Assembly: GCA_963707915.1 (NCBI GenBank) | Contig: OY970178.1 | Coordinates: forward strand, 554,098 to 618,097 | Source: Candidatus Eiseniibacteriota bacterium | Lineage (GTDB): Bacteria; Eisenbacteria; RBG-16-71-46 | DNA: 64,000 nt | Direction of reading: 5' to 3' | Shown here: positions 1 through 64,000 of the stretch, in pieces | Position numbering within the stretch: the stretch's first letter is position 1 | Layout of the letters: every line of letters begins with the position of its first letter | Position numbers and translations under genes: made by a program | The notes under the pieces: model-generated | The model's database searches: none | The model's input: the letters and a program-made list of their open reading frames with translations, nothing else | What the model was told of the DNA's origin: nothing

Positions 1-390
<390 letters not shown>

Positions 391-715
391 TGTTTCCTTC
401 CGGAGAGCCGCCGCGCGCACGGGACCGCCCAGGCGGATCCTGCCGCGCCGGCGGTGCCGGACGGCCGGGACGCGGCATCACGCGCGCGACCGACGGCGCC
501 GGGCCGATACAGGTCCGAGGCCGGCGGTGGCGCGTCCTTGACCCTTTGGAAGCGAGGCTGACAGCGTGACCGAAGCGTCGTCCTCCGTCGCGCGCCGCGT
601 GCTCCCGTTCGTGGGCCTTCCTTGAGCCGCTCCGGCCCCCGCTGCGAAGTGGGTCCCGCACCCGCGACGGGACCCGGCCCGGGCCCTGGCGCTGGCCCGC
701 GACCTGGGCGCGCCG

Positions 716-2368
716 GTGGCCGTCGCGCACGCCCTGGTGAACCGTGGCGTGCTGGACGCGGAATCGGCCCGGCGCTTCCTCGATCCCGGCATCGAGGACC
801 TCCACGACCCGTTCCTGCTGCGTGACCTGGACGTGGCGGTGGCGCGGATCGAGCGGGCGCTGGCGGACGGCGAGCGCATCTTCGTGCACGGCGACTACGA
901 CGTGGACGGGATCACCTCGACCTTCCTGCTCTCCTCGGTACTGCGACAGCTCGGCGCGCGGGTGGAGGTGCGGATCCCGCACCGCACCCGCGACGGCTAC
1001 GGGCTGTCGGTGGAGGCCATGAACGACGCGCACCGCCGCGGCTGCGGGCTGGCCATCACCGTGGACTGCGGCGTCACCGCGGTCGACGCCGTGGCGCGCG
1101 GGCGCGAGCTGGGGCTCGACACGATCATCACCGACCACCACGAGCCGCCCGCGGTCCTGCCCGCGGCGCTGGCGATCGTGAACCCCCGGCGCGCCGGCTG
1201 CGCCTACCCGTTCAAGGCGCTCGCCGGCGTCGGCGTGACCTTCAAGCTGGCCGAGGCGCTGCTGCGCGGGCGCGGCGGCTTCGAGCTGGCGCGCCGGTTC
1301 CTCGACGTGGTGGCGCTGGGGACGATCGCGGACGTGGTCCCGCTGGAGGGGGAGAACCGCGTGCTGGCGCGACTCGGGCTCGAGAGCCTGAACCGCGCTC
1401 CGCGCGTGGGGCTCAAGGCGCTGATGGAGGTTTCGGGCCTGGCCGGCCGCCCGGTGACCAGCCGCCAGGTGGCGTTCGTGCTCGCGCCGCGCATCAATGC
1501 CGGCAGCCGCATGGGCAACGCCGAGCAGGGCCTGCGGCTGCTGGAGGCCCGGGAGCCGACCGAGGCCCGCGACCTGGCCCAGAGCCTCGACGACGACAAC
1601 CAGCAGCGGCGCCGCCACGACGAGGAGGCGCTCGCGGAGGCGGCCCAGCGCGTCGAGCACGAGCTGGGGAAGGACTGCGCGTCGATCCTGCTCTGGTCGG
1701 AACACTGGCACGCGGGGGTGATCGGCATCGTGGCCTCGCGCCTGGTGGACCGCTTCCACCGACCGGCGGTGCTGGTGCGGCTCGACGGCGAGCGAGGGCG
1801 GGGCTCGGGCCGCAGCGTTCCGGGGCTCGACCTGAACGCCGTGCTGGCCGAGTGCAGCGACCTGCTCGAGGCGTACGGTGGTCACGCGTTCGCGGCCGGC
1901 CTGACGGTGCACCGCTCGCGCCTGCCCGAGCTGCGCGAGCGGCTCGAGCGGCTGGTGGGCGAGCGGCTCCCGGCGGGCGCGCGCGCGCCGCTGCCCGAGA
2001 TCGACGCCGAGGTGACGCTGGCCGACTGCGACCTCGGCCTGGTGGGCTGGCTCGAGCGCATGTCCCCGCACGGTCTCGGGAACCAGGAGCCGCTGTTCCA
2101 GGTCACCGACCTGACCGTGGACTCGGTCAGCACCATGGGGCCCCGTGACGAACGGGGGCAGGGGCTGCACCTGCGGCTGCAGGTGCACGACGCGACCGGC
2201 GGAGCGGAGGCGGTCGGCTTCGGCCTGGGCGCGCGCGCGCGCGAGGTGCGGGGCGCGGCCCGCTGCGCGCTGGCGATCTGGCCGATGCGCAACGAGTGGC
2301 GGGGGGAGACCCGCGTGCAGCTCAAGGTGAAGGAGATGGACGTCGTCGAGCGGGCGGGCCGCCCGTGA
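716..2368 (+). CDS. recJ: ssDNA-specific exonuclease RecJ (true start probably ~622-650, see findings)
   Basis: GDYDVDG, VDCG, TDHH (DHH), GTIADVVPL, GRGSGRS, GGHAFAAG (DHHA1) motifs. Confidence 0.95.
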   Translation: MAVAHALVNRGVLDAESARRFLDPGIEDLHDPFLLRDLDVAVARIERALADGERIFVHGDYDVDGITSTFLLSSVLRQLGARVEVRIPHRTRDGYGLSVEAMNDAHRRGCGLAITVDCGVTAVDAVARGRELGLDTIITDHHEPPAVLPAALAIVNPRRAGCAYPFKALAGVGVTFKLAEALLRGRGGFELARRFLDVVALGTIADVVPLEGENRVLARLGLESLNRAPRVGLKALMEVSGLAGRPVTSRQVAFVLAPRINAGSRMGNAEQGLRLLEAREPTEARDLAQSLDDDNQQRRRHDEEALAEAAQRVEHELGKDCASILLWSEHWHAGVIGIVASRLVDRFHRPAVLVRLDGERGRGSGRSVPGLDLNAVLAECSDLLEAYGGHAFAAGLTVHRSRLPELRERLERLVGERLPAGARAPLPEIDAEVTLADCDLGLVGWLERMSPHGLGNQEPLFQVTDLTVDSVSTMGPRDERGQGLHLRLQVHDATGGAEAVGFGLGARAREVRGAARCALAIWPMRNEWRGETRVQLKVKEMDVVERAGRP

Positions 2369-4575
2369 GCTCGGCCGGGCAGGCCCCGGAGGCGGCGGAG
2401 CTCCGCGCATCGCTGCTGGCCGTCCTCGACGAGAAGGTGCCGCGGGTGGACCGCGACCGCGTCGCCGCCTGCTTCGACTTCGCCGCGCAGGCGCACGGCG
2501 CGCAGCGCCGCGCCTCGGGACAGCCCTACATCTCGCACCCGGTGGCGGTCTGCCGCATCCTCATCGACCTGCTCGAATCGCGGCTCGACACGACCCTGGC
2601 CTGCGCGGCGCTGCTTCACGACGTCGCGGAGGACACCGCGACGCCGCTCGCGGAGGTCGAGAAGCGCTTCGGCCGCGAGGTCCGGGGCCTGGTCGAGGGC
2701 GTGACCAAGCTGGCCGGGCTGCACGTCGACAGCCGCGAGGCGCAGCAGGCCGAGAACTTCCGCAAGATGCTGCTCTCGATGTCGCGCGACCTGCGCGTCA
2801 TCTTCATCAAGCTCGCGGACCGCCTGCACAACATCCGCACCCTGGAGTTCCTGCCGCGCGAGCGGGCCGAGCGGATCGCCATCGAGACGCGCGACATCTA
2901 CGCGCCGCTCGCCCACCGCCTGGGGATGGCCGGCATCAAGCGCGAGCTCGAGGACCTGAGCCTGAAGGTGCTCGACCCGCCGGCCTACCAGGAGCTGGCC
3001 CAGCGCATCCAGGCACGCCGGCAGGAGCGCGAGCGCTTCCTGTCGGGCGTGCGCGAGCGCCTCGAGGAGGGTCTCAAGGCGGTCGGCATCCGGGCCGAGG
3101 TCAGCGGCCGCCCCAAGCACTTCTACTCGATCTACGCCAAGCTCCGCGGGGGGCACGACTTCAAGAACATCTACGACCTGTTCGGTCTGCGCATCATCAC
3201 GCACACCCGCGGCGACTGCTACCGCGCGCTGGGCGTGGTGCACGACCTGTTCGAGCCGGTGCCGGAGCGCTTCAAGGACTACATCGCCACCCCCAAGAGC
3301 AACATGTACCAGTCGTTGCACACCACCGTGCTCGCCACCGGCCAGGAGATGGTGGAGGTGCAGATCCGCACGCGCGAGATGCACCGCACCGCGGAGACCG
3401 GGATCGCCGCCCACTACGTGTACAAGCAGGGCGGCAAGGTGGACGAGGAGCTGGACGCGAAGCTCGGCGGGTTCATGGCGCAGACCGCGGACTGGCAGCG
3501 CGCCGCGAACGACGACGAGTACATGGACTTCCTGCGCACCGCCCTCTACCAGGAGGAGGTGTTCGCCTACACCCCGCGGCGCGAGCTCAAGCGCCTCCCC
3601 AAGGGGGCGACGGCGCTGGACTTCGCCTTCATGATCCACACGGCGGTGGGCCAGCACACGGTCGGCGCGCGCGTCAACGGCGAGCTCGTGCCCCTGCGGC
3701 ACGCGCTGCAGAACGGCGACACGGTCGAGATCATCACCTCCCCGCAGGCCCAGCCGCACGAGGACTGGCTGCACATCCTCCAGCTGCCGGGCGCGCGCAG
3801 CCAGGTGCGGCACTGGCTGCGGCAGCGGCGCCGCACCGACAGCGTGGCGCTGGGGCGCGAGATGCTGGAGCGCGAGCTCAAGCGCCTGCGCAGCCGGCCC
3901 ACGGAGGTGCCGCTCGAGGAGGTCGCGCGGGCCTTCGGCTGCGCGGACCTCGAGACGCTCTACGCGCGCGTGGCCGAGGGGCAGGTCTCGCTGACCCAGG
4001 TGACGCAGAAGCTCCTGCCGCCGAAGGAGGGGCTGGCGGAGCGCCTCACGAAGGGGCCGCTCGAGGCGCTGGGCCTCGGACGGCGGCCGACCGGCGGCAT
4101 CCGCATCCAGGGCGTGGAGAACGTCATGGTGACCTACGCGCGCTGCTGCCAGCCGGTGCCGGGCGATCGCGTGGTGGGCATCGTCACGGTCGGGCGCGGC
4201 GTCTCGGTGCACCGGCAGGACTGCCCGAACACCTTCGGCGACCGCGTGCCGCGCGAGCGCCGGGTCTCGGTCGACTGGGACGTGAGCCTCGACCACAAGT
4301 TCCCGGTGCGGCTGCTGGTGTACGGCCACGACCGGAATTCCCTGCTGGCCGACATCGCCCGGGCCATCTCGCAGACCTCGGTCAACATCCGCAGCGCCGG
4401 CGTGGCGAGCGAGGACCGCCGGGCGCGCGGGGTGTTCGTGATCGAGGTGCCGCACCTGGCGAAGCTGCAGGACGTCATCCACACCATCCGGCAGGTGAGC
4501 GGCGTGACCCGGGTCGAGCGGCGCCAGCGGCTGCTCCGCGCCGACCGGCCGCCGGGCGGCGGAGACCGGCGGTGA
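2365..4575 (+). CDS. rel: Bifunctional (p)ppGpp synthetase/hydrolase (long RSH)
   Basis: HD hydrolase (R-x-SG-x-PY, LLHDVAED), synthetase RFKDYIATPK..YQSLHT..EVQIRT, TGS (DFAFMIHT), CC-x-PVPGD, C-terminal ACT; GTG overlaps the recJ stop. Confidence 0.96.
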   Translation: MSSAGQAPEAAELRASLLAVLDEKVPRVDRDRVAACFDFAAQAHGAQRRASGQPYISHPVAVCRILIDLLESRLDTTLACAALLHDVAEDTATPLAEVEKRFGREVRGLVEGVTKLAGLHVDSREAQQAENFRKMLLSMSRDLRVIFIKLADRLHNIRTLEFLPRERAERIAIETRDIYAPLAHRLGMAGIKRELEDLSLKVLDPPAYQELAQRIQARRQERERFLSGVRERLEEGLKAVGIRAEVSGRPKHFYSIYAKLRGGHDFKNIYDLFGLRIITHTRGDCYRALGVVHDLFEPVPERFKDYIATPKSNMYQSLHTTVLATGQEMVEVQIRTREMHRTAETGIAAHYVYKQGGKVDEELDAKLGGFMAQTADWQRAANDDEYMDFLRTALYQEEVFAYTPRRELKRLPKGATALDFAFMIHTAVGQHTVGARVNGELVPLRHALQNGDTVEIITSPQAQPHEDWLHILQLPGARSQVRHWLRQRRRTDSVALGREMLERELKRLRSRPTEVPLEEVARAFGCADLETLYARVAEGQVSLTQVTQKLLPPKEGLAERLTKGPLEALGLGRRPTGGIRIQGVENVMVTYARCCQPVPGDRVVGIVTVGRGVSVHRQDCPNTFGDRVPRERRVSVDWDVSLDHKFPVRLLVYGHDRNSLLADIARAISQTSVNIRSAGVASEDRRARGVFVIEVPHLAKLQDVIHTIRQVSGVTRVERRQRLLRADRPPGGGDRR

Positions 4576-5042
4576 GGGCGCTGGTGCAGCGGGTGACGCG
4601 CGCGCGCGTCAGCGTGGCGGGACAGGTCACCGGCGAGATCGGCCCGGGCCTGCTGGTGCTGCTCGGGGCGGGCCACGCCGACGGCGAGGGGCAGGCGGCG
4701 TGGCTGGCGCGGAAGCTCGCCGGGCTGCGGGTCTTCGCGGACCCGGAGGGCCTCATGAACCTGGACCTGCGCCAGGCCGGCGGGGCCGCGCTGGTCGTGC
4801 CGCAGTTCACGCTGTACGGCGACACCCGGCGCGGCCGGCGCCCGGATTTCACCGCGGCCGCGCCCCCCGCGCAGGCGGAGCCCCTGTTCGAGCGGTTCTG
4901 CGCGCTGCTGGCCGCCGAGGGCGTGCCGGTCCGGCGCGGCGTCTTCGGGGCGCACATGGCGGTCGAGCTGCTCAACGACGGGCCGGTGACGCTGCTGGTC
5001 GAGACGCCGCCCGCGGGCACGGCGGGGGCGGAGGGGGGATGA
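4572..5042 (+). CDS. dtd: D-aminoacyl-tRNA deacylase
   Basis: MRALVQRV, PQFTL, FGAHM.V.L.NDGPVT; usual position after rel. Confidence 0.97.
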   Translation: MRALVQRVTRARVSVAGQVTGEIGPGLLVLLGAGHADGEGQAAWLARKLAGLRVFADPEGLMNLDLRQAGGAALVVPQFTLYGDTRRGRRPDFTAAAPPAQAEPLFERFCALLAAEGVPVRRGVFGAHMAVELLNDGPVTLLVETPPAGTAGAEGG

Positions 5043-5641
5043 GCGCGCCGCGCCGCGACCCGGGTGGGCTGTTCTACGCGGGCAGCGCGCCCGTCGTGCT
5101 GGCGTCGGCCTCGCCGCGCCGCGTCGCGCTGCTGCGCCAGGTCGGCCTGGCCTTCACGGTGGCGGACCCGGGGCCCGACCGCGACTGGCCCGGGCGGGCC
5201 GAGCCGCGCCACGGGGTGCGCGCCCTGGCGCTCGAGAAGGCGCGGCGGGTGGCGGCGCGGCGCCCCGGGGCGCTGGTCATCGGTGCCGACACGCTGGTGG
5301 TGGCGCGCGGGGTGCGGCTCGGCAAGCCCGCCAGCGAGGCCGAGGCCCTCGAGATGCTGCGGCGGCTCCAGGGCCGCACGCACGAGGTCTGGACCGGCCT
5401 CGCCGTCGTGAGCGGCGGCGAGCAGCGCACCGCCGCCGAGGTCACGAAGGTGCAGTTCGCGCGGCTCGACGACGACGAATTGCGCGCCTACGCCCGCAGC
5501 GGCGAGCCGCTGGACAAGGCGGGGGCCTACGGCATCCAGGGGCTGGCCGCGCAGCTCGTCCGCCGGATCGACGGGGACTACAGCAACGTGGTCGGGTTGC
5601 CGCTGGCCCGGTTGCGGCAGGTGCTGAAGGAGTTCGCGTAG
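5039..5641 (+). CDS. maf: Maf-family nucleotide pyrophosphatase
   Basis: LASASPRR, GADTLV, GKP, DKAGAYGIQG, NVVGLP. Confidence 0.95.
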   Translation: MSAPRRDPGGLFYAGSAPVVLASASPRRVALLRQVGLAFTVADPGPDRDWPGRAEPRHGVRALALEKARRVAARRPGALVIGADTLVVARGVRLGKPASEAEALEMLRRLQGRTHEVWTGLAVVSGGEQRTAAEVTKVQFARLDDDELRAYARSGEPLDKAGAYGIQGLAAQLVRRIDGDYSNVVGLPLARLRQVLKEFA

Positions 5642-5715
5642 GGGTGGCGCGGCCGCCGGGCGCGCGGGGCCGGCGTGCCCCGGAAGGCGGCCGGGAGGGG
5701 CGGGAGCGCCCCGGC

Positions 5716-5745
5716 TTGACACCCGTTTCCGCAGACTGCTAGTCT
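5716..5745 (+). promoter_or_regulatory. sigma70-type promoter for rplM operon
   Basis: TTGACA-18 nt-TAGTCT with a TG extended -10. Confidence 0.7.
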
Positions 5746-5848
5746 CCGACGCTTCTTGTGGATACGGGGGAGTCCCTGTAACCGGTGGCTGCGGCTCGCC
5801 GTGGCCCCGCCGAGGCTCGCCCGACGGGATCGTGTAGCGGAGGATGGC

Positions 5849-6280
5849 ATGAAGACTTATTCCGCCCGGCCGACCGACGTCCAGCGGCAGTGGCTGGTCG
5901 TGGATGCCGAGGGCAGGACGCTGGGGCGGCTCGCGACTCAGGTTTCGATGGTGCTGCGAGGCAAGCACAAGGCGATCTACACGCCCCACATCGACACCGG
6001 CGACCACGTCGTCGTGATCAACGCGAGCAAGGTGGTCCTCACCGGTCGCAAGCCCGAGGACAAGCGGTACTTCCACCACTCGATGTACCCGGGCGGCGCC
6101 TCGTGGACCTCGATCCGCGAGCTCATGGCCAAGCATCCCGAACGGGTCGTGATGAAGGCGGTGCACGGCATGATGCCCAAGACGAAGCTGGGCCGGGCCA
6201 TGGAGAAGAAGCTCAAGGTGTACGCGGGGGCGGAGCACCCGCACGTGGCGCAGCAGCCGGTTCTCTGGAACCCCGAGTAG
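5849..6280 (+). CDS. rplM: 50S ribosomal protein L13
   Basis: W.VVDA....LGRLA...[22 protein letters not shown]; GGAGG RBS. Confidence 0.98.
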
Positions 6281-6293
6281 GACGAGGAGAGGC

Positions 6294-6692
6294 ATGGCGA
6301 CCGAGATCACGAACAAGCCCCTGACGGGGCGGCGCAAGCAGGCGGTGGCCCGCGCGTTGTTGACGCCCGGCAATGGCAAGCACCTGGTGAACGACCGCAC
6401 CCCGCTCGAGTACCTGACGCGGGAGACGCTGGTCCAGACGGCCTTCCACGCGCTGGTCGTGGCGGGCGCCGAGGGCAAGTTCAACGTCGTGGCGCGGGTG
6501 CACGGCGGCGGGCTCACGGGCCAGGCCGGCGCCATCCGTCTCGCCGTGGCGCGGGCGCTGGTGCGCCAGGACGAGGCCCTGCGTGCCGTGCTCGGCCGCG
6601 CCGGGCTGCTGACGCGCGATCCGCGCATGAAGGAACGCAAGAAGTACGGACAGCCGGGGGCGCGCAAGCGCTTCCAGTTCAGCAAGCGCTAG
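6294..6692 (+). CDS. rpsI: 30S ribosomal protein S9
   Basis: TGRRK.AVAR, GGG.TGQAGAIR, ERKKYG..GARKRFQFSKR. Confidence 0.98.
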   Translation: MATEITNKPLTGRRKQAVARALLTPGNGKHLVNDRTPLEYLTRETLVQTAFHALVVAGAEGKFNVVARVHGGGLTGQAGAIRLAVARALVRQDEALRAVLGRAGLLTRDPRMKERKKYGQPGARKRFQFSKR

Positions 6693-6699
6693 TCCGGGA

Positions 6700-6790
6700 A
6701 ACCAAACCACACGCCCTGCCGGAGCGCCGGGGTCCCCGAGGGGGGCCGCGCTCGTGGACGACGGACGGGGCGGAGGGCAGAACCCCGAGG
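6700..6790 (+). promoter_or_regulatory. rpsB (S2) leader RNA, putative autoregulatory element
   Basis: CACACGCCC...GGGGCGGAGGGCAGAACCCC resembles the S2 leader pattern (CACAC...GGAGG...AACCCC) just upstream of rpsB. Confidence 0.55.
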
Positions 6791-6793
6791 AGG

Positions 6794-7564
6794 ATGGTCG
6801 TGGCGGACATCGTGATGAAGGAACTGCTCGAAGCCGGTGTGCACTTCGGGCATCAGACGCGGCGGTGGAATCCGCAGATGAAGAAGTTCATCTTCATGGA
6901 GCGGAACGGCATCTACATCATCGACCTCCAGAAGACGCTGAAGTGCGCGCAGGAGGCGAAGGCCGTGATCGAGAAGGTGGTGCGCGGCGGGGGGCACGTG
7001 CTCTTCATCGCGACCAAGAAGCAGGCCAAGCCCATCGTGGTCGAAGAGGCCACGCGCTGCGGCCAGTACCACGTGACCGAGCGCTGGCTGGGCGGCATGC
7101 TCACGAACTTCAAGACCATCCGGACGAGCATCAAGCGGTTGCACGATCTCGACCGCATGGCGACCGACGGGACGTTCGAGAAGATGAGCAAGAAGGAGGT
7201 CTCGCGCCTGTCGCGCGAGCGCGCCCGCCTGGAGTTCGCCTTCTCGGGCATCAAGGAGATGCCGGGCGTGCCGTCGCTGGTCTTCGTGATCGACACCAAG
7301 AAGGAGAAGATCGCGATCGCCGAGGCGAACCGCCTCGCGGTCCCGATCGTGGGCGTGGTCGACACCAATTGCGACCCGACCGTGGTGAACTACCCGATCC
7401 CGGGGAACGACGACGCGATCCGCTCCATCCGCCTGTTCACGCGCATGGTCGCGGACACCATCCTCGAGACGCGCGCCGTCGCCCTGGAGGGCGCCGACCA
7501 GGAGACCGTCTCGTTCGGCGGCGAAGAGGCCGAGGGCGAGGTCCAGACCGCGAGCCCTCGGTAA
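6794..7564 (+). CDS. rpsB: 30S ribosomal protein S2
   Basis: LLEAGVHFGHQTRRWNP, RWLGGMLTN, DTNCDP, PGNDDA. Confidence 0.98.
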   Translation: MVVADIVMKELLEAGVHFGHQTRRWNPQMKKFIFMERNGIYIIDLQKTLKCAQEAKAVIEKVVRGGGHVLFIATKKQAKPIVVEEATRCGQYHVTERWLGGMLTNFKTIRTSIKRLHDLDRMATDGTFEKMSKKEVSRLSRERARLEFAFSGIKEMPGVPSLVFVIDTKKEKIAIAEANRLAVPIVGVVDTNCDPTVVNYPIPGNDDAIRSIRLFTRMVADTILETRAVALEGADQETVSFGGEEAEGEVQTASPR

Positions 7565-7637
7565 CCGGGGACCGGGTTCGATGGACGCCCGTCCGTGAGT
7601 TCGTCGCGGGCGGGCGTCGTGACGACAGGGGAGTGAG

Positions 7638-8234
7638 ATGACGATCACCGCCGAACAGGTGAAACAACTCCGGGACCGCACCGCGGCCGGGATGATGGAG
7701 TGCAAGAAGGCGCTGAACGAGGCCGGCGGCGACCTGGAGAAGGCCGTCGACCTGCTGCGCAAGGCCGGCAACGCGCGGATGGAGGGGCGGGTCGGGCGCG
7801 CCGCGAACGAGGGCCTGGTGGAGGCGTACATCCACCCGGGAAACCGCACGGGCGTGCTCATCGAGGTGAACTGCGAGACCGACTTCGTCGCGCGCACCCC
7901 CGAGTTCGCGGAGCTCGTGCGCAACCTCGCCATGCAGGTGGCGGCCCTGGGCGCGGAGTTCGTGAAGCGCGAGGACGTGCCGGCGGAGCGGGTGGAGCGC
8001 GAGCGGGCCATCTACGCGGGCCAGGTCGAGGGGCAGGGCAAGCCGGCGGCCATCGTCGAGAAGATCGTGGAAGGCAAGCTCGAGCGGTTCTATGCCGAGG
8101 TGTGCCTGCTCGACCAGCCGTACATTCGCGACGACAAGATGAAGGCCGGCGACCTGGTGCGGGACGCCGCCCGCAAGACGGGCGAGAACGTCTCCGTGCG
8201 TCGCTTCACGCGGTTCCGGCTCGGACAGGACTGA
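7638..8234 (+). CDS. tsf: Elongation factor Ts (short, 198 aa form)
   Basis: [35 protein letters not shown]. Confidence 0.97.
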
Positions 8235-8238
8235 CCCG

Positions 8239-8952
8239 GTGGCCGGCCGCTGGCAGCGAGTGCTGCTGAAACTCTCGGGCGAGCTGCTCGCCGGGGGGGC
8301 CGGTCACGGCATCGACGAGTCGGTGCTGGACTCGCTGGCCGACGAGATCCGGGACGTGCGCGGGCACGGCGTCGAGGTCGGGATCGTGACCGGCGGCGGG
8401 AACATCTTCCGGGGCCTCGCGGCGAGCACGCGCGGGATGGACCGGGTCGGCGCCGACACCATGGGGATGCTGGCCACGGTCATCAACGGGCTGGCGCTGC
8501 AGCACGCCCTCGAGAAGCGCGGTGTCCACACCCGCGTGATGTCGGCGATCGAGATGGACCGCGTGTGCGAGCCCTACATCCGGCGGCGCGCGGTGCGCCA
8601 CCTCGAGAAGGGGCGCGTGGTCGTGCTGGTCGCGGGGACCGGCAACCCGTACTTCACCACCGACACCGCCGCGGCCCTGCGGGCCGTCGAGATCGGTGCC
8701 GAGGTGGTGCTCAAGGCCACCAAGGTGGATGGTATCTTCAGCAGCGATCCGGTCACCCACCCGGACGCGGTGTTCTATCCCGGCATCACCTATCAGGAGA
8801 TCCTCGATCGCGGTCTCGCGATCATGGATCTGACGGCGATCACCCTGCTCAAGGAGAACCGCCTGCCGCTGGTGGTCTTCAACGTGGGTCAGCGGGGGAA
8901 CCTGCTGAAGCTGGTGCAGGGGGAGGCGCTGGGGACCTCGGTCACGGAGTGA
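8239..8952 (+). CDS. pyrH: UMP kinase
   Basis: [39 protein letters not shown]. Confidence 0.98.
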
Positions 8953-8957
8953 CGGCC

Positions 8958-9515
8958 ATGACGCACAAGATGCTGGTCGAAGCCGAAGATCGGATGAAGA
9001 AGGCGGTCGAGGGGGTGCGCCGGGAGCTGACCGGCATCCGCTCGGGCAAGGCGAGCCCGGCGCTGCTCGACAGCGTGCGCGTGGAGGCGTACGGGCAGGT
9101 CGTGCCCCTGATCCAGGTGGGGCAGGTGTCCGCGCCCGAGCCGCGGCTGCTCATGGTGCAGCCCTACGACCGCAGCCTGGTGAAGGTGGTGGCCCGGGCG
9201 ATCCTGCAGTCGGACCTGGGCCTCAACCCGACCGACGACGGGTCGGTCGTGCGCGTGCCGATCCCGACCCTGACGGAGGAGCGGCGCCGGGACCTGGTGA
9301 AGCTGGTGTCGAAGTTCGCCGAGGAAGGCCGCGTGCACATCCGGCAGATCCGTCACGACGTCATCCACGACCTCAAGAAGCAGGGCAAGGAAGGCACGCT
9401 CCCCGAGGACGAGGAGCGCCGGCTCGAGACCGAGACGCAGAAGCTGACCGACCGGTACATCGTGGTCGTGGACGAGCTGCTGAAGAAGAAGACGGCCGAG
9501 GTCATGGAGGTCTAG
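8958..9515 (+). CDS. frr: Ribosome recycling factor
   Basis: IRSGKASP.LLD, SDLGLNP, IP.LTEERR.DLVK. Confidence 0.97.
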   Translation: MTHKMLVEAEDRMKKAVEGVRRELTGIRSGKASPALLDSVRVEAYGQVVPLIQVGQVSAPEPRLLMVQPYDRSLVKVVARAILQSDLGLNPTDDGSVVRVPIPTLTEERRRDLVKLVSKFAEEGRVHIRQIRHDVIHDLKKQGKEGTLPEDEERRLETETQKLTDRYIVVVDELLKKKTAEVMEV

Positions 9516-9586
9516 CGCGCGCGGTCGCAGGACCGCCCACGCTGGCGCCCCCGCGCCGGGAGCCGTGCCGGGCCCCGGGAGGATCG

Positions 9587-10330
9587 GTGCCCACGCGCAT
9601 CCCGACGATCGAGGAACTGAAGGCCCGCGGCAACCTGCCGCGCCACGTCGCCATCATCATGGATGGCAACGGGCGCTGGGCGAAGGCCCGCGGCGCGCCC
9701 CGGCTGTTCGGACACCGCGCCGCGCGGGAGTCGGTGCGCGAAGCGGTGCGCGGTTGCGCCGCGCTGGGGGTCGAGGTCCTCACCCTCTACACGTTCTCGA
9801 CCGAGAACTGGGACCGGCCGGCGCGCGAGGTCGCGGCGCTGATGGCCCTGCTGCGTGCGAGCCTGCGCCACGAGCGGGCCGAGCTCAAGGCCAACAACGT
9901 GCGCCTGCAGGTCATCGGGCGCATCGCCGACCTCCCCGCGCCGGTGCGGCGCGCCATCGCGGAGACCCAGGAGCACCTGGCCGGCTCCACCGGGATGCTG
10001 TTGAACCTGGCCCTGTCCTACGGCGGCCGGGTCGAGCTGGTGGATGCCGTCCGCCGCATCCTGGGAGAGGGCGCGGAGCGGCGCCTGTCGCCCAAGGACG
10101 TGGACGAGGAACTGGTGGCGAGCTTCCTCTACACCGCCGGGCTGCCCGACCCGGACCTGCTCATCCGCACCAGCGGGGAGATGCGCATCTCCAACTTCAT
10201 GCTCTGGCAGCTCGCCTACACCGAATTCTGGGTGACGGACACGCTGTGGCCCGACTTCCGGCGCCGGCACCTCTTCCAGGCGGTCGCGGAATACCAGCGC
10301 CGGGAACGGCGCTTCGGCCGGGTGGACTGA
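9587..10330 (+). CDS. uppS: Undecaprenyl diphosphate synthase
   Basis: HVAIIMDGNGRWA, FSTENW.RP, PDLLIRTSGEMRISNF.LWQ. Confidence 0.97.
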   Translation: MPTRIPTIEELKARGNLPRHVAIIMDGNGRWAKARGAPRLFGHRAARESVREAVRGCAALGVEVLTLYTFSTENWDRPAREVAALMALLRASLRHERAELKANNVRLQVIGRIADLPAPVRRAIAETQEHLAGSTGMLLNLALSYGGRVELVDAVRRILGEGAERRLSPKDVDEELVASFLYTAGLPDPDLLIRTSGEMRISNFMLWQLAYTEFWVTDTLWPDFRRRHLFQAVAEYQRRERRFGRVD

Positions 10331-10331
10331 C

Positions 10332-11231
10332 GTGGACGGGGGACCGGGGCCGGCGGAGGGCGAGGGCGGGGCGGCGGCGGGCCGCGCGAAGAGCGCGCCG
10401 TGGTCGCTGTGGCTGCGCATCGCGAGCGGCGTGGTCTTCGTGCCCCTGCTGGTGCTGCTGGCCCGCGCGGGCGGCGTCGCCTTCGCCGGGCTGGTCGCGC
10501 TGGTGGTGACGGTCGGGCTGCGCGAGTTCTACCGGATGATGCGGGGCAAGGGCCTCTTCCCGTACCCGCTCCTGGGACTGCTGGGCGGTCTGGGCGTGGT
10601 GGCGAAGTGCTTCCGGCCCCACCAGAGCCAGAGCGACCTGCTATTGACCGGGGCCGTGCTGGTCACGCTGGGGCTGGGCCTGCGGCGCCCGGACCTGAAG
10701 GGCCGCGTCGAGGGCATGGCGGTGACGCTCTTCGGCGTGCTCTACGTCGGCTGGCTGTCCGCGCACCTGGTGCTGTTGCGGGAGCTGCCGTGGCGCGCCG
10801 GCACGCCGTATGCGGACGGCGCGGCCTACGTGCTGCTCGCCTTCTTCCTGACCTGGAGCTGCGACACGGCGGCGTACGCGGTGGGGCGTGCCTTCGGGCG
10901 CACGCGGCCGTGGACGCGGATCTCCCCGCGCAAGTCGGTGGAGGGGGCGTGGGGTGGACTGGCCGCGGCGGTGGTGGCGGGCTTCGTGGCGCGGGCCTGG
11001 TTCGCGCCGTTCCTCACCCTGCTGGACGCCGCGGTGCTGGGCCTTGGCGTCGGCGTGTTCGCGCAGGTCGGGGACCTGGTCGAGTCGATGCTCAAGCGCG
11101 ACGCGCAGCACGGCGACTCCTCGGACTTCATCCCGGGCCACGGTGGCGTGCTCGACCGCTTCGACTCGCTGCTGTTCGCGGCTCCGCTGGTGTTCTACTA
11201 CCTCAAGATCGCCGTCTTCCGGATCCCGTGA
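10332..11231 (+). CDS. cdsA: Phosphatidate cytidylyltransferase
   Basis: Multi-TM; ISP.KS.EG, GDLVES.LKR....DSS.FIPGHGGVLDRFDS. Confidence 0.96.
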   Translation: MDGGPGPAEGEGGAAAGRAKSAPWSLWLRIASGVVFVPLLVLLARAGGVAFAGLVALVVTVGLREFYRMMRGKGLFPYPLLGLLGGLGVVAKCFRPHQSQSDLLLTGAVLVTLGLGLRRPDLKGRVEGMAVTLFGVLYVGWLSAHLVLLRELPWRAGTPYADGAAYVLLAFFLTWSCDTAAYAVGRAFGRTRPWTRISPRKSVEGAWGGLAAAVVAGFVARAWFAPFLTLLDAAVLGLGVGVFAQVGDLVESMLKRDAQHGDSSDFIPGHGGVLDRFDSLLFAAPLVFYYLKIAVFRIP

Positions 11232-12391
11232 GCACGGCGGTGAAGCGACTCGCCGTGCTGGGTTCGACCGGCTCGATCGGGACCCAGGCCCTCGAGGTCG
11301 CCGCACGGGCGCGCGGGCGCGTGCAGGTCGTGGCCCTGGCCGTCGGTCGATCGTTGGACGCGCTGGTGGCGCAGGCGCGCGTTTGGCGCCCCGCCGCGCT
11401 GGCGCTCGAGTACGCGGCGGACGGTGCCGCGGCGCGGGCGGCCCTGCAGGCGGCGGCGCCGGGCGCCGCCGTCGAGGTCGGGCCGGGTGCGGCGGCCCGG
11501 CTGGCGGCCGGGTGCGGTGCGGACGTGGTGCTGAACGGCATCGTGGGATCGGCCGGGCTGCGCGCCTCGCTCGCGACCCTCGCCCGCGGGGCGCGCCTGG
11601 CGCTCGCCAACAAGGAATCGCTGGTGGTGGGAGGGGCGTTGGTGAGGGCCGCGCTGGCGAAGGGCGGCGAGGTCGTCCCCGTGGACAGCGAGCACAGCGC
11701 CGCCCTCCAGTGCCTCGGCGGGCGCCCGCCGCGGGAGGTCCTGCGCCTGACGCTCACCGCCTCGGGCGGGGCGTTGCGGGGCCATCCGGACTGGCGGCGC
11801 GCGACGCGCGAGGAGGTGCTGGCCCACCCGGTTTGGAGCATGGGTCCGCGCATCACGGTGGATTCCGCGCTGCTGTTCAACAAGGGACTCGAGCTGATCG
11901 AGGCCCAGGCGCTCTTCGGGCTGGAGTGGGAGCAGCTCGGCGCGGTGCTGCACCCGCAGACCGTGGTCCACGCCGTGGTGTCGTTCCGGGACGGCTCGTC
12001 GGTCGTGCAGGCGGCGGTGCCGGACATGCGGCTGCCGATCCAGCTCGCGCTCTCGTGGCCGGAGCGCTGGGACGAGGCCGTGCGCCCGCTCGACCCGGTG
12101 GCGCTCGGCGGCCTCGAGTTCGCGCCGCTCTGCGCCGACCGCTTCCCGGCGTTCGCGCTCGCGCTCGCGGCGGGACGGGCGGGCGGCACGGCGCCGTGTG
12201 CCCTCAACGGGGCGGACGAGGTGGCGGTCGCCGCGTTCCTGGATGGCGCGATCACGCTCGACCAGGTCCCGGAGGTGGTCGCGCGGGTGGTGGAGGCGCA
12301 CCGCGTGGAGGTGGTGGAGTCGGTGGAACAGCTGGAGCGCGTGGACGCGTGGGCGCGGGAAGCGGCACGCGTCGCGGTGTCGGCGCGATGA
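11228..12391 (+). CDS. dxr: 1-deoxy-D-xylulose-5-phosphate reductoisomerase
   Basis: LGSTGSIG, LANKESLV, PVDSEHSA, HP.WSMG..ITVDSA..NKGLELIEA, PDMRLPI. Confidence 0.96.
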   Translation: MSTAVKRLAVLGSTGSIGTQALEVAARARGRVQVVALAVGRSLDALVAQARVWRPAALALEYAADGAAARAALQAAAPGAAVEVGPGAAARLAAGCGADVVLNGIVGSAGLRASLATLARGARLALANKESLVVGGALVRAALAKGGEVVPVDSEHSAALQCLGGRPPREVLRLTLTASGGALRGHPDWRRATREEVLAHPVWSMGPRITVDSALLFNKGLELIEAQALFGLEWEQLGAVLHPQTVVHAVVSFRDGSSVVQAAVPDMRLPIQLALSWPERWDEAVRPLDPVALGGLEFAPLCADRFPAFALALAAGRAGGTAPCALNGADEVAVAAFLDGAITLDQVPEVVARVVEAHRVEVVESVEQLERVDAWAREAARVAVSAR

Positions 12392-12452
12392 ACCGGGCCG
12401 GCCTGCGGCTCGCGCGCCGGAGACGACGGGTGACGTCGTCGCACCGGCGGGC

Positions 12453-12482
12453 TTGACCCCCTGCGCCGGAGCGCGATAGCCT
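12453..12482 (+). promoter_or_regulatory. Putative sigma70-type promoter for rseP-tamA-tamB
   Basis: TTGACC-18 nt-TAGCCT in the intergenic gap. Confidence 0.5.
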
Positions 12483-12514
12483 CGCAGAAACCGGCCCCTT
12501 AGAAGGGAACCCTC

Positions 12515-13891
12515 TTGCACTGGATGAGCGTCGTGAAGGCCATGGCCCCCGGCATCGTGCTGCTGGGCCTCGTCATATTCGTGCACGAGCTGGGGCACTT
12601 CCTCGCCGCCAAGCTGCGGGGGGTGCGGGTCACGCGCTTCTCGATGGGGTTCGGCCCCGCGATGCTCAGCACGACGCGGGGCGGGACCGAGTACCGGCTG
12701 GCGTGGTTCCCGCTCGGCGGTTACGTCCAGATGGCCGGCGACAGCCCGGGCGAGGACGGCGCCATGCCCGGCCGGCGCGAGGAGTTCCTCTCGCACCCGT
12801 GGCCGGGCCGGCTGCTCATCGCCCTCGCCGGCCCGATGGCGAACCTGTTCACCGCCTTCCTCGTGATGGTCTCGGTGGGGCTGGTCGGGGTCCAGTACCC
12901 GGACTTCCCGAACCAGCTCGGCGCCACCCCCGACACCAGCCAGGCGTTCCAGGCGGGCCTGCGCGAGGGGGACCGCGTGCTGGAGGTGGGCGGCCGGCCG
13001 GTGAAATCGTGGATCGAGATCTTCACGAAGAGCGAGCGCCAGCCCGCCGACCGCCCCCTGCCGGTGGTCGTGCAGCGGGGAGCGGCGCGGATCGCGGTCA
13101 CGCTCGCCCCGGAACGGCGCGAGCCGGTGTTGTCGAGCCTGCGCCGCCCGTCCGATCCGCCGGTGGTGGGAGTGGTGGTGACCGGCATGCCGGCATACAA
13201 GGCCGGGCTCAAGGAGGGCGACCTCATCCTGACCGTGAACGGCAGGCCCGTCCGGGCGTGGGAGGAACTGCCGGCCATGCTCCAGGACCAGGCGGACGTC
13301 CCGGTGAAGCTGCGGGTGCGGCGCGACGGCATGGACTTCGACCTCACGGTGACGCCGATGAGCTCGGGCGAAGGCGTCTCGGGCGGCCGCATCGGGATCG
13401 AGGCCCCGCGGCACGGCACCTACGTCGAGCGGCACAACCTGGTCGAGTCGGTGGACATGGGCTTCCGCGCCACCGGCGCGCTGATCGTCAACGTGTACGC
13501 CGGCATGTGGCTCACCGTGAGCCGCCCGATCTACTACCGCGAGTACCTCGGGGGACCGCTCTTCATCGCCCAGGCCGCCAGCCAGCAGGCGCAGCGCGGC
13601 CTCGACTCGTACCTGCAGTTCCTGGCCATGATCAACATCGCCATCATGGCCTTCAACCTGCTCCCCATCCCCATCCTCGACGGCGGCCACATCGTGCTCG
13701 CCCTGCTGGAGGCGGCGCGGCGCCAGGCCATCTCGGCCCGCGGCTACATCTGGTTCCAGAAGATCGGGCTGGTGGTGATGGGTGCGCTCTTCATCATGAT
13801 CCTGGCCAATGACCCGTTGCGGTGGCTGCAGCGCCAGCGCGCGCTCGACCGGGCTCCCCAGGAAGAGAAGCTTGCCCCGACGCCGCCCTAG
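12515..13891 (+). CDS. rseP: RIP metalloprotease RseP (start may be ATG 12524)
   Basis: HELGH, FSMGFG, LAGP.AN, two PDZ-like domains, NLLPIPILDGG. Confidence 0.95.
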   Translation: MHWMSVVKAMAPGIVLLGLVIFVHELGHFLAAKLRGVRVTRFSMGFGPAMLSTTRGGTEYRLAWFPLGGYVQMAGDSPGEDGAMPGRREEFLSHPWPGRLLIALAGPMANLFTAFLVMVSVGLVGVQYPDFPNQLGATPDTSQAFQAGLREGDRVLEVGGRPVKSWIEIFTKSERQPADRPLPVVVQRGAARIAVTLAPERREPVLSSLRRPSDPPVVGVVVTGMPAYKAGLKEGDLILTVNGRPVRAWEELPAMLQDQADVPVKLRVRRDGMDFDLTVTPMSSGEGVSGGRIGIEAPRHGTYVERHNLVESVDMGFRATGALIVNVYAGMWLTVSRPIYYREYLGGPLFIAQAASQQAQRGLDSYLQFLAMINIAIMAFNLLPIPILDGGHIVLALLEAARRQAISARGYIWFQKIGLVVMGALFIMILANDPLRWLQRQRALDRAPQEEKLAPTPP

Positions 13892-15830
13892 GCTCCGCGC
13901 GCGGGACGGGCGACGGACGGTCGCCGTTCTGCTGGGGCTCCTCCTGTCCATCCCGGGCCCCGCCGCTTCCCGGAGCGATCTCGAGAGCCAGCTCAAGACG
14001 GTCGCCGCGGTCGGGATGCGTGGCCGGCACTCGGTGAGCGCCGGCGAGCTCCGCGCGGTCCTGAAGACCCGGCCGCCGTCGTTCTGGCCGTGGACGGAAC
14101 GGCAGCCGCTGCGCACCGACTTCGTCAACGCGGACTGCGCGGCCATCGAGGGGGTCTACCACCAGCACGGCTTCCTCGACGCCACCGTGCGGGACAGCCT
14201 CCTGCCGGTGAGGGACCCGGGCCGGGTGCGCGTGCTGTTCCTGGTCCACGAGGGCCCGCGCTCGCGCATCGCCACGGTGGACTTCGAGGGCGTGCGGGCG
14301 GTGCCGGTGGAAGCGCTGCGCCGGGCGATCTACGCCCGGCCGCGCCGGCCCTTCAACCCGGCCTACCTGGTCGCCGACACGGCGATCATCGCGCGCGAGG
14401 AAGGCGAACGCGGGCACCTCCCGCGCGTCGTCGGCACGGCGAGGCGCGACGAGCGGGACTCGCTCCAGGTGCGCGTGGTCTACCGGGTGGAGGAGGGGCC
14501 GGCCTACCGGGTCGGCGCGGTCCACATCGTGAGGCCGGAGTCCCTGCGGGTGAGCGAGCGCCTGGTGTGGCGGGAACTGCTGCTCAAGCCCGGGAGCGTC
14601 TACCGGCAGTCGAAGATGCAGGAGACCGAGGAGCGGCTCTACGAGACCGGGCTGTTCAGCGAGGCGCAGGTCAGCCCCCGGCCCGACTCCGCGAACAACC
14701 GGATGGAGTTCCTCGTGCGGGTGCGGGAGCGCAAGCTGCGGTGGCTGGACGCCGGGGTGGGCAGCGGCACGCAGGAGCGTCTGCGCTTCGAAGGGGAGTG
14801 GGGGCACCGCAACCTGGGCAAGCACGGCCTGCAGGGCCTGCTCGGGGCGCGCCTCGCGCTCGACAAGGACGCGAAGTTCCTGCTGTCGCGGGGCGAGGCG
14901 TCGGTGCTGGAGCCGTGGCTGCTCGGGACGCGCAACCGGGCCCAGGTGACGGTCTACATCGAGAAGCGCAAGGACTTCCGCGTCGACACGCTCGAGATCG
15001 AGAAGCGGGCGCGCGGGGTCGCCTTCCAGGTGCAGCGCGGCTTCGGTCGGCTCGCCTACGTGAGACTCACGCAGGACAACACCTGGGTGGTGGACCAGCG
15101 GGCGACGTTCCTCACCGCCGCGCTGTCGCCCGCGGTGCGCGACAGCCTGCTGCAGGGGTTCCTGCCGTCGTACTCGACGCATCGCGTGCAGCTGTCCGGG
15201 ATGCGCGACCGGCGCGACAACCCGCTCAGCACCACGCGCGGCAACCTGCAGGTGGCCTCGGCGGACCTCGCGGGCGGGCCGTTCAAGGGCTCCACCAGCT
15301 TCACCAAGTTCCAGGTCAGCTCGTCGTGGTTCGCGCCGCTGCGCCACCCGGGATGGGTGCTGGCGGCGCGCGCGCGCGGCGGGGTGGTGAAGCCCTTCGG
15401 CGCGGGCCAGGACTTCATCCCCCTGGCCGGCGTCGACCGCGAGGTCGCGCGGGTCCCCACCGAGGACTTGTTCCGCCTCGGCGGGGTGAATTCGGTCCGC
15501 GGCTACGCCGAGAATGAGATCGCGTCCACCGGGGGGCTCGCGCTGCTGAACGCCAACCTGGAGCTGCGCGTCCCGGTCGTGGGGCTGTTCGGCCTGGAGC
15601 TGTTCCTGGACGCCGGGAACGTATGGGCGCGGCCCGAGTTCATCCGGGCCGCGGATTTCACGCCGCGCTTCGGGCGCGCGACGCTGGGTGCCAACGACGT
15701 GCGGTACGTGATCGGGGTGGGGGGGCGGTTCAACCTGGCCTTCGCGCCCGTGCGATTGGACGTCGCGTGGGGCGCGGAGGCCGGCCACCGTGTCGGCAGC
15801 GTGCAGTTCGCCGTCGGCCCGACCTTCTGA
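13809..15830 (+). CDS. Omp85 (BamA/TamA-like) outer-membrane protein; start uncertain
   Basis: POTRA-like repeats (RELLLKPGSVY, LYETGLFSE), LGGVNSVRGY, ANLELRVP, C-terminal F; directly upstream of the TamB-like gene. Confidence 0.85.
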   Translation: MTRCGGCSASARSTGLPRKRSLPRRRPRLRARDGRRTVAVLLGLLLSIPGPAASRSDLESQLKTVAAVGMRGRHSVSAGELRAVLKTRPPSFWPWTERQPLRTDFVNADCAAIEGVYHQHGFLDATVRDSLLPVRDPGRVRVLFLVHEGPRSRIATVDFEGVRAVPVEALRRAIYARPRRPFNPAYLVADTAIIAREEGERGHLPRVVGTARRDERDSLQVRVVYRVEEGPAYRVGAVHIVRPESLRVSERLVWRELLLKPGSVYRQSKMQETEERLYETGLFSEAQVSPRPDSANNRMEFLVRVRERKLRWLDAGVGSGTQERLRFEGEWGHRNLGKHGLQGLLGARLALDKDAKFLLSRGEASVLEPWLLGTRNRAQVTVYIEKRKDFRVDTLEIEKRARGVAFQVQRGFGRLAYVRLTQDNTWVVDQRATFLTAALSPAVRDSLLQGFLPSYSTHRVQLSGMRDRRDNPLSTTRGNLQVASADLAGGPFKGSTSFTKFQVSSSWFAPLRHPGWVLAARARGGVVKPFGAGQDFIPLAGVDREVARVPTEDLFRLGGVNSVRGYAENEIASTGGLALLNANLELRVPVVGLFGLELFLDAGNVWARPEFIRAADFTPRFGRATLGANDVRYVIGVGGRFNLAFAPVRLDVAWGAEAGHRVGSVQFAVGPTF

Positions 15831-18800
15831 TGAACATGAACCCGCTCGATCCGCACGACTCGAAGGAAGCCCCCCGCCGGGGCGAAGACGCGCGGCCCCC
15901 CCGGCACGAGGGCGTGGTCGAGTCCCTCCGGGAGGAGGTCCAGGAGCTGCACGACCGTGTCGAGGACGCGGTGGAGCACGCCCTGCCGCCCCGGGCGCGG
16001 TGGTCGGCGGGGCGCATCGCCTGGCTCATCGTGCTCTCGACGCTCGGCCTCCTGGCGGTGCTGGTCGGCGGCGGCGTGGCGTGGCTGACCCAGCACACGC
16101 AGTACGTCGCGGGCACCCTCACCGGGGTCGTCAACCGCGTGCTGGCCGACCACAGCGACGTCGTGCTCGAGGTGCGCGACGTGCGCGGCAACCCGTTCCG
16201 GAGCGTGACCATCGTCGCGCCCCGCCTGCGCTTCCGCGGCGACTCCGGACCGGCGCTGCTCGAGGCGCGCTCGATGGTGCTGCGTTTCGCGCCCTGGGAC
16301 CTCGCCTTCGGCAGCCGGCGCTCGCTCGAGATCGGTCTCGAGCGGCCCGTCGTCCACCTGGCCCGCGGCGCGGACGGGAAGCTGCGCCTCCCGCGCTGGC
16401 GCTCGGGGCCGGCGGGACGGGGGCCGGCGCGCGAGTTCGACGTGCGCCTGTCGATCGGCGGCGGGGAGGTCCACGCCCCCGATTCGAGCCTGGACATCCG
16501 TGGCCTGGAATTGCGCGCGCGCGCGCAGCTCGGGAGGCTGGACGAGATCGAGGTGCTGGGCATGAGCTGGGCGCGGGGCCCGCTGGACACGCGGCTCGAG
16601 GCGCTGCGCGGGCGGCTGGTCGCCGGCGACAGCACGCGCTTCGAGCTCGCCGAACTGCGCACTCCGGACCTGGCGCTCTCGGCGAAGGGCGGCTGGCGGC
16701 GGGGCGGACCGGCGCGATTCGCAGCGGTCGATCTCGTGCAGGTGCGCTGGCGCTGGCTGGCGAAGGTGTTCAGGAACCCGCTGTTCGATGTGCCGGGCGA
16801 GGGCGGAGGCCACTTCGACGTGCGCTTCGACCGCGCGGTCAGCGGCACGGGCACGGCCGAGGCGGTGTGGGACAGCGTGCCGTTGAAGGCGCGCGCCGGG
16901 TTCCGATGGGAACGCGGCCGGTTGACGGTGGCCCCGCTGGACGGCGTCTCGCCGGCCGGCGCGTTCCGCGGGCGGGTGGTGTACACGGCGCGCGACCTCG
17001 ATATCCGCGCCGCCGTGACCCACGGCAACCCGGTCTTCTGGCGCGCCATCGGTCTCGCGGGCTGGCCGGCGGGTGACCTGACCGGCGAGATGCACTACTG
17101 GTCGTGGCGCGCGGCGCCCGCCGGCTCGCGTTTCGAGGCGGAACTGGGCGCTTCGGAGCTGGCGGGCTGGCGGGCGGACTCGGCGCACGTCCAGGTCGAC
17201 GCCCCGTCGCAGGCGCCGGGCACGTTCGACGTCCTGATGCACCGTCGGGGCGGCCGCGTCGACCTGCACGCCGGCATGGACCACGGCGCCTGGCAGGGGA
17301 CCTGGCAGGCCACGCGCTTCCCGCTCGACGAATGGCCGGACGGACGGGCCACGGACATCCGGGGGCTGCTGGGCGAGGGGCGCGGGACCGTGGAGAGCCG
17401 GAGCGGTGCCCTGCGGGTCGCCGGCCGGCTCGCCGGCAGCCCGGCCAGCTGGCTCGGGATGCAGGCCGGCTCGTGGCGGCTCGGCGAGGTGAGCGGGGCC
17501 CTGCTGCCGAAACCGGACCTCGTGCTGAGCGACGTGGCGCTGCGGGACGTGTTCTTCCTGGGCGTGCACTTCGACAGCGCGCGTGCCGTCGTGCGCGTGG
17601 GAGACGGCGAGGCGCGGCTCGAGCAGGTGACGGCGGCGGGGGGCGACACGGTGGTGACCGCCGCCGGGGCCAGCCGGTGGGGAAAGGCGGGGTGGGGGAC
17701 GACGCTGGCGCGGGCCGCGGCCCGCAGCAGGCAATTCGACTGGGTCGCGGAGGGGCCCCTGGAGCTGGAGGGCGACAAGGAGGGCGTGACGTTCCGGCGC
17801 TTCGCGGCCCGTGACGGCGAGGCCCGGCTCGAGATCGAGGGCCGTTGGGCCGCGCCCGGGGGCAGCTACGACTGGACCGGGAGCGCTGCGGGCCTCGACC
17901 TGCACCGCCTCGGCCTGCCGCCCGAGTGGGAGCTGGCCGGGACGGCGGACGCGGTCCTCAGGGTCACGGGCCGCTCGGGCGACCCGCGCTGGACACTCGA
18001 AGGCCGGGCGCTGCGCCCGGGCGCGCTGGGACACCGCGGCGACTCGCTGCGCATCGCGCTCTCGGGCGCGCCGTCGCGCGTGACGGTGGAGGACTTCGTC
18101 TACCGCCTCGGGAGCGGCTCGCTCCGGGCCGCCGTCGTGTTCGAGGGGACGGGCAGGGCGTGGCCGGACACGCTGACCGGGCCGGGCGTGACCCGGTGGT
18201 TGTCGAGCGCGGGGGCCTGGAACGGACGGATGGAGGCGGATGGCTTCCCGCTCGACCGGCTCGGACGGCTGGTGCCGGGGGCGCGGGGCGTGTCGGGCCG
18301 GCTTTCGGGGACGCTGGGCCTGGCAGGACGACCCGCAGTACCGCTGCTCGACCTGCGTGCGGAGGCGGCGCCGCTCGCATGGGACAGCCTGGCGGCGGAG
18401 CGCGTCGTCCTGCGCGCGAGCTACCGCGACGAGCGCGTCGACGTGCCGGAGCTGCGGCTGGTCCGCGCCAGCAGCGTCTCGACCGCCTCGGGCAGCCTGC
18501 CCCTGCGCCTCGCGCTGGGCGCGCTGCCGGTGATGCCGGAAGCGCCCATGAACGGGCGCGTGGACCTGGAGAACGGGGACCTCGCCATCCTGCCGCAGTG
18601 GGTCCCGCAGATCGCGGCCGCCCGGGGCCGCCTCGACCTGCACGGCACGGTGGGCGGCACGCCGCGGCATCCGGACCTCGCCGGCTCCGCGCTGGTGCGC
18701 GACGGCCAGTTGCTGATCTCCGGCCGGAGCGAGCTGATCGAGGGCCTGAGGGCCGACTTCCGGCTCGAGGAGACGCGCATCACCATGGACAGCCTGTTCG

Positions 18801-20017
18801 CGCGCTCGGGGCGCCGGGGCACGGTGCGCGCCGCGGGGGCGATCGACTTCGACGGCGGACGGATGAAGCACTACGCCTTCCGCCTCGCCATGAACGGCTT
18901 CACCGCGGTGGAGCCGGGCCTCTACGCGGCGGAGTTCGACGCGCCCCGGCTCACGGTCACCGACGGGCCGCGCCTGAACGGCCAGGTGCTCCCGCACGTG
19001 GAGGGTGACGTGACCCTGCGCGGCGCGCGGGTGCTGTTCGACTTCGCCAACCAGAGCGAGACCCAGCAACTGGCGGCGCGCACCCAGCCGCTCTACTGGA
19101 CGTACCGCATCCGGCTGCTGGCGAACAGCAACCTGCGCTGGCAGCCGCCCGACGGCGACATCGAGTTCAACGCGGACCTCACGCTCGAGCAGACCGAGCA
19201 GACCCTCGGGATCTTCGGGGACCTGAGCGCGCTGCGCGGGACCTACGACTTCCTGAGCAACCGGTTCAACGTGGCCGTGGCGGACCTGACGTTCGACAAC
19301 GTCGGTGGCGTCAACCCGACGCTGGACATCGAGGCGACCACCCGCGTGGTGCCGGTGGCCCGCGCGACCGGGGGCGGCGAGCTGCAGGGCGGGTCGGGCG
19401 CGGCGGGGAAGGTCCACACCATCACCGTGCGGATCAGCGGCCGGGCCGCCACCCCGACCATCGTGTTCGAGAGCGACCCGGGCGACTGGGACCAGCCCAC
19501 CATCCTGAGCCAGCTGACGGTGGGTCGTTTCCTGGGCGGCGGAACGCTGAGTCAGTTGCCGGTCCTCAGCGGCGGCACCATGGTCGCGCAGCTCAGCGAC
19601 CCGCTCGACAGCTACGTGACGCGGAAGATCAACGACCAGCTCTCGCCGCTGCTGTCCCGCACCTTCCTGCGGGACGTCGGGCAGTGGCGGCTGGAGCGGC
19701 AGCAGGGCGGCCTGTTCGGCGGTCGGGGGGAGCTGTTCGTGACCCTCGCCCAGCAGTTCAACTCGCGGATGCAGGCCAGCTTCAGCCAGCGGCTGCCAGG
19801 CTTCGAACGGCCCGGTGCCGCGAGCCTCGGGAGCACGGGCACGGTGAATTCCATCGAGCAGGGGCTGCTGGAGCGCAACGTGGCGCTCGAGTACCGGATC
19901 AACCGGTTCTTCTTCGTCACGACCGAGCTGGCCCAGCGGCGCACGCAGACCGCGACCACGGTCCCGACGCTGGTGCCGGAATTCAACGTCAACCTGAAGG
20001 CGCGCTGGGAATACTGA
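15830..20017 (+). CDS. tamB: TamB/AsmA-like translocation/assembly module protein
   Basis: N-terminal TM anchor, ~1400 aa of beta-rich repeats, C-terminal DUF490-like region (NP.LDIEA, IVFESDP), aromatic end (RWEY); coupled to the Omp85 gene. Confidence 0.8.
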   Translation: MNMNPLDPHDSKEAPRRGEDARPPRHEGVVESLREEVQELHDRVEDAVEHALPPRARWSAGRIAWLIVLSTLGLLAVLVGGGVAWLTQHTQYVAGTLTGVVNRVLADHSDVVLEVRDVRGNPFRSVTIVAPRLRFRGDSGPALLEARSMVLRFAPWDLAFGSRRSLEIGLERPVVHLARGADGKLRLPRWRSGPAGRGPAREFDVRLSIGGGEVHAPDSSLDIRGLELRARAQLGRLDEIEVLGMSWARGPLDTRLEALRGRLVAGDSTRFELAELRTPDLALSAKGGWRRGGPARFAAVDLVQVRWRWLAKVFRNPLFDVPGEGGGHFDVRFDRAVSGTGTAEAVWDSVPLKARAGFRWERGRLTVAPLDGVSPAGAFRGRVVYTARDLDIRAAVTHGNPVFWRAIGLAGWPAGDLTGEMHYWSWRAAPAGSRFEAELGASELAGWRADSAHVQVDAPSQAPGTFDVLMHRRGGRVDLHAGMDHGAWQGTWQATRFPLDEWPDGRATDIRGLLGEGRGTVESRSGALRVAGRLAGSPASWLGMQAGSWRLGEVSGALLPKPDLVLSDVALRDVFFLGVHFDSARAVVRVGDGEARLEQVTAAGGDTVVTAAGASRWGKAGWGTTLARAAARSRQFDWVAEGPLELEGDKEGVTFRRFAARDGEARLEIEGRWAAPGGSYDWTGSAAGLDLHRLGLPPEWELAGTADAVLRVTGRSGDPRWTLEGRALRPGALGHRGDSLRIALSGAPSRVTVEDFVYRLGSGSLRAAVVFEGTGRAWPDTLTGPGVTRWLSSAGAWNGRMEADGFPLDRLGRLVPGARGVSGRLSGTLGLAGRPAVPLLDLRAEAAPLAWDSLAAERVVLRASYRDERVDVPELRLVRASSVSTASGSLPLRLALGALPVMPEAPMNGRVDLENGDLAILPQWVPQIAAARGRLDLHGTVGGTPRHPDLAGSALVRDGQLLISGRSELIEGLRADFRLEETRITMDSLFARSGRRGTVRAAGAIDFDGGRMKHYAFRLAMNGFTAVEPGLYAAEFDAPRLTVTDGPRLNGQVLPHVEGDVTLRGARVLFDFANQSETQQLAARTQPLYWTYRIRLLANSNLRWQPPDGDIEFNADLTLEQTEQTLGIFGDLSALRGTYDFLSNRFNVAVADLTFDNVGGVNPTLDIEATTRVVPVARATGGGELQGGSGAAGKVHTITVRISGRAATPTIVFESDPGDWDQPTILSQLTVGRFLGGGTLSQLPVLSGGTMVAQLSDPLDSYVTRKINDQLSPLLSRTFLRDVGQWRLERQQGGLFGGRGELFVTLAQQFNSRMQASFSQRLPGFERPGAASLGSTGTVNSIEQGLLERNVALEYRINRFFFVTTELAQRRTQTATTVPTLVPEFNVNLKARWEY

Positions 20018-20123
20018 CCCTCGGGGGCCGGGGATCGCGATGGGCGAGCGCAGGGTGCCCCGGCTCGCCCTGAGCGGTCCGCGGTCCGGTCGCTTCGCGG
20101 CGGGTCGCCCGGGCGGGCGGAGG

Positions 20124-20153
20124 TTGGACGGCCCCGCAGCGTTCCGCTAGATT
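20124..20153 (+). promoter_or_regulatory. Putative promoter for pcrA-gatCAB
   Basis: TTGGAC-18 nt-TAGATT upstream of TTG 20197. Confidence 0.4.
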
Positions 20154-20196
20154 GCGCGCGACCTCCTCCACCACCTCCCCGACCCGACGAGCGCCC

Positions 20197-22485
20197 TTGG
20201 ACCTCCTCGAGAGCCTCAATCCCGAACAGCGTGCCGCCGTCGAGCACCCCGGAGGGGCGCTGCTCGTCATCGCCGGCGCCGGCAGCGGCAAGACCCGCGT
20301 GCTCACCGCCCGGGTCGCGCGGTTGCTCGCGGACGGCGTGCCGCCGCGCGGGATCCTCGCGTTCACGTTCACCAACCGCGCCGCGCGCGAGATGCGGGCA
20401 CGGATCGACGCCGCGGTGGCTTCGTTCCTGCCGGCGGGCTCCGCGGCCGGCGAGATGTGGGTGGGGACGTTCCACGCGACCTGCGTGCGGCTGCTGCGGC
20501 GCGAGGCGGAGGCGGCGGGTATCCCGCGCGGATTCGCGATCTACGACCGCGAGGACCAGGAGACCGTGATCCGCGGCCTGGTCAAGAAGCTCGAGCTCCC
20601 GGAGGCGGCGTACCGGGTCGGGATGGTGCTCGCGCGCATCTCGGACGCCAAGAACGCGCTGGTGGGTCCGACGGAGTTCGCGGGCGCGGCGGCCAGCCCG
20701 CACGAGCGTCGGCTGGCGGAGCTCTACGGTCTCTACCAGCGTGAGCTGGCGTGCAGCGGGGCGCTGGATTTCGACGACCTGATCGGCTCGACGGTGCGGC
20801 TGCTGCTGGAGCGGCCCGACGTGGCCGAGCGCTACGGGCGGCGCTTCCAGCACGTGCTGGTGGACGAGTACCAGGACACCAACCACGCCCAGTTCCGGCT
20901 GGTGCACGCGCTGGCGGCGGTGCACGGCAACCTGTTCGTGGTCGGCGACGACGACCAGTCGATCTACGGCTGGCGCGGCGCGGACCTGTCGAACGTGCTC
21001 GAGTTCGAGCGGGCCTTCCCGGGTTCGACGGTGCTGCGGCTCGAACAGAACTACCGCTCGACCGGGAACATCCTCGGCGCGGCGAACGCGGTGATCGCGC
21101 ACAACCGGGCGCGCAAGGGGAAGACCCTGTGGTGCGAGCGCGAGGCGGGGGCCCGGCTGCGCTTCGCGCTGGCGACCGACGAGTCCGACGAAGCCCGGCG
21201 CGTGCGGCGCTTCCTCGAGGAGCGCGTGCGGCGCGGGGGTCGGCTGGACGAGGTCGCCGTGCTGTACCGCACGAACGCCCAGTCGCGCGCGCTCGAGTCG
21301 GAGCTGCTCCACCAGGGGATGGCGTACGAGATCGTCGGGGGCGTGCCCTTCTACCAGCGGCGCGAGGTGAAGGACCTGCTGGCGTACCTGCGGGTGGCGG
21401 TGAACCCCGCGGACGCGGTGGCCTTCTGGCGCATCTGGAACACTCCGCGGCGCGGCCTGGGGGCGGCGGTCCGCGCCGCGGTCGAGGCCGTGGTGTCGGG
21501 GCGCGGTGCCACCCCCGTCGAGGCGCTGCGCGTGCTCGTCCGCGAGGACGGCCTCGCGCGGGCGGCGGCGCAGGGGGCCGAGCGGCTGCTCGGCGTGATC
21601 GACGAGCTGGCCGGTCGGCTCGAGGACCCGGTGGACGTCCTCCTCATGCGGTTGCTGGCGGGCACGGACTACCTGCGCCACCTCGAGTCGCTGGGGGAGG
21701 AGAATCACGAGGACCGCCGGGCCAACGTCGAGGAGCTGGTGGCGACCGCCGGGGGCTTCGCGGCGCGTGGCGAGGGCACGCTCGCGGACTTCCTCGCCGA
21801 GACCTCGCTGCTCAGCGACGCCGACCGGCTGGCCGAGGGCGTGGACCGCGTGCTGCTGCTGACGGCGCACAACGCGAAGGGACTCGAGTTCGACGCGGTC
21901 GTGGTGGCCGGGCTCGAGGAGGGGTTGTTCCCCCACGCCTCGTCGCTCGAGGATGACGCCGAGCTGGAGGAGGAGCGCCGGCTGTTCTACGTCGCCGTCA
22001 CGCGGGCGCGGAACGAGGTGCTGCTGACGGCGGCGGCGACCCGACGGCGCTTCGGGGCGCTGGGCGGTCCGTTGGGGGGGCAGGTGTCGCGCTTCGTCGA
22101 GGAGATCCCCGCGGAGTTGCTGGACCGCGAGTTGTCGCCGGCCCTGGCGCGGCCGTCGCGGAGCGGCGGGGGCCGATGGGAGGGCGACGGGGCGGCCCGG
22201 GCGGCGGGTCCCTCCGCGGGGGCTTCGCGGCGCGGGTGGTCCGAGGGGTCGGGGAGCGCGGCGCGGCGCGCGGAGGGCGGCCGCGCGCCGGAGTCGGCCG
22301 GGCGCGGCGGGGCGGCGCACCGCGTGGTCGGCCGGGAGGTCTATCACGAGATCTTCGGTCGGGGTATCGTGGTGGACGCGGAGGGGCCGCCCGGCGACCT
22401 CAAGTGCACCGTGCGCTTCGCTGCCGGCACGAAGAAGGTGATGGGGCGTTTCCTGACGGGAGGAAGCGATGGCGATCCCGCGTGA
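20197..22485 (+). CDS. pcrA: UvrD/PcrA SF1 DNA helicase
   Basis: LNPEQ, AGAGSGKT, VDEYQDTN, GDDDQSIYGWRGA, LEQNYRST, T.H.AKGLEF, EEERRLFYVAVTRA, C-terminal Tudor-like domain. Confidence 0.95.
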   Translation: MDLLESLNPEQRAAVEHPGGALLVIAGAGSGKTRVLTARVARLLADGVPPRGILAFTFTNRAAREMRARIDAAVASFLPAGSAAGEMWVGTFHATCVRLLRREAEAAGIPRGFAIYDREDQETVIRGLVKKLELPEAAYRVGMVLARISDAKNALVGPTEFAGAAASPHERRLAELYGLYQRELACSGALDFDDLIGSTVRLLLERPDVAERYGRRFQHVLVDEYQDTNHAQFRLVHALAAVHGNLFVVGDDDQSIYGWRGADLSNVLEFERAFPGSTVLRLEQNYRSTGNILGAANAVIAHNRARKGKTLWCEREAGARLRFALATDESDEARRVRRFLEERVRRGGRLDEVAVLYRTNAQSRALESELLHQGMAYEIVGGVPFYQRREVKDLLAYLRVAVNPADAVAFWRIWNTPRRGLGAAVRAAVEAVVSGRGATPVEALRVLVREDGLARAAAQGAERLLGVIDELAGRLEDPVDVLLMRLLAGTDYLRHLESLGEENHEDRRANVEELVATAGGFAARGEGTLADFLAETSLLSDADRLAEGVDRVLLLTAHNAKGLEFDAVVVAGLEEGLFPHASSLEDDAELEEERRLFYVAVTRARNEVLLTAAATRRRFGALGGPLGGQVSRFVEEIPAELLDRELSPALARPSRSGGGRWEGDGAARAAGPSAGASRRGWSEGSGSAARRAEGGRAPESAGRGGAAHRVVGREVYHEIFGRGIVVDAEGPPGDLKCTVRFAAGTKKVMGRFLTGGSDGDPA

Positions 22486-22768
22486 CGAGGTCCGGCGCAT
22501 CGCCGGGCTGGCGCGCCTGGAGATCCGCGAGGAGGATCTGGAACGCCTCGCGGCGGAGCTCTCGGCCGTGCTCGACTACGCGGAGGCCCTGAAGCGCCTC
22601 GACCTGACCGGCTGCGAGCCGCTGAGCTTCGTCCCGCCCGGGGGCCCGCTGCGCCCCGACGAGCCGGACGGCCGGGGCCTCACGGCGCGGCAGGCGCTCG
22701 CGATGGCGCCCGAGGCGGAGGGCGGGTTCTTCGTCGTCCCCGCGGTGCTGGAGGGCCAGGACCCGTGA
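22469..22768 (+). CDS. gatC: Asp/Glu-tRNA amidotransferase subunit C
   Basis: V..IA.LARL, LRPD, AP....FFVVP.V; first gene of gatCAB. Confidence 0.93.
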   Translation: MAIPRDEVRRIAGLARLEIREEDLERLAAELSAVLDYAEALKRLDLTGCEPLSFVPPGGPLRPDEPDGRGLTARQALAMAPEAEGGFFVVPAVLEGQDP

Positions 22769-24240
22769 CGTCGCGGGAACTGTGGCGCCTCTCGGCGCGC
22801 GCGCTGGCGGACGCGGTGCGCGCCGGCGGGTGCACGGCGCGGGAGGCCGTCTCCGCGGGCTGGGAGGGCCCGGCGGCCGCCTGGGAGCGCGACGTCCACG
22901 CGATCGCGCACTCGGACGCCGAGGGGCGGGGCGCGGAGGCCGGGGCGGCGACCGCGGGTCCGCTGGCGGGCGTGCCGGTGGTGGTCAAGGACAACCTCTG
23001 CACGCTGGGGCTCCCCACGACCTGCTGCTCGCGGATGCTCGCGGGCTACCAGCCTCCCTACGACGCCACGGTGGTGCGGCGGCTGCGCGCGGCGGGCGGC
23101 GTGGTCACCGGCAAGGGCAACATGGACGAGTTCGCGATGGGCTCGTCCACCGAGCATTCGTGCTATGGCCCGACCCGCAACCCGTACGACCTCGCCCGCG
23201 TGCCGGGCGGTTCGAGCGGGGGGCCCGCCGCCGCGGTCGCCTACGGTCTCGCGCCGCTGGCGCTGGGCAGCGACACCGGCGGGTCGGTGCGTCAGCCAGC
23301 CGCCTTCTGCGGGGTCATCGGCCTCAAGCCCACCTACGGCCGGCTCTCCCGCTACGGGCTCGTGGCGTTCGCCTCCTCGCTCGACCAGGTGGGCATCTTC
23401 GGGCGCCATGCCGGGGACGTCGCGCTGCTCTATTCGTTGCTCGCGGAGCCGGACCCGCTCGACGCCACCAGCCGGCCCGGCCCGCCGCCGGACGTGAGCG
23501 GCTGGGACGGCGGGGTGGAGGGCGTGCGCATCGGCTGGCCCGCGAACCTCTGGCGGGAGGGAGTCGCCGCCGAGGTGGTGGAGGGGCTCGAGGAGGCCGC
23601 GGCGGCGCTCGAACGGGCCGGAGCGCGGCGGGTGCCGCTCGACTTCCTGCCGGGGGAATACGCGGTCGCGACCTACTACCTGGTGGCCACGGCGGAGGCC
23701 AGCTCCAACCTGGCGCGCTTCGACGGCGTGCGGTATGGCCAGCGGGCGCCGGGGAGCGCCGACCTGCCCGCGCTCTACGCGCGCAGCCGCGGGGCGGGAT
23801 TCGGCGCCGAGGTGCAGCGGCGCATCCTGCTCGGCACCTGCGTGTTGTCAGCCGGCTACCAGGACCGGGTCTACCTCACGGCGCAGCGCGCCCGCGCGCG
23901 GATCCGCCGGGAGTACGAGGCGGCCTTCGCCCGCTGCGACCTCCTGCTCATGCCGGCCGCGCCGACGCTGCCGTTCCGGCTGGGGGAGAAGCTGGACGAC
24001 CCGCTCGCCATGTACCTGAGCGACATCTTCACGCTGGGTGCGAACCTCGCGGGCATCCCGGGACTGAGCGCGCCGGTCGGGGCGGCCGCGGGCGGACTGC
24101 CGCGGGCGGTGCAGTTGCTCGGCCCCGACGACGGCGAGGGACTGTTGTTGCGGGCCGCGCGGGCGCTCGAGGTGCGGGGCGCGCGGGCGCGGCTGGATCG
24201 CTCCCACGAAGCGGAGTTCGCGTGGCCCACGAGGCGGTGA
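22765..24240 (+). CDS. gatA: Asp/Glu-tRNA amidotransferase subunit A
   Basis: KDN, NMDEFAMGSSTE, PGGSSGG, GSDTGGSVRQPA, EASSNLARFDG. Confidence 0.96.
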   Translation: MTSRELWRLSARALADAVRAGGCTAREAVSAGWEGPAAAWERDVHAIAHSDAEGRGAEAGAATAGPLAGVPVVVKDNLCTLGLPTTCCSRMLAGYQPPYDATVVRRLRAAGGVVTGKGNMDEFAMGSSTEHSCYGPTRNPYDLARVPGGSSGGPAAAVAYGLAPLALGSDTGGSVRQPAAFCGVIGLKPTYGRLSRYGLVAFASSLDQVGIFGRHAGDVALLYSLLAEPDPLDATSRPGPPPDVSGWDGGVEGVRIGWPANLWREGVAAEVVEGLEEAAAALERAGARRVPLDFLPGEYAVATYYLVATAEASSNLARFDGVRYGQRAPGSADLPALYARSRGAGFGAEVQRRILLGTCVLSAGYQDRVYLTAQRARARIRREYEAAFARCDLLLMPAAPTLPFRLGEKLDDPLAMYLSDIFTLGANLAGIPGLSAPVGAAAGGLPRAVQLLGPDDGEGLLLRAARALEVRGARARLDRSHEAEFAWPTRR

Positions 24241-25709
24241 TCGGGCTGGAGTGCCACATCCAGCTGCGGACCCGCGGCAAGATGTTCTGCGGGTGCCCGG
24301 CGGAGTTCGGCGCTGTCCCCAACGCCAACGTCTGCCCGGTGTGCCTCGGCCTGCCGGGCGCTCTGCCGAGGACGAACCGCGAGGCCGTGGTGCTCGCGCT
24401 GCGGCTCGGGCTGGCCCTGGGCTGCGCGGTCCGCGCGGAGAGCCGGTTCGCGCGCAAGCACTACTTCTACCCGGACCTGCCGAAGAACTACCAGATCACC
24501 CAGTATGACCGGCCGCTCTGCCACGGGGGCGCGCTGCCGGTGGAGGACGGAGGCGGCGGGCGCCGCTACGCGCTCGAGCGCCTTCACCTGGAGGAGGACG
24601 CCGGGAAGTCCTCGCACCCGGTGCGGGCCGGCGACCGGCCGTTCTCGCTGGTGGACTTCAACCGGGCGGGGGTGCCGCTGCTCGAGCTGGTGACGGCGCC
24701 GGTGTTCCGGGAACCGGCCGAGTGCGCCGCCTTCCTCGCGGCCCTGCGCCGCCTGGTGCGCTGGCTCGACGTCTCGGACGGCGACATGGAGAAGGGGCAG
24801 CTGCGCTGCGACGCCAACGTGAGCCTGCGGTCGGCCGGCGCCGAAGCGCTGGGGGTCAGGACGGAGCTGAAGAACCTCAACTCGATCCGGGGGGTCGAGA
24901 AGGGCCTGGCCGCCGAGATCGCCCGGCAGCGTCGGCTGCTCGACGCCGGTCGCCCGGTCGAGCCGGCCACCCTGCTCTACGACGTCGAGCACGACCGGCT
25001 GGCGGTGATGCGGTCGAAGGAGGCCGACCGCGACTACCGCTATTTCCCCGAGCCCGACCTGCCCGCCCTGTGCGTGGAGGACGCCGTCCTCGCGGCGGTG
25101 CGCGGCGGGCTGCCCGAGCTGCCGTGGGACCGGGCGGCGCGCCTGGCCGCGCGCCACGGGCTGTCCCCGCGCGACGCCGCGATCCTGTGCGGGCAGCGCG
25201 AGCTCGCGGATTACTTCGAGGCCTGCGCCGCGGTGGCGGACCCGGGGCTGGCGGCGAACTGGGTGATGACCGAGGTGCTGCGCGTGGTGCGCGAGCCGGC
25301 CGTGCCGATCGGGGCCTTCGCCGCGCGCGTGCCGGCGGCCCGGCTGGGCGGTCTCGTGGCGCGCGTCGCGGCGAAGGAGATCCCGGGACCGCTCGCGAAG
25401 CAGGTGTTCGCGTGGATGCTGGCGGAGGGCGGGGACGCGGACGAGTTGCTCGCACGCCACGGCGTGCGCGCGATGCGTGACGCCGCGGAGCTGCTGCCGC
25501 TGCTCGCGGAAGTGTTCGGGGAGCACGGGGCGGCGGTGGCGGAGGCCGTGGCCGGGAACCGCAGGACGGTGGAGTTCCTGGTCGGGCAGGTCATGAAGCG
25601 GAGCCGCGGCCAGGCCGTTCCGCGGGTCGTGCAGGAGCTCGTGGCGACCGAGCTCGCCCGGCGCGCCGCGGGGGGCGGTCCGCCCCGCGATCCCGCGGAC
25701 GCTCCTTGA
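24222..25709 (+). CDS. gatB: Asp/Glu-tRNA amidotransferase subunit B
   Basis: IGLE.H.QL, YFYPDLPK.YQITQ, HLEEDAGK, LRCDANVS, MRSKE...DYRYFPEPDLP. Confidence 0.96.
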   Translation: MAHEAVIGLECHIQLRTRGKMFCGCPAEFGAVPNANVCPVCLGLPGALPRTNREAVVLALRLGLALGCAVRAESRFARKHYFYPDLPKNYQITQYDRPLCHGGALPVEDGGGGRRYALERLHLEEDAGKSSHPVRAGDRPFSLVDFNRAGVPLLELVTAPVFREPAECAAFLAALRRLVRWLDVSDGDMEKGQLRCDANVSLRSAGAEALGVRTELKNLNSIRGVEKGLAAEIARQRRLLDAGRPVEPATLLYDVEHDRLAVMRSKEADRDYRYFPEPDLPALCVEDAVLAAVRGGLPELPWDRAARLAARHGLSPRDAAILCGQRELADYFEACAAVADPGLAANWVMTEVLRVVREPAVPIGAFAARVPAARLGGLVARVAAKEIPGPLAKQVFAWMLAEGGDADELLARHGVRAMRDAAELLPLLAEVFGEHGAAVAEAVAGNRRTVEFLVGQVMKRSRGQAVPRVVQELVATELARRAAGGGPPRDPADAP

Positions 25710-25735
25710 CCCTCGCACGGAGCACTCGATAGAGT
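25706..25735 (+). promoter_or_regulatory. Putative sigma70-type promoter for sua5/tsaC
   Basis: TTGACC-18 nt-TAGAGT. Confidence 0.55.
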
Positions 25736-25818
25736 CGTGCCCCGGACGTCTGCCGCGTCCCCGTCGTTCCCCGGGCGCGTGCATGCGCCGGGCCCGTTCC
25801 GCGGAGTGGAGGCTGAGC

Positions 25819-26475
25819 ATGCAGGTCCTGCGCATCGACCCCGAGCATCCGGACGAGACCGCGTTGACCCGCACCGCGGAGGAGGTGCTGCGCGGCGGGA
25901 TCGTGGCGTTCCCGACGGACACCATCTACGGGCTGGGGTGCTCGCTGTTCGACGCGGCCGCGGTGGCGATGCTGGCGCAGATCAAGCGCCGGGCGCCCAG
26001 CCACGCATTCATCTCGCTCATCCCCGAGTCGATGCAGGCGTGGGGCCTGGCGGCCGACGTGAGTCCCGTGGCGGAACGGCTCATCGATCGCTTCTGGCCG
26101 GGCCCGCTGTCGCTGATCTTCCGTGCCTCGCCGCTGGTGCCGGAGCGCGTGCTGGGCCGCGGGGGCACGGTCGCCCTGCGGTGCCCGCGCGACACGCTGT
26201 GCGAACGCATCCTCGAGCGGATCGGCGGGCCGGTGGTCTCCTCCAGCGCCAACCTGTCGGGCGAGCCGCCCGCGGAGAGCGCCGCGGAGGTCGTGGCGAT
26301 CTTCGGCAACCAGCTGGACCTGGTGCTGGACGGCGGCCCGCGGCACGCCCGGCCGCCGACGACGCTGGTGGACGTCAGCGGCGAGCGGCCGCGCCTGCTG
26401 CGGCGCGGCACCCTCGACGTGAGCGCGGAACTGGGTCCGTTCGACGACGAGACCCGGAGGCCTAAGGGGGCCTAG
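25819..26475 (+). CDS. tsaC: L-threonylcarbamoyladenylate synthase (TsaC/YrdC/YwlC)
   Basis: VAFPTDTIYGL, K.R, FWPGPL, SSSANLSG, PTTLVD. Confidence 0.93.
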   Translation: MQVLRIDPEHPDETALTRTAEEVLRGGIVAFPTDTIYGLGCSLFDAAAVAMLAQIKRRAPSHAFISLIPESMQAWGLAADVSPVAERLIDRFWPGPLSLIFRASPLVPERVLGRGGTVALRCPRDTLCERILERIGGPVVSSSANLSGEPPAESAAEVVAIFGNQLDLVLDGGPRHARPPTTLVDVSGERPRLLRRGTLDVSAELGPFDDETRRPKGA

Positions 26476-26682
26476 CCTCGATGGTCCGCTCGGGCCGACG
26501 CGCCGCGGATGGCGGCGTGGGCCGCCACGAACCGCGCGCGGTGCAGCCGACACGACGAGCGGTGGAACCACGGGCGCCGGGCGTCGCGGATGCCCGCGAG
26601 CCGGTCCTTCGTGGGGCGACATCCTCCCGGACGAGCCAGGGGGGACATCCCCGGTCACGGACGACACCGGCGTCCGCGGGGT

Positions 26683-26711
26683 TTGACCCTTCCGCGGGCC
26701 GAGCCTATGCT
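26683..26711 (+). promoter_or_regulatory. sigma70-type promoter directly before the LMW phosphatase gene (near-leaderless mRNA)
   Basis: TTGACC-17 nt-TATGCT; ATG 8 nt after the -10 box; no SD. Confidence 0.55.
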
Positions 26712-26719
26712 CGGTCGCG

Positions 26720-27211
26720 ATGATGTCCCGCACGCCGCCCTTCCGCCTGGTGTTGCTGTGCACCGGCAACACGTGCCGCAGCCCGCTGGCCGAGGCGCTG
26801 TTCCGCGAGGCACTGGGGCCGGATTCGGGACGAGTGGAGGTGGTGTCCGCCGGGACCGCGGCGTCGGAAGGGCAGCCGGCCAGCGTCGGGGCGAGCACGG
26901 TCGCGGCCCGGGCCGGGCTCGACCTGGGCGGCCATCGGTCGCGGCGGGCCAGCGCGGAGCTGGTGGCGGGCGCCGACCTGGTCCTCGTCATGGAGCACGA
27001 GCACGCGCGCGTGGCCAGGGCCCTGGGCGCCGACCCGAGCCGCACCCACGTGCTGTCCGAGTGGCCCGAGCCGGGTGATCCATCGCTCGCCGTGTCCGAC
27101 CCGTTCGGGGGTTCGTTGGAAGGATATGAAGAGTGTCTGGGCCGGATCCGGTGCCACGTCGACCGGATCGTGCCGCGCATCCGCGAGGCGTTGCGGTCGC
27201 GGCCGGCCTGA
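26720..27211 (+). CDS. ywlE: Low-molecular-weight protein arginine phosphatase, YwlE type
   Basis: P-loop CTGNTCRSPLAE, SAGT, DPFGG; between sua5 and rpiB/glyA. Confidence 0.8.
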   Translation: MMSRTPPFRLVLLCTGNTCRSPLAEALFREALGPDSGRVEVVSAGTAASEGQPASVGASTVAARAGLDLGGHRSRRASAELVAGADLVLVMEHEHARVARALGADPSRTHVLSEWPEPGDPSLAVSDPFGGSLEGYEECLGRIRCHVDRIVPRIREALRSRPA

Positions 27212-27243
27212 GCTTTCGTGCCGCATATCCCATGAGGTGAATC

Positions 27244-28194
27244 ATGCCGATGACCAAGGCGAAGAGCATCTGGATGAACGGGGAGCAGGTGCCTTGGGAC
27301 GACGCGAAGGTGCACGTGCTGACGCACGCGCTGCACTACGCCTCGAGCGTCTTCGAGGGCATCCGCGCGTACGAGACCCCGCAGGGCACGGCCATCTTCC
27401 GGCTCGAGGAGCACATCGACCGGCTGATGTTCTCGGCCCGGGTGTACCGGATGGAGCAGGAGCTGGCCTTCTCGCGTGACCGGATCCGCGACGCCTGCCT
27501 GCAGACGGTGGCGGCGAACGGGTTGAAGGACTGCTACATCCGCCCGCTGATCTATCGCAGCTACGAGCACATGGGAGTGAACCCCTTCGGCAACCCGGTG
27601 CACGTGTGCGTGGCCGCCTTCATCTGGGGCCAGTACCTCGGGAAGGACGCGCTCGAGAAGGGCAGCGCGGTCAAGGTCGGGACCTGGCACCGCCTCGCCC
27701 CGAACACGCTGCCGGTCATGGTCAAGGCCTCCGCCAACTACATGAACTCCCAACTCCTGAAGATGGAGGCCGTGGTGGAGGGCTACGACGAGGCGATCGC
27801 CCTCGACGTGAACGGGTACGTGAGCGAGGGCAGCGCGGCCAACGTCTTCGCCGTGGTCAAGGGCGAGATCCTGACCCCGCTGCTGGCGAACAGCGTGCTG
27901 GCGGGCATCACGCGCGACAGCGTCATCACGCTGGCGCGCGAGCTGGGCTACACGGTGCGCGAGCAGTCCCTGCCGCGCGAGATGCTCTACCTGGCCGACG
28001 AGCTGTTCTACAGCGGCACGGCGGTCGAGGTGACGCCGATCACCTCGGTGGACAAGATCCCGGTGGGCAAGGGCGTGGTGGGGCCGGTCACGCGGGCGCT
28101 GCAGAAGGCCTACTTCGCCGAGGTGCGGGGCGAGGCCCCGGATCGCCACGGCTGGCGCAGCCTGGTCCCGCAGGGCGCGGCCGCGGCGCACTGA
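27244..28194 (+). CDS. ilvE: Branched-chain amino acid aminotransferase
   Basis: [49 protein letters not shown]. Confidence 0.95.
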
Positions 28195-28217
28195 GCCGCC
28201 GGGGCCCGGGAGGCGGT

Positions 28218-28685
28218 ATGAAGGTCGCGATCGGCACCGACCACGCGGGTTACGAGCTGAAGGAGCGCTTCAAGCGCGAGCTCGCGTCGCTGGGCCACGA
28301 CGTGCGGGACGTCGGCACCGCCGCGGCTCTGCCGCCGGTGGACTACCCGGACTACTGCTTCCCGGTGGGCGAGCTGGTGGCGCGCGGCGCGGTGGATCGC
28401 GGGGTGGTGCTGGGCGGCAGCGGGATCGGCGAGGCGATCGCGGCGAACAAGGTGGCGGGCGTGCGGGCCGCCCTGGTCACCAGCGACGAGACCGCGCGGT
28501 TGACCCGCGAGCACAACGACTCCAACGTCATGGCGGTGGGGGCCCGGACCAACCGTCACGACGACGCCGTGCGCTGGCTGCGCATCTGGCTCGAAACCCC
28601 CTTCGAGGGCGGGCGTCACGTCCTGCGACTCGAGAAGATCCGGACCTACGAGGACCTCCACTGGAGAAGCCGGCAGGCACCATGA
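28218..28685 (+). CDS. rpiB: Ribose-5-phosphate isomerase B
   Basis: DHAG..LK, DYPD, GSGIG..IAANKV.GVRA, HNDSN, FEGGRH..R. Confidence 0.95.
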
Positions 28686-29950
28686 CCTCACTCCGCGAGC
28701 AGGACCCCACGATCTTCGACGCCATCCATGACGAGCGCCGCCGCCAGCTCACCACCCTCGAGCTGATCGCCTCGGAGAACTTCGTCAGCGAGCCGGTGCT
28801 CGAGGCGCTGGGCTCGGTCATGACCAACAAGTACGCGGAGGGCCTGCCGCGCAAGCGCTACTACGGCGGCTGCGAGTTCGTGGACGTGGCGGAGGAGCTG
28901 GCGCGCGAGCGGGTGAAGCAGTTGTTCGCCGCCGATCACGCCAACGTGCAGGCGCACTCGGGGGCCTCGGCGAACATCGCGGCGTACCTCGCGGTCTCCA
29001 AGCCGGGCGACACGCTGCTTGGCATGAGCCTGGCCCACGGCGGGCACCTCACGCACGGCCACCCGGTCTCGTTCACCGGGCAGCTGTGGAAGTCGGTGCA
29101 GTACGGCGTGCGCCCCGAGGACGGGCGCATCGACTACGAGCAGCTGGAGGCCCTCGCCCGCGAGCACCGGCCGCGGATCATCGTGGCCGGCGCCAGCGCC
29201 TACCCGCGGATCATCGACTTCCCGCGGTTCGCGGCGATCGCGCAGGAGGTGGGGGCGAGCCTGGTCGTGGACATGGCCCACATCGCCGGGTTGGTGGCGG
29301 CCGGCCTGCATCCCAGCCCGGTGCCGCACGCCGACCTGGTCACGAGCACCACGCACAAGACGCTGCGCGGTCCGCGCGGCGGTTTCATCCTGGCGAAGGC
29401 GGCGCTGCTCGAGAAGCTCGACAAGAGCGTGTTCCCGGGGCTGCAGGGCGGGCCGCTGATGCACGTCATCGCGGCCAAGGCCGTGTGCTTCGGCGAGGCG
29501 CTCACGCCCGGCTTCCAGGCGTACCAGCGGCGGGTGGTCGAGAACGCGCAGGCGCTGGCCCAGCGGCTGCTCGGCCACGGCATCGAGCTGGTGTCGGGGG
29601 GCACGGACAACCACCTGATGCTGCTCGACCTGAGGAAGCGCGGTCTCACCGGCAAGCTGGCCGAGGAGGCGCTGCACCGGGCGCGCATCACGGTGAACAA
29701 GAACGCGGTGCCCAACGACCCGCAGAAGCCGTGGGTCACCAGCGGCGTGCGCATCGGCACGCCGGCGCTCACCACGCGCGGATTCGGCGTGGCCGAGATG
29801 CAGGTCATCGGGGACTGCATCGCGAAGGTGCTGGAGAAGCCGGACGACACGACCCTGGCCGCGGCGGTGGAGCAGGACGTCCTCGCGCTGTGCTCGGGCT
29901 TCCCGCTGTTCTCCTGGGAGCCGGTGAAGCGGGCGGACGTAGCGCGGTAG
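28682..29950 (+). CDS. glyA: Serine hydroxymethyltransferase
   Basis: [50 protein letters not shown]. Confidence 0.98.
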
Positions 29951-30136
29951 CGCCGACGCCCGCAGCGATCGGTGGCCGGCCCCCGGGGCGCCTCCCGGGG
30001 GCCGGTTCGTGCAAGGTGAAGCGCGCGCCGGGTCAGGATGCATCGCGCGCGGGCCGGGGCCCGGGGTGCCGCGTGAGGTGCGGGCCCGGAACGGTTGTCC
30101 TGCAACGCGTTGGGGGCATCGGCCATCGCCGCCGGG

Positions 30137-30152
30137 TGGCACCGTTCCTGCC
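30137..30152 (+). promoter_or_regulatory. Putative sigma54 (-24/-12) promoter
   Basis: TGGCAC-CGTTC-CTGC with exact GG-N10-GC spacing in an intergenic region. Confidence 0.45.
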
Positions 30153-30164
30153 TATGCGGCCGGT

Positions 30165-30584
30165 GTGCGACTTTGCCTGGTCTCCCTGCCCGACATCCTC
30201 GAGTCCCCGCGCACCTGGGCGCTGGCCTGCCGGCACCCATGGCTGTTCGACGGCGAGACGTTGCACCTGGCGGGGCTGCGCGCGGCCTGGGCCGGGGAGC
30301 ACGACACCGCCATCCGCCTGTTCGAGGGCGCGGCCCGGCGCTACCGGGCGGCGCTCCGGGTGGAGCCCCTTGCCCGGGTGCGCGTCCACCAGCTCATGGT
30401 CCGCGCCTGCGCCGCCGGCGGTTGGATCAGCCCGTTGTCGCTCGAGGTGGACCGGGCGCTCACCCGGCTCGAACAGATCGAATCCCCGGAGCCGCCCTTC
30501 GAGCTGGTGCCGGCCCACGTCCTGCTCGCGAACTGGCTCGCGGGCACCGGGCCCGAGAGCGACGCGGGGCGGCTCGCGGCCTGA
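30165..30584 (+). CDS. Hypothetical helical (TPR-like) protein; start uncertain
   Basis: ORF with GC3-biased codons; amphipathic helices (AIRLFEGAARRYRAAL); no recognisable family. Confidence 0.55.
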   Translation: MRLCLVSLPDILESPRTWALACRHPWLFDGETLHLAGLRAAWAGEHDTAIRLFEGAARRYRAALRVEPLARVRVHQLMVRACAAGGWISPLSLEVDRALTRLEQIESPEPPFELVPAHVLLANWLAGTGPESDAGRLAA

Positions 30585-30638
30585 GTCCCCCGCGCGGGGC
30601 GCGACCGGCGCCCGGACCGCGTCCTCCTCCTGCGCGGA

Positions 30639-30666
30639 TTGAACTCGACCGCCGCTCCGATATACT
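30639..30666 (+). promoter_or_regulatory. Putative sigma70-type promoter for the moxR/bat operon
   Basis: TTGAAC-16 nt-TATACT; GGAGGAG RBS before ATG 30733. Confidence 0.5.
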
Positions 30667-30732
30667 GCGCGCGCACCCGCACCCGCCGAGACGGCCCGAT
30701 CTCCGCGTCGCACCTTCCCTGGAGGAGCCTGC

Positions 30733-31719
<987 letters not shown>

Positions 31720-31722
31720 GTC

Positions 31723-32604
31723 ATGCAGACTTCTGAGCTGCTGCGCAAGGTCCGGCGGCTCGAGATCCGCAGCCGGCACCTGGTCGCGGACCTCTTCGCG
31801 GGGAACGCCGAGAGCGTCTTCAAGGGCCGGGGCATGGAGTTCGAGGAGGTGCGGCGCTACGTCCCGGGGGACGAGGTGCGCGACATCGACTGGAACGTCA
31901 CGGCCCGTTTCGGCGAGCCGTTCGTCAAGCGTTTCGTCGAGGAGCGCGAGCTCACGGTGGTGCTGGTGGTGGACGTCTCGCGCTCGATGCGCTTCAGCAC
32001 CGCCGCGGTCGAGAAGCGCGAGCTGGCCGCCGAACTGTGCGCGGTGCTGGGATTCGCGGCGCAGCGGCACAACGACAAGGTCTCGCTGCTGCTGGTGGGC
32101 CGCCGCGTCGAGCACTTCGTCCCGCCCGGCCGGGGGCGCTCGCACGTGTTGCGGATGCTGCGCGACGTGCTGGGTGCCGAGGCCCGGCCGGGCCCGGCGG
32201 GTGCGCGGGACGCCGCGCACTTCCTGCTGCGCACCGCGCGCCGGCACAGCGTGGTCTTCTGGATCTCCGACTTCGACGACCCGCTCGATCCGCGCGACTG
32301 GAGGGTGCTGGCGCGGCGCCACGACGTGACCGCGCTGTTGCTGCGCGACGCCCGCGACGAGTCGCTGCCCTCGGTCGGCTGGGTCGAGCTCGAGGACCTC
32401 GAGAGCGGGGAGCGGCGGCTGGTGGACAGCGGCGATCCGCGCACCCGCGAGCGCTACCAGCGCGAGGCCGCGAAGCGGCTCAAGACGGTGAGCGGCGCGC
32501 TCGCCCAGGCCCGCTGCCCGTTGCTGGTGCTCCAGACCGGCCGGCCCTGGCTGCCGGTGCTGATGCGCTACTTCAGCCAGCGGCGCCGGGGGAGGCGCGG
32601 GTGA
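31723..32604 (+). CDS. DUF58 (VWA-like) protein
   Basis: G.GMEFEEVR.Y.PGD.VRDIDWNVTAR, DVSRSM, ISDF. Confidence 0.93.
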   Translation: MQTSELLRKVRRLEIRSRHLVADLFAGNAESVFKGRGMEFEEVRRYVPGDEVRDIDWNVTARFGEPFVKRFVEERELTVVLVVDVSRSMRFSTAAVEKRELAAELCAVLGFAAQRHNDKVSLLLVGRRVEHFVPPGRGRSHVLRMLRDVLGAEARPGPAGARDAAHFLLRTARRHSVVFWISDFDDPLDPRDWRVLARRHDVTALLLRDARDESLPSVGWVELEDLESGERRLVDSGDPRTRERYQREAAKRLKTVSGALAQARCPLLVLQTGRPWLPVLMRYFSQRRRGRRG

Positions 32605-33614
32605 GGCGCGCGTGGGCGGTCGCCCTGGCGCTGGTCGCAGGGGTGGCGTCGGCCGCTCCGACGGGCGGCGGCCTGCCGGTCGTGCCGGTCCGCTCCGGTG
32701 TGGCCCGCGCGGCGGGGTACGCGTGCCAGGCCGCGGTGCGGCCCGGCGTGGCGAGGGTGGGAGAGCCGGTGCTCTACCGGGGCCGCGTGATGCTTCCCGG
32801 GCTCATGGAGCTGCGCTGGCGGCCGCCCGCCGGGGGCGGCGACTTCGAGTGGGGCAGCCCCCGGGTGCGGCGCATCCCCGCGTACTCGGGCTCGCGCAAT
32901 CGTTCGCGCGAGCGGCTGCTCACCGACACGCTGGAGGTCGAGATCCCCCTGCAGGCGTTCACCCCGGGAATGCTCGGCGTGCCCGGGCTGGGCTTCGAGG
33001 TGCGCGGGCCCGACGGCTCCGTCCGGACCGGGCAGCTTCCCGTGGTCCGCCTGGCGGTTGCCCCGGTCCTGTCCCCCGACGACACCAGCGCGAGCCTGCG
33101 CCCCCTGCGCGGGCCGCTGGGGGCGCCGTGGTGGGAGCGGGTGCCCTGGCTCGCCGTGGGGCTGGGCGCGCTGGTCGCGGGGGGCGTCGGCTGGATCGCG
33201 TGGCGCCTGCGCCGCCGGCGCGTCCCGGAGGCCGGGCCCGTGCGGACGCGTCCGTCGGCGGACCCGGCGACGGTGGCGCTCGCGGCGCTCGCGGCGCTGC
33301 GCGGCCTGCGGCTGCCGGAGCAGGGCCGCTTCGCCGTGCATGCGCTCGAGCTGACCGGGATCCTGCGGCGCTTCCTCGAGGCCACGCAGGGCTCGCCGCG
33401 CCCCGGTGACAGCACCCCCGAGCTGGTGGCCCGCCTCGAGGCCACGCGCCTGACCCCGTCGGAGCGCGAGCGCGTCGCCGCGCTGCTCGCGGCGTGGGAC
33501 CGGGTCAAGTTCGCGCGCGCGGCGAGCAGCCCGGAGGAGGCGCGCCGCGCCGAGGGCGCGGTCGAGGGCCTGGCGCGCCGACGTCTCCCGGGCGCGGGCG
33601 AGGGGGGCGCGTGA
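32601..33614 (+). CDS. Bat-cluster single-pass membrane protein (hypothetical)
   Basis: Signal peptide, beta domain, TM, C-terminal LRRFLE...T.EL...D.VKFA domain as found upstream of batA. Confidence 0.7.
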   Translation: MRRAWAVALALVAGVASAAPTGGGLPVVPVRSGVARAAGYACQAAVRPGVARVGEPVLYRGRVMLPGLMELRWRPPAGGGDFEWGSPRVRRIPAYSGSRNRSRERLLTDTLEVEIPLQAFTPGMLGVPGLGFEVRGPDGSVRTGQLPVVRLAVAPVLSPDDTSASLRPLRGPLGAPWWERVPWLAVGLGALVAGGVGWIAWRLRRRRVPEAGPVRTRPSADPATVALAALAALRGLRLPEQGRFAVHALELTGILRRFLEATQGSPRPGDSTPELVARLEATRLTPSERERVAALLAAWDRVKFARAASSPEEARRAEGAVEGLARRRLPGAGEGGA

Positions 33615-34591
33615 TGCGCTGGGAGGCCCCGTGGCTGCTGCTCCTGCTGCTGCTCGTGCCGCTGCTCGCCGTGCTGTCGCGCCGTCGCCCCCCGGCGCGC
33701 CCGGCGGCGGTGCTCTGGGTGCGGGCGGACGGTCGCGCCGGCGTGCGCGCCGGGCTGGTGCGCGCCGTCTCGGTGCTGCCGTGGCTGGCGCTCGCGCTCG
33801 CGCTGGTCTCGCTCGCGCGCCCGCAGCAGGGCCTGAGCCTGAGCGAGACCGAGAGCCGCGGCGTGGACATCATGCTCGCGATCGACATGTCGCCGAGCAT
33901 GTCGGCGCAGGACTTCCAACCGCTCAACCGCCTCAGCGTCGCCAAGGCGACGGCGCGCGAGTTCATCCGCCGCCGCCCGCACGACCGGATCGGCCTGACC
34001 GGGTTCGCGGCCACGGCGTTCACGCAGTGCCCGCTGACGCTCGACCATGACGCGCTCGTCGAGCTGCTGGACGGACTCGACTTCGGACTCGCCGAGGACG
34101 GCACCGCCATCGGCATGGGGCTGGCGACGGCCGTGGCGCGGTTGCGCGAGAGCCGCACCCCCAGCAAGGTGATCGTGCTGCTCACCGACGGGGCCAACAA
34201 TCGCGGGCAGATCGATCCGCTCACCGGCGCGGACCTGGCGCGGGCGCTGGGGGTGAAGGTCCACACCATCCTCGTCGGCCGGGGCGGGATGGTGCCGGTG
34301 CCGATGGACGACCCGGTGACGGGCCGGCGCATCCAGATGATGCAGATGGAGGTGGACCCGGTGACGCTGCAGGAGATCGCGCAGCGCACCGGCGGCCGCT
34401 TCTACCGCGCCACGGACGCGGGCGCGCTGGCGGGGATCTACGGCGAGATCGACCGGCTCGAGCGCGTCCCGGTGCGCTCCATCGTCTACCGCGACTACCG
34501 CGACCTGGCGCCCCTGGTGCTGGGCGCGGCGGCGTTCCTGCTGGCGGCGGCCGTGCTGCTCGGCAACACCCTGGCCTTCCGGCTCCCGTGA
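33614..34591 (+). CDS. batA: BatA-like VWA domain membrane protein
   Basis: N-terminal PWLLLLL, LARPQ, MIDAS DMSPSM, GTAIG.GL, LLTDGANN, TGGRFYRA. Confidence 0.88.
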   Translation: MRWEAPWLLLLLLLVPLLAVLSRRRPPARPAAVLWVRADGRAGVRAGLVRAVSVLPWLALALALVSLARPQQGLSLSETESRGVDIMLAIDMSPSMSAQDFQPLNRLSVAKATAREFIRRRPHDRIGLTGFAATAFTQCPLTLDHDALVELLDGLDFGLAEDGTAIGMGLATAVARLRESRTPSKVIVLLTDGANNRGQIDPLTGADLARALGVKVHTILVGRGGMVPVPMDDPVTGRRIQMMQMEVDPVTLQEIAQRTGGRFYRATDAGALAGIYGEIDRLERVPVRSIVYRDYRDLAPLVLGAAAFLLAAAVLLGNTLAFRLP

Positions 34592-34601
34592 GGACGCGAA
34601 C

Positions 34602-36311
34602 GTGACCTTCCCCGATCCCCGCTGGCTCCTGCCGCTGCTGGCCGTGCCCGCGCTGTGGCTGCTCGCGCTGCTGGCGCGCCGGCGCGCCCGCCTCGGCCTC
34701 GCCCGGCTGATCGGGGAGCGCCCGGACTCGGTGCTGCGCGCGCAGGTGCTCGCGGGCTCGCGCCGCGCCGAGGCGCTGCTGCGGCTGGGGGCGCTGACTG
34801 CGCTGATCGTGGGCGCGGCGGGGCCGGAGTGGGGACGCGAGGTGGTGCGCCGCGCGTCGAGCGGATCGGACGTGGTGCTGGTGCTGGACGCGTCGGCCAG
34901 CATGGATACCCGGGACGTGGCGCCCTCGCGGATCGAGGAAGCGCGGCGCGAGGCGCTGGCCGCGCTGGACCGGCTCGCGGGGAGCCGCGTCGCCGTGGTG
35001 GCGTTCGCCGGGGACGCCTCGCGGCTCTGTCCGCTGACGCTCGACCGCAGCGCGGCGCGGCTCACGCTCGAGTCGTTGTCCAGCGCCTCGGTGAGCACGC
35101 CGGGCACGGACCTGGGCCGCGCGCTGCGGATGGCGGCGCGGGTCCTCCCGCCCGGGCGGCGCGACGAACAGGCCATCGTGCTGTGGACGGACGGGGAGGA
35201 CCTCGAGGGCGGCGCGAAGGGCGCCCTGGACGAACTCGCGATGCACGGCGTGCGGGTCTTCGCCGTGGGGGTCGGCACGCCGGCGGGGGGCGAGGTGCCG
35301 GTGCTGGACGACCAGGGCCGCGCGGTGGACGTGAAGCGCGCGCCGGGCGGCGGGCCGGTGGTGAGCCGGCTGGACGAGGGGCTGCTCCGGGCGGTGGCCC
35401 GGCGCACTCGTGGCGGGTACTACTCCGCGTCGCGCCCGGGCGGGGAGTTGCCGCGGCTGCTGGCCTCGCTGGGCGGCCTGGCGCGCTCGGCGCGGGGCAC
35501 GCGGATGAGCGAACGCCCGGTACCGCGCTTCCGGTGGTTCGCGCTGGCCGCGATCGCGCTGCTGACGCTGGACCAGCTCCGGGCGCGCCGGCGCCGCGAG
35601 GCGGAGTCCGAGGCCGGCGCCCCGCTGCACTCCGAACGGAGCACGGCCGCGGCGCTGGCGCTGCTCCTGCTGCTGGTACCGGGACCGGCCCGTGCGCAGA
35701 GCGAGTGGGCGCGGGGCGACCGCGCGTTCCGCTCGGGGCAGTGGGCGGTGGCGGAATCGCTGTACGCGAGCCGGCTGAGGTATGGCGCGCCGCCCGAGGT
35801 GCGGGTCAACCTGGCCACGGCACGCGCGCAGGGCGGGCAGGCGGAGCGCGCCGAGCGGGAGTGGTCGGCGCTGGCCGGGAGCGACACGCGCGCGGGGCGC
35901 GCCGCGGGGTACAATCTGGGGACGCTGCTGGGCGGGCGGGGCGACGTGACGCGCGCGCTGGGGGCGCTGCGGAACGTGCTGAAGCGCGACCCGGCCGACG
36001 AGGACGCGCGCTGGAACTACGAGGTGCTGCTGCGGGAGCGCGAGCGGCGCGAGCAGCAGAAGCAGCCCCGGCCCGAGCCGAAGCCGCAGCCGGCCGGGGG
36101 CGGGGGCGCGAAGCCGCAGCCGCAGGGCGCGCCGCCGAGCCCGCCGCCGACGGGCGGTGCGGCGCAGCAGCCCGCGCCGGGGCCGCAGGGGACGATGAGC
36201 CGCGCGCAGGCCGAGCGGCTGCTCGACGCGCTCGCGGAACTGGAGCGGTCCCAGGTGGGGCGCCAGCGGAAGGTGCGCGTGACCGACGAGAAGCGGGGGA
36301 GGGACTGGTGA
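34602..36311 (+). CDS. BatB-like VWA protein fused to BatC-like TPR/low-complexity region
   Basis: DASASM, AFAG, GTDLG.AL, TDGED; then TPR (YNLG, DARWNYE), a Q/P-rich linker and terminal KRGRDW. Confidence 0.85.
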   Translation: MTFPDPRWLLPLLAVPALWLLALLARRRARLGLARLIGERPDSVLRAQVLAGSRRAEALLRLGALTALIVGAAGPEWGREVVRRASSGSDVVLVLDASASMDTRDVAPSRIEEARREALAALDRLAGSRVAVVAFAGDASRLCPLTLDRSAARLTLESLSSASVSTPGTDLGRALRMAARVLPPGRRDEQAIVLWTDGEDLEGGAKGALDELAMHGVRVFAVGVGTPAGGEVPVLDDQGRAVDVKRAPGGGPVVSRLDEGLLRAVARRTRGGYYSASRPGGELPRLLASLGGLARSARGTRMSERPVPRFRWFALAAIALLTLDQLRARRRREAESEAGAPLHSERSTAAALALLLLLVPGPARAQSEWARGDRAFRSGQWAVAESLYASRLRYGAPPEVRVNLATARAQGGQAERAEREWSALAGSDTRAGRAAGYNLGTLLGGRGDVTRALGALRNVLKRDPADEDARWNYEVLLRERERREQQKQPRPEPKPQPAGGGGAKPQPQGAPPSPPPTGGAAQQPAPGPQGTMSRAQAERLLDALAELERSQVGRQRKVRVTDEKRGRDW

Positions 36312-38560
36312 GGCGCCCGGGTCGCGCGTCGGCGATGGTGGTGCTGGTGCTGGCGTGGCTCGCGGCCGCGGTCGCGGTCGCGGCCGGCGCGACGGTCGTG
36401 GCGCGGCTCGAGCGGGCGCGGGGGACCGTGGACGAGAGCGTGGGGTTCACGGTCACGGTGAGCGGTGCGGGGGCCGGTGTGCCCGCCCCGGTGGTGCAGC
36501 TGCCGGCCGGCCTCGAGGTGCTGGGGGTCTCGCGGGGTGAGAGCGCCTCGCAGACGGTCTTCCGCTACGAGATCGGGCTGCAGCGGGCGGGGCGCTACTC
36601 GGTCGGACCGGTGCGCGTGAGGGCCGACGGGCAGCTCCTCGCCAGCGGGGCCTGTGCACTGGTGGTGACGGCGGCCGCGCCGGGGCTCGCGGCGACGTCC
36701 GGCGCGGCGTCGCTTCTGGTCGACGTCGAGCCGCGGGCCCCGTGGGTGGGGGAGCCGGTGATCCTGCGCGTGCGCCTGGTGCTGGCCCGGGACCTCGCAG
36801 AGGAGCCGGCCTACGTGCCGCCCGTGACGACGGGGTTCTGGGCCGAGCCTCCCAGTCGCCCGGAGTCGTACTACGCGACGCAGGCCGGTCGCCGCGTGCT
36901 CGTCACCGAGACGCGGACCCGGCTCTACCCGCTGGCGCCGGGAGTGGCGCGCATCGGCGCGGCGGGGGCGGTGGTCGTGTTCGCGGGCGCGGACGCCGCC
37001 GATCCGCTGCGGTGGGAGTCGGGCCGGGTGCCGCGTCGCGAGGTGACGCTCCGGAGCCAGCCGCTCGAGGTGGGGATCCGGCCCCTTCCGCCGGGCGCGC
37101 CGGCGGGATTCGACGGCGCGGTGGGATCGTTCGCGGTGCGCTGGTCCGCGGACCGCGAACGCACCTCGCTGGACGTCCCGCTCACCGCGCGGCTCGACGT
37201 GCGCGGCGTGGGCAACCTGCCGCTGGTCAAGGCGCCGGTCCTCGCCCCGGCGGACGCCGAGGTGTTCGCCGCGGGATCGGAGGACAGCCTCGCGGCCCCG
37301 GGATCGCGCGGGGACGGCCGGAGGCGCTTCCAGTGGACGGTGCTGCCCCGCCGGGAGGGGACGTGGTCGATCGCGGTGCCGGCGTTCGTCTGGTTCGATC
37401 CGGCGGCCGGGGCGTACCGCAGCGCGCCCCAGCGTCCGCTCGTGGCGGAGGTGGGCCCGCGGGTGTTCTCGTCCGCCGCGGAGCACGCGGGATTCCCGGC
37501 GGTGTTCGAGCGCGAAGCGCCCGACCCCTTCTCGCGCGGAGCGGCACCGTGGATCTGGGCGCTGGCGGGACTGCTGGCCGGTGCCGCCGCCGTGGCGTGG
37601 CGGGTGCGGCCCCCGGCGGAGGCGCACGCGGAGGCGCGCGCCCGGGCGGCGGCCTGGCGCAATGCCCTGCGCGCCCCCGGAGGGCCGGCCTTCTGGCGTG
37701 CGGCCGAGGAGGCGGTCGAGTGGCTGGAGCCCGGCGGGCGGCCGGTCGCCGAGGTGCGCGAGCAGATCGTCGCCACCCGCTACGGCGGCGCCGAGGGTGA
37801 CGTGGACGCGGTGCGTCTGCGGCTCGCCCGCGAGCTGGCGCTCGCGCTGCCCGCGGTTCCGGCGGCCTGGCGCTGGCGGCCCGTGGCGGTGGCGCTGGCG
37901 GGGATCGCGGTGGTGGTGATGGTGCTGGGCGGCGTGACGCTGGGGGAGAGCGCGAACGCCCTGCGGCTGCGGGCGGCGGATCGCGTGGCGCGCGATGGAG
38001 ACGTGGCGCGGGCCCGGGCCGCGTGGTACGGGATGTGGCAGGAGGGCGGTCGCGCGCCCGCCCTGGCCGCGCGACTGGCCTGGGCCGAGGCGACGCGCGG
38101 CGCGCTGGGCCCGGCCGCCGTGTGGGTGTTGCGCGGCCAACAGGGCGACGCCCGGGATCCGGCGCTGGCATGGGTGTCCGACCTGGTGCGCGAGGGCGGA
38201 GGGCTGGCGGGCTCGCGCCCCGTGAGGCTGCCGTTGCGGCGGATCGAGTGGGCGGCACTCGGACTGGTCCTGGGCCTCGCGGCGGGTGCGGTCTGGCCGC
38301 GGCGCCGTCTCGCGCTGGTCCTCGGCCTGCTGGCGCTGGGCACGGCGGGGGTGGAGCCGGTGCAGGACGCCTGGGTCGCTCACGTCGGACAATCGGTGGT
38401 GGGAAGGAGCGTGACGCTGGCGGGCGCGGGGCTCGAGCTCGAGCCCGGGCAGGTCGTGCAGGTGCTGGGCACCGAGGGTGCGTGGGCCCGGGTCCGCGCG
38501 GGGCGCGAGCTGGAGGGGCGCGTGCCCCTGGTGGCGCTGCTGCCGGTGGGACGACCGTGA
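36308..38560 (+). CDS. BatD-like protein with C-terminal BatE-like TPR/SH3 region
   Basis: Signal peptide, beta domains, F.GAVGSF, G.GNL, FVWFDP..G.Y; C-terminal L.PG..V.V....WARV....EGRVP (SH3b-like). Confidence 0.75.
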   Translation: MRRPGRASAMVVLVLAWLAAAVAVAAGATVVARLERARGTVDESVGFTVTVSGAGAGVPAPVVQLPAGLEVLGVSRGESASQTVFRYEIGLQRAGRYSVGPVRVRADGQLLASGACALVVTAAAPGLAATSGAASLLVDVEPRAPWVGEPVILRVRLVLARDLAEEPAYVPPVTTGFWAEPPSRPESYYATQAGRRVLVTETRTRLYPLAPGVARIGAAGAVVVFAGADAADPLRWESGRVPRREVTLRSQPLEVGIRPLPPGAPAGFDGAVGSFAVRWSADRERTSLDVPLTARLDVRGVGNLPLVKAPVLAPADAEVFAAGSEDSLAAPGSRGDGRRRFQWTVLPRREGTWSIAVPAFVWFDPAAGAYRSAPQRPLVAEVGPRVFSSAAEHAGFPAVFEREAPDPFSRGAAPWIWALAGLLAGAAAVAWRVRPPAEAHAEARARAAAWRNALRAPGGPAFWRAAEEAVEWLEPGGRPVAEVREQIVATRYGGAEGDVDAVRLRLARELALALPAVPAAWRWRPVAVALAGIAVVVMVLGGVTLGESANALRLRAADRVARDGDVARARAAWYGMWQEGGRAPALAARLAWAEATRGALGPAAVWVLRGQQGDARDPALAWVSDLVREGGGLAGSRPVRLPLRRIEWAALGLVLGLAAGAVWPRRRLALVLGLLALGTAGVEPVQDAWVAHVGQSVVGRSVTLAGAGLELEPGQVVQVLGTEGAWARVRAGRELEGRVPLVALLPVGRP

Positions 38561-39129
38561 CGAAGGTGCTCATGCTGGCCCTGGCCCTGCTGGGCCCGGT
38601 GGAACGTCTGGACTGGGCGGTCGCCCGAGGCGTGCAGGAGGCGCGGCGGCCGGCGCTCGAGGGGGTCATGAGGGAGGCCACGGCGATCGGGCGGCCGGCA
38701 GTCGTGGCGGCCGGGCTCGCGATCGTGCTGGCGGTGGACCTCGCCGGCGGGGGCGGCTGGAGCACCGTGCGCCTGGCGGTGGTGGCGCTCGCCGGGACGA
38801 ACCTGGTCGTGGAAGGGCTCAAGCGCGCCGTCGGGCGCACGCGGCCGGACGGGGACCCCAAGCGCTCGAACTCGTCGTTCCCGTCGAGCCACGCGGCCAA
38901 CGCCTTCGCGCTGGCCTGGGTCCTCGGCCACCGCTGGCGCCGGGGGATCGTGCCATTCGTGGCGCTGGCGCTCGTGGTGGCGTTCTCGCGCATGTACCTG
39001 AACCGGCACTTCCTGAGCGACGTGGTGGTCGGCGCGCTCATCGGCGCCGGCTGCGCCTGGGCGGCGGCGCGGTGGCTGCCGCTGCGTCGGCGGGTCGGGC
39101 CGCCGGGGACGGGGAGCCACGCGGGCTGA
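38557..39129 (+). CDS. PAP2-family membrane phosphatase
   Basis: K...GR.RP, SFPSSHA, SRMYL.RH..SDV. Confidence 0.9.
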   Translation: MTKVLMLALALLGPVERLDWAVARGVQEARRPALEGVMREATAIGRPAVVAAGLAIVLAVDLAGGGGWSTVRLAVVALAGTNLVVEGLKRAVGRTRPDGDPKRSNSSFPSSHAANAFALAWVLGHRWRRGIVPFVALALVVAFSRMYLNRHFLSDVVVGALIGAGCAWAAARWLPLRRRVGPPGTGSHAG

Positions 39130-39199
39130 GCCCCTCGATGCGGGGGCTGGCGGGCCCCCGGAGGCTTTGCTATCGTCCGTCCGGGAGGTCGTGCGGACC

Positions 39200-39664
39200 A
39201 TGTCGATCCTCGTCGGTCCTGCCATGCACCCTGCTCGTCTCATCCCGGACCTCAAGAGCTCCAGCCGTGACGGCGTTCTCGGCGAGATGGCGCGCCAGGC
39301 GCTGGGGCTCGGCGTCGCGCGGGAGCCCGCGGCGCTCCGCGCCCTGCTCCTGATGCGCGAGCGTCTCGGGGCGACGGCCGTGGGGCACGGGATCGCCGTG
39401 CCGAACGCCCGCTCGCTGCTGGTGACCTGGCCCGTCCTGCTGATGGGGCGCTCCCGGCCGGGCGTGGACTGGGGGGCGGAGGACGGCCTGCCGGTGCGCC
39501 TGGTCCTGCTCCTGCTCTCCCCGGCGCAGACCGGCGCGACGTTCCACGTCGGAGCGTTGTCGCGCGCGGTCGCCGCCGTCCGATCGGCGCGGGCGCGCCA
39601 GCGGCTGTTCGAGAGCGACGACGAGTGCGAGATCGCCGATCTGCTCGGAGCGGCACGGGGATGA
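39200..39664 (+). CDS. PTS EIIA (Fru/Ntr family)-like protein with His->Asn at the phospho site
   Basis: RERLGATAVG.GIAVPNAR, GVDW.A.DG.PV.LV.LLL, H...LS. Confidence 0.8.
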   Translation: MSILVGPAMHPARLIPDLKSSSRDGVLGEMARQALGLGVAREPAALRALLLMRERLGATAVGHGIAVPNARSLLVTWPVLLMGRSRPGVDWGAEDGLPVRLVLLLLSPAQTGATFHVGALSRAVAAVRSARARQRLFESDDECEIADLLGAARG

Positions 39665-39996
39665 CCGACTGGAGCGACGTGGTCGGACTGCACGACCTCG
39701 ACCTGCTGATCGAGGAGGCGGGCAGCGGCGGCACCCGGCAGATCGTGCTGGGCCTGGGGTTCAGCCTCGCCGGGCTGCCGGCCGTGGAGCGGGCACGCGC
39801 CCGCCTGCACGCGCGGCTGGAGAGCCGGTGGGCGCACGCCTACGATCGCGCGCGGCGGCGCTACGGCCGCGGCGTCGTGCTGGTGCGCGACCGCGTCTGC
39901 CAGGGCTGCTTCATCACCCTTCCCACCTGCGCCGCGGCGAGCCGGGACTCCCTGACCCTCTGCGAGTCCTGCGGCCGCATCCTGTTCTGGCGCTGA
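39661..39996 (+). CDS. Small C4-type zinc-ribbon protein
   Basis: Y.R.R..YG.GVV.V....CQGC.ITLP...CESCGRIL; ATGA overlap with the EIIA-like gene. Confidence 0.8.
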   Translation: MTDWSDVVGLHDLDLLIEEAGSGGTRQIVLGLGFSLAGLPAVERARARLHARLESRWAHAYDRARRRYGRGVVLVRDRVCQGCFITLPTCAAASRDSLTLCESCGRILFWR

Positions 39997-40076
39997 GCGC
40001 CCGCTCCGGGGTCCACGCCGGGGTGCGGCCTGCGGTATGCTGGGCGGGAGCGGATCGGGCAACGGGAGGAGCGCTG

Positions 40077-40502
40077 ATGAAGCGGAGCCGTGGATGGCAG
40101 GTCGTGATGCTGCTGGCCTGGTGCGCGGGATCGGGTTGCACCGCGCTGCGCGAGATCCCGCGCGTGGACTACGTGGCCCGCGCACAGGACCGTCCGGTCC
40201 GGATCGTGACGCGCGAGGGCCTGAGCTACGAGCTGGATTCGGCGAAGATCGAGGCGGACACGCTGGTGGGCTATCGCCGCCGGGACGTGCAGGGCCCGAT
40301 CGACGAGTTCGACACGATCCGGTTGCCGCTCGACGAAGTGGCCACGATCTCGGCCCGGCGCATCGACTGGTACCGCACGGGCCTGGTGGGCGGACTGTCG
40401 ATGGCGGCGATCGTGATCGGGGCCTCGGTGGCGCGGCGAGGGACCTCGGGAGGGACGTCGGGGACGCCCTCCCCGTGCCGCAAGGAACCGTGCCCGCAGT
40501 AG
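40077..40502 (+). CDS. Hypothetical exported protein, probable lipoprotein
   Basis: MKRSR + hydrophobic stretch + GSGC; C-terminal TM; GGAGG RBS and TATGCT -10 upstream. Confidence 0.7.
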   Translation: MKRSRGWQVVMLLAWCAGSGCTALREIPRVDYVARAQDRPVRIVTREGLSYELDSAKIEADTLVGYRRRDVQGPIDEFDTIRLPLDEVATISARRIDWYRTGLVGGLSMAAIVIGASVARRGTSGGTSGTPSPCRKEPCPQ

Positions 40503-40503
40503 C

Positions 40504-40863
40504 TCACCGGGCCAGGGCTCCGGTGGCGAGCGCCGCCAGGCCCGCGCCGATCGCGTCGGCCGCGAGGTCCACGGGGTCGAAGCCCCCGTGCCGGCGGTCG
40601 CGCGCCTCCTTGGCGAGGCCGAGAGCGAGCGCGCTCGCCGCGCCCGCGGCGGGGCGGCGCGCGAGCAACCCCACGCCGAGGCCGAGCGTGAAGGAGAGCG
40701 AGGCGTGCTCGAGGCGGTCCGCCCGAAGCAGGCCGGTCTGCCACGCGCGGACCGACGGCGGGGGTGGCGCGGGCGGGGGCGCCGGCCCGGCCGTCGCGGT
40801 CAGGGGCGCGAACGCGAGCCGAGCGAGGAGCAGCGTGCCGGCCAGCCGTGCCGGGTGTCGCAT
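40504..40863 (-). CDS. Small membrane protein, YfiM/VanZ-like (D..H...KE..D...D..AD..G)
   Basis: MRHPARL... signal, DRLEHASLS, GLAKEARD, GFDPVDLAADAIG; GGAGG RBS on the minus strand. Confidence 0.7.
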   Translation of the reverse strand: MRHPARLAGTLLLARLAFAPLTATAGPAPPPAPPPPSVRAWQTGLLRADRLEHASLSFTLGLGVGLLARRPAAGAASALALGLAKEARDRRHGGFDPVDLAADAIGAGLAALATGALAR

Positions 40864-40941
40864 GTGGGCCTCCCCGTGCCCGCCGGCGGCGCCGGGCAGC
40901 CTCGGCGTTGACGTCCCCGGGGCGCGTGCGCGAGGCACGTC

Positions 40942-42336
40942 GTGAGTGAGTTCGTGGCGACGGCCGCCGCGCGCCTCGCGGCGCACCCGTGGCCCGCCGA
41001 AGTGCTCGCCGCGCTCGAGCGGTTGCGCGCGGACGGCCACCAAGCCTACATCGTCGGGGGGGCGCCGCGCGACGTGCTGCTGGAGCGGGCCGGGTCGGAG
41101 TTCCCGGACGTGGCGACCGACCGGCGGCCGGAGGAGGTCATGGCCCTGTTCCCGCGGGTCGAGCCGATCGGGCTGGCGCACGGCACGGTGCTGGTGCTGC
41201 TCGAGGGCTCCGGCTTCGAGTGCACGACCTTCCGGCGGGAGGGTGCGTACGCGGACGCGCGCCACCCCGACGAAGTGGAGTTCACCGCCGACCTGCCGGC
41301 GGACCTGGCGCGGCGCGACTTCACCGTGAACGCCCTGGCCTACGATCCGCTGAGCGGCGTGCTGGTGGACCGCCACGGCGGGCTCGCCGACCTCGCCGGG
41401 CGGCGCCTGCGGGCGGTGGGTGAGCCGCTGGCGCGTTTCCGCGAGGACGCGCTCCGGCCGGTGCGGGCCGCCCGCTTCGCCGCCACGCTGGAGTTCGAGC
41501 TCGAGCCCGCGACGCGCGCGGCCCTGGCCGGGGTCGCGGACCGCGCGCGGTTCGTGGCGCCGGAGCGGGTGCGCGTGGAGCTCGAGAAGCTGATGGCCGC
41601 GCGGCGGCCCTCGGTGGGGCTCGAGCTGCTGCGCGAGGCGGGCCTGATGGAGATCTGGATGCCGGAGCTGGCCCGCTGCCACGCCGTGCCGCAGAACCGC
41701 TGGCACGCTCACGACGTCTTCACCCATTCGCTCGAGACCTGCGACCACGCGCCGGCAGGGAAGCCGGCGGTGCGCTGGGCGGCCCTGCTGCACGACATCG
41801 GCAAGCCCGACACGCGGGTCGAACGGCGGGGCGACGGGACGTTCTACGGTCACGAGCGGGTGGGCGCCGAGCTCGCCGACCGCCTGCTCGGGCGGCTGCG
41901 CTTCCCGGGGGCGCTGCGGGCCGAGATCGTCCACCTGGTGAGCGAACACATGTTCGACTACCGCGCGGAGTGGAGCGACGCGGCGGTGCGACGCTGGGTG
42001 CGCCGGGTCGGGGAAGCATCGGTCGCGGACTTGTTCGACCTGCGGATCGCGGACATGCTGGGCAACGGCCTGAAGACGGGGTTCCCGGCCCAGCTCGAGC
42101 CGCTGCGCCGCCGCATCGCGCGGGTGCTGGCCGGGTCGCGTGCGCTGCGGGTCAGCGACCTCGCGGTGGACGGCCGCGACGTGATGGAGTCGCTGGGGAT
42201 CGGGCCGGGGCCCGCGGTGGGCGAGGCGCTGGCGGCGCTGCTCGAGGAGGTCCTCGAGGACCCGGCGCGCAACACCCGCGAGCGGCTGCTCGCGGGGCTG
42301 GCGGAGCGGCGCGAGCCGCGCGCCGGCGGTGCTTGA
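40942..42336 (+). CDS. cca: CCA-adding enzyme / tRNA nucleotidyltransferase with HD domain
   Basis: VGG..RD, HGTV, TTFR.E, DLARRDFTVNA, FREDALR..RA.RF, ERV..EL, LLHDIGKP, FYGHE..GA. Confidence 0.88.
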   Translation: MSEFVATAAARLAAHPWPAEVLAALERLRADGHQAYIVGGAPRDVLLERAGSEFPDVATDRRPEEVMALFPRVEPIGLAHGTVLVLLEGSGFECTTFRREGAYADARHPDEVEFTADLPADLARRDFTVNALAYDPLSGVLVDRHGGLADLAGRRLRAVGEPLARFREDALRPVRAARFAATLEFELEPATRAALAGVADRARFVAPERVRVELEKLMAARRPSVGLELLREAGLMEIWMPELARCHAVPQNRWHAHDVFTHSLETCDHAPAGKPAVRWAALLHDIGKPDTRVERRGDGTFYGHERVGAELADRLLGRLRFPGALRAEIVHLVSEHMFDYRAEWSDAAVRRWVRRVGEASVADLFDLRIADMLGNGLKTGFPAQLEPLRRRIARVLAGSRALRVSDLAVDGRDVMESLGIGPGPAVGEALAALLEEVLEDPARNTRERLLAGLAERREPRAGGA

Positions 42337-42362
42337 CACTCTCGAAGAGCGGCCCGTATCCT
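42333..42362 (+). promoter_or_regulatory. sigma70-type promoter for polyprenyl synthase-rsfS-argS-pfkB
   Basis: TTGACA-18 nt-TATCCT overlapping the cca stop. Confidence 0.6.
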
Positions 42363-42411
42363 GCGCCGCGCATCGGAGTGGCGCATCGTCCCCATCCCCG
42401 GAAGATTCGAC

Positions 42412-43464
42412 ATGTCGTTTACCGCCGTCCAGAGGCCCGTGCGACGCGAGTTGGCGCAGGTCCAGGGCCTGCTGCGCGACGCGTTCCGGACCTCGATTCC
42501 GATCCTGAACCGGGTGGGCGGCCACGTGCTGGCCACCCGGGGCAAGAAGTTCCGCCCCACGCTGGTGCTCCTGACGGCCCGCGTGCGCGACCGGCTCGAC
42601 GGGGCGGCGGTGATGTCGGCGGCGGTGGTCGAGATGGTGCACGCCGCGGCGCTCATCCACGACGATTCGGTCGACCGCAGCGCGTTGCGCCGGGGACTGC
42701 CCACGGTCAACGGCCTGTGGACCGACGAGATGGCGATCATCATGGGCGACTACCTGTTCGGGCACGCAATGGGGCTCATGGTGCGCAACGGCCTCGACCA
42801 CCCGCTCGAGGTGCTGGCGCGGGTCGTGACCGAGATGTCGTGCGGCGAGGCGCTGGAGTTCCAGTACGCCTACGACCTCGAGACCACCGAGGAGCAGTAC
42901 GTCGAGATGGTCCGGGCCAAGACCGGCTCCCTGATCGGGGCCGCGACGGAGATCGGGGCGGGCCGCACGGCGGACCGCGGCGAGCGGCGTCCCATCGCGA
43001 AGAGCGGCGGCCGTTCCCGGCGCCGCCCCGCGGGCGAGCAGGTGACGTTCCGCGAGTTCGGCGAGCGGCTGGGTGTGGCGTTCCAGATCGTGGACGACGT
43101 CTTCGACTACCTGGGCGATCCGGACGTGACCGGCAAGCCGACGGGCTCGGACCTGGCCGAGGGCAAGATCACGCTGCCGCTCATCGCGGCCCTGCGGGAG
43201 GCGAGCGAGGCCGACCGGCGCCGGCTCAAGCGCCTCGCCCTCGGCCAGCGCCGCACCGATGCGCAGTGGAACCAGTTGCGCGCGCTGATCGAGAAGTGCG
43301 GCGGCTTCGCCTACGCGCGCGAGTGCGCCGGGGGCTTCGCCGGCGACTCGCGGCGCCTGCTCGACGAGGTGCTGGGGCCGCGGCGTTCGCGTTCGGCGCC
43401 CGCCGTGGCGGCCCGCCGGGCGCTGGACCAGATGGTGGACTACGCGGTGCGCCGTGACCACTAG
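42412..43464 (+). CDS. Long-chain trans-polyprenyl diphosphate synthase (IspB/HepT type)
   Basis: GKKFRP, HDDSVD..LRRG (FARM), KTGSL, AFQIVDDVFD (SARM), GK..GSDL.EGK.TLP. Confidence 0.92.
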   Translation: MSFTAVQRPVRRELAQVQGLLRDAFRTSIPILNRVGGHVLATRGKKFRPTLVLLTARVRDRLDGAAVMSAAVVEMVHAAALIHDDSVDRSALRRGLPTVNGLWTDEMAIIMGDYLFGHAMGLMVRNGLDHPLEVLARVVTEMSCGEALEFQYAYDLETTEEQYVEMVRAKTGSLIGAATEIGAGRTADRGERRPIAKSGGRSRRRPAGEQVTFREFGERLGVAFQIVDDVFDYLGDPDVTGKPTGSDLAEGKITLPLIAALREASEADRRRLKRLALGQRRTDAQWNQLRALIEKCGGFAYARECAGGFAGDSRRLLDEVLGPRRSRSAPAVAARRALDQMVDYAVRRDH

Positions 43465-43491
43465 GGCGCACTTCCGTGGCGCCGGGGCGCC

Positions 43492-43878
43492 GTGATCCGC
43501 CGGCCCCGTCCCACCGCCGGAGCGGACCCCATCGTCCTGCTGAAGGCCGCGGCGCGCGCGGCGCTCGCCAAGAAGGCGCACGACCTCGTGGCGCTCGACC
43601 TGCGGGGCCTCGACGCGGTCTGCGACGGGTTCCTGCTGTGCTCGGCGTCGAGCGACGTGCAGGTCAAGGCGGTGGCGGAGAGCATCGAGGAGGCGCTGCG
43701 GGAGCAGGGCCTGCGCCCCTGGCACGTCGAGGGGCTGCAGGGGCGTCGCTGGGTGCTGCTCGACTACGTGGGCGTCGTGATCCACGTGTTCCACGAGAAG
43801 ACCCGGGAGTACTACCTGCTCGACCGGCTCTGGGGCGACGCGAGGAGCGTGGATCTTGGTCTGGAAGGAACTGACTGA
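43492..43878 (+). CDS. rsfS: Ribosome silencing factor
   Basis: KKA.D...LD, D.F..CSA.S..QVKA, WVLLDY..V.IHVF....REYY.L..LW.DA. Confidence 0.95.
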   Translation: MIRRPRPTAGADPIVLLKAAARAALAKKAHDLVALDLRGLDAVCDGFLLCSASSDVQVKAVAESIEEALREQGLRPWHVEGLQGRRWVLLDYVGVVIHVFHEKTREYYLLDRLWGDARSVDLGLEGTD

Positions 43879-45610
43879 GGGCCTGGACGCCGCGTTGCGC
43901 GGGACGGGACTCCACACTCCCGAGCGCATGGCGCGGCTCGAACTCTCCATCCCGCGCGAAAGCGCGCACGGGGACTGGACCACCAACCTCGCGCTGTTGA
44001 TCGCCAGGGAGGTCGGGCGGCCGCCCCGCGCGGTGGCCGAGGCCCTGGCGGCGGCCTTCCCGCGCGACCCGGCGTTGTTCGCGAGCGTCGAGGTCGCGGG
44101 CCCGGGCTTCCTCAACTTCCGCTACAGCGAGGCGTTCCTCGACCGCCTGCCCGGGCACGTCCTGGATTCGGGTGGGGGGTTCGGCACGAGCGTGGGCGGC
44201 GGCGGGGCGCGCGTGCTGGTGGAGTACGTGAGCGCGAACCCGACCGGGCCCCTGAACATCGTGAGCGCGCGCGCCGCCGCGGTGGGCGCGACGCTGGTGC
44301 GGTTGCTGCGGGCGACCGGGCACGACGCGGCGGGCGAGTTCTACGTCAACGACGCGGGCCGCCAGGTGGACCTGCTCGGCCAGTCGGTGGCCGCGCGCTT
44401 CGCCGAGGCCGCGGGGCTCGACCGCGCGTTCCCGGCGGGGGGCTACGAGGGCGAGTACGTGCGCGATATCGCCGCGGCGTTGCCGCCGCAGGATGCGCGC
44501 GCGGCGCTGGACGCAGCCGCGGGGGCGGCGTGGTTCCGCGACCAGGCGCTGGACCAGATGGTGCGCGAGCAGCGCCGCGACCTCGACGAGTACGGCGCGG
44601 AGTTCGCGCGTTGGTTCCGCGAGTCCGAGCTCCACCGTTCCGGGGACGTGGCGGCGACGCTGGCCGAGCTCGAGGCGCGCGGCATGACCTACCGTGCGCG
44701 GCTTCCCGAGGTGGACCGGACCCCGGAAGGCGTCGGGGCGGAGGGCCCGGCGGCCGCTGCCGGGGAGCTGGAGGAGGCGACGTACCTGCGCACCGGCCGC
44801 TTCGGCGACGACAAGGACCGGGTGATCGTGCGCAGCGACGGCACGCCGACCTACCTGCTCCCGGATCTCGCCTACCATCGCGACAAGCGGGGCCGCGGCT
44901 TCGGGGTCGCGATCGACCTCTGGGGGCCCGACCACCACGCCTACGTCACCACCATGAAGGCGGCGCTCGCCGCGCTGGGGGTCGAGGACGGGTTCCTCGA
45001 GGTGCTGATCGTCCAACAGGTGAACCTCTGGGAGACCGGTGCCGACGGCCGGCGGGAGCAGGTCAAGATGAGCAAGCGGCGCGGGCGGATCATCACGCTG
45101 CGCGACCTGGTCGACGACATCGGGGCCGAGTGCGCGCGGTTCTTCTTCCTGATGCGCTCCACCAACGCCCACCTCGACTTCGACCTGGACGTGGCGCGCC
45201 GGCAGAACGACGAGAACCCGGCCTTCTACGTGCAGTACGCGCACGCGCGCATCGCCTCGATCCTGCGCTACGCGGCCGAGCGTGGCCTGCGGCCGGCGGA
45301 CGGGGCCACGCTGCGGCTCACGGTCCCGGAAGAGGTGGCGCTGGTGCGGCGCCTGGCCGTCTACCCGGAGCTGGTGCGTGGGGCGGCGGCGGCGCGCGAG
45401 CCGCACCGCCTGCCCGCCTACCTGGTCGAGACGGCGGCCGAGTTCCACCGCTTCTACCACGCCTGCCGGGTCGTGGGGGAGGACGCGGGCGTGAGCCGCG
45501 GGCGGCTGCTGATCGCCGAGGCGGCCCGCGTCGTGCTGGCGAACGGGCTCGCGCTGATGGGTGTTTCGGCCCCCGAGCGCATGGAACGCGCCGCGGAGGT
45601 CCCCGCGTGA
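43856..45610 (+). CDS. argS: Arginyl-tRNA synthetase
   Basis: AGPGFLNF, VEYVSANPTGPL, EFYVND.G.Q, DDKDRV, KMSKR.G, NP.FYVQYAHARI.SI, GVSAPERM. Confidence 0.96.
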   Translation: MVWKELTEGLDAALRGTGLHTPERMARLELSIPRESAHGDWTTNLALLIAREVGRPPRAVAEALAAAFPRDPALFASVEVAGPGFLNFRYSEAFLDRLPGHVLDSGGGFGTSVGGGGARVLVEYVSANPTGPLNIVSARAAAVGATLVRLLRATGHDAAGEFYVNDAGRQVDLLGQSVAARFAEAAGLDRAFPAGGYEGEYVRDIAAALPPQDARAALDAAAGAAWFRDQALDQMVREQRRDLDEYGAEFARWFRESELHRSGDVAATLAELEARGMTYRARLPEVDRTPEGVGAEGPAAAAGELEEATYLRTGRFGDDKDRVIVRSDGTPTYLLPDLAYHRDKRGRGFGVAIDLWGPDHHAYVTTMKAALAALGVEDGFLEVLIVQQVNLWETGADGRREQVKMSKRRGRIITLRDLVDDIGAECARFFFLMRSTNAHLDFDLDVARRQNDENPAFYVQYAHARIASILRYAAERGLRPADGATLRLTVPEEVALVRRLAVYPELVRGAAAAREPHRLPAYLVETAAEFHRFYHACRVVGEDAGVSRGRLLIAEAARVVLANGLALMGVSAPERMERAAEVPA

Positions 45611-46536
45611 GCGCCGCGCCGGAGATCCTGGTGGTGGGGTCGGTCGCGCTCGACTCGGTGCGCACGCCGTACGGCGAGGTGGTCGAGGCGCTGGGCGGAT
45701 CGGCGTCGTACTTCTCGCTCTCGGCGAGCCGGTTCGCCCCGGTGAGCATGGTCGCCGTGGTCGGCGAGGACTTCCCGCCCGAGCACCGCGCGCTCTTCGA
45801 GGCCCGCGGCATCGACCTGTCCGGCCTGGAGACCAGCCCGGGAAGGACCTTCCGCTGGCGGGGCGAATACGGCCCGGAGCTGGCGCACGCGCACACGCTC
45901 GAGACCCAGTTGAACGTCTTCTCGACCTTCCACCCGCGGCTCGAGGAGCAGCACCGCGAGTGTCCGTACGTCTTCCTCGCCAACATCGACCCCGAACTGC
46001 AGCTCGAAGTGCTCCAGCAGATGAAGCGGCCCCGGTTCACGCTCAGCGACACCATGGACTACTGGATCGCGCGCAAGCCGGAGCTCGTGCTGGAGGTGCT
46101 GCGGCGGGTGGACGTGGCGCTGCTGAACGAGGAGGAGGCGCGGGCGCTGGCGGGGGAGAGCCTGCTGGTGCGGGCGGCCGACCGCCTGCTCGAGCAGGGC
46201 GCGAAGTCCGTCATCATCAAGAAGGGCGAGCACGGGGCCCTGTTCCGCACGGCCGGGGAGCGCTTCATCATCCCCGCGTTCCCGGTGGACGCGATCCGGG
46301 ACCCCACCGGGGCCGGCGACTCGTTCGCCGGCGGCTTCCTGGGCTGGGTGGCGCGGTGCGGTCGGACCGAGGGGGGCATGCTCCAGCAGGCGATGGCCTG
46401 CGGGACGACCATGGCGTCCCTGGCCATCGAGGATTTCAGCCCGAGGCGGCTGGCCGAGGCGGGCTCGGACGAGATCGCGCGGCGCGTGGCCCTGCTGCAC
46501 CGCATGGTGCACTTCGACCTGGTGCCCCTCTCCTAG
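45607..46536 (+). CDS. PfkB-family carbohydrate/nucleoside kinase
   Basis: GSVALD, LGGSASY, N..EA, KKGEHG, DPTGAGDSFAGG. Confidence 0.92.
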   Translation: MSAAPEILVVGSVALDSVRTPYGEVVEALGGSASYFSLSASRFAPVSMVAVVGEDFPPEHRALFEARGIDLSGLETSPGRTFRWRGEYGPELAHAHTLETQLNVFSTFHPRLEEQHRECPYVFLANIDPELQLEVLQQMKRPRFTLSDTMDYWIARKPELVLEVLRRVDVALLNEEEARALAGESLLVRAADRLLEQGAKSVIIKKGEHGALFRTAGERFIIPAFPVDAIRDPTGAGDSFAGGFLGWVARCGRTEGGMLQQAMACGTTMASLAIEDFSPRRLAEAGSDEIARRVALLHRMVHFDLVPLS

Positions 46537-46614
46537 GCCTTCGACGGCCGCGGGTTAGACGTCCCTTCTCACGGTGGGCGCGAAGCGCGCCGACCGTGGC
46601 GATGCCGAGGAGCC

Positions 46615-46635
46615 CTGTGCTAGAATGAAGCACAG
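46615..46635 (+). promoter_or_regulatory. Extended -10 promoter (TG-n-TAGAAT) inside a 7-bp inverted repeat
   Basis: CTGTGCT-AGAATGA-AGCACAG upstream of the 46.7-kb module. Confidence 0.5.
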
Positions 46636-46680
46636 TCCCCTCATCCGAAGGGAAGGAGACCAGCGGTGGAAGACACGCGG

Positions 46681-47394
46681 ATGTCATGGAAGACGGACGC
46701 CGAGCAGGGGATCCGTGGCCTGCCGGACGTCGAGGACGCGAAGATCCTCGTGGAGGCCGGCGAGATCCGCGAGGTCCACGTCATTTCGTCGGCACGCAAG
46801 CCGGCGAAGCTCATCGTCAAGGACGTGGTCGGCCTGATCTGGACCCGCTACAACCGGCGCATCGACCACCGCATCGTCGGCGTGGTGCGCGTCCGGTCGC
46901 AGGCGGACTCGGCCGCGAAACCCGAGCCCGTGAGCGTGCTCGAGGAGGCCGCGCCGGCGCCGCCGGACGCCAGCCGCGTCCGCTTCGGGAGCGTCAACCT
47001 CTACATGGACGGCGCGCGCGGCCAGGCGCAGGTGGAATTGCGCTGGAAGGGCATGCTGCGCATGGGAAGCGCCTCCGGCTGGTGCTCGCGGCAGGGGTCG
47101 CACCGCCTGGTGGCGGCCGCCACGCTGACGGCGCTGCAGGAGTTCCTCGACGACGACGTCGCCCTCGGAGTGGAGGGCGTGCACGTGGTGGGCATGGGCG
47201 GCCACGAGATCGTGATCGTGGGCGTCACGCTGCTCACGCACCGGCAGGAGAAGCTCCTGACCGGCTGTTGCACGGTGGGCCGCGATCTCCCCCAGGCGGT
47301 CGTCCTGGCCTCCCTTTCAGCCTTGAATCGCGTGATCGGCGGCCTGAAGACGAAGGAGCCGATCGAGTACGTCTTGAGACCGGCATCGACCTAG
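46681..47394 (+). CDS. Hypothetical two-domain cytoplasmic protein; C-terminus resembles the LeuA allosteric domain
   Basis: Clean GC3-biased ORF (GTG 46666 is an alternative start); A.V.L...G....G..S.....AT..AL ... GC......AVV.A.L.ALNR pattern. Confidence 0.75.
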   Translation: MSWKTDAEQGIRGLPDVEDAKILVEAGEIREVHVISSARKPAKLIVKDVVGLIWTRYNRRIDHRIVGVVRVRSQADSAAKPEPVSVLEEAAPAPPDASRVRFGSVNLYMDGARGQAQVELRWKGMLRMGSASGWCSRQGSHRLVAAATLTALQEFLDDDVALGVEGVHVVGMGGHEIVIVGVTLLTHRQEKLLTGCCTVGRDLPQAVVLASLSALNRVIGGLKTKEPIEYVLRPAST

Positions 47395-47496
47395 GAGCCA
47401 GCGGAGCGACAAGACAATCGAGAAGCGAAGCGAAGCCGCCTGTCGGGAAGCTGTTCGTACCCGCAGAGTCCCATGCCAAGTAAGGAGGTGGGCTTC

Positions 47497-47547
47497 GTGC
47501 TCTTTATCCTCGAGCTCTTGGAGTTCTTCGGCCGCGCGGGCTGGTAA
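47497..47547 (+). CDS. Putative 16-aa hydrophobic micropeptide MLFILELLEFFGRAGW
   Basis: Perfect SD TAAGGAGGTG (47481-47490) 6 nt upstream of GTG; TAA stop; between the hypothetical gene and the HD-GYP gene; too short for the ORF track. Confidence 0.6.
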   Translation: MLFILELLEFFGRAGW

Positions 47548-47652
47548 CCTAGTCCCGTACGTCCGGACCTAGGAAGTGACCTCCGAAGTGGATGCCGGTC
47601 TCTGCATCTTCACGCATGCGGAAGCCCACCCGCCCCCGATGATCGACCTCGC

Positions 47653-48978
47653 ATGAAAGACTCGCCGGTCCCGACCCACCCGCGCGCGTTCCGGCTCTAC
47701 TACGCGCTCGTGGTGCTGGCCGCAGGCGCCTTCTTCGTGCTGGCCACGCCCACGGCGGGGGCGCCGCGGCTGGTGGCCCTGGGCGTCGTCCTGGTGCTGA
47801 TGGTCGTGAGCGAGGCCCGCCCGGTGCCGCTCCCGAGCGGCGGCTACGCCACCGGCAGTGCCGTGCTCGACCTGGCGTCGATCATCATCCTGGGCCCGGT
47901 GTGGACCGCGTGGGTGGACCTGGCCAGCACGGTGATCGTGCAGGGCGTCCTGCTGCGCCGGCCCCTGGTGCGCGTGCTGCACAACGTGTCCATCTTCGCG
48001 CTCACCTCGTTCGTGGCGGGCTACGCCTTCCTGGCCGCCGGGGGGCAGGTGGGCACCCTCGCGTTCCCGCGGCACATCGTGCCGCTGCTGGTGTGCGGGG
48101 GCGTCTACTTCCTCTGCAACTCGACGCTGGTCTCGACCGTGCTGGGGCTCACGGTGGGCCCCGGACCGTGGCGCATCTGGCAGCGCAACTTCCTGCAGGG
48201 GATCCTGCACCACCTCTCCTTCGTGGCCCTCGGCACGCTGGTGGCCGTGGTCTTCTTCAGCGCGGGGCCGTGGGGCCTCGTGCTGGTGGGGATCCCGTTC
48301 CTGGTCGCACGCCACTCGTTCGGCGTCTACATGGAGATCCGCGCGGACCTCAAGGACTTCGTCCGTGCCCTGTCCGAGGTGCTCGAGGAGGTGGATCCGT
48401 ACACCCGCCACCACTCGCACCGGGTCGCGCAATACGCGGTGCTGCTGGCGCGCGGCATGCGGCTCTCGGAACGCGAGGTCGAGGAGATCGAGTACGCGGC
48501 CCTGGTGCACGACCTGGGCAAGATCGGGCCGCAGCACCAGCACATCCTGCAGAAGCCGGGCTCGCTGTCGCACGAGGAGCAGCGCACCTTGCGGGCCCAC
48601 CCGGCTGCCGGGGCCGAGATCGTCGCGCGGGTCCGGGCGCTGCGGCGCTCGGCGGAGATCGTGCGCACCCACCACGAGCGGCCCGACGGCCAGGGCTACC
48701 CGCTGGGCCTGCACGCGGAGGACGTGCCGGTGGGGGCCCGCATCCTGAACGTGTCGGACGCGTTCGACGCGATGACCTCGGACCGCCCGTACCGGCGGGC
48801 GCTGTCGGTGGCGGCGGCGCTCGACGAGTTGCGGCGCGGCGAGGGCTCGCAGTTCGACCGGGCCGTGGTGGAGTGCCTGCTGCGCCTCTACGGGTCGGGA
48901 CAGTTCCCGCTGATCCCGAGTCCCACGAGCGAGGACCTGCAGCTGTTGCGCCTGAAGCCGCGCGAGGCCCAGGGCTGA
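47653..48978 (+). CDS. Membrane-integral HD-GYP cyclic-dinucleotide phosphodiesterase
   Basis: ~230-aa multi-TM N-terminus; DPYT..HS.RV, HDLGKIG, HHERPDGQGYP, DAFDAMTSDRPYR. Confidence 0.92.
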   Translation: MKDSPVPTHPRAFRLYYALVVLAAGAFFVLATPTAGAPRLVALGVVLVLMVVSEARPVPLPSGGYATGSAVLDLASIIILGPVWTAWVDLASTVIVQGVLLRRPLVRVLHNVSIFALTSFVAGYAFLAAGGQVGTLAFPRHIVPLLVCGGVYFLCNSTLVSTVLGLTVGPGPWRIWQRNFLQGILHHLSFVALGTLVAVVFFSAGPWGLVLVGIPFLVARHSFGVYMEIRADLKDFVRALSEVLEEVDPYTRHHSHRVAQYAVLLARGMRLSEREVEEIEYAALVHDLGKIGPQHQHILQKPGSLSHEEQRTLRAHPAAGAEIVARVRALRRSAEIVRTHHERPDGQGYPLGLHAEDVPVGARILNVSDAFDAMTSDRPYRRALSVAAALDELRRGEGSQFDRAVVECLLRLYGSGQFPLIPSPTSEDLQLLRLKPREAQG

Positions 48979-49231
48979 AGGACTGACGTCCGCCGGCCCG
49001 TCGCGGCCGGCGTGGCCCCCGGGAGTGAGACAGGGCGACGTGACGTGCGGCCGCTCCCCCGCGCGCCACGTCACCGAGGCACGTGCCCCCGGCGAGGCGG
49101 GCGTTCCTGCACGCGGCAGGGCGGGGCCTGGTGGCCGGGCCCGCCTGCCGGTCGGGGCGCACGGGGGACGGGGAGCCGGGGTGGCGGGCGCTGCCCGCGG
49201 CGTCCCGTGGGGCGGAGGGGAGGACGGGAGG

Positions 49232-50278
49232 ATGGAGCGCCTGCGAAGCGAACGAGATCCGGATGCGCCCGCCGCGAAGGCGGACCGCGCGGCGACGCCC
49301 GCCATGCTGGGGGACTCGCCGGCGTGGGCGGCGGTGCGGGAGATGCTGCCGCGGGTCGCGCGCAGCGGGCTCCCGGTGGTGGTGCTGGGGGAGACCGGGA
49401 CCGGCAAGGAGCTGGTGGCGAGGGCGATCCATGCGCTCTCGGCCCGTGCCGCCCAGGGGTTCGTGGCGCAGAACTGCGGCGCCACGCCCGACACGCTGAT
49501 CGAGAGCGAGTTCTTCGGCCACACGCGCGGGGCCTTCACCGGGGCGGTGGCCGACCGGGCGGGGCTCTTCGAGTCGGCCGCCGGGGGCACGCTGTTCCTG
49601 GACGAGATCGGGGACGCCAGCGCCCTGCTCCAGATGAAGCTCCTGCGCGTGCTCCAGGAGGGCGAGGCCCGGCGCGTGGGGGACACCCGCCTGCGCCGGG
49701 TGGACGTGCGGGTGGTCTCGGCCACGCACCGCTCCCTCGAGGAGGCCGTCGCGGGCGGGAGGTTCCGGGCGGACCTCTTCTTCCGGTTGAACGCGGTCCG
49801 CGTGAGCCTGCCCCCGCTGCGGGAGCGCGGCGACGACGTCCTCGTGCTGGCGCGGCACTTCCTGGCGGGAGCCGCGGCGCAGCTGGGACAGGAGCCGCCC
49901 GTGCCGGACCCGGCGCTGGTCGACCACCTGCGCTCGTACGCCTGGCCGGGCAACGTGCGGGAGCTGGCGAACGCCTGTGCCTACGCGGTGCACGTGGGCG
50001 GAGCGCGGGAGCAGGCGGACCTGTCGCACTGGCCGGAGACGCCGTCGATGCCGGGGCCCGGCGCGCGACCGGTGACGGCGGGACTTCACGCCGAGACCCG
50101 CGCGCTCGAGGAACGCCGGCTGCGCGAGGCCCTGCAGCGGACCTGCGGGAACAAGTCGCAGGCGGCCCGTGCCCTGGGGCTCTCGCGCCAGGGGCTGCTG
50201 AAGAAGCTGCGGCGCTACGGGTTCACCAGCGCGGAGTCCGCGGCGCTCGCTCTTGACGGTGCGGGGGGCGCTCCCTAG
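49232..50278 (+). CDS. sigma54-dependent activator (AAA+ plus Fis HTH) with no N-terminal regulatory domain
   Basis: GETGTGKE, ESEFFGH..GAFTGA, FLDEIG, FR.DL.FRL, WPGNVREL, GNKSQAARALGLSR; GGGAGG directly precedes ATG 49232. Confidence 0.9.
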   Translation: MERLRSERDPDAPAAKADRAATPAMLGDSPAWAAVREMLPRVARSGLPVVVLGETGTGKELVARAIHALSARAAQGFVAQNCGATPDTLIESEFFGHTRGAFTGAVADRAGLFESAAGGTLFLDEIGDASALLQMKLLRVLQEGEARRVGDTRLRRVDVRVVSATHRSLEEAVAGGRFRADLFFRLNAVRVSLPPLRERGDDVLVLARHFLAGAAAQLGQEPPVPDPALVDHLRSYAWPGNVRELANACAYAVHVGGAREQADLSHWPETPSMPGPGARPVTAGLHAETRALEERRLREALQRTCGNKSQAARALGLSRQGLLKKLRRYGFTSAESAALALDGAGGAP

Positions 50279-50281
50279 AGT
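50253..50281 (+). promoter_or_regulatory. sigma70-type promoter for the oxidoreductase-lnt-asd operon
   Basis: TTGACG-17 nt-TAGAGT overlapping the 3' end of the activator gene. Confidence 0.55.
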
Positions 50282-50379
50282 GCCCGTTTCGGGAGGACCG
50301 ACTCGCGGGCCGCCGGCGCGCCCACCCATCGTGGGGCCGCGGGCTCGGCGGGTTCGAACCTGCAAGAGGGAGGGAATTC

Positions 50380-51393
50380 GTGGCCCGCAAGACGCTTCGT
50401 ATCGGGCTGGTCGGCGTCGGCGCCGCGGCCCAGATCAACCACATCCCGGCGCTGAAGAGGGTCGAGGATTTCGAGCTGGTGGCGCTCTGCGATCGCGACG
50501 CCGAGAAGGGCGCGCGCGTGGCGCAGAAGTTCCAGGTCCCGCGATCGTACGCCCGCATCGAGGAGCTGCTCAGCGACGAGGACGTGGACGTCGTGGACCT
50601 GTGCACGCCCAACTACCTGCACGCGCCCATGGCGGTCGCGGCGCTGGAGGCCGGCAAGCACGTGTTCTGCGAGCGGCCGCTGTCGCGCAGCGCGGACGAG
50701 GCCGCGGCCATGGTGAAGGCGGCGAAGAAGCACGAGCGCGTCGTCATGTGCTCGGTGCAGCACCGCTTCCGCCCGGACGCCCAGTTGCTGCGCAAGTTCA
50801 TCGAGAAGGGCGACCTCGGGGAGATCTTCTTCGTCAAGGCGGGGTGGCTGCGCCAGCGCACGCACTGGGACTCCGACGAGTGGCGCCGGCAGAAGCGGGA
50901 GTCGGGCGGCGGCGTGATCCTCGACCTCGGCTTCCAGATGCTCGACCAGGCGCTCTGGATCCTGGGCTGCCCGAAGGTGGAATCGGTGACCGCGAGCCTG
51001 CACCGGGCCCGCAAGGGCGAGGTCGAGGACAACGCGATCGCGTTCTTCCGCCTGGCCTCCGGGGCGACCCTCACGCTCGAGGTCACCTGGGGCCTGCTGA
51101 TGGAGAAGGACTTCGCTTACGTGAACCTGTTCGGCTCGGGCGGCGCGGCGCTGCTCAACCCGCTGCGGATCCACAAGGGCATGCACGGCACGCTGGTGAA
51201 CGTGACCCCGCAGGTCGACACCTCGCGTTTCCAGTACAAGGCCTCGATGGAGGCGCAGTTCGCCCATTTCGCCGACGCGCTGCGCAAGGGCGGCCGGCCG
51301 ATGGGCGCGGCGGAGGAGATCCTGCCCGTCATGGAGATGCTGGACGCGGTCTACCGGTCGGCCGAGCAGGGCAAGGAGGTCCGACTCGTCTAG
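50380..51393 (+). CDS. Gfo/Idh/MocA-family oxidoreductase
   Basis: RIGLVG.G, CTPN.LH, ALEAGKHVFCERP, GGG...DLG...LD. Confidence 0.9.
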   Translation: MARKTLRIGLVGVGAAAQINHIPALKRVEDFELVALCDRDAEKGARVAQKFQVPRSYARIEELLSDEDVDVVDLCTPNYLHAPMAVAALEAGKHVFCERPLSRSADEAAAMVKAAKKHERVVMCSVQHRFRPDAQLLRKFIEKGDLGEIFFVKAGWLRQRTHWDSDEWRRQKRESGGGVILDLGFQMLDQALWILGCPKVESVTASLHRARKGEVEDNAIAFFRLASGATLTLEVTWGLLMEKDFAYVNLFGSGGAALLNPLRIHKGMHGTLVNVTPQVDTSRFQYKASMEAQFAHFADALRKGGRPMGAAEEILPVMEMLDAVYRSAEQGKEVRLV

Positions 51394-51466
51394 GTCCGGG
51401 GGATCTCGGGAGCGCGCGCTGGCGATCGTCTCGGGCATCCTGCTCGGGGCCGCCTTTCTGCCACGC

Positions 51467-52960
51467 GTGCCGGGCTTCGTCGCGTGGGGGGCGCTGGTCC
51501 CCCTGCTCGTCGCGCTGGAGCTCCGCGCGCGACGCTCGGCCCCGGCCGGGGCGTTGTTCCGGCTGGGCTGGCTCTTCGGGTTCGTCTTCTTCCTGATCGG
51601 GATGCACTGGATCGGGCTGCTCTCGGACGTGGCGATCACGGTGCCGTGGCTGAAGTACCCGGCGTGGATCCTGGCGGCCGCGTACCTCGCGGTCTACGGG
51701 GGGCTCGTGACGCTGGTCGCCGGCGTGCTCGCCCGACCGGCGGGCCCTCGTTGGCGGGGCACGGCCCGGGTGCCGCTGGCGCTCGCCTTCCCGGTCGTCT
51801 TCCTGTGCGTGGAGGAGCTGCGCGCGTCGGGTGAGATGGGCTTCCCGTGGTTCCAGCCGGGCTACACGCAGCACGCCTACGTGCCGCTGCTGCAACTCGC
51901 GAGCCTGGGAAGTGTGAGCCTCGTGACCCTCTGGGTGCTGGCGCTGAACGTGTTCCTGTGGCGCTCGCTCGCGGGACGCGCGCGGCTGCGCTCGGCGCTC
52001 GGCGCTCTCCTGCTGGTGCTCGTCCCGTGGTTCTGGGGGCAGCGCGTGCTGCAGGCCACCGCGGCGCCCGCCGCGGGCCCGGCCGCGGACCGGGTGGTGG
52101 CGCTGGTGCAGGGGAACGTGGCGGGGGAGATCAAGTGGTCGGGGAGGCACCAGCCCGAGATCCTGGCGACCTTCCTCCGGCTTTCGGGCGAAGCGGCGGG
52201 GCGCGTGCCGCGGCCGGTCCTGGCGATCTGGCCGGAGACCGCGACCGGGAGCTACCTGCGCAAGCAGCTCGACCAGGCGCTGGCGGTGGCCGGGTTCGCG
52301 GCGCGCACCGGCGTGCCGGTCTTCTCGGGCTACGCCGACTACGAGTGGGACCGGGACGGGCGGCAGCGCTCCTACAACGCGGCCGGCCTGTTCGCGACCG
52401 ACGGGTCGCTCGGAACGGCCTACGCGAAGCGGCACCTCGTGCCGTTCGGCGAGCGCATGCCGTTCCAGCGCCTGCTCCCGTGGCTCGGCCGCCTCGAGTT
52501 CGGACAGGCGGAGTGGACCCCGGGCGAGCGGACGGTGCTGTTCCCGTCCCCGCCCGGCCCGTTCAGCTGCCTGGTGTGCTTCGAGGCGATCTTCCCGGAC
52601 CTGGCGCGTTCCGACGTCCGCGCGGGGGCGCGCTGGCTGGTCAACATCACGAACGACGAGTGGTTCGGGAACAGCGCGGCGCTCTACCAGCACGCGGCGA
52701 TGTCGGTGTTCCGCGCGGTGGAGAACCGGGTCCCGCTGGCGCGTTGCGCGAACACCGGCCTGACGCTGGTGGCGGACGCCAACGGCCGGGTGGTCGCGAC
52801 GCTGCCGGTGTTCGCGCCCGGGGTGCTGGTGACGGAGCTCCCGCGCGCCGGCACGGTCGGGTTCCCGACCCCGTACACGCGCTTCGGCGACTGGCCGGGG
52901 GTGGTGGGCCTGCTGGCGCTCGCCGGGATCGCGGTGCGCGCCCGGGTGCGATCGCGATGA
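51467..52960 (+). CDS. lnt: Apolipoprotein N-acyltransferase (start probably somewhat upstream)
   Basis: GFPW..GY, VQGN, WPE, YNAA, KRHLVPFGE, VCFEAIFP, NITND.WFG, R.VENR, ANTG. Confidence 0.95.
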   Translation: MPGFVAWGALVPLLVALELRARRSAPAGALFRLGWLFGFVFFLIGMHWIGLLSDVAITVPWLKYPAWILAAAYLAVYGGLVTLVAGVLARPAGPRWRGTARVPLALAFPVVFLCVEELRASGEMGFPWFQPGYTQHAYVPLLQLASLGSVSLVTLWVLALNVFLWRSLAGRARLRSALGALLLVLVPWFWGQRVLQATAAPAAGPAADRVVALVQGNVAGEIKWSGRHQPEILATFLRLSGEAAGRVPRPVLAIWPETATGSYLRKQLDQALAVAGFAARTGVPVFSGYADYEWDRDGRQRSYNAAGLFATDGSLGTAYAKRHLVPFGERMPFQRLLPWLGRLEFGQAEWTPGERTVLFPSPPGPFSCLVCFEAIFPDLARSDVRAGARWLVNITNDEWFGNSAALYQHAAMSVFRAVENRVPLARCANTGLTLVADANGRVVATLPVFAPGVLVTELPRAGTVGFPTPYTRFGDWPGVVGLLALAGIAVRARVRSR

Positions 52961-53991
52961 GCCTGCGCCTCGGCATCCTGGGGGCGACGGGGCTGGTGGG
53001 CCGCACCATGCTCGCCCTGCTGGAGGAGCGCAGCTTCCCGGCGGACGAGCCGCGCCTGCTGGCCAGCGGTCGCTCCGACGAGCGCACCCTGGACTTCCGC
53101 GGGCGGGCGAGGCCGGTCGTGCCGGTCTCCGCGGAGGCCCTCGCCGGGCTGGACGTCGTGCTCTCGGCGGTGTCGAACCCGCTGGCCCTGGAATGGGTGC
53201 CGGTGGCGCGGGCGGCGGGCGCGGTGGTCGTGGACAACAGCAGCGCCTACCGCTACGACGCGGACGTGCCGCTGGTGGTCCCGGAGGTGAACGGCGACCT
53301 GCTGGCGGAGCGCCCCGGGCTGGTGGCGAACCCCAACTGTTCCACCATCGGGATCGTGATGGCCCTGGCGCCGCTGGCGCGCGTGGCGCGGCTGCTCCAG
53401 GTGGTGGTCTCGACCTACCAGTCGGTCTCGGGCGCCGGATCGGAGGCGATCGCGGAGCTCGAGCGCGGCGTGCGGGCCGGGCTCGACGGCGATCCACCCG
53501 CGCGCGGTGACGGGGCGCCGCCGTTCGCCTTCAACTGCATCCCGCGGATCGACCGCTTCGAGGCGAACGGGTACACGCGCGAGGAGATGAAGGTGGTGTG
53601 GGAGACGCGCAAGATCCTCGGGTTGCCGACGCTGCCCGTGGTCTGCACGGCGGTGCGGGTGCCGGTGAGGGTCGGCCACGGCGCGGCGGTGCACGCCGTG
53701 TTCGACCGTCCGATCGCGCCGGCGGAGGCGCGGTCGAGGTGGGCGTTGTTCCCGGGGCTGGAAGTGGCGGACGATCCGGCGCGCGATCTCTATCCGACGC
53801 CGCTGGCCGCGGCCGGCCGCGACGCGGTGCTGGTGGGACGGGCCCGGGCGGACCTCGACGACGCGCGCGGGCTCGAGTTCTTCACCTGCTCGGACAACCT
53901 GCGCAAGGGGGCGGCGCTCAACGCCGTGCAGATCGCCGAACGCTGGTTCGGGGTCGCTCCGCGGGGGCCGGGCGAGGTCCGGCGCCCATGA
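52957..53991 (+). CDS. asd: Aspartate-semialdehyde dehydrogenase
   Basis: GATGLVG, DNSSA.R, PLVVPEVN, ANPNCST, TYQSVSGAG, EEMK...ETRKIL, DNLRKGAALNAVQIAE. Confidence 0.96.
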   Translation: MSLRLGILGATGLVGRTMLALLEERSFPADEPRLLASGRSDERTLDFRGRARPVVPVSAEALAGLDVVLSAVSNPLALEWVPVARAAGAVVVDNSSAYRYDADVPLVVPEVNGDLLAERPGLVANPNCSTIGIVMALAPLARVARLLQVVVSTYQSVSGAGSEAIAELERGVRAGLDGDPPARGDGAPPFAFNCIPRIDRFEANGYTREEMKVVWETRKILGLPTLPVVCTAVRVPVRVGHGAAVHAVFDRPIAPAEARSRWALFPGLEVADDPARDLYPTPLAAAGRDAVLVGRARADLDDARGLEFFTCSDNLRKGAALNAVQIAERWFGVAPRGPGEVRRP

Positions 53992-54710
53992 CGCCGGGGG
54001 AGCGGATGGCGCCGCTGTTGCTGGGCGCCCTGGCCGGATCGCTGGTGGCGGGGCGGCTGGCGACGGCCATCGGCTGCCTGGCGCTGGCGGCGACCTGCGG
54101 CGCGCTCGCGGGGGCGCGCTGGCCGCGGCCGGCGGCGTTGCGGCTGGTGGGCATCGGCATGGCGGTGGCCGTGGTGCTGAACACGCTGCTGGTGAGCGGC
54201 CGGCCGCTGGGCGAGGTGCCGCACGCGAGCGTCGCGGGCCTCCGCCTGGGCGCCCTGCTGGCGCTGCGTCTCGCCGGGGCCGCCGCGGCGGTGCACGGGC
54301 TGGCCGCGGCCTGGCCGGGTGAGCGCGCCGCCGACGAGCTGGCGCGCCTGTTGACCCCGCTGGAGCGCGTGCGCGTGCCGGTGCGCGACGCCCGCGCCGT
54401 GCTGGGGCTGGCGGTGCGCTTCGTCCCGCTGCTGGCGGGCGAGGGGGCGCGCATCGCCCGCGTCCAGGCGCTGCGGGCGGGCGGGCCTCCGCGGGGCTGG
54501 CGTGAGCGCTTCACGCGCCGGCGCGCGGTCGTCGTCCCGGTGATGGTGAACGCCCTCGAGCGCGCGGAGCGCGTGAGCCTCGCGCTCGAGGCCCGGCACC
54601 ACCGCCTGCGGCGGGTGCCGCCGGCCGCGGCGCCCGGCCCGGTCGGGAACTGGGCGTGGGCGCTCGCGGGGCTCGCGGTGGCGGTGACCAGCCTGGTGTT
54701 GCGGGGCTGA
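53988..54710 (+). CDS. ecfT: Energy-coupling factor transporter T component-like membrane protein
   Basis: Multi-TM; LA.RFVPLL..E..RI..VQALR.G and LALEAR coupling motifs; upstream of truA. Confidence 0.75.
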   Translation: MTPGERMAPLLLGALAGSLVAGRLATAIGCLALAATCGALAGARWPRPAALRLVGIGMAVAVVLNTLLVSGRPLGEVPHASVAGLRLGALLALRLAGAAAAVHGLAAAWPGERAADELARLLTPLERVRVPVRDARAVLGLAVRFVPLLAGEGARIARVQALRAGGPPRGWRERFTRRRAVVVPVMVNALERAERVSLALEARHHRLRRVPPAAAPGPVGNWAWALAGLAVAVTSLVLRG

Positions 54711-55453
54711 ATGGAGAACTATCGGCTGCAGGTCGCCTACGACGGCACGGACTTCCATGGCTGGCAGCGGCAGCCGGAGTGCCGCACGGTGCAGGGTGTG
54801 CTCGAGGCAGAACTGGCGGCGCTGCTGGGGGCGGACGAGGTCGTGCTGCGGGGCGCGGGGCGGACGGACGCGGGCGTTCACGCCCGCGGGCAGGTGGCGT
54901 CGTTCCGCGCGCGGACGCCGATCCCGGGCGCCGCGCTGAAGCACGCGCTCGGCCCCCGGCTGCCGCGGGACGTGCGCGTGCTGTCCTCGGCGGCGGTGCC
55001 GGACGATTTCGACGCGCGCCGCTCCGCCGTGGCGCGGCGGTATTCGTACCGCCTGCTGGGCGCGGAGGACCCGCTGGAGGAGCGGTTCGCCTGGCGACCC
55101 CGGCGCTGGCCGGAGATCGCGGCGCTGGAAGCGGCCACGCGCGCCCTGGAGGGCCGGCAGGATTTCTCGTCGTTCCGGTCGACGGGGAGCTCGGAGACGA
55201 ACCCGGTGTGCGACGTCGCGCGCGCGCGCTGGGTGCGCTGGGAGAAGGGACTCCGGTTCGAGATCGTGGCGGACCACTTCCTCTACCGCATGGTGCGCAG
55301 CATCGTGGGCACGGCGCTGGAGGCTTGTGGCGGCACCGATCCGGCGGGCCGGATGCTCGCGGTGATCGAGGCGCTGGACCGTTCGGCGGCGGGGCCGACC
55401 GCGCCGGCGCATGGACTCTGCCTGGAAGAGGTCACGTATCCGGAGGTGACGTC

Positions 55454-55457
<4 letters not shown>
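54711..55457 (+). CDS. truA: tRNA pseudouridine(38-40) synthase
   Basis: YDGTDFHGWQ.Q, GAGRTDAGVHA.GQ, FLYRMVR.IVG, TAPAHGL.L..V.Y. Confidence 0.97.
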
Positions 55458-56617
<1,160 letters not shown>

Positions 56618-56676
56618 GCGCGGTTCCGTACGCCCGCTGACGCCGGCATCCGGGGCCCCGCCGGCGCCGGCCTGCC

Positions 56677-56705
56677 TTGACGCCCCGGCGGCGGCTCCCT
56701 AGAGT
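56677..56705 (+). promoter_or_regulatory. sigma70-type promoter for lysS-lol-mcs-clpC
   Basis: TTGACG-17 nt-TAGAGT. Confidence 0.55.
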
Positions 56706-56758
56706 CGCCCGGCTTCCCCGTACCCCCGAGTGGCCCGGATCGGCCCAGGAGAGTCCCC

Positions 56759-58294
56759 GTGTCCCTGCGCGAACTGATGCGCCAGCGCGAAGAGAAGCTC
56801 GCCCAGTGGCGGGCGCTGGGGGTGGAGCCGTACGCCTACCGCTACGAGCCCACGCATCATGCGGCGGAGGTCCTGGCCTGGGGCGAGGCGGTCACCCAGG
56901 AGCCCGGCCGGCGGGTGTGCGTGGCCGGGCGGATCGTCGCCCTGCGCGGTCACGGCAAGGCCGGTTTCGCGCACCTGCTCGACGGCAGCGGGCGGCTGCA
57001 GCTCTACTTCCGGGCGGACGCGCTGGGGGAGGGCTTCCGGCGCTACGAGCTGCTGGACGTCGGCGACTGGGTCGGCGTGGAGGGGGCGGTGTTCCGCACC
57101 CGGACCGGCGAGATCACCGTGAAGGTCGAGGCGGTGGAGTTGCTGGCCAAGTCCATCCGGCCGCTGCCCGAGAAGTGGCACGGGCTCCGGGACCCGGAGA
57201 CCCGCTTCCGGCAGCGTTACGCCGACCTCTTCACCAACCTGGAGGTGCGCGAGGTGTTCCGCCGCCGCGCGCGCCTGGTCTCGGCGATCCGCGGCTTCCT
57301 CGACGGCCGGGAGTACCTCGAGGTCGAGACGCCGGTGCTGCAGCCGCTCTACGGCGGCGCCTTCGCGCGCCCCTTCGTGACCGAGCACCACGCGCTGGGG
57401 ATGCAGCTGTACCTGCGCATCTCCGACGAGCTGTACCTAAAGCGGCTGATCGTGGGCGGGCTCGAGCGGGTCTACGAGTTCTCGCGGGACTTCCGCAACG
57501 AGGGGATGGACCGCTCGCACAATCCCGAGTTCACGCTGCTGGAGTACTACCAGGCCTTCGCCGACGTGCACGACATGATGACCCTCACCGAGGAGCTCGT
57601 CGGGCACGCGGTGAAGGCCGCGACCGGCGGGCTGGAGGTCGCCTGGCAGGGGCAGAGCCTCGACTTCGCCGCGCCCTGGCCGCGCGTCTCGATGCTGGAC
57701 GAGGTGGGGCGCGTGGTGGGCGAGGACGTCTCCGCGCTGGACCCGGCGCAGCTGGGACGGCTGGCCGCGACGCGCGGCATCGCGACGCGTCCCGGCACCG
57801 GGGCCGGCGGGCTGCTGGACGCGCTCTTCAGCGAGCTGGTCCAGCCGGGCCTGGTGCGCCCGTGCTTCGTCGTGGACTTCCCGGTCGAGACTTCGCCGCT
57901 GGCGCGGGTGAGCCGGGTCCGCCCGGGCGTGGTCGAGCGCTTCGAGGTCTACGTGGGCGGCATGGAGCTGGCGAACGCGTTCTCCGAGCAGAACGACCCG
58001 GCCGCCCAGCGGGCGGCCTTCGAGGCGCAGATGAGCCGGCGCGCGGCGGGGGACGACGAGGCGCAGGTCATGGACCACGACTACGTCCGGGCGCTCGAGT
58101 ACGGCATGCCCCCCACCGGCGGCGTGGGGATCGGCGTGGACCGCCTCGCGATGCTGGTCACCGACTCGCGCACCATCCGCGACGTCATCCTCTTCCCGCA
58201 ACTGGGGCCCGAAGAGGGGCTGGGCCAGGCCGGCGACGAGGACGAGGAGCCCGCTTCGCACGAGGGTGCCCCGGGAACGGCCGGGCCGAAGTGA
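56759..58294 (+). CDS. lysS: Lysyl-tRNA synthetase (class II)
   Basis: PLPEKWHGL.D.E.R.RQRY.DL, EVETPVLQ..YGGA.ARPF, FRNEG.D..HNPEFT, YGMPPTGG.GIG.DRL. Confidence 0.98.
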   Translation: MSLRELMRQREEKLAQWRALGVEPYAYRYEPTHHAAEVLAWGEAVTQEPGRRVCVAGRIVALRGHGKAGFAHLLDGSGRLQLYFRADALGEGFRRYELLDVGDWVGVEGAVFRTRTGEITVKVEAVELLAKSIRPLPEKWHGLRDPETRFRQRYADLFTNLEVREVFRRRARLVSAIRGFLDGREYLEVETPVLQPLYGGAFARPFVTEHHALGMQLYLRISDELYLKRLIVGGLERVYEFSRDFRNEGMDRSHNPEFTLLEYYQAFADVHDMMTLTEELVGHAVKAATGGLEVAWQGQSLDFAAPWPRVSMLDEVGRVVGEDVSALDPAQLGRLAATRGIATRPGTGAGGLLDALFSELVQPGLVRPCFVVDFPVETSPLARVSRVRPGVVERFEVYVGGMELANAFSEQNDPAAQRAAFEAQMSRRAAGDDEAQVMDHDYVRALEYGMPPTGGVGIGVDRLAMLVTDSRTIRDVILFPQLGPEEGLGQAGDEDEEPASHEGAPGTAGPK

Positions 58295-59529
58295 GGCTTC
58301 CGCTGTGGATCGCCGTGCGCTACCTGCGCACGCGGCGGCAGAGCGGGTTCATCACCCTGCTGACCGGCATCTCGGTGGGCGGCGTGGCCGTCGGCGTGAC
58401 CGCGTTGCTCACGGTGCTCGCGGTGATGAACGGCTTCGAGAACGAGGTCCAGACGCGCATCGCCGGCACCGACGCGCACATCGTGCTGCTGGGGGAGACG
58501 GCCGCGGGAGTCACGGGGGCCGGCCCGCTCGCGGCCGAGGTGGCCCGGCAGCCCGGCGTGGAGGGCGTCGCGCCGTTCACCTACGCCAAGGCGATGGTCT
58601 TCCACGAGGGCTTCACCGAGGGGCTCATCGTGAAGGGCGTGGACCTGGCGGCGGAGCGCGGGGTGACCAGCGTGGGACGCAACATCCGGCCGGCCCTCGA
58701 TTCGATCCCGGTCCTCACCGCGGGCGGCTTCCCGGGCATCGTGCTGGGCAACGAGCTGGCGGGCCGTCTCGCCGCGCGGGTCGGCGACCGCGTGGTGCTG
58801 GCGATGCTGAGCGGGGGCGGCGCTTCGCCGCTCGGGTTCACGCCGCGGCTCAAGGAGTTCCGCGTGGTCGGAGTGTTCACCTCGGGGCTGTACACCTACG
58901 ACTCGAGCCTGGGGTTCACGTCCATCCCGGCCTCGCAGGCGTTCTTCCAGATGGGGGACGCCGTGACCGGAATCGAGGTGCGGATCACCGACATGTTCGA
59001 GGCGCCCCGCGTGGCCGGCGAGCTGCTGCTGGCGGTGCGGCGGCCGGGGCTGCGTGCCAACAACTGGATCGAGCTCAACCGGAACCTGTTCACCTGGATG
59101 AAGCTCGAGAAGACCGTGATGTTCCTGATCCTCGCCCTGGTCGTGCTGGTGGCGGCCTTCAACATCGTCAGCACGCTCTTCATGGTGGTCATGGAGAAGC
59201 GCCGCGACATCGGCGTGCTGCGCTCGCTCGGCGCCGGACGCGGCGTCGTGCTGCAGGTGTTCCTGGCCGAGGGGCTCCTGATCGGCGGCCTGGGGACGGG
59301 CCTGGGCGTGCTGCTGGGCTCGACGCTCATCGCCGTGCTCAAGCGCTACCCGTTCGTGCGGCTCCCCGGGGACGTCTACTTCATCGAGCGCCTCCCGGTG
59401 CGCCCGGAGGCCGGGGACTTCCTCTTCGTGATCCTGTCTGCGGTCGTGCTGTGCCTGGCCGCTGCGCTCTATCCGGCCTGGCGCGCCTCGCTGCTGGACC
59501 CGGTCGAAGCCATCCGCAAGCAGGCTTGA
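58291..59529 (+). CDS. lolE: Lipoprotein-releasing ABC permease LolC/E
   Basis: IA.RYL, GVAVGV..L..VL.VMNGFE, VAAFNIVSTL.M.V.EK..DI..L.SLGA, YPA.RA...DP. Confidence 0.9.
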   Translation: MRLPLWIAVRYLRTRRQSGFITLLTGISVGGVAVGVTALLTVLAVMNGFENEVQTRIAGTDAHIVLLGETAAGVTGAGPLAAEVARQPGVEGVAPFTYAKAMVFHEGFTEGLIVKGVDLAAERGVTSVGRNIRPALDSIPVLTAGGFPGIVLGNELAGRLAARVGDRVVLAMLSGGGASPLGFTPRLKEFRVVGVFTSGLYTYDSSLGFTSIPASQAFFQMGDAVTGIEVRITDMFEAPRVAGELLLAVRRPGLRANNWIELNRNLFTWMKLEKTVMFLILALVVLVAAFNIVSTLFMVVMEKRRDIGVLRSLGAGRGVVLQVFLAEGLLIGGLGTGLGVLLGSTLIAVLKRYPFVRLPGDVYFIERLPVRPEAGDFLFVILSAVVLCLAAALYPAWRASLLDPVEAIRKQA

Positions 59530-59537
59530 GGGACGAC

Positions 59538-60263
59538 ATGAGCGGACCGGGCCAGGTTCCTGGGAACGAAGACGTTGCGGGTGCTGCGCCCGTGCTGGTC
59601 GCGCGCGGCATCGACAAGGGCTACGCGACCACCCGGGGCCGGCTCGAGGTCCTGAAGGGCGTGGACCTCGACGTCACGAGCGGCACCATCGTGGCCATCC
59701 TGGGGGCGTCGGGCTCGGGAAAGAGTACGTTGCTGAACATCCTCGGGACACTGGACCGGGCGGATGCAGGCATTGTGGAGGTCCGTGGCTGGCGGGTGGA
59801 CCCGCTGCGGGACGAGGAACTCGCGAGCTTCCGTGCGCGGCACCTGGGCTTCGTCTTCCAGTTCCACCACCTGCTTCCGGAGTTCAGTGCGGAGGAGAAC
59901 GTGATGCTGCCGCTGCTCATCGCCGGGCAGGGTCCCGGGCCGGCCCGCGAGCGGGCCCAGGCGGCGCTGGCCGACGTGGGCCTGGCCGAGCGCTGGGACC
60001 ATCGGCCGGCGCAGCTCTCGGGCGGCGAGGCCCAGCGCGTGGCGGTCGCGCGGGCGCTGGTGGCGGATCCGGAGCTGGTGCTGGCGGACGAGCCGTCGGG
60101 CAACCTGGACCAGCGTTCGGCCGCGCAGTTGCACGAGCTCATCGCCTCGCTGGCCCGGGAGCGGCGGCAGACGTTTGTGGTGGTGACGCACAATGATAGG
60201 CTGGCCGCGATCGCCGACCGGGTGCTGACGCTCGAAGGCGGGCGGCTCACCGGCGGCTCGTAG
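59538..60263 (+). CDS. lolD: Lipoprotein-releasing ABC ATPase
   Basis: GASGSGKST, GFVFQFHHLLPEF (LolD signature), LSGGE.QR, LADEPSGNLD, VTH. Confidence 0.92.
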   Translation: MSGPGQVPGNEDVAGAAPVLVARGIDKGYATTRGRLEVLKGVDLDVTSGTIVAILGASGSGKSTLLNILGTLDRADAGIVEVRGWRVDPLRDEELASFRARHLGFVFQFHHLLPEFSAEENVMLPLLIAGQGPGPARERAQAALADVGLAERWDHRPAQLSGGEAQRVAVARALVADPELVLADEPSGNLDQRSAAQLHELIASLARERRQTFVVVTHNDRLAAIADRVLTLEGGRLTGGS

Positions 60264-60273
60264 AGGGACAGGG

Positions 60274-60798
60274 ATGCTCTGCCAGATCTGTGGGAAGAAC
60301 CCGGCCACGGTCCACTTCACCGAGATCCACGACAACAAGATGTCGGAGATCCACGTGTGCGAGCGCTGCGCCGAGGAGAAGGGGCTGCACGCGACCTCGA
60401 AGAAGCAGCAGTTCGACATCGCGGACCTGCTGGTGAAGATGGTGGACGATTCCACCGGAACCGAGGAGGAGCGCGTCGGGAACGTGCAGTGCCCGCGCTG
60501 CGGACTGCTCTACTCGGGCTTCAGCGAGACCGGGCGGCTCGGCTGCGCGGACTGCTATACCGCGTTCCAGTTCCAGCTGCGCCCGTTGCTCCGGCGGATC
60601 CACGGGGACACGCGCCACCGCGGCAAGCGCCCGGTGGGCGAGGGGGAGGGGGCGACGCGCTTCCGCCAGATCCAGCGCCTCCACGACGAGCTGCAGCGGG
60701 TGGTCGAGCGCGAGGAGTTCGAGCGCGCGGCGGTCCTGCGCGACGAGATCCGCAAGCTGGAGGAAGAGACGCGCACGGCCGGGAAGGACAAGCCATGA
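60274..60798 (+). CDS. mcsA: McsA-like activator (CxxC x4 + UVR domain)
   Basis: MLCQIC..NPA, CERCA, CPRCG, GRLGCADCY, IHG...H.GK.P, E.FE.AA.LRD.I. Confidence 0.92.
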   Translation: MLCQICGKNPATVHFTEIHDNKMSEIHVCERCAEEKGLHATSKKQQFDIADLLVKMVDDSTGTEEERVGNVQCPRCGLLYSGFSETGRLGCADCYTAFQFQLRPLLRRIHGDTRHRGKRPVGEGEGATRFRQIQRLHDELQRVVEREEFERAAVLRDEIRKLEEETRTAGKDKP

Positions 60799-61895
60799 GC
60801 GGCCCGGACCGCCCGCCCGCGGACTTCGACGAGCTGGTCGCGCGGCCGGCCCGCTGGCTCTCGGCCGAGGGCCCGCACGCCGACCTGGTGCTGTCGAGCC
60901 GCATCCGGCTGGCCCGCAACCTGCGCAGCGTCCCGTTCACGCACCGGGCCCACGAGGAACAGCTCCAGGGCGTGCTGATGAGCGTGTCCGGCGCGGCGCA
61001 GCGCAGCGCGGCCCTCGCCGACGGCCTGCTGCTGCGGATGGCGGAGCTCGCGCCGCTCGACCGGCAGGTGCTGGTGGAGCGGCACCTGGTCAGCCACGAG
61101 CTGGGGGACGGGACCCGCCCGCGCGGCATCGTGGTCTCGAGCGACGAGCGGCTCTCGCTCATGATCAACGAGGAGGACCACCTGCGGCTGCAGGCGATCG
61201 CGCCGGGCTTCCAGCTGACCGAGGCGTGGGCCGCGGCCGACGCGGCCGACGACGAGCTGGACCAGTCGCTGGACTTCGCCTTCTCGGAGGAGATCGGCTA
61301 CCTGACGGCCTGCCCGACGAACGCGGGGACCGGCCTGCGGGCCTCGGTGCTCATCCACCTGCCGGCCCTGGTGCTGCTCGACGAGATCCAGCGGGTGCTC
61401 AAGAGCATCACGCAGGTCGGCCTCAACGTGCGCGGGCTCTACGGCGAGCACAGCGACGTCATGGGCAACCTGTTCCAGATCTCGAACCAGACCACGCTGG
61501 GCCGCAGCGAGCGGGACTCGATCGAGATCCTGGACCGGGTGACGCGCCAGATCATCGAGACCGAGGAGCAGGCGCGCGAGCGGATGATCCGCGACGCGCG
61601 CGTCCAGATCGAGGACAAGGTGTGGCGGGCCTACGGGACGCTGCGCCACTGCCGGACCATCCACTCGCGCGAGGTCATCAATCTCTGCTCGGCGGTGCGG
61701 CTCGGCGTGGCCCTCCAGCTGTCCGGGCTGTGCCCGCTGCGCGTGATCAACGAGCTGCTGGTGCTGACGCAACCGGCGCACCTGCAGCGGGCTTACGGGG
61801 GCGAACTGAGCCCCGCCGAACGCAACGTCTACCGCGCCCAGCTCGTGCGCGAGCGGCTGGTCGCCGCCGAGCCCGGGCCCGGGCCGTCCGCCTAG
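60795..61895 (+). CDS. mcsB: Protein arginine kinase McsB
   Basis: SSRIRLARN, L.ERHL.S, MINEEDHLRLQ, GYLTACPTN.GTGLRAS, RGLYGE, QISNQ.TLG. Confidence 0.95.
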   Translation: MSGPDRPPADFDELVARPARWLSAEGPHADLVLSSRIRLARNLRSVPFTHRAHEEQLQGVLMSVSGAAQRSAALADGLLLRMAELAPLDRQVLVERHLVSHELGDGTRPRGIVVSSDERLSLMINEEDHLRLQAIAPGFQLTEAWAAADAADDELDQSLDFAFSEEIGYLTACPTNAGTGLRASVLIHLPALVLLDEIQRVLKSITQVGLNVRGLYGEHSDVMGNLFQISNQTTLGRSERDSIEILDRVTRQIIETEEQARERMIRDARVQIEDKVWRAYGTLRHCRTIHSREVINLCSAVRLGVALQLSGLCPLRVINELLVLTQPAHLQRAYGGELSPAERNVYRAQLVRERLVAAEPGPGPSA

Positions 61896-61913
61896 AAGGG
61901 GAGCCTCCCGACC

Positions 61914-64000
<2,087 letters not shown>

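Follow-up and report, generated by a model that had tools for sequence, protein, structure and literature searches.

A gene of 16 codons, hereafter the smORF, lies in Candidatus Eisenbacteria between up242, the gene of an unnamed protein, and the gene of an HD-GYP c-di-GMP phosphodiesterase, and its product is under selection at the level of the peptide. In related genomes the gene has stayed between these two neighbours across a large part of the phylum, the mark of a functional peptide linked to a c-di-GMP signalling enzyme. Its C-terminal unit, G-[KR]-x-G-W, is modular, and a long-range RNA helix, P1, encloses the mini-cistron. The best overall explanation, to which we give a probability of roughly 0.45, is a trans-acting peptide that docks its unit or units on a protein encoded by a neighbouring gene. 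Below, the window means the whole stretch of 64,000 nt that was analysed.

The smORF and its neighbours

The locus comprises the following features.

46666..47394, + strand: up242, an ORF encoding an unnamed protein of 242 residues, its last codons forming the 5' arm of P1.
47481-47490, + strand: Shine-Dalgarno (SD) TAAGGAGGTG, read from the sequence and near-constant across loci.
47497-47547, + strand: smORF, with GTG start, 16 codons and TAA stop (47545-47547), assigned from conservation, synonymous variation and GC3.
47653..48978, + strand: gene of an HD-GYP c-di-GMP phosphodiesterase of 441 residues with a fused MASE9 membrane sensor (Pfam HD_5, 8.9e-36; MASE9, 1.2e-5).

A preliminary description of this DNA had placed TAAGGAGGTG 6 nt before a 16-codon GTG ORF, and the arrangement is confirmed, the spacer being GGCTTC. 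With GTG read as Met the product is MLFILELLEFFGRAGW, which has three Glu against one Arg. The smORF sits within the 258-nt gap that separates the two same-strand ORFs, up242 and the HD-GYP gene. The gap has 61.6% GC and the smORF 58.8%, as compared with 73.7% for the window, in agreement with the earlier remark that the region (58-62%) is AT-richer than its surroundings. Despite this low GC content, 15 of the 16 smORF codons end in G or C (GC3 0.94), as is characteristic of real genes in this genome. The in-frame ATG at 47473, from which a 24-residue version had also been proposed, does open such an ORF (47473..47547), but it has no SD of its own, and ATG occupies that position in only two rows (this genome, G000, and G005) of the 14-genome alignment. 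Neither promoter-like nor terminator-like sites were detected between up242 and the HD-GYP gene, and the only terminator-like site within 46900-48100 (47712-47730) falls within the HD-GYP coding sequence. In the window, the HD-GYP start is not preceded by a visible SD of the GGAG type.

Taken alone, the SD and the short ORF are weak evidence. The window contains a single copy of the 9-mer AAGGAGGTG where 0.18 would be expected, and 16 of 100 shuffles contain at least one, which by itself is not significant; in the 3.62-Mb genome the 9-mer occurs 32 times, with a start codon 4-10 nt later in only eight cases. The smORF is far beyond chance because it is conserved in relatives.

Conservation was followed in a phylum set of 206 species genomes, all in one class; all genomes are MAGs of one phylum, among which kin are not independent, and one of them, G026, enters the 206-genome tallies as a count only. 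The gap DNA matched 14 of 41 relatives, this genome itself included, namely 13 of the 24 other genomes of its family (f1) and none of the 16 outside it. In all 14 the match contains (A/G)AGGAGGTG and a 16-codon ORF that begins with GTG and ends in [RK]AGW, extended in one genome to 19 codons by an in-frame insertion of 9 nt, and in all 14 the smORF is flanked by up242 and the HD-GYP gene. A fifteenth locus, a second match of 33 nt in G013, has no smORF. The (A/G)AGGAGGTG form of the SD is retained in nearly all loci. An exact pattern of the leader RNA matched 19 of the 206 genomes, all in f1 and once each, and the reversed-pattern control matched none. The smORF is single copy per genome.

up242 is present in 152 of the 206 genomes and in none of the 41 of family f18. 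When the DNA downstream of up242 was fetched from 40 more genomes (25 of f1 and 15 of other families), an SD-led short ORF with a like tail was found in all 25 of the former and in 12 of the latter, and the HD-GYP gene came next in 38 of the 40 loci. The three genomes lacking the short ORF were G038, G066 and G044; in G038 both neighbours are adjacent, yet the smORF is absent. Eight further loci outside f18 all carry it. Among 20 more loci of other families, six have the smORF, 13 do not, and one is cut by the end of the contig after the ORF start. In several of the 13 a purM-like ORF follows up242 (sequences read by eye), and up242 there has an acidic end, for example EYEVED, not LRPxS. Family f18 has HD-GYP-like genes with a different gene upstream and no up242, and none of 12 upstream regions holds an ORF of the smORF type. 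A search of a species-representative collection with an up242 alignment returned 56 loci, nearly all titled Candidatus Eisenbacteria and overlapping the other genome sets, and the smORF is present in all 56. Outside f1, most families in which up242 and the HD-GYP gene stand side by side have the smORF as well. pfkB precedes up242 in 54 of 59 loci searched; the downstream sigma-54 activator was matched in two of the 59, most flanks being too short to judge. The conserved gene string is only pfkB-up242-smORF-HD-GYP.

The pattern of change within the ORF is that of a coding sequence. Across 56 same-family loci its length is 8, 12 or 13 codons (one locus each), 16 (39 loci), 17 (11), 18 (two) or 19 (one), a series which means that the indels are whole codons. 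The start is GTG in 35 loci and ATG in 21, and the stop TAA in 42, TAG in 12 and TGA in two; the corresponding counts are 41, 17 and two for 60 distinct smORFs, and none, seven and 12 for the 19 Pfam-supported genes of the window. The terminal Trp is present in 56 of 56. For the 51 of 64 loci that fit the strict tail pattern, four codons are used for the first Gly, seven for the Lys/Arg position and four for the second Gly, and the Ala position is written with GCG, GCC, GCT and GCA. Over 35 distinct 16-codon ORFs, filtered for Gly at the first tail position so that Thr and Ser variants are left out, pS is 0.52, and pN/pS is 0.22 in the five tail codons against 0.66 in codons 2-11. The N-terminal part also follows a pattern, acidic at positions 2, 6 and often 9 and hydrophobic elsewhere. 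Both signs that the preliminary description had proposed to look for, an invariant terminal Trp and synonymous-biased conservation, are thus present, and neither of the events that it held would speak against a gene, disruption of the frame or loss of the SD in close relatives, was seen. With its near-invariant SD and its conservation in relatives, the smORF is almost certainly the genuine coding micro-gene that had been supposed, not a chance ORF, and its product is under peptide-level selection.

Neither Pfam nor NCBIfam has a family for the peptides (the 24-residue frame of the window and six relatives of 21-50 residues were searched), and the ESM Atlas homologue P0148 gave no usable match. 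Literature searches with the tail motifs as strings returned chance strings only; papers on HD-GYP with small ORFs and on c-di-GMP with "small membrane protein" held nothing relevant in the portions of text that were accessible. Nothing that these searches returned, family model or paper, describes the peptide.

Transcripts provide a further line of evidence. Small parts of the stretch are present in 21 RNA runs from 20 studies, and contigs of relatives cover the smORF in three of four runs (X2, 47357-47530; X3, 47434-47546; X9, 47287-47547); in run X1 the contigs end at 47445. Contigs from RNA libraries speak of presence only, not of level, strand or ends, and parts of the window are uncovered. 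One 80-nt contig of run X3 has a depth of 310 against 3-9 for up242 contigs; many species in a sample have this stretch in common, so that we do not take the figure as a measure of expression. The supposition that the peptide is highly expressed finds no support here: expression cannot be ranked from contig depths, and pairing of the SD and start within a stable RNA domain is predicted.

The protein encoded by up242 has no Pfam or NCBIfam family. Its AF2 model has a pLDDT of 78.8, with the LRPxS tail disordered. Residues 103-225 resemble the regulatory domain with which LeuA and citramalate synthase bind amino acids (Foldseek E 7e-5; structural alignment Z 8.7, rmsd 2.9 over 108 residues), and the model suggests that this C-terminal domain is a LeuA-regulatory-like, ligand-binding fold. 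Residues 1-78 adopt a common alpha/beta arrangement that aligns with Z about 8 to many unrelated proteins. A reading of this N-terminal domain as a dsRBD was rejected, the Foldseek hits being weak and a wide structural search returning the common alpha/beta arrangement only. The protein also has invariant His, Cys, Asp and Arg residues. On the other side of the smORF, the HHExxDGxGYP motif is intact in the HD-GYP translation, and the paper that defines MASE9 argues, in the part of it that was accessible, for ligand binding within the membrane. The ORFs between 28.7 and 63.7 kb are of housekeeping character (CCA-adding enzyme, RsfS, ArgRS, PfkB, Lnt, TruA, LysRS), and a Pfam scan of those of at least about 100 residues that passed a GC3 filter found no radical-SAM/SPASM, P450, peptidase or ABC exporter gene.

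The tail unit as a module

The consensus of the tail is G-[KRQ]-[AGNSV]-[GS]-W or GGH[AT]WW. The Trp is invariant; the basic position is Lys in 17, Arg in 16 and Gln in two of the 35 distinct 16-codon ORFs, and His in family f17. Pro is absent from the peptide at every locus. In family f3 a conserved leader is followed by two or three copies of (D/E)GK[GA]GW, so that the repeat tails are acidic; in genus g22 of this family all four genomes have the leader and then three units, ...DDGKAGWD...DGKGGWD...GKAGW. The unit of f17 differs and occurs once (GGQSNWW), twice (SGGHTWW) or three times (GGHAWW). Since the units repeated in the two families are different, the unit has been multiplied at least twice independently. 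A profile search of public metagenomes found 92 proteins of 27-50 residues, none of them informatively named. In the 27 that were read, a hydrophobic/acidic leader, itself conserved, precedes one to three units, and the final unit is nearly always GKAGW directly before the stop. In other families GGRAGW or GKAGW comes after a run of 15-20 uncharged hydrophobic residues, which forms the N-terminal part, and the Trp can be followed by one to six residues. One MAG with a complete chromosome has only the 8-residue VKMGKAGW, its hydrophobic/acidic part down to three residues, and the SD, up242 and the HD-GYP gene are intact there.

A unit that is repeated, and is kept down to the 8-residue form, is the constant element of the peptide, and the N-terminal part is the variable one. 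That the tail is retained when the rest is lost, and has been multiplied twice, points to a peptide working through this unit and away from a pure translation-sensing upstream ORF. We judge it fairly probable that the peptide acts in trans through the G-[KR]-x-G-W unit. A role as a signalling peptide or small regulator, as the preliminary description inferred, would be consistent with these data. Its small membrane regulator, however, agrees poorly with the 16-mers of f1, which contain 2-3 acidic residues, and with the versions of 8, 12 and 13 residues.

The variable copy number of GKxGW would fit a precursor or a docking peptide, and repeated cores behind a leader may resemble an exported precursor as much as a multivalent docking peptide. 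In the former case the smORF would encode an exported signal or a RiPP-like precursor: the GKxGW cores would be cut from the leader, perhaps modified at Lys and Trp, and released, and MASE9 would sense them from outside or within the membrane, so that a peptide autoinducer would feed into c-di-GMP. The leader with one to three tandem cores and acidic spacers, the variation of copy number among close relatives, the independent expansion in f3 and f17, and the position beside a membrane sensor gene would all be expected of such a precursor, and the precursors of streptococcal pheromones are equally small and unannotated according to the accessible text of PMC13361665. The surroundings, however, are housekeeping genes, and the scanned ORFs of 28.7-63.7 kb include no radical-SAM, P450, peptidase or ABC exporter; nor does the conserved string extend beyond pfkB-up242-smORF-HD-GYP. 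Many genomes have Arg, Gln or His in place of the Lys, and this speaks against a Lys-Trp cross-link; no leader is left in the 8-residue version, and a positively charged Sec-type signal is lacking. On this evidence we consider a released or modified peptide unlikely.

The nearest comparisons for such a peptide come from the portion of PMC13361665 that was available. Streptococcal SHPs have 22-23 residues, and ComS has 17, giving a 7-residue C-terminal XIP (PMC13361665). Like these, the smORF is a tiny unannotated ORF with a hydrophobic N-terminal part and a conserved C-terminal part containing Trp, and it is a short hydrophobic ORF directly beside a signalling gene. Unlike SHP and ComS, it adjoins no receptor of the TPR type (RRNPP), its neighbours being the LeuA-regulatory-like up242 and the MASE9/HD-GYP gene. 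It belongs, moreover, to an uncultured phylum outside the Firmicutes, has an acidic N-terminal part and a variable number of units, and is known here from sequence alone. According to the same partial source, Lys-Trp cross-linked radical-SAM RiPPs exist in streptide (KxxxW) and tryglysin (WGK), and the smORF shares with them a short Gly-rich unit with Lys and Trp in a small precursor (PMC13361665). It differs from them in the spacing K-x-G-W, in having Lys often replaced by Arg, Gln or His, and in having no radical-SAM gene among the ORFs scanned nearby.

RNA structure around the mini-cistron

The elements of the leader RNA, in order along the + strand, are given below.

47376-47387, + strand: P1 5' arm GAGACCGGCATC, inside the last up242 codons (RNAalifold, pair counts and MFE fold).
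47394-47397, + strand: GGAG, inner extension of P1, pairing with CTCC (consensus and MFE folds).
47400-47408 and 47424-47432, + strand: two copies of a conserved 9-mer, AGCGGAGCG and AGCGAAGCG, in near-invariant alignment columns.
47433-47442, + strand: CCNCCT-containing stretch AAGCCGCCTG, complementary to the SD and paired with the SD and start in the consensus and MFE folds.
47581-47584, + strand: CTCC, partner of GGAG (consensus and MFE folds).
47591-47602, + strand: P1 3' arm GATGCCGGTCTC, 50 nt before the HD-GYP start (RNAalifold, pair counts and MFE fold).

P1 is a long-range helix of 12 bp that encloses the mini-cistron. RNAalifold on 14 sequences found compensatory changes at three of its pairs. 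In 39 sequences the pair 41/320 is AU in 22, GC in 11, GU in three and UA in three, with no sequence unpaired, and another P1 pair is UA in 18, UG in 16, CG in one and GU in one. For GGAG/CTCC 91% of cells are paired, with one pair changed on both sides, and for the whole structure 90.9% are paired, against 38-47% when the partners are slid (39 sequences in each case). Variants in other families keep P1 with other letters, and in G040 it reaches 22 bp. In most same-family loci the HD-GYP start follows the P1 3' arm after about 45-56 nt. The domain of 238 nt that includes both arms folds with -103.6 kcal/mol (z -3.2; none of 200 shuffles as stable), as compared with a z of 0.07 for a fold from which the P1 5' arm is missing. 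The doubled 9-mer is also visible in other families.

In the MFE fold the SD and the GTG are paired with the conserved upstream stretch 47424-47442. This SD-sequestering helix has no covariation support in the 39 sequences, in which 7-11 are unpaired at three of its pairs; as its columns barely vary and the changes are uncompensated, the pairing is a prediction. A second copy of GAAGCCCACC (47621-47630), complementary to the SD region, was dropped as a candidate since it is not conserved in the genus alignment. Rfam gave no match at E up to 10 for 47395-47652, and for 46500-48500 it gave three weak matches outside the leader, far below the gathering scores. The LRPxS end of up242 is encoded by the P1 arm, is disordered in the model and is missing along with the smORF, and it may therefore be kept for the RNA. 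Because P1 takes its 5' arm from the final codons of up242, and pairing is predicted for the SD and start, finishing up242 would open the domain, and translation of the smORF would then be coupled to that of up242.

A structured leader of this kind could serve a cis-acting leader peptide, whose translation, or a pause at whose tail, would remodel the RNA and set translation of, or read-through into, the HD-GYP gene. The smORF does lie in the 5' leader of that gene, on the same strand and 105 nt upstream; the spacing between the P1 3' arm and the HD-GYP start varies little, the RNA around the smORF is conserved and structured, no GGAG-type SD can be seen before the HD-GYP start, and the 8-residue version retains the SD and tail only. 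The R-A-G of the tail, which we take to be comparable to the RAGP of SecM, might by analogy recall that arrest motif. A pause site has no need, however, of the two or three tail copies found in two families or of the 1-6 residues that follow the tail in some genomes. Moreover, Pro is lacking, Arg is replaced by Lys, Gln or His, the leader contains neither a terminator-like hairpin nor runs of regulatory codons, and the hydrophobic/acidic pattern of the N-terminal part is kept. We regard a cis-acting leader peptide as unlikely. The absence of a leader terminator hairpin and of codon runs also separates the smORF from the leader peptides of attenuation.

The RAPP/RAGP arrest peptides carry R-A-(P/G)-P with a Pro codon at the A site (abstracts of PMC10951299, PMC10951233, PMC12992588). 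They are encoded upstream of genes for protein localisation (sec, yidC). The smORF resembles SecM and the RAPP peptides in being a small ORF upstream of a possible target gene, with Arg-Ala-Gly near the C-terminus. It departs from them in that Pro is absent, Arg is not invariant, the tail may occur in several copies or have more residues after it, and the gene downstream is not one of the Sec or YidC genes.

Mode of action and significance

For the preferred reading, docking in trans, we propose the following. The peptide would consist of a short hydrophobic/acidic N-terminal helix and the C-terminal G-[KR]-x-G-W, the latter being the functional element, and would be active inside the cell or at the membrane, most likely in trans. 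Its Trp-containing unit or units may dock on the intramembrane sensor MASE9 or on the LeuA-regulatory-like domain of up242, and docking would tune the breakdown of c-di-GMP. P1 would close the mini-cistron and so act as an RNA gate, with the SD and start predicted to pair with the upstream CCNCCT stretch, and ribosomes completing up242 would open the RNA domain and license translation of the peptide. That the partner is one of the two neighbours, up242 or HD-GYP, is a tentative assignment that we rate at a little under even odds. Both their shortness and their acidity rule out a transmembrane helix for the 16-mers of f1, and this weakens the version in which the peptide meets MASE9 within the membrane.

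Small proteins of the MgrB, KdpF and CydX types modulate membrane sensors or transporters whose genes lie next to their own. The smORF is similar in its conserved adjacency to the gene of a polytopic membrane protein, and in several other families its product, at 20-24 residues, has the look of a single membrane helix in which the helix is uncharged. In contrast to these proteins, the f1 peptides have 11 residues before the tail, 2-3 of them acidic, versions of 8-13 residues exist, and it is the tail that is conserved, not the helix.

A broader scheme would make the smORF product the precursor of a new class of Trp-peptide signals, with a leader and one to three G-[KR/H]-x-G-W cores, in which up242, with its invariant His, Cys and Asp on a LeuA-regulatory-like fold, would mature or bind the cores, MASE9 would read them out, and P1, coupled to up242 translation, would set the supply; we hold this to be improbable. 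A type I toxin, that is a small hydrophobic peptide that damages membranes and is made from an mRNA closed by long-range pairing, would share with the smORF the short hydrophobic peptide, the 5'-3' long-range helix and the predicted sequestration of the SD, a layout that presumably parallels that of hok-type mRNAs. Type I toxin-antitoxin systems are patchy and often multi-copy, unlike the smORF, which is single copy and strictly syntenic across the phylum; with three Glu against one Arg, 2-3 acidic residues in most same-family versions, forms of 8-13 residues and acidic repeat tails in f3, a toxin is most improbable. We give equally little credence to a purely non-coding structured RNA with an incidental ORF, which would explain the strong primary-sequence conservation outside the ORF, the covariation of P1 and the stable fold, but not the mostly synonymous substitutions in the tail, the whole-codon indels, the GC3 of 0.94 or the retained SD and start, and which had no Rfam match at E up to 10. 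None of the known systems compared here shares its testable defining features with the smORF to a degree that would make the smORF a member.

Gene callers do not see genes of 16 codons, and hardly anything is known of the biology of Candidatus Eisenbacteria. From sequence data, the present analysis describes a phylum-wide peptide with a defined unit, a partner set, pfkB-up242-smORF-HD-GYP, and a putative RNA gate. At about 3.4 kb the module is small enough for tests in a laboratory host, even though the phylum itself is uncultured. If the signal-precursor reading were true, a diderm candidate phylum would have a peptide as quorum-type input to its c-di-GMP turnover. Should the MASE9/HD-GYP protein be controlled by the peptide or sense it, the peptide would be the first candidate ligand or partner for a MASE9 domain and, in addition, an example of a micropeptide wired into c-di-GMP signalling.

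The up242 family and its upstream neighbour

The gene directly upstream of smORF, the 16-codon GTG-started gene, encodes up242, a 242-residue protein belonging to an unnamed family that was detected in 152 of the 206 genomes of the phylum. Its C-domain resembles the LeuA regulatory domain, and His, Cys and Asp residues are invariant in the protein. A pattern-based scan of the species collection returned 56 loci with up242, and their titles were nearly all Eisenbacteria. The genes in this part of the window are as follows.

43856-45610: ArgRS gene
44530-46536: 668-aa ORF with a PfkB match
46666-47394 (+): up242

Of 59 loci, 54 have a highly conserved PfkB gene (70-92% identity) as the immediate upstream neighbour of up242. 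As called in the window, the 668-aa ORF is over-long; the PfkB match is limited to residues 366-638, and the 5' part of the ORF overlaps the ArgRS gene in a different frame.

Sequence elements flanking smORF

Two short elements were located on either side of smORF.

47400-47408 and 47424-47432: two copies of the 9-mer AGCG(G/A)AGCG, in the smORF leader
47621-47630: GAAGCCCACC, between the long-range RNA helix P1 and the start of the HD-GYP phosphodiesterase gene

The 9-mers are separated by about 15 nt. Both copies are nearly invariant within the family, and the doubling is also visible in other families; the repeat looks like a candidate binding site or tertiary contact. The downstream element is a perfect complement of the SD and spacer, and the genus alignment showed no conservation of it.

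Outside the window, a 22-codon ORF lies behind a perfect AAGGAGGTG near position 1134137 of contig C1 of the source genome (minus strand); its product is repetitive and Lys-rich, MAAKKKVAKKKVAKKKVAKKKK. At the f7-family locus L170 of a relative (G041), a putative tRNA-like sequence, spotted by eye about 190-270 nt after up242, occupies the place where smORF would otherwise be expected.

The C-terminal tail of up242 and helix P1

The last five sense codons of up242 span 47377-47391, and its LRPxS C-terminus is encoded by the 5' arm of P1. This tail is disordered in the structure model, and up242 proteins ending in LRPxS are confined to genomes with smORF. Conservation of the LRPxS protein tail may have its reason in the RNA helix P1.
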